A stretch of DNA of 11,534 bases, taken from positions 1 to 11,534 of the forward strand of contig JAZDLW010000025.1 of NCBI GenBank assembly GCA_043801595.1. The letters are read 5' to 3'. This DNA is from Candidatus Aenigmatarchaeota archaeon. Its GTDB lineage: Archaea; Aenigmatarchaeota; Aenigmatarchaeia; JACPZZ01. Shown here piece after piece: positions 1-11,534 of this stretch. Both the position numbers and the translations under genes were made by a program. Within the stretch, counting starts at the first letter, position 1. Each line of letters begins with the position of its first letter. Below the pieces are notes generated by a model that was given only the letters and a program-made list of their open reading frames with translations, had not been told where the DNA came from and did no database searches.

Positions 1-27
1 AAACCTGATTTTTATCTGTTATTGATC

Positions 28-585
28 CTACCGCAGGTAAGAAACATTGGAGCTGTCGAAGTTATCGACCATTTCTATGCCTTTGTTTTCCTGGTTGAAT
101 TCTTCGTTCACGTCGGAGTAAACGATGTAGGGGAAGAACTTGTTGAACTTTGTCGACAACGCCGTAACTATGTGCTCCTTGCCGAATAGCGCCTTGCTTA
201 TCTGCTTTACGTTGTTTCTTGTGACGTCTTCATCAAGGATGCCGAACGTGTGTATGTATTCGCGGAGGAGTACGTGGAAAACGTAAGCCTGGTATAATTT
301 TTTGTTCGTTTTCATTATCCTTTCTAGTGGCGTTTTGTTGATTATTATGAAATTAGAGCCTATCGGATGAAAACCGCTCACGAATTTTTTCTCGCTTTCG
401 GCGATTTCCGTCAATCCCAGCATCAAACCCGCCCTTTGATGACCCATTGTGCTGGATACCGCGTCCTTGACAAGCTCGAATATCTCCGCAATGTTCTTTG
501 CGCCTTTCAACCTTTTCGGGAATCCCTGTGTCTTTATGCGTATTTTATTTTTCACTTTAACAGGAGATTTTTTGGCTTTTTTCAT
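28..585 (-). CDS. Hypothetical protein, zincin/metallopeptidase-like with degenerate HExxH (FHVLLREYIH)
   Basis: 185-aa ORF with ATG start and no competing long ORF. The segments RAGLMLGL...GFHPIGSNFIIINK...FHVLLREYIHTFG resemble archaeal uncharacterised proteins that, as I recall, carry HEYxH; family not verified. Confidence 0.7.
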   Translation of the reverse strand: MKKAKKSPVKVKNKIRIKTQGFPKRLKGAKNIAEIFELVKDAVSSTMGHQRAGLMLGLTEIAESEKKFVSGFHPIGSNFIIINKTPLERIMKTNKKLYQAYVFHVLLREYIHTFGILDEDVTRNNVKQISKALFGKEHIVTALSTKFNKFFPYIVYSDVNEEFNQENKGIEMVDNFDSSNVSYLR

Positions 586-610
586 AGAATCACTTTGTTA
601 TAATTACCCA

Positions 611-631
611 AAGGCTTGCATTGCAAGCCTT
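611..631. repeat. Perfect inverted repeat AAGGCTTGCA-T-TGCAAGCCTT
   Basis: 10-bp arms at 611-620 and 622-631 are exact reverse complements; lies in the divergent intergenic region. Confidence 0.9.
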
Positions 632-632
632 G

Positions 633-656
633 CACAGGAAACACTGGTTTCCTGTG
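633..656. repeat. Perfect inverted repeat CACAGGAAAC-ACTG-GTTTCCTGTG
   Basis: 10-bp arms at 633-642 and 647-656 with a 4-nt loop, immediately after the previous palindrome. Confidence 0.9.
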
Positions 657-707
657 TATAGATGAACAGTACGCTTTAAATAAGTGTGGTTAACACAGAG
701 AAAAACA

Positions 708-721
708 GCGAAAGTTTATAA
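708..721 (+). promoter_or_regulatory. Archaeal BRE + TATA box for acs (probably leaderless mRNA)
   Basis: GCGAAAG-TTTATAA; the TATA at 715-721 ends ~22 nt upstream of ATG 744. Confidence 0.7.
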
Positions 722-743
722 TCATTGTAAGCGAGATATCTTC

Positions 744-2627
744 ATGGCAGACTTACTTGAGAATCTATTCATCGAAAACGAGTTGTACAAACCCGATAAG
801 AAGGTGATTGCGAACGCTAATGTAAAGGATTATGATACTGTTTACGGCGAATCAATAAAGAATCCGCAGAAATTCTGGGGCGAACGAGCAAAAGAATTAA
901 ACTGGTTCAAACCCTGGAATAAAACGCTCGAATGGAAATATCCCTGGGCAAAATGGTTTGCCGGCGGCAAAATAAACATTTGTTACAACGCGCTTGACCG
1001 CCATGTTGAAAACGGTTTCGGCGACAAGACGGCATTTTTCTGGATCGGCGAAAGCGGAAAGAGAAAAAAGATAAGCTATGCAGAGCTTTTAACGCAGGTC
1101 AAAAAGTTTTCGAACGTACTGAAAAGCCTCGGTATAAAAAAGGGCGACAAGGTGACGATTTACATGCCGCGCATACTCCAGCAGGTCATTGCGATGCTTT
1201 CGTGCGCGAGAATCGGTGCAGTGCACAACGTCGTTTATTCCGGTTTCAGTTCAGGGGCACTGAAAGACCGCGTCCAGTCTGCGGGGTCGAAGGTAATCGT
1301 GACAGCAGACGGCGGGTTGTACAAAGGCAAGGTTGTCGAGCTCAAAAAAATTGTTGATGAGATACGCGGCGAATGCGAAAACATCGAACATGTGATTGTT
1401 GCGCGGCACGTTGACCCTGGCGCCAAATTAAACGAAAACGACCTTGACTGGGATTCGCTGATGGCGAAGGCTGATGATAACTGCGAATGCGAAGTTACGG
1501 ATGCGAACGATCCGCTGTTCATGCTGTTCACATCCGGAACGACCGGGAAACCGAAGGGTGTTGTTCATTCGCACGGCGGTTATGCTGTCGGCGTTTATAC
1601 GACAATGAAATGGGTTTTCGATATTAAACCAGACGATGTTTACTGGTGCACAGCGGATGCGGGTTGGATCACAGGCCACAGTTATATCGTGTACGGTCCG
1701 TTGATGAATTGTGTTACGGGAATAATTTACGAAGGCGGGCCTGTTACGCCCGATCCCGGCAGGTGGTGGTCGATTATCCAGGATTACAAAGTTACCATAT
1801 TTTATACAGCGCCGACTGCCGTACGGTTGCTGATGAAAAGCGGGGACGAATGGCCAGCGAAATACAATCTTTCGTCGCTGCGATTGCTCGGTTCGGTCGG
1901 CGAACCGATTAATCCGGAGGCGTGGCTATGGTACCGCAAGGTGGCGGGAAACAAACCGATAATGGACACGTGGTGGCAGACTGAAACGGGGATGATAATG
2001 ATAACGCCGCTCCCTTCCATGGATTTGAAACCCGGTTCTGTTGCAAAGCCTTTTCCCGGAATAGTCGCGGACATAGTCGACCAAGATGGAAAATCCGTGC
2101 CGGAAAAAAAAGGCGGCTTGCTGGTTATCCGCGATCCGTGGCCTGCAATGATGGTCGCGATAAACAACAACACCGAGAAATACGAATCATACTGGAACAC
2201 TGTTCCGAACGTTTATCTGGCAGGCGATGTTGCAAACAAAGACAAGGACGGTTATTTCTGGATAATGGGAAGGAGCGATGATGTGATAAAAGTTTCCGGT
2301 TACAGGCTCGGGTCTGCGGAGATTGAAAGCGCGCTCGTCAGCCATCCTTCCGTGGCTGAGGCGGCGGTTATCGGAAAACCGGACGACGTCAAGGGCGAGA
2401 CGATAAAGGCATTCGTAACTCTTAAGGTCGGACAGGTGCCATCGCCTTTGCTGATAGACGAATTAAAAGCCCATGTCAGGAAAGTCATAGGGCCGATTGC
2501 GATTCCATCCGAGATCGCATTCGTTGAGTCGCTGCCGAAAACGAGGAGCGGAAAAATAATGAGGCGCGTTTTGAAGGCGAAAGAACTGGGATTACCGTTG
2601 GGCGACACCTCGACACTCGAGGACTAA
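744..2627 (+). CDS. acs: Acetyl-CoA synthetase (AMP-forming acetate-CoA ligase)
   Basis: AMP-binding motif FTSGTTGKPKG, plus YWCTADAGWITGHSY, GSVGEPINPEAW, DTWWQTETG and C-terminal LPKTRSGKIMRR. Start moved from GTG 684 to ATG 744 because the BRE/TATA lies at 708-721. Confidence 0.96.
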   Translation: MADLLENLFIENELYKPDKKVIANANVKDYDTVYGESIKNPQKFWGERAKELNWFKPWNKTLEWKYPWAKWFAGGKINICYNALDRHVENGFGDKTAFFWIGESGKRKKISYAELLTQVKKFSNVLKSLGIKKGDKVTIYMPRILQQVIAMLSCARIGAVHNVVYSGFSSGALKDRVQSAGSKVIVTADGGLYKGKVVELKKIVDEIRGECENIEHVIVARHVDPGAKLNENDLDWDSLMAKADDNCECEVTDANDPLFMLFTSGTTGKPKGVVHSHGGYAVGVYTTMKWVFDIKPDDVYWCTADAGWITGHSYIVYGPLMNCVTGIIYEGGPVTPDPGRWWSIIQDYKVTIFYTAPTAVRLLMKSGDEWPAKYNLSSLRLLGSVGEPINPEAWLWYRKVAGNKPIMDTWWQTETGMIMITPLPSMDLKPGSVAKPFPGIVADIVDQDGKSVPEKKGGLLVIRDPWPAMMVAINNNTEKYESYWNTVPNVYLAGDVANKDKDGYFWIMGRSDDVIKVSGYRLGSAEIESALVSHPSVAEAAVIGKPDDVKGETIKAFVTLKVGQVPSPLLIDELKAHVRKVIGPIAIPSEIAFVESLPKTRSGKIMRRVLKAKELGLPLGDTSTLED

Positions 2628-2634
2628 AAAAAAA
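2626..2634 (-). terminator. Oligo-T (T9 on minus strand) archaeal terminator candidate for the HAD gene
   Basis: A9 run on the plus strand, 23 nt downstream of the HAD stop, at the convergent junction with acs. Confidence 0.45.
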
Positions 2635-2657
2635 TTAACAAACCATTTAATGCCTGA

Positions 2658-3344
2658 TTAATAAACCTTGCCGAGAGATTCCAGAAGTCTTGGAAGGGTT
2701 TTTATGTCTTTCAGGTACGCGTCCGGCTTTATTTCCGCGCGTTTGGCGCCGGTGTTTCCGTACGAAGCGAGAATCGTCGTCATGCCGAGCGCTTTCGCGC
2801 CTTTCACATCGCGAAGCAGGTTGTCGCCGACCATCACGCACTCCTTTGGTTTTACGTTTAATTTTTTCGCGATTGCCATAAAAGGCTTCGGGTGTGGCTT
2901 GTATTTGCGGGTGTCTTCGTAAGCGATGACGGCGTCGAAAGAATTTTCAAGGCCCATTTCAACGAGCCGTGACCATGCCTGTATAGCGGGCGCGTCGGAC
3001 AATATTGCCAGCTTGTATTTTTTTCCGAGTTTGCGCAGAACGTTTTTTACATTCGGGTACGTGATCAACTTTTCATTTTTCATCCTTCGGTAGGCGATTA
3101 TTCCCGCAGCCATTATTTTATAATCTACTTTTCCCGTCAATGCCTTGAGCAAAGGCTGGAATATCTTCTGGTATTCTATGCCCTTTTCGTCGTAAATCCT
3201 GAACAAAGTTTTCCACGCCTTGCGTTTCGGCGTTTTTAACCCGGCCTTTTTCATCGCGTTGATTGCAGCATTACAGCTCGCTATTTTCGTTCCCATGAAA
3301 TCTATCAGGGTGTTGTCCAGATCGAATATGACCGCTTTTATCAT
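2658..3344 (-). CDS. HAD-superfamily hydrolase, subfamily IA (phosphatase/nucleotidase-like)
   Basis: Motif I IFDLDNTL, motif II ILSD, motif III YKPHPKPF, motif IV MVGDNLLRDV. Confidence 0.93.
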   Translation of the reverse strand: MIKAVIFDLDNTLIDFMGTKIASCNAAINAMKKAGLKTPKRKAWKTLFRIYDEKGIEYQKIFQPLLKALTGKVDYKIMAAGIIAYRRMKNEKLITYPNVKNVLRKLGKKYKLAILSDAPAIQAWSRLVEMGLENSFDAVIAYEDTRKYKPHPKPFMAIAKKLNVKPKECVMVGDNLLRDVKGAKALGMTTILASYGNTGAKRAEIKPDAYLKDIKTLPRLLESLGKVY

Positions 3345-3361
3345 GCAAATAAACGGGTAAT

Positions 3362-3402
3362 ATGGTTAATAAACCATTTCGTTGGCTGTAAAATTTTAAT
3401 AA
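3362..3402. promoter_or_regulatory. Divergent TATA boxes for the HAD gene (minus, 3366-3373) and the membrane protein gene (plus, ~3394-3402)
   Basis: Minus strand CGAAATGG-TTTATTAA lies ~21 nt from ATG 3344; plus strand TTTTAATAA lies ~21 nt from ATG 3424. The inverted repeat ATGGTT-AATA-AACCAT (3362-3377) overlaps the first box. Confidence 0.55.
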
Positions 3403-3423
3403 TAAGCTAAACGAACTACTGCT

Positions 3424-3798
3424 ATGAATAAGATACCGCAGATGCACATTTGGGCCACGTTTTCCGTTTCGATCGCGATAATGATTTTTTTCACGCTTTC
3501 CGTCGCGTTCCTGTCCCATGGTCTGGTTGCGCTGGTCGTATCATCGGCGCTGCTGGTTTTGATCGGAGTTTATTTTGTGGCGTACTACCACAAGGTTAAG
3601 GAAGCGGTTGAGCGGAAACTCCTTGCGTTACTGAATGTGTCTCTTGCGCTCGGCTTCTTTCCATTCATTGGCATAAACCATATGCTCGGCGGCGTGATTG
3701 CGCCGTACGTCTGGTTGTCGCTTGTGACGCTTAATCTTGCGTACAGCGTTGGTTTGATACTTTATCACGACATGCGGATAGAAGAAATTTTCAGATAG
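3424..3798 (+). CDS. Hypothetical integral membrane protein (~4 TM helices)
   Basis: 124-aa ORF with four long hydrophobic stretches; fits between neighbours and its stop abuts a convergent gene. Confidence 0.8.
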   Translation: MNKIPQMHIWATFSVSIAIMIFFTLSVAFLSHGLVALVVSSALLVLIGVYFVAYYHKVKEAVERKLLALLNVSLALGFFPFIGINHMLGGVIAPYVWLSLVTLNLAYSVGLILYHDMRIEEIFR

Positions 3799-3803
3799 CT
3801 TTA

Positions 3804-4799
3804 TTAAAGCGTTTCATAAACTGCCGGAATTATTCTTAGTGTCCTGTTCGCACGGTAAAAATCCATGAGATGAAGCGCCCAGCCTACGAGCCTGTTAAGT
3901 CTCGGATCGTTTTTGCCGTAAACTTGTCCCAATGCATTGGCGTTCATTTTTCTCTGCCCTATCACGCGCTGCGGGTTATCCGGGTGGACGTACCTTGTCA
4001 ATTCAACAAAATTTTCTTTGTCTATATCGTATTCGACATACAGGCTTGTGTGAAGGAGAAACTTTCTTGGACGTCGCGAATCGTTTTCAACTTCGGCAAT
4101 GCACTCAGCCGACTCCTCATCGAGCAGATCCTGTTCAAGCGTATTGTTAAAATGAAGATAGCCTGCGTTTCTCATTAAGGTTTGCCACGTATGTATTTCT
4201 TCGTGCCTTTCCGTAACAGCGCTCGCGCTTATTTGAATAGCCGCAGGTTTTCTTGGTTCGCCTTCCCGGAACCATTCTCCTTGATATACGGGAAAATAAT
4301 CAGTGCGCGCAAAGAATATTGAACCGCTCAATGCTCTTCGCACTTCTGGTTTTATGTCGTATGGGGAAAGGCATAGGCCGTTTGATGAGGCGAATCCTTT
4401 TTTGAAATCCAATGCGGCGCAAGTATAATAAAATTGTTCGCCGCTCATGGAAAACTGCAGGCTGTAAGGCCGGCGCTGGGTTTCTATTTTTTGCGATTCG
4501 TCGTTGAAAGGCATGTCGCGCAGAATCTCCTGCGGAAATATTTTTGCGAGCAGTTCGGCGCCTGTTTCTTCGAACTCCGAAACAGAGTTTATCCGGTCGT
4601 ACGCGATTGCGCCAAGATTCCTGAAACGCCCGCCGTCTTTTAACCTGGCTGCGGTTGAATTGACAAATCCGTGGAACGCAACTGCGTCGCAGTGCCTGTT
4701 TCCGAGCCTTTGCGCCATTGTTTCGAGTTCCATCAGCGCTTTGGCGTCGTCCAGAATATGTCTTATTTTCAACGCTTCGCGGGGACCAAAAGTTAACAT
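3804..4799 (-). CDS. Hypothetical protein with HEEIH (HExxH) motif, possible zinc-binding/gluzincin-like
   Basis: 331-aa ORF; HEEIH at 4191-4205 followed ~25 residues later by DEESAE. Confidence 0.75.
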   Translation of the reverse strand: MLTFGPREALKIRHILDDAKALMELETMAQRLGNRHCDAVAFHGFVNSTAARLKDGGRFRNLGAIAYDRINSVSEFEETGAELLAKIFPQEILRDMPFNDESQKIETQRRPYSLQFSMSGEQFYYTCAALDFKKGFASSNGLCLSPYDIKPEVRRALSGSIFFARTDYFPVYQGEWFREGEPRKPAAIQISASAVTERHEEIHTWQTLMRNAGYLHFNNTLEQDLLDEESAECIAEVENDSRRPRKFLLHTSLYVEYDIDKENFVELTRYVHPDNPQRVIGQRKMNANALGQVYGKNDPRLNRLVGWALHLMDFYRANRTLRIIPAVYETL

Positions 4800-4906
4800 T
4801 AGAGATATAACAAGCCGGTTAAAGTTTTAAAATCGAATTACAGGCTCTAAAAAAAATCTGCGTTTGACGTAGTTGTTATCGTCAATAAGCGATAAAAATA
4901 GCCTAA

Positions 4907-4914
4907 TTTTATAT
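4907..4914 (+). promoter_or_regulatory. TATA box for the phytoene/squalene synthase-like gene
   Basis: TTTTATAT ending ~23 nt upstream of ATG 4938. Confidence 0.55.
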
Positions 4915-4937
4915 GTCTACCAGCTCATTACCTAAGT

Positions 4938-5879
4938 ATGAAGTCGCTGACGGATCGTGCGCTGTTGCGAAAAGCAAGGACTGCCTGCAAACGAGCGAAT
5001 AAAGTCCTTTATTTATTGACATACCTTTTTCCGAAAGAGAAGCGCGCGCCCACACTTTTTTTATATTATTATTTCAGGGGCATAGACGACGAGATAGATA
5101 AGAAAGGCTTGACAGAAACATCGCGGATGAAAACCATAAATTACTGGAGAAAGCGCATGGAGGGGTTGTTCGAAGGAAAACTTCCAAACGACATGAACGA
5201 CAAGGACAGGGCGCTTTACAATTTCATACAATATGACCCGAAAATGGCAGAGGGAATAAAGCCGCAGATAGGAAACATCTTTGACATAATGGAGTTCGAT
5301 TCGAAGAATCGCAATAAACTTGTTTCATATGAAGATCTTATCCATTACTGCTATCTCACAGGCGGCGCGCCTTTCATTATTGCGCTGTCGCTTCTGGACC
5401 AGCGGGTAGACGAAACGACAAAAGAAAATATAGCGCAGACGCTAGGTGTTGGTATACAGCTCGCGCACATTCTGCGGGATTTCAAAGAGGATTTGCGATT
5501 AAAAGATGCGAAGATAACGACAACGGAGACTGTTAAATTTAACCTGCTTGGCTCCAATTTGAAAAACGTAGAGACGTGGAGGCAGTTTGCGATCCAGCGC
5601 GTTGAAGAGGCTGCGAAATTCCTTGACGACGGAAGAAGGTACATAAAAGAAATACCGAGCAACACGCTGAAATTTTCTTTGGCTTTGTGGAGATGGAAAT
5701 ACCTTTCAATTCTCAAAAAAATACAATTGCGCGATTACGATCTGATGTCGAACTACAAAAAAACGAAACCGAGGGAGCTGTTTGCATCGTTGTCAATACT
5801 GGTAAAAGAATTATCGTACGTTGTCGTGAATATTTTCAAACCGAGGCGAGCGTCACACCGTCCGTTTTTTGTGAAATAA
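4938..5879 (+). CDS. Phytoene/squalene synthase family protein (head-to-head prenyl diphosphate condensation)
   Basis: First Asp-rich motif YYYFRGIDDEID, central DLIHYCYLTGG, second motif LGVGIQLAHILRDFKED. Substrate (FPP vs GGPP) cannot be determined from the sequence. Confidence 0.88.
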   Translation: MKSLTDRALLRKARTACKRANKVLYLLTYLFPKEKRAPTLFLYYYFRGIDDEIDKKGLTETSRMKTINYWRKRMEGLFEGKLPNDMNDKDRALYNFIQYDPKMAEGIKPQIGNIFDIMEFDSKNRNKLVSYEDLIHYCYLTGGAPFIIALSLLDQRVDETTKENIAQTLGVGIQLAHILRDFKEDLRLKDAKITTTETVKFNLLGSNLKNVETWRQFAIQRVEEAAKFLDDGRRYIKEIPSNTLKFSLALWRWKYLSILKKIQLRDYDLMSNYKKTKPRELFASLSILVKELSYVVVNIFKPRRASHRPFFVK

Positions 5880-6008
5880 AAATATTCTAGTATTCTTTAT
5901 GCGCGATTCGGCGCAGCGACAACGTTCGCGGCGCTGGTTATAATTTTAGTGCTAACGTTGTACGCTGCGCGTAGGATTATAAATACAAACAAAAAATTAC
6001 TAAGATGA
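5880..6008 (+). other. In-frame, start-less 42-codon continuation behind the synthase stop, encoding a TM-anchor-like tail
   Basis: Same frame as 4938..5879: KYSSILYARFGAATTFAALVIILVLTLYAARRIINTNKKLLR*. It ends at TGA 6006-6008, 4 nt from the convergent gene stop. Confidence 0.6.
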
Positions 6009-6012
6009 ATTT

Positions 6013-6363
6013 TCAATCATCTTCGTCGTTGTATAATTCGTGATAGAATTTCCTTACGCCTACTTCGAAAGATGTTCTGTGTGAAGGATCGGCAACGGTT
6101 TTATCATAAACTTGCATCATGGCATTGACATTTCTTTGTAATTCGGTTTCTCTTTCTATAGATTCTCGCGCCGATTCCCGCATTTCAGCTTCCTTTATGG
6201 TATAACGATCAACAACTTTTCCCGTTTCCCGGTCAATTTCCACAATTGTATGATTAAAAGAAAGCATCAAAGAGTACCAGGTATAATTAAAGAGTCCTCT
6301 CATCTGGCAGAACGGGCCGTGTAAAGCATCCAAAGGGCGTTTAAAAACACTTGCGTAATCCAT
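6013..6363 (-). CDS. Hypothetical protein (116 aa)
   Basis: ATG-start ORF with protein-like composition; minus-strand TTTATAT at 6386-6392, ~22 nt upstream. Confidence 0.7.
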   Translation of the reverse strand: MDYASVFKRPLDALHGPFCQMRGLFNYTWYSLMLSFNHTIVEIDRETGKVVDRYTIKEAEMRESARESIERETELQRNVNAMMQVYDKTVADPSHRTSFEVGVRKFYHELYNDEDD

Positions 6364-6546
6364 AATTTTAATTAAACAATTAGAGATATAAACGCGATCT
6401 TAAAATTTTATAGAAAAACTTCTAGATAGAATAAAACGAAATAAAAAATAAAGACATAAGCAGGCCGCACAAAATCCTTTTCTTTAGAAAAGAAAAGTCT
6501 TTTGATGTCCCAAAGAAATTTTGGAACAAGTTCAATCAAAAAGTCC

Positions 6547-6580
6547 AGAATGCAATTTGAATTTAGGATTGAGTTCAAAC
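6547..6580 (-). other. 3' arm of the pre-23S processing stem (helix 1 + BHB)
   Basis: RNA GUUUGAACUCAAU-CCUA-AAU-UCAAAUUGCAUUCU pairs with 10605-10639. Confidence 0.85.
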
Positions 6581-6744
6581 ACTTCAGGTTTTTGGGGATC
6601 GCGGGCTGAACATCTCGTTGCCTTGATGCGTACACCCCGATTCCATCAAACTCGTCGTCTACGAGACCTTTTTATTCGCACCGATGCATTGCTGCACCAG
6701 TTTGAAAATGATCGCCTAGTATTTGAGGACAGTTTCGGACTTAG

Positions 6745-6909
6745 TTAAGCAGAAAAAAGCTGGATCATCTAACCCAAATGTAACACCCGTTTTCACAGTA
6801 ATGCAAAAATTTTTGCAAACTCAACGGACTGACCATTGGGACAACTATTAGCTAAAGCAGACGTAATTTTGCATGGCATCTGCTTCAATTAAATTCCAAC
6901 TGATCTCTT
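6745..6909 (-). other. BHB-type (endonuclease-spliced) archaeal intron, 165 nt, after ~U2754 (H97 loop), no ORF
   Basis: Removal restores CUGAAAGCAU|CUAAG. The junction folds as a canonical BHB: central helix AAGC/GCUU, bulges AU|A and AA|C with both splice sites after bulge nt 2, intron stem AGAGA/UUUCU plus AGUUGG/CCAGCU, exon stem GGACU/AGUCC. Confidence 0.9.
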
Positions 6910-7185
6910 ATGCTTTCAGTCCTTAACTGCATACAGCGTGGCTGCCCAGCAATGCCGTTTCCGACAACTGGTAAACTAGTGGCTGCGGCAGGATGTTCCT
7001 TTCGTACTAATTCTGCCTTCCTCTCAGGCGATTGACACCAACAATAGATAAAGACCGAACTGTCTCACGACGTTCTAAACCCAGCTAAAGTCCCCCTTTA
7101 ACCAGTGAACACCTGTACCCTTGGCTGCTGCTGCACAGCCAGGAGGGGGGTAGCCGACAGCGACGCCTCAACGCGCGGGGTCGAT

Positions 7186-7321
7186 TTGTTCTCGCCCAGC
7201 ACTCCGTCCTAAACGGCTGAAAAATATTCTTGCGAATAGTTTTCAGCCGGCTATTTTCCGTTTGGTTTAGACCAGATTGTGATCTAATCATTAAGGAAGA
7301 TACTAAATGAGTGCAGACGAA
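7186..7321 (-). other. BHB-type archaeal intron, 136 nt, after ~U2477 (H89 apical loop), no ORF
   Basis: Removal restores GAGUUCCU|AUCGAC. BHB: central helix GUUC/GAAC, bulges CU|U and AA|A, intron stem UCGUCU-GCACUC/GAGUGC-U-GGGCGA, and an internal GCAA-capped hairpin. Confidence 0.9.
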
Positions 7322-7919
7322 AGGAACTCTCGCCCGCCACGAACCCATTATCCCCGAGGTAGCTTTTCTGATACACCAAGCCCCCATTCAGGAGGCATTG
7401 GGGATCGCTAAATCACGCTTTCGCGGCTGGAACCCTTGCTTTTCAGGATCCAGTCAGGCTAGCTTTTGCTTTTACACTCTTCTCTCCATTTCTGACGGAG
7501 ATGAGCTAACCATAGAGCACTCTTGATCTCCTGTCAAGAACGTACCGCCCCAGTCAAACTGCCCATCTAGCGGTGTCATGGATCTTTGTAATCCAATAAG
7601 CAATACAATCAAAAAAGGGCTGTGTTACATTGGCGCCTATACACGATCCGGAAACCGTGTCTTGGCAGCTCCAGCCTACACTATGCAATTCTAATCGTAC
7701 CGCAGCACCAGACTGCAGTAAAGCTCTACGGGGTCTTCTCTTCCCATTGTTGGTCTCAGGTCTATTCACCTGAATGACAATTTCACTGGGTCTCTACCCG
7801 GGACAGCGCGAAAGTAGTTGAGCCTATCATGCGGGTCGACATTTAATCGACAAGGGATTACGCTACCTTAAGCACCTGACTTACATTGCTGTAAGAGTCG
7901 GACCATATCATCGTTCTTT

Positions 7920-8432
7920 TCAAAACGTTTGGCGTATGGTCTCTGAGGATCCCACTTGATCCAATATTTCTTCTAATTTGTGTTTTCTCTGCTTTCCTTC
8001 GAGATTCATTTCGTAAGCCTTTCTTACGAGTTGCTTGAATCTTTCCAAATCGGAATGCTCTTTGTTTTCCAGAGCCCTCACGATTTCTGAAAACTTTCTG
8101 AAGTCGTCGTTCTTTGCTATTGGTTCAAATTTTTCAAAGAACGATAAAACCTTTTCAGCCAATTGCTTGCGGTTATCTACAAGAAAGACCAGAAGATCTT
8201 CTTGGCCGGATTTTTCTATTATTCTTCCACAACCAAGTTCCTTTTTGAATAACTCCAGCACAATTTTATTTTTCTTGTGCTGTGTTACCTGAAAGATCGG
8301 ATCCAAAGTAAATCCGAATCTTGCTGTATCTTCTCTTTTTACCGCAACACTGAAACAGGCTTCTCCATCAGAAAATCCAAGCAGATAGTAACGAAGGAAG
8401 TTTTTGTTTTTCTGAAGTTTACTCAACTCCAT
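7920..8432 (-). CDS. LAGLIDADG homing endonuclease, single-motif (homodimeric I-CreI/I-CeuI type)
   Basis: YYLLGFSDGEACFSV motif, FQVTQ and LGCGRI segments; 170 aa, intact, inside the group I intron. Confidence 0.93.
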   Translation of the reverse strand: MELSKLQKNKNFLRYYLLGFSDGEACFSVAVKREDTARFGFTLDPIFQVTQHKKNKIVLELFKKELGCGRIIEKSGQEDLLVFLVDNRKQLAEKVLSFFEKFEPIAKNDDFRKFSEIVRALENKEHSDLERFKQLVRKAYEMNLEGKQRKHKLEEILDQVGSSETIRQTF

Positions 8433-8438
8433 AAATCA

Positions 8439-8446
8439 ATCACCTC
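8439..8446 (-). promoter_or_regulatory. Shine-Dalgarno site for the intron-encoded endonuclease
   Basis: GAGGUGAU 6 nt upstream of ATG 8432; matches the archaeal SD consensus. Confidence 0.8.
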
Positions 8447-10604
8447 TTTGTGGTTTCCTGCTGATTGTCCCTCATTGTTTTCGGGGTTTGTTACTTTCTC
8501 AGTACCCCTAAACTCTTGGAGTTCCAGCATATAGCCAAATTTAACGACCGCCTTATTCTCTTTGCTAACGGTCAGAGTTACCGCCGCCGTATAGCGGGGC
8601 TTCACCCGGTTGAAACCAGGCTTTACACACCGCCACTGGGCAGGCTTTAAGATCTGTACGAACCATTACTGGCTAGCAGATCCCAGCGTTTTTATTAAAC
8701 AGTCCCTCTCGCCTTGTTACTGAGACCAGCTCATCACTGAGCTGGCACTCCTTATTCCGAAGTTACGGAGCTAGATTGCCGATTTCCCTGGGTAGAGTTC
8801 ACCCAACACGTCTTCGCCTTCTCAGCGTGGACACCTGTAGCGGTTCTTGATACGGACATCTGGAATCCTTACTGCTCTTATTTCATGGACCCCAGGATTC
8901 GGTAGAATACCCTTGCGGGTACCACTCACACATTCATTTGATTCTCCTCATTAAGAGACTCCTCAAACTTAGATGCTTGGCAGTGACGATGGTCACTGTC
9001 CACTTATCCAGAGGCGTAGATGCAGTCACGCCTTGCGGCACGTATCCAGATGGTGCAGGAATATTAACCTGCTTGCCTTTTCGGTTTTACCCAGTTAGGG
9101 CTAACCTTAGGATCGACTAACTCCTGGTTGACGAACGTTGCCAGGAAACTCTTGTCCTTTAGACGGTCAAGATTCACACTCGACTTTGCTGTTACTATCG
9201 GTAGGATTCTTACTTCCCAAAGGTCCACTTCTTCTCACGAAGGAGCTTCTGCCCTAAGGGAACACCCCCTTACCACTTTGGAACAAATTCCAAAATCCAA
9301 GGTATCGGTAGTTAACTTAGTCCCTTCCATTTTGGGCGCCCCAATTCTAGACGGGTCAGCTATTACGCACTGTTTAAAGGGTGGCTGCTTCTGAGCCAAC
9401 CTCCCCGCTGTTTAAGAACTGAGACATCCTTTGCCACTTAGCTAACATTTAGGGACCTTAACCTTGGTCTCCGTTGTTCCGGTCTCGGATACCGAGCTTA
9501 CCCCGGTAACCTCACTCCCGTCTTCTACGACGATTACAGTTTCCGAGTTTGACAGGAAATCTGTCTCTTTCGAAACTTGGATTCCCAATCAGTGCTGTAC
9601 TCTGTAATCAATCTCCGACGAGGCTGAGCTGAGGCTCATTTCAGGGGGAACCAGCTATCCCTGATCTCGATTGGCTTTTCACCCCTAATCCCTGGTCTCG
9701 GGAACGGATTGAATACCAGAACCCCTAACGGCCCTCCACCCCGATTTCTCGGGGCTTCAGCCTACCAAGGACTAGATCGACCAGATTCGGGTTTTATTCC
9801 GGTGACTTCCCGCGCTTTCACACGGCGTTCCTAGCTGCACGAAGCAGTTGCGAACTTGTCGCTTTCGCTTTGACTCCACCGCTTAACGGCTTAGTCTCGC
9901 CACAGAAATAAACTCCCTACCGCGTTTTTCAAAACGTACGACACCACTCCGGCATCCTTCCCCTTACAAAACCCTCACGAGTTCTTCATTCGGAAGGAAG
10001 ATCCTTTCGAGCAGTGTCCGGCTATTGCCATTTGGTTTCAGGTTCTTTTCATTCCCTTTCAAGGGTTCTTTTCAACTTTCCGTCACCGTACTAATATTCT
10101 ATCGGACTTCGTTTGTATTTAGCGTTGGATGTAAATGCCACCCAAATTCCCACAACATATCCAAGTTGCGGTACTCAGGATACTTGGTATCCACCTTCTT
10201 TTCTTCGCCTACGGGGCTATCACCCTGTGTCGCGCTTCTTTCCAGAAGCTTTGGCTCAAAAAGCTGGGCAGAACCCAAGTCCTATAACTCCACATCTCCC
10301 CTACCTCGTCGATAGGGGATTCGGTTTGCGCTGTTGCGCTTTTACTCGCCGTTACTAACGCAATCTCAATTGATTTCTTTTCCTGGGGCTACGAAGATGC
10401 TTCAACTCACCCCGTTCTCTTTCGGAAGCCTGACACACACTTGCGTGTGTGTCTAGCTACCCGAACGTTAGAAGTTTATTCTAACAGGATGTCCCATTAG
10501 GAGATCCCTGGATCAAAGGCTGTATGCGCCTACCCAAGGCTTATCGCAGCTTACCACGTCCTTCTTCGACAACCGAAGCCGAGTCATCCACCAAATGGCG
10601 TCGA

Positions 10605-10639
10605 GTTTGAACTCAATTTTCCTATTTAATTGCCATTCT
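10605..10639 (-). other. 5' arm of the pre-23S processing stem (BHB + helix 1)
   Basis: RNA AGAAUGGCAAUUAAA-UAGG-AAA-AUUGAGUUCAAAC; UAGG pairs with CCUA (6564-6567), flanked by 3-nt bulges AAA and AAU. Confidence 0.85.
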
Positions 10640-11225
10640 TTGAACGAATTTTTTAAATTCGATCAAAAAGACTTTTTTTCATTGAACTACTGAAACGAAA
10701 ATATTTTTTTAGAATATCTGTTGTTCCAGTAATCCACTGCGGCCTGCCTATGATGCATCATTACGATAAAGCCCCCGATGGGACTCAGTATCATTTCGCC
10801 CGGATCTGCAAAGCATCTGCAAATCGTCGTAATTGATTCCTATACAAGCTCCAAAGGTGTTCTTTCTCGTCATCGGGTAGCGAGAAACAGGTTTTACCTG
10901 TTTCAGCTTACTACGCTCTTGAGACAGTTACTTCGCGTCATTGCCTGTGCAAACTAAAACACAGTTCATGTGTTTCGGTCTGCGTTTGGTTTGAAAAGAT
11001 GTTACTCGTTCCAAACCATTCGTATCTGTTATGTTTCCTACTATAATACTATAATATTAGCAGCCAGACAGTATCCGGCAACGAGGTGTCGTATATCCGA
11101 AACCTCTCCAGTCTTTTGCTGGTCGGCACGCTTTTTCATGCCAGTCTTTAAGACTGTAAAAATAGTTCCAATGCAGGTTTATTGTCCTGTCATACTAACC
11201 AGCAGAATTATATTCAACCGACTAG

Positions 11226-11242
11226 TATTTAAGGTTTTTCGG
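11226..11242 (-). promoter_or_regulatory. Candidate BRE + TATA promoter of the 23S transcription unit
   Basis: Minus strand CCGAAAAAC-CTTAAATA, a good archaeal BRE-TATA match facing the 23S; predicted start near 11200. Confidence 0.65.
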
Positions 11243-11450
11243 AATTCTAGTAGTTCAAGAAGTAAGATAAACTTGCATTTTAGCCTTAGTTTTTAGCCGT
11301 CTTCAAGTCAATTTTTCTTGGCTAACGCCAGCAGAACACACCAAAACGGTGACAATACAGCTTGTAAATCAGGTGTTTTCGGTAAAATACGACAAATGCC
11401 TATAGAAGCCTCTAAGCAAAAATCAGGTGCTTTTATCGGGAAGAATATTG

Positions 11451-11534
11451 CTATGTAATATCCTGCTTAAAAATTTTCATGAAAAACTTGAGCCTGACCA
11501 CCATCTTCAGGAACCTTTCAGCCCCTTCTAGCTC
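11451..11534 (-). CDS. Possible C-terminal end of a gene entering from beyond the window (ELEGAERFLKMVVRLKFFMKIFKQDIT*)
   Basis: Longest minus-strand frame open from the window edge, ending at TAG 11451-11453; too short to verify. Confidence 0.3.
   Translation of the reverse strand, partial: ELEGAERFLKMVVRLKFFMKIFKQDIT

What the first reader, a model, noticed from the sequence alone, without database searches (positions are those of the whole stretch)
6745..8567. One archaeal 23S gene needing two splicing chemistries: a group I ribozyme plus two BHB introns
Seen: three insertions whose exact removal restores conserved rRNA. One has a full group I core (1923); two have textbook BHB junctions (~2477, ~2754). 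Established: BHB introns are cut by the archaeal splicing endonuclease EndA and ligated by RtcB, and are best known in crenarchaeal rRNA. Group I introns self-splice and occur in uncultured archaea. Inference: counting the terminal processing BHB, maturation needs three EndA events and one self-splicing event on a single precursor. I do not know of this mix being characterised in one molecule.
Basis: partly seen in the sequence, partly recalled or inferred. Interest (0 to 1): 0.82.

Follow-up and report, generated by a model that had tools for sequence, protein, structure and literature searches.

The report
23S introns, one carrying pseudouridine guide
This small archaeon's large ribosomal RNA gene is split by one predicted self-splicing intron and two likely enzyme-cut introns, a mix already published, but one enzyme-cut intron also carries a predicted guide RNA that would chemically modify the same ribosomal RNA right beside the self-splicing intron's cut site.

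Summary
All three inserts are real and exact: a 695-nt group I intron with a LAGLIDADG gene at 1923 (7873-8567) and strict BHB introns at 2477 (7186-7321) and ~2754 (6745-6909). The host is an Aenigmatarchaeota-like genome.

RNA contigs skip both BHB introns to the base and join the 23S ends at the predicted terminal BHB (circular 23S). RNA support for the group I junction is weak. No matched DNA excludes intron-free strains.

The claimed novelty fails. Group I plus BHB introns in one archaeal rRNA gene is in Nawrocki 2018, and recurs in 9 of 44 L1923 loci here.

It is kept in all 5 genus copies, and its arms co-vary with helix 69 in other families, where it is free-standing or sits in the 2477 intron. 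Its target overlaps the group I P1 helix. Cbf5, Nop10 and L7Ae are encoded.

I found no paper on rRNA-intron H/ACA guides. This scan noted similar cases on other DNA. Pseudouridylation is inferred, not shown.

The parts
6562..10618 (-). 23S rRNA precursor as released at the terminal BHB; 3061 nt after removing the three introns; ends joined into a circle in RNA contigs
   Evidence: RF02540; length; joint 10618->6562 in RNA runs X1 and X7
10618..10624 (-). 5' half of the terminal processing BHB (4-nt central helix strand 10624-10621, bulge 10620-10618, cut before 10618)
   Evidence: joint
6561..6567 (-). 3' half of the terminal processing BHB (central helix strand 6567-6564, bulge 6563-6561, cut after 6562)
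   Evidence: joint
7873..8567 (-). Group I intron (IB4-like) at LSU 1923: P1 8573-8568/8551-8546, P3 8539-8534/7933-7928, P4 8529-8525/8463-8459, P6 8458-8457/7948-7947, P7 7943-7937/7905-7900, P8 7927-7922/7917-7912, P9 7895-7890/7885-7880, terminal G 7873
7920..8432 (-). Single-motif LAGLIDADG homing endonuclease gene, 170 aa, in the P6 loop; its 3' end overlaps the ribozyme core; Shine-Dalgarno-like element just upstream
   Evidence: PF00961 E 1.3e-16; PDB hits incl. an archaeal rRNA-intron endonuclease 3E54 and I-CeuI 2EX5; start context
7186..7321 (-). BHB intron at LSU 2477 (tip of helix 89); central helix 7327-7324/7191-7188; holds a 21-nt segment conserved in 3 of 3 genus copies, target unknown
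   Evidence: skipped exactly in RNA run X10
6745..6909 (-). BHB intron at LSU ~2754; central helix 6915-6912/6750-6747; host of the guide hairpin
   Evidence: skipped exactly in RNA runs X1, X7, X9
6765..6843 (-). Predicted box H/ACA guide hairpin: lower stem 6840-6836/6777-6773, 5' arm 6834-6830, upper stem 6828-6823/6791-6786, K-turn G.A pairs 6822-6821/6794-6793, 3' arm 6784-6780, ANA 6770-6768
8570..8581 (-). Guide target in helix 69: arms pair with 8581-8577 and 8574-8570; predicted modified uridine 8576 (U1915). 8573-8570 are also the exon strand of the group I P1 helix

Best explanation
The 23S precursor is likely matured by three EndA cuts with RtcB ligation (two BHB introns plus the terminal BHB, whose joined products appear in RNA contigs) and one predicted group I self-splicing step, and the excised 165-nt third intron likely serves as a box H/ACA guide directing Cbf5 to pseudouridylate U1915 in helix 69 of the same rRNA. 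Shown: the three inserts, their motifs and covariation; exact exon joins at both BHB sites and the end-to-end join in RNA; presence of endA, rtcB, cbf5, nop10 and L7Ae; the guide's anatomy and unique match. Inferred: the enzymes that do the cutting, ribozyme activity, homing by the endonuclease, circularisation of the excised intron, and pseudouridine formation. Also inferred: the guide acts after group I splicing, because four of its ten target bases are bound in P1 until then.
For: Splicing: strict BHB at both short introns and at the ends. At 2477 the intron's 3' end tracks the exon letters across families (four different central-helix sequences; 4/4 paired in 8 of 11 relatives' inserts). 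Group I helices P3, P4, P6 and P7 are paired in all ungapped cells across 27 L1923 introns, with two-sided changes in P3, P4 and P7. RNA: a 303-nt X1 contig with 0 differences skips 6745-6909; a 204-nt X10 contig with 0 differences skips 7186-7321; 10618 is joined to 6562 in X1 and X7. DNA run X3, a near-identical relative, keeps both BHB introns. One endA (201 aa, closest to M. jannaschii 1A79) and one rtcB. Guide: the only Watson-Crick 5+5 match among 443,669 genomic U sites and best of 688 U in the mature 23S; random arms hit any 23S U with P 6.6e-4. It aligns to the 3' hairpin of Rfam HgcG/Pab40 with nearly the same pocket (weak, E 1.6). It is conserved in 5 of 5 genus copies while the flanks differ. 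Its arms change in step with helix 69 in G017 and G042. One model hit per genome, always in this intron, in 5 of 7 genus genomes. Cbf5, Nop10 and L7Ae are present. Pseudouridine 1915 guided by the Pab40/Pf7 hairpin is described in other archaea (PMC2584109 passages).
Against: No DNA run matches the X1 or X10 samples, so their intron-free RNA could come from intron-free strains. The group I join has only 14-22 letters on its short side, in conserved sequence, below the tool's 31-letter bar. RF00028 is below its cut-off. Gar1 was not found in the 86%-complete genome. The box is AGA/AUA, not ACA. In the computed fold of the 165-nt circle the ANA is mostly paired (unpaired probability 0.18-0.26) and the 5' arm about half paired. 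Covariation within the five genus copies alone is modest (2 pairs changed on both sides; 20 of 500 shuffles as high; one upper-stem pair broken in 2 of 5). No modification data exist.
Confidence: 0.78

Rival explanations
1. Splicing is as described, but the hairpin in intron 3 does not make pseudouridine. It is a relic of a captured guide, or it binds helix 69 or the P1 exon strand only as a folding or splicing chaperone.
For: Non-ACA box; ANA largely paired in the circular fold; Gar1 not found; the target overlaps P1.
Against: Both arms, the K-turn and the 14-nt spacing are kept in 5 of 5 copies while the rest of the intron drifts. The guide is kept in G004, which has no group I intron at 1923. 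The same geometry, with a true ACA box, occurs free-standing in G031. ACA is dispensable for typical single-hairpin guides in H. volcanii (PMC7075261 passages).
Confidence: 0.12
2. The RNA contigs come from intron-free strains. In this organism the short inserts are cut out without ligation, giving fragmented rRNA, or stay in as expansion segments.
For: No matched DNA for X1 or X10. The group I intron is sporadic in the genus: absent in G004, endonuclease-less in the X2 relative.
Against: Intron 3 is present in 4 of 4 same-genus loci and intron 2 in 2 of 2 that cover the site. DNA run X3, 98-99% identical in exons, keeps both. RNA joins fall on the BHB cut positions to the base, and the terminal BHB is ligated in the same run.
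Confidence: 0.07
3. The mix of introns is an assembly chimera.
For: The genome is a metagenome bin (86% complete, 32 contigs), and no laid run spans the whole gene.
Against: G005 has the same three introns in one contig (last 40 nt of the group I intron identical, then 2477 and 2754). Independent DNA runs X2 and X3 carry the inserts in place.
Confidence: 0.02

Closest known systems
Archaeal IB4 group I introns at LSU/1923 co-occurring with BHB introns (Nawrocki, Jones and Eddy 2018, PMC6125680; e.g. IB4.28 Aenigmarchaeota, IB4.17 Micrarchaeota)
   Same: [quoted passage not shown] The intron aligns at about 65% with the IB4.28 contig (L096).
   Different: That work is computational and does not mention intron-borne guides in the text I read. 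Here RNA contigs show the BHB joins and the circular join.
BHB introns of archaeal rRNA genes cut by EndA and joined by RtcB
   Same: Strict 3-4-3 junctions, exact exon ligation, covariation of the central helix.
   Different: DPANN host. I found no mention of sites 2477 and ~2754 in the papers read, but they recur: 2477 in 11 of 18 class loci covering it, ~2754 in 5 of 19. Intron 3 carries a guide rather than a nuclease.
Pab40/Pf7/Afu4 (Rfam HgcG, RF00064) 3' hairpin and Haloferax sR-h45 stem-loop 2, H/ACA guides for helix 69
   Same: Near-identical pocket to the HgcG 3' hairpin, K-turn above a 6-bp upper stem, ANA 14 nt below the pocket top, target in the helix 69 loop.
   Different: A single hairpin inside a BHB intron of its own target rRNA rather than a separate RNA gene; AGA/AUA in place of ACA; pocket fits U1915 only in the simple UN register.
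Circular 23S rRNA of archaeal ribosomes (PMC12918454, 2026)
   Same: 5' and 3' ends joined at the terminal BHB, with no flanking precursor seen in RNA contigs.
   Different: The passages read do not name Aenigmarchaeota (0 hits); here the circle also needs three introns removed.
Guide RNAs inside archaeal tRNA introns (pre-tRNA-Trp box C/D guide; recalled, not checked in a call)
   Same: A BHB intron that encodes a modification guide for its own host RNA.
   Different: Here the host is rRNA, the guide is H/ACA type, and the target lies about 840 nt upstream in the mature RNA.

Membership tests
Group I intron (IB4, L1923) | U.G pair at the 5' splice site in P1 and terminal G | tested here: met
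   P1 6 bp with U8568.G8551, G7873; P1 with U.G found in 21 of 27 introns, and the 6 misses had 5' ends mis-picked by my script and were not repaired
Group I intron (IB4, L1923) | P3-P7 pseudoknot core with G-binding site, P4-P6 domain, P8, P9 | tested here: met
   pairing and covariation in 27 introns (P7 and P8 coordinates were off by one and corrected in 47)
Group I intron (IB4, L1923) | Score above the curated Rfam cut-off or subtype model | tested here: inconclusive
   RF00028 28.8 bits against a cut-off of 50, E 2.6e-5; the IB4 model was not run; PMC6125680 reports RF00028 also missed its archaeal introns
Group I intron (IB4, L1923) | Guanosine-dependent self-splicing | not testable with these tools
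   RNA join 7872/8568 seen only with 14-22 letters on one side
BHB intron | Two 3-nt bulges around a 4-bp helix, flanked by helices | tested here: met
BHB intron | Exons ligated at the cut after the second bulge base | tested here: met
   exact joins 6744/6910 and 7185/7322 in RNA contigs with 0 differences; matched DNA lacking
BHB intron | EndA and RtcB in the host | tested here: met
BHB intron | Excised intron circularised | tested here: inconclusive
   no intron contigs in RNA runs X1, X7, X9, X10; contigs drop rare and small RNAs
Archaeal box H/ACA guide | Hairpin with lower stem, bipartite pocket, upper stem | tested here: met
   96.9% of cells paired in 5 copies, against 21-52% for slid controls
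Archaeal box H/ACA guide | K-turn 5-6 nt above the pocket | tested here: met
   tandem G.A above a 6-bp stem, 3-nt bulge ending in U, invariant in 5 of 5; rule from PMC7991803 passages
Archaeal box H/ACA guide | ACA/ANA box 14-16 nt from the target | tested here: met
   ANA at 14 nt (AGA in 4, AUA in 1 of 5); not a literal ACA
Archaeal box H/ACA guide | Arms pair on both sides of an unpaired UN in the target | tested here: met
   5+5 Watson-Crick pairs around U1915, unique in the genome; arms co-vary with target in G017 and G042
Archaeal box H/ACA guide | Cbf5, Nop10, L7Ae, Gar1 encoded | tested here: inconclusive
   three found; Gar1 not found in an 86%-complete genome
Archaeal box H/ACA guide | Pseudouridine formed at the target | not testable with these tools
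   contigs carry no modification signal
LAGLIDADG homing endonuclease | Intact single-motif LAGLIDADG frame | tested here: met
   PF00961 61.8 bits against a cut-off of 23.1, 170 aa, acidic residue at the catalytic position
LAGLIDADG homing endonuclease | Cleaves the intron-free 1923 site | not testable with these tools
   none

The most novel reading that the evidence does not exclude
A self-guiding rRNA gene with ordered, coupled maturation. The genus has moved its only helix-69 pseudouridine guide into a BHB intron of the 23S gene, which makes that intron indispensable and explains why it is fixed while the group I intron comes and goes. EndA must release the guide and the group I ribozyme must release bases 1918-1921 from P1 before pseudouridine 1915 can form, so the two splicing chemistries gate one modification at the subunit bridge. 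Capture of this guide into 23S introns has happened at least twice in the class (at ~2754 here, at 2477 in G042).
Probability: 0.4. Interest if true: 0.75.

Novelty: new variant of a known kind. Interest (0 to 1): 0.55.

Why it matters
The headline mix is already in print, so that part is ordinary. Two things add value. First, public RNA data show exact ligation at both BHB introns and at the terminal BHB for a DPANN 23S gene of this mixed kind, where the 2018 report was computational. Second, an rRNA intron that hosts the H/ACA guide for its own rRNA would be an archaeal parallel to intron-encoded snoRNAs. It would give a reason why nuclease-free rRNA introns persist in small genomes. It also offers a compact in vitro system to ask whether splicing must precede helix-69 modification.

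Tried and rejected
Intron RNA: no contig of any intron was seen in RNA runs X1, X7, X9 or X10. Flanking precursor was not seen either, so this is no evidence for or against.

BHB around the group I intron (a transition form): central helix 0/4 at the true junctions. My classifier called L105's 1923 insert BHB at a shifted junction; one search shows it is a group I intron.

Guide in intron 2: no Watson-Crick antisense stretch of 9 nt or more to the mature 23S. Only 8-10-bp matches with G.U pairs, or weak U-rich H/ACA fits, were found. The 16S test used G004's unspliced gene, because this genome's 16S was not found. Unresolved.

A second helix-69 guide in this genome: none by the covariance model, by RF00064 or by a motif scan that gave 10 rows, of which only the intron copy aimed at helix 69.

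Weak model hits L128 and L129: arms do not fit helix 69; L130-L134 were printed or listed but not tested.

Metagenome scan for the guide pattern: 0 matches.

Leader 10619-11534: no Rfam family.

The roughly 33-nt extra near 10430-10460 folds as a plain hairpin extension, not a BHB, by eye.

Nawrocki supplement: 0 hits for BHB and 2477, one irrelevant hit for 2754. The file was cut when stored and Figure 1 is not held, so its BHB positions were not seen.

Literature searches for intron-borne H/ACA guides or these sites showed no such report in titles or abstract starts. The library lacks most subscription papers.
Full report
SETTING. The window is the whole of contig C1 of an 814-kb, 86%-complete genome. 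The closest relatives of its EndA (80-83% identity) are in records titled Aenigmatarchaeota or uncultured archaeon, so the host is a DPANN archaeon. The 23S gene is on the minus strand (RF02540, 2446 bits). No 16S gene was found in the assembly.

OBSERVATION. Three inserts leave contiguous rRNA when removed: 7873-8567, 7186-7321 and 6745-6909. The two short ones have strict BHB junctions (central helix 4/4, intron helix 4/4), and these lie in the minimum-energy fold. Random position pairs give the motif in 0.2-0.3% of draws. The ends of the gene form a third BHB that predicts cuts before 10618 and after 6562. The long insert has no BHB at its junctions. It has P1 with U.G at the splice site, P3, P4, P6, P7, P8, P9 and a terminal G. 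In 27 L1923 introns with both ends recovered (the window plus 26 of 44 loci), P3, P4, P6 and P7 are paired in every ungapped cell, with two-sided changes in P3, P4 and P7. RF00028 scores it at 28.8 bits, below the cut-off. A 170-aa LAGLIDADG frame sits in the P6 loop.

RNA AND DNA EVIDENCE. Six of 24 listed runs were laid. In RNA run X1 a 303-nt contig with no differences skips intron 3 exactly; relatives in X7 and X9 do the same. In RNA run X10 a 204-nt contig with no differences skips intron 2, and X1 shows the same join as a 16-letter loose end. X1 and X7 join 10618 to 6562 with 68 and 78 letters on the short side, the predicted terminal cut, which matches the circular 23S described in PMC12918454 (passages). 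The group I join appears in X1 (depth 571) and X10 but with only 14-22 letters on one side, so it does not meet the tool's bar. DNA run X3 keeps both BHB introns with small indels, and X2 keeps intron 3 and an endonuclease-less group I intron. No DNA matches the X1 or X10 samples, so intron-free strains are not formally excluded. Against that, intron 3 is in 4 of 4 same-genus loci and intron 2 in 2 of 2 that cover the site. One endA, closest to the M. jannaschii enzyme 1A79, and one rtcB are present.

IS THE MIX NEW? No. [quoted passage not shown] Among 44 loci matching an archaeal L1923 pattern, my script found 6 with both kinds; three more were added by eye after (L083, L104, L105), giving 9 of 44, some loci being partial. 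I took 20 relatives' loci, chosen from 46 matching genomes for long matches. They hold 96 inserts, 56 scoring as BHB with a shift allowed, and G004 in the same genus has 17. An insert at 2477 occurs in 11 of 18 loci covering the site. Its central helix is 4/4 paired in 8 of 11 and follows the exon sequence; 3 are imperfect or poorly aligned. The ~2754 site is interrupted in 5 of 19. Three introns are a light load for this group.

Earlier notes of this scan suggested looking for guides in such introns. Intron 3 varies from 137 to 292 nt across five genus copies, yet a 73-79-nt core is kept at 87% column identity. It folds as a hairpin with a 5-bp lower stem, a two-sided pocket, a 6-bp upper stem, a K-turn with a 3-nt bulge ending in U, and ANA 14 nt below the pocket top. 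These fit the rules given in PMC7991803 (passages). The arms pair 5+5 around U1915 (window 8576), leaving UN free. This is the best of 688 uridines in the mature 23S (next best 3+4) and the only Watson-Crick 5+5 site among 443,669 in the genome; random arms hit any 23S uridine with P 6.6e-4. An Rfam scan of the intron aligned this hairpin to the 3' hairpin of HgcG/Pab40 with nearly the same pocket, at a weak E of 1.6. Pseudouridine 1915 made with that guide family is described in PMC2584109 (passages). A model of the five copies hits once per genome, always in this intron, in 5 of 7 genus genomes; the other two had no 23S match. Among 74 genomes outside the genus, six gave weak hits only. Homologues found with RF00064 and the model co-vary with their own helix 69: G017 (outside the rRNA gene) and G042 each change both arms to match changed targets, and G031 has an ACA-box copy outside the rRNA gene. 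G042's copy lies inside its 2477 intron. Cbf5, Nop10 and L7Ae are encoded; Gar1 was not found.

AGAINST. Covariation inside the genus alone is modest (20 of 500 shuffles as high). The box is AGA or AUA. In the computed circle the ANA is mostly paired, although PMC7075261 (passages) reports that typical single-hairpin guides work without ACA. No intron RNA was seen and no modification data exist.

HOW IT LIKELY WORKS. EndA would cut the two introns and the terminal stem, and RtcB would join exons and ends into a circular 3061-nt 23S. The ribozyme would splice itself out, and its nuclease would spread it to empty 1923 sites, which fits its patchy presence in the genus. The released intron 3, probably a 165-nt circle, would bind L7Ae at the K-turn and Cbf5-Nop10 at the lower stem and convert U1915. 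Bases 8573-8570 belong both to the guide duplex and to P1, and P1 is the stronger helix (-9.7 against -5.4 kcal/mol for that arm), so modification likely follows group I splicing. In G004 a BHB intron splits the target itself, so there the guide can act only on spliced RNA. All of this ordering is inference.

NOVELTY AND SCORE. The mixed-intron gene and circular 23S are known kinds. An H/ACA guide inside an rRNA BHB intron aimed at its host rRNA did not appear in my searches (listings only, library incomplete). Unchecked notes of this scan describe similar guides on other genomes, and no note matches this sequence. Verdict: new variant of a known kind, interest 0.55.

Noticed in passing
window 7345-7344 and 7164-7160 (minus strand; E. 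coli 2452-2453 and 2499-2503): The peptidyl transferase centre departs from the archaeal consensus: U2452, G2453, G2499, C2503. It is lineage-wide: U2452 in 15 of 18, G2453 in 16 of 18, and no A at 2503 in 19 of 19 class loci; C2503 in 32 of 42 of the L1923 set. The bioRxiv paper on divergent archaeal centres (10.1101/2024.11.12.623245; passages and section 6) names Thermoprotei and Methanomethylicia and has no mention of 2503 or Aenigmarchaeota.
   Followed up: partly
window ~7284-7264 (inside intron 2): A 21-nt segment is identical in all three genus copies of the 2477 intron while the rest diverges; no convincing target was found.
   Followed up: partly
L033 (G004:C2:17000-28000): A same-genus 23S gene with 17 inserts, six of 577-919 nt, including one inside helix 69 and inserts within the terminal stem; all four same-genus loci have an insert near the 3' end (ref ~3040) that the window lacks.
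   Followed up: partly
L039:3535-3627 (G042): A helix-69 H/ACA-type hairpin inside the 2477 BHB intron of another family, with arms matching that genome's changed helix 69.
   Followed up: yes
L116:333-410 (G004, upstream of 16S): A second H/ACA-like hairpin with the same K-turn style in the 16S leader; no target found in the unspliced 16S.
   Followed up: partly
G000:C23:157166-157809: The fibrillarin gene is read in two frames, with the shift near a short A run; no BHB intron explains it, so it is an assembly error or a true frameshift.
   Followed up: partly
window 10619-11290: About 670 nt of hairpin-rich, non-coding leader upstream of the 23S with short blocks shared with G004; no Rfam match.
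   Followed up: partly
G000, several contigs: ARAGORN calls introns in 20 of 37 tRNA genes; some calls look doubtful and none was checked.
   Followed up: no
L001:1195-1800 (G000:C13): EndA has a 6-residue insertion just before the catalytic His relative to M. jannaschii EndA.
   Followed up: no
window 4938-5879, 684-2627, 2658-3344, 3804-4799: Neighbouring genes: squalene/phytoene synthase family, acetyl-CoA synthetase, HAD hydrolase, and a 331-aa frame with no Pfam match.
   Followed up: no

Follow-up and report, generated by a model that had tools for sequence, protein, structure and literature searches.

The 23S rRNA gene on an 11,534-nucleotide contig of a Candidatus Aenigmatarchaeota archaeon (hereafter the window, meaning the whole stretch of DNA that was analysed) carries a cluster of substitutions in its peptidyl-transferase centre (PTC), several of them at positions known from antibiotic resistance. 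The locus raises the question of whether this centre is an artefact, a decaying gene, a product of drug selection, or a working PTC that has been rebuilt. A sequence-only reading had favoured the last of these, a naturally remodelled A-site cleft that may be intrinsically insensitive to drugs. The PTC is taught as near-universal, and throughout the phylum described below, changes are fixed at positions for which 98–100% conservation is listed (C2452, 100/100; A2503, 99.6/98.3; PMC7345174, Table 3).

The 23S rRNA Locus and Its Introns

The window is one contig of an 814-kb genome assembly that is 86% complete, and its 23S rRNA gene contains three introns (Table 1). A second, canonical 23S copy, which the sequence-only reading had named as a possible expressed gene, was looked for and is absent from the assembly at this completeness: the gene in the window is the sole match to RF02540, and blastn returned no other copy.

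Table 1. Features of the 23S rRNA gene in the window (E. coli numbering for bases)
Feature	Window positions	Strand	Evidence
23S rRNA gene, 3 introns	6572..10613	-	RF02540, 2446 bits, full model
Candidate BHB-type intron, 165 nt, domain VI	6745..6909	-	fold and RNA-contig junction
Kept core G2553 (7110, A-loop), U2585 (7078), A2602 (7061); U2611 (7052) pairs with A2057	7052..7110	-	
U2574 (pairs with A2512 at 7151), U2575, U2576	7087..7089	-	E. coli alignment
G2496, G2497, C2498, G2499, U2500, C2501, G2502, C2503, U2504, G2505, U2506	7157..7167	-	
Candidate BHB-type intron, 136 nt, helix 89 loop, within the span of the PTC substitutions	7186..7321	-	
A2450, A2451 canonical, then U2452, G2453 substituted	7346..7349	-	E. 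coli alignment
PTC ring 5′ strand: A2055, A2057, G2058; invariant A2060, G2061, C2063–C2065	7731..7741	-	
Group I-like intron, E. coli position 1923	7873..8567	-	RF00028, 28.8 bits (below the gathering score of 50), E 2.7e-5
LAGLIDADG ORF inside the group I-like intron	7920–8432	-	PF00961, E 1.3e-16

Excision of the helix 89 intron restores colinearity with the E. coli 23S; the intron is predicted to fold into a closed stem (z = −4.7), and in a relative's contig from an RNA library, 7185 is joined to 7324. In domain VI, record 1 of RNA-library run X1 joins 6744 to 6910 with 0 differences over 303 nt. The BHB label of these two introns is an interpretation of their predicted folds. Position 1923, the site of the third intron, is a known intron site (PMC6125680), and the spliced joint of this intron is seen in RNA-library contigs. 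Across the phylum, introns cluster in the PTC, near positions 2432, 2449, 2477, 2534, 2576, 2584, and 2597.

In a further contig from an RNA library, the two ends of the 23S, 3′ and 5′, are joined to each other (window 6562 and 10618), as expected for circular 23S rRNA or its precursor (PMC12918454, the main text of which has no mention of Aenigm- or DPANN). The 23S leader (window 10740–10945, minus strand) contains two C-box-like motifs, and after each comes a segment with complementarity to the PTC: one segment (10929–10920) is complementary to 23S positions 2596–2605, and the other, near 10860, to 8 bases of the A loop as judged by eye. Both units are kept in a genome of the same genus, the A-loop unit also in two other families, and they look like C/D guide RNAs carried in the 23S precursor.

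The 23S stands alone on the 11.5-kb contig, which has no 16S, 5S, or tRNA gene. Its neighbours at 684–6363 include, by Pfam, a HAD hydrolase, a squalene/phytoene-synthase-family gene, and a zincin-like protein, and the ORFs at 3424–3798, 3804–4799, and 6013–6363 have no Pfam match. A neighbouring protein of 647 residues, presumably acetyl-CoA-synthetase-like to judge from its motifs, is 74% identical to that of an Aenigmatarchaeota relative and at most 59% identical to those of the other 79 loci among the matches listed; together with the uL3 homologues described below, this places the genome in Aenigmatarchaeota.

Bases and Register of the PTC

The E. coli 23S (2904 nt), with its landmarks in register, served as the numbering ruler. 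Because the window aligns to it without gaps over 2425–2476 and 2479–2625, the register is fixed, and all seven substitutions fall where the sequence-only reading had placed them: C2452U (7347), A2453G (7346), C2496G (7167), A2497G (7166), C2499G (7164), A2503C (7160), and G2576U (7087). Its account of the surroundings is likewise correct, as A2451 (7348), U2506, G2553, U2585, and A2602 are canonical, the P loop equals the Rfam consensus, and the compensatory pairs A2512–U2574 (7151/7089) and A2057–U2611 (7739/7052) are present. A shift of register is ruled out by the gap-free alignment together with the intact helix pairs. The description of the substituted positions as near-invariant is accurate for 2452, 2497, 2503, and 2576, which are upper-case in the archaeal Rfam consensus, but not for 2453, 2496, and 2499, which are lower-case and variable. 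G2058 and A2055 are usual for archaea, occurring in 23/25 and 25/25 cases, respectively, in the outgroup phylum of small-genome archaea used here.

Within helix 89, G2496 (7167) faces G2455 (7344) as a G·G mismatch. These positions are paired in 128/135 genomes of the phylum and are G·G in 4/135, the carriers being three readable genomes of the window's family and one other that is intron-ambiguous; metagenome locus L279 carries it as well. The mismatch is the sole narrowly distributed part of the base set.

Spread across Aenigmatarchaeota

The phylum is represented by 371 genomes, 235 of which gave a match and 143 of which were read, comprising the best-scoring loci, which are biased toward the window, and 80 regions chosen for family spread. 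One genome without an alignment (G001) was dropped, one with a foreign-looking locus and G2576 (G185) was set aside, and mis-assigned ends were masked in three others (G005, G065, and G159), giving a final set of 141 genomes from 31 families.

U2576 is present in 140/141 genomes, the sole G2576 (G071) lying at an ambiguous intron junction. Position 2503 is C in 102, U in 26, and A in 11 of 139 genomes, a pyrimidine in 128/139; U2452 is found in 118/135 and G2453 in 116/135. Positions 2499 (G 66, U 50, C 12, A 9) and 2497 (G 50, U 47, A 33, C 7) are more freely populated, and further changes occur at 2500 (C in 45/137, non-U in 47/137), 2501 (substituted in 6/138), and 2504 (C in 26/139). The full seven-base set of the window recurs in 23/135 genomes (6 families); the bases at its five sites of the resistance type occur together in 43/135 (11 families). 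In total, 36 distinct haplotypes are found at 11 PTC sites. The unusual bases are a phylum-level trait and not a strain oddity, and their phylum-wide occurrence rules out strain-specific resistance.

The substrate-contacting core is untouched by this variation. A2451, U2506, G2553, U2585, A2602, G2061, and C2063 are invariant in 118–140 genomes each (G2553, U2585, and A2602 in 139–140), as is G2447 (133/133). Invariant positions in the readable genomes comprise 2060, 2061, 2063–2065, 2445–2447, 2450, 2451, 2454, 2498, 2502, 2506, 2508, 2509, 2553, 2573, 2581, 2583–2585, and 2601–2603.

Two further observations concern individual genomes. The 23S that was set aside (L199, on G185:C18) is 74% identical to outgroups versus 69% to any member of the phylum and has G2576, while the uL3 of the same genome matches its genus; the contig is probably mis-binned. 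U2062 occurs in 11 genomes, always with U2503.

Covariation

The strongest covariation is that of established helix pairs; this confirms that the alignment is sound and that structure is under selection. The counts are from genomes that are kin and are not independent events. Pairing is complete at 2507–2582 (138/138, U–A in 19), 2593–2600 (139/139), 2513–2571 (139/139), and 2512–2574 (138/138) and nearly so at 2057–2611 (115/116). The compensatory U2507–A2582 pair occurs in families f7, f20, and f33.

Within the substituted region, 2453–2500 is G·U in 70, G–C in 44, and A–U in 9 of 135 genomes, and the remaining 12 have C·U, U·U, or G·A without canonical pairing. C2500 accompanies G2453 in 44/44 cases, spread over 11 families, and is absent from the 19 genomes that lack G2453. 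Positions 2452 and 2504 are always pyrimidines (135/135). C2055 is found only alongside C2504 (21/21, in 3 families), an association that may be a single event.

Support for the Bases

Public runs were examined as contigs only. Over seven listed records, RNA run X1 shows 0 differences to the window and extends over the spliced junction in domain VI; the listed pieces leave 7073–7396 unspanned. RNA run X15, from a separate study, derives from a 93%-identical relative, and its record 11 (7345–7746) has 27 differences, all elsewhere, and agrees with the window at 7346 and 7347, which sit 1–2 letters from the end of the contig. The empty stretch at 8017–8310 in the lay-down of the RNA contigs was not counted as evidence. 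DNA can occur in RNA libraries. Reads had been proposed as a check on the substitutions; support of this kind extends to 7346/7347, from the X15 contig near its end, whereas 7087, 7160, and 7164 are supported by independent assemblies instead.

That the set stems from an assembly error, a misalignment, or a decaying pseudogene might be argued from the metagenomic origin of the genome (86% complete) and from the reliance of 7087, 7160, and 7164 on assemblies and not reads. Set against this are the gap-free register, the paired helices, the single-copy 23S, and the occurrence of the same bases in >100 independent genomes and in metagenome contigs, a recurrence that refutes chance error. The locus has no private, uncompensated changes that hit the core and no canonical second copy. 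The earlier argument against pseudogene decay is thus strengthened by the single copy, the invariant core, the compensatory pairs, the sharing of the bases with most of the 141 relatives, and the identical spliced contigs in an RNA library. We regard an artefact as very improbable, and the PTC is functional by every comparative test.

Outgroups

All 30 loci from the outgroup phylum have C2452, A2453, C2499, and G2576, and C2503 occurs in 4/30. From Thermoproteota, 49/60 genomes gave a match and 47 23S sequences were used (G410 and G373 were left out). G2576 and A2497 are present in 47/47; a Pyrobaculum-type set is found in 15/47, and C2452U occurs with A2503U in 5, three of which also have C2499G. 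None of the 47 has G2576U, variation at A2497, A2453G, or A2503C. An earlier control, a U2576 motif requiring A2590 that gave 0/251 in Thermoproteota, is invalid because the Thermoproteota examined have C2590.

A scan of metagenomes with a U2576 motif that bacterial sequences could also match returned at least 121 stretches, 80 of which were listed. Among those 80, 69 are nearest to Aenigmatarchaeota, 9 are unplaced archaea, and 2 have no rRNA hit; none is bacterial, in that none is nearest to E. coli. The nine unplaced loci (L261, L277, L282, L287, L300, L302, L304, L316, and L329) are archaeal 23S sequences with U2576 and C or U at 2503, 69–74% identical to Aenigmatarchaeota and about as far from them as from outgroups, or nearer to an outgroup. 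The proposition that U2576 is unique to Aenigmatarchaeota is not upheld given these 9/80 listed loci; the base is near-diagnostic for the phylum, not exclusive to it.

The uL3 Tryptophan Finger

We take yeast A2397, U2873, and A2872–U2875 to be E. coli 2055, 2504, and 2503–2506, and the yeast W-finger tryptophan of uL3 to neighbour E. coli 2055, 2504, and 2572. In yeast, W255 of uL3 holds A2397 in the syn conformation, so that it is stacked on U2873, and braces A2872–U2875 (Mailliot et al., PMC5331904). Tryptophan is the usual residue here in the uL3 of archaea and eukaryotes. The uL3 encoded in the window's own genome, outside the window (G000:C31:23168-24145, L404), has a lysine at this site. 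Its loop aligns without gaps to the archaeal chains 6skf, 9sra, and 9nri and is of the short archaeal type, next to the PTC; three named close homologues (80–86%) are from Aenigmarchaeota.

The tryptophan is absent in 57/57 members of the phylum (the window's genome and 56 of the 60 searched), which have 10 different residues at the site. It is present in 15/15 members of the outgroup phylum and in 8/15 of a first sample of Thermoproteota. Solved archaeal chains have W in 6skf, 9sra, and 4v4n, F in 9nri, and Q in Pyrobaculum calidifontis (9E6Q). A protein search for the uL3 of other DPANN returned 26 proteins, none of them named from another DPANN phylum. Since W255 braces 2503–2506 and G2576 stacks on G2505 (PMC11700844), both lost braces sit behind the changed strand.

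As a general rule, the idea that loss of the uL3 tryptophan causes PTC divergence is contradicted by the 45 Thermoproteota genomes parsed for both (a set without G591, which was not parsed, and G478, which lacked a uL3 match): 24 combine a non-W residue with a divergent PTC and 9 combine W with a canonical one, but 8 are non-W and canonical and 4 are W and divergent. This mismatch, together with G2576 in 47/47, indicates that loss of the tryptophan is neither necessary nor sufficient for PTC divergence in Thermoproteota and is at most permissive.

A Proposed Model of Stepwise Rebuilding

Given the substitutions and how widely the phylum shares them, the unchanged core, the compensatory pairs, and the absence of the uL3 tryptophan, we infer the following causes and order of events. 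Drift and compensation probably rebuilt the outer shells of a functional PTC step by step once braces had been lost, so that the second and third shells behind the A-site cleft changed and the core that contacts the substrates was kept. Two braces, both located behind the 2503–2506 strand, would have disappeared at an early stage of the lineage: the G2576–G2505 stack, with U2576, and the W-finger tryptophan of uL3, whose yeast counterpart fixes 2055 on U2504. Unclamping of the strand would have let A2503 become a pyrimidine, and the 2452/2453/2499/2500/2504 network may then have been re-paired step by step. In this sequence, A2453G would keep U2500 in a G·U wobble, the state of the window, other families would have completed G2453–C2500, and 2452 and 2504 would remain pyrimidine–pyrimidine. 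The likely driver would be drift and compensation in small-genome symbionts, with one rRNA copy in the window's genome.

The 36 haplotypes at 11 sites are what is expected of relaxed, compensated change and not of one selected state. The retention of A2503 in 11/139 genomes despite U2576 speaks against the brace-loss mechanism. In the rRNA tree, outgroups fall within the phylum and the backbone is unreliable; the tree was not used for rooting, so the near-canonical families (f21, f22, and part of f15) may either have retained their state or have reverted to it.

The set might instead be adaptive, with an A-site geometry tuned to a lineage-specific hibernation, release, or elongation factor or shaped by escape from host- or virus-encoded proteins that target rRNA. 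The fixation of U2576 in 140/141 genomes while its neighbours vary is in keeping with this proposal, as are the lack of a bacterial locus among the 80 metagenome matches listed, which suggests that U in such a context is rarely tolerated elsewhere, and the existence of PTC-binding hibernation factors in archaea (Nissley et al.). Fixation also follows from entrenchment after compensation, however, and a uL3 site with 10 different residues looks like lost constraint; we consider such adaptation improbable.

Beyond rebuilding by drift and compensation, a bolder and only tentative proposal is that Aenigmatarchaeota have a third A-site-cleft architecture, in which the coupled ancestral loss of the G2576–G2505 stack and the uL3 W finger opened at least 36 viable haplotypes and left the phylum insensitive to A-site-cleft inhibitors. 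The haplotypes form a natural allelic series, with A–U, G·U, and G–C intermediates at 2453–2500, that separates catalytic requirement from scaffold. They also allow the proposal that PTC mutability is set by uL3 to be tested independently a second time and give ribosome engineers base combinations shown viable by evolution.

Overlap with Drug Resistance

The resistance annotations of the sequence-only reading are correct for G2576, a change at which is the main clinical linezolid allele (PMC11700844), and for C2452U and A2453G, which are selected resistance alleles in Thermus (PMC7345174); 2499 and 2503 stand as resistance positions, but not with the bases G2499 and C2503. Oxazolidinones inhibit archaeal ribosomes, and the effects of such PTC mutations depend on the organism (PMC4652758). 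Given the Thermus alleles and this inhibition, reduced binding of inhibitors is plausible, and weaker binding of A-site-cleft inhibitors is rather likely to be a by-product of the changes and not their cause. Callers of resistance SNPs would mislabel Aenigmatarchaeota genomes.

The hypothesis that natural inhibitors of the PTC (compounds resembling anisomycin, chloramphenicol, or pleuromutilin) selected the set as a resistance trait would draw on these same alleles at 2452, 2453, and 2576, on the anisomycin resistance of yeast uL3 W255C (PMC5331904), and on the evasion of inhibitors raised for Thermoprotei by Nissley et al. Fixation over 31 families points instead to an ancient origin, linezolid is synthetic, and the sites toggle among many states, near-canonical ones included. 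Resistance sites are, moreover, the tolerated sites around the core, such that overlap is expected without selection, and the organism dependence of the mutations also counts against this hypothesis. We find drug selection unlikely.

Comparison with Known Divergent PTCs

An alignment of 3,686 archaeal 23S genes from GTDB has revealed divergent PTCs in Thermoprotei and Methanomethylicia, in work that also treats the E. coli A2453–U2500 and C2452–U2504 pairs and uL3-dependent mutability of the PTC and presents a ribosome structure of P. calidifontis (Nissley et al., bioRxiv 10.1101/2024.11.12.623245). The centres described there resemble those of Aenigmatarchaeota in having natural, clade-wide substitutions at 2447–2453 and 2500–2504 with the core kept, a short archaeal uL3 loop, and overlap with resistance sites; P. 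calidifontis uL3 also lacks the tryptophan. In Aenigmatarchaeota, the substitutions within these segments are at 2452, 2453, and 2503 in the window and at 2500, 2501, and 2504 in relatives. The Thermoprotei set (G2447A, A2453C, U2500C, C2501A, and U2504C), in contrast, is represented by 0/5 changes in the window, and the Thermoproteota examined keep G2576 (47/47), whereas Aenigmatarchaeota have fixed U2576.

The text of the Nissley preprint has no mention of Aenigm-, DPANN, 2576, 2503, 2055, W255, or tryptophan, and its supplements or journal version may show this variation; in the text of Ekemezie et al. (bioRxiv 2024.10.31.621234), 2576, 2503, 2452, 2453, archae-, and linezolid do not occur. 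Our search, which covered few subscription papers, found no published account of the Aenigmatarchaeota base set. The sequence-only reading had held that novelty would drop if the set were common across a well-studied clade. The set is common across a clade, but not a well-studied one, and divergent archaeal PTCs themselves were already known; what is new is a base set that differs from the published ones, with G2576U fixed.

Staphylococci and enterococci have in their G2576U allele the identical substitution, likewise behind G2505, but there it is recent, drug-selected, dose-dependent among several rRNA copies, and costly to growth (PMC11700844). In Aenigmatarchaeota, U2576 is fixed across the phylum, stands in an archaeal A2055/G2058 context, and lies in a single-copy gene in the window's genome; its presence in 140/141 genomes from 31 families does not fit a recent within-species variant on a G2576 background. 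The yeast uL3 W255C ribosome shares the loss of the W-finger tryptophan but is a laboratory mutant with slowed peptidyl transfer (PMC5331904). The natural loss of this tryptophan across Aenigmatarchaeota, as judged from 57/57 proteins and accompanied by rRNA changes in the braced strand, is new here.
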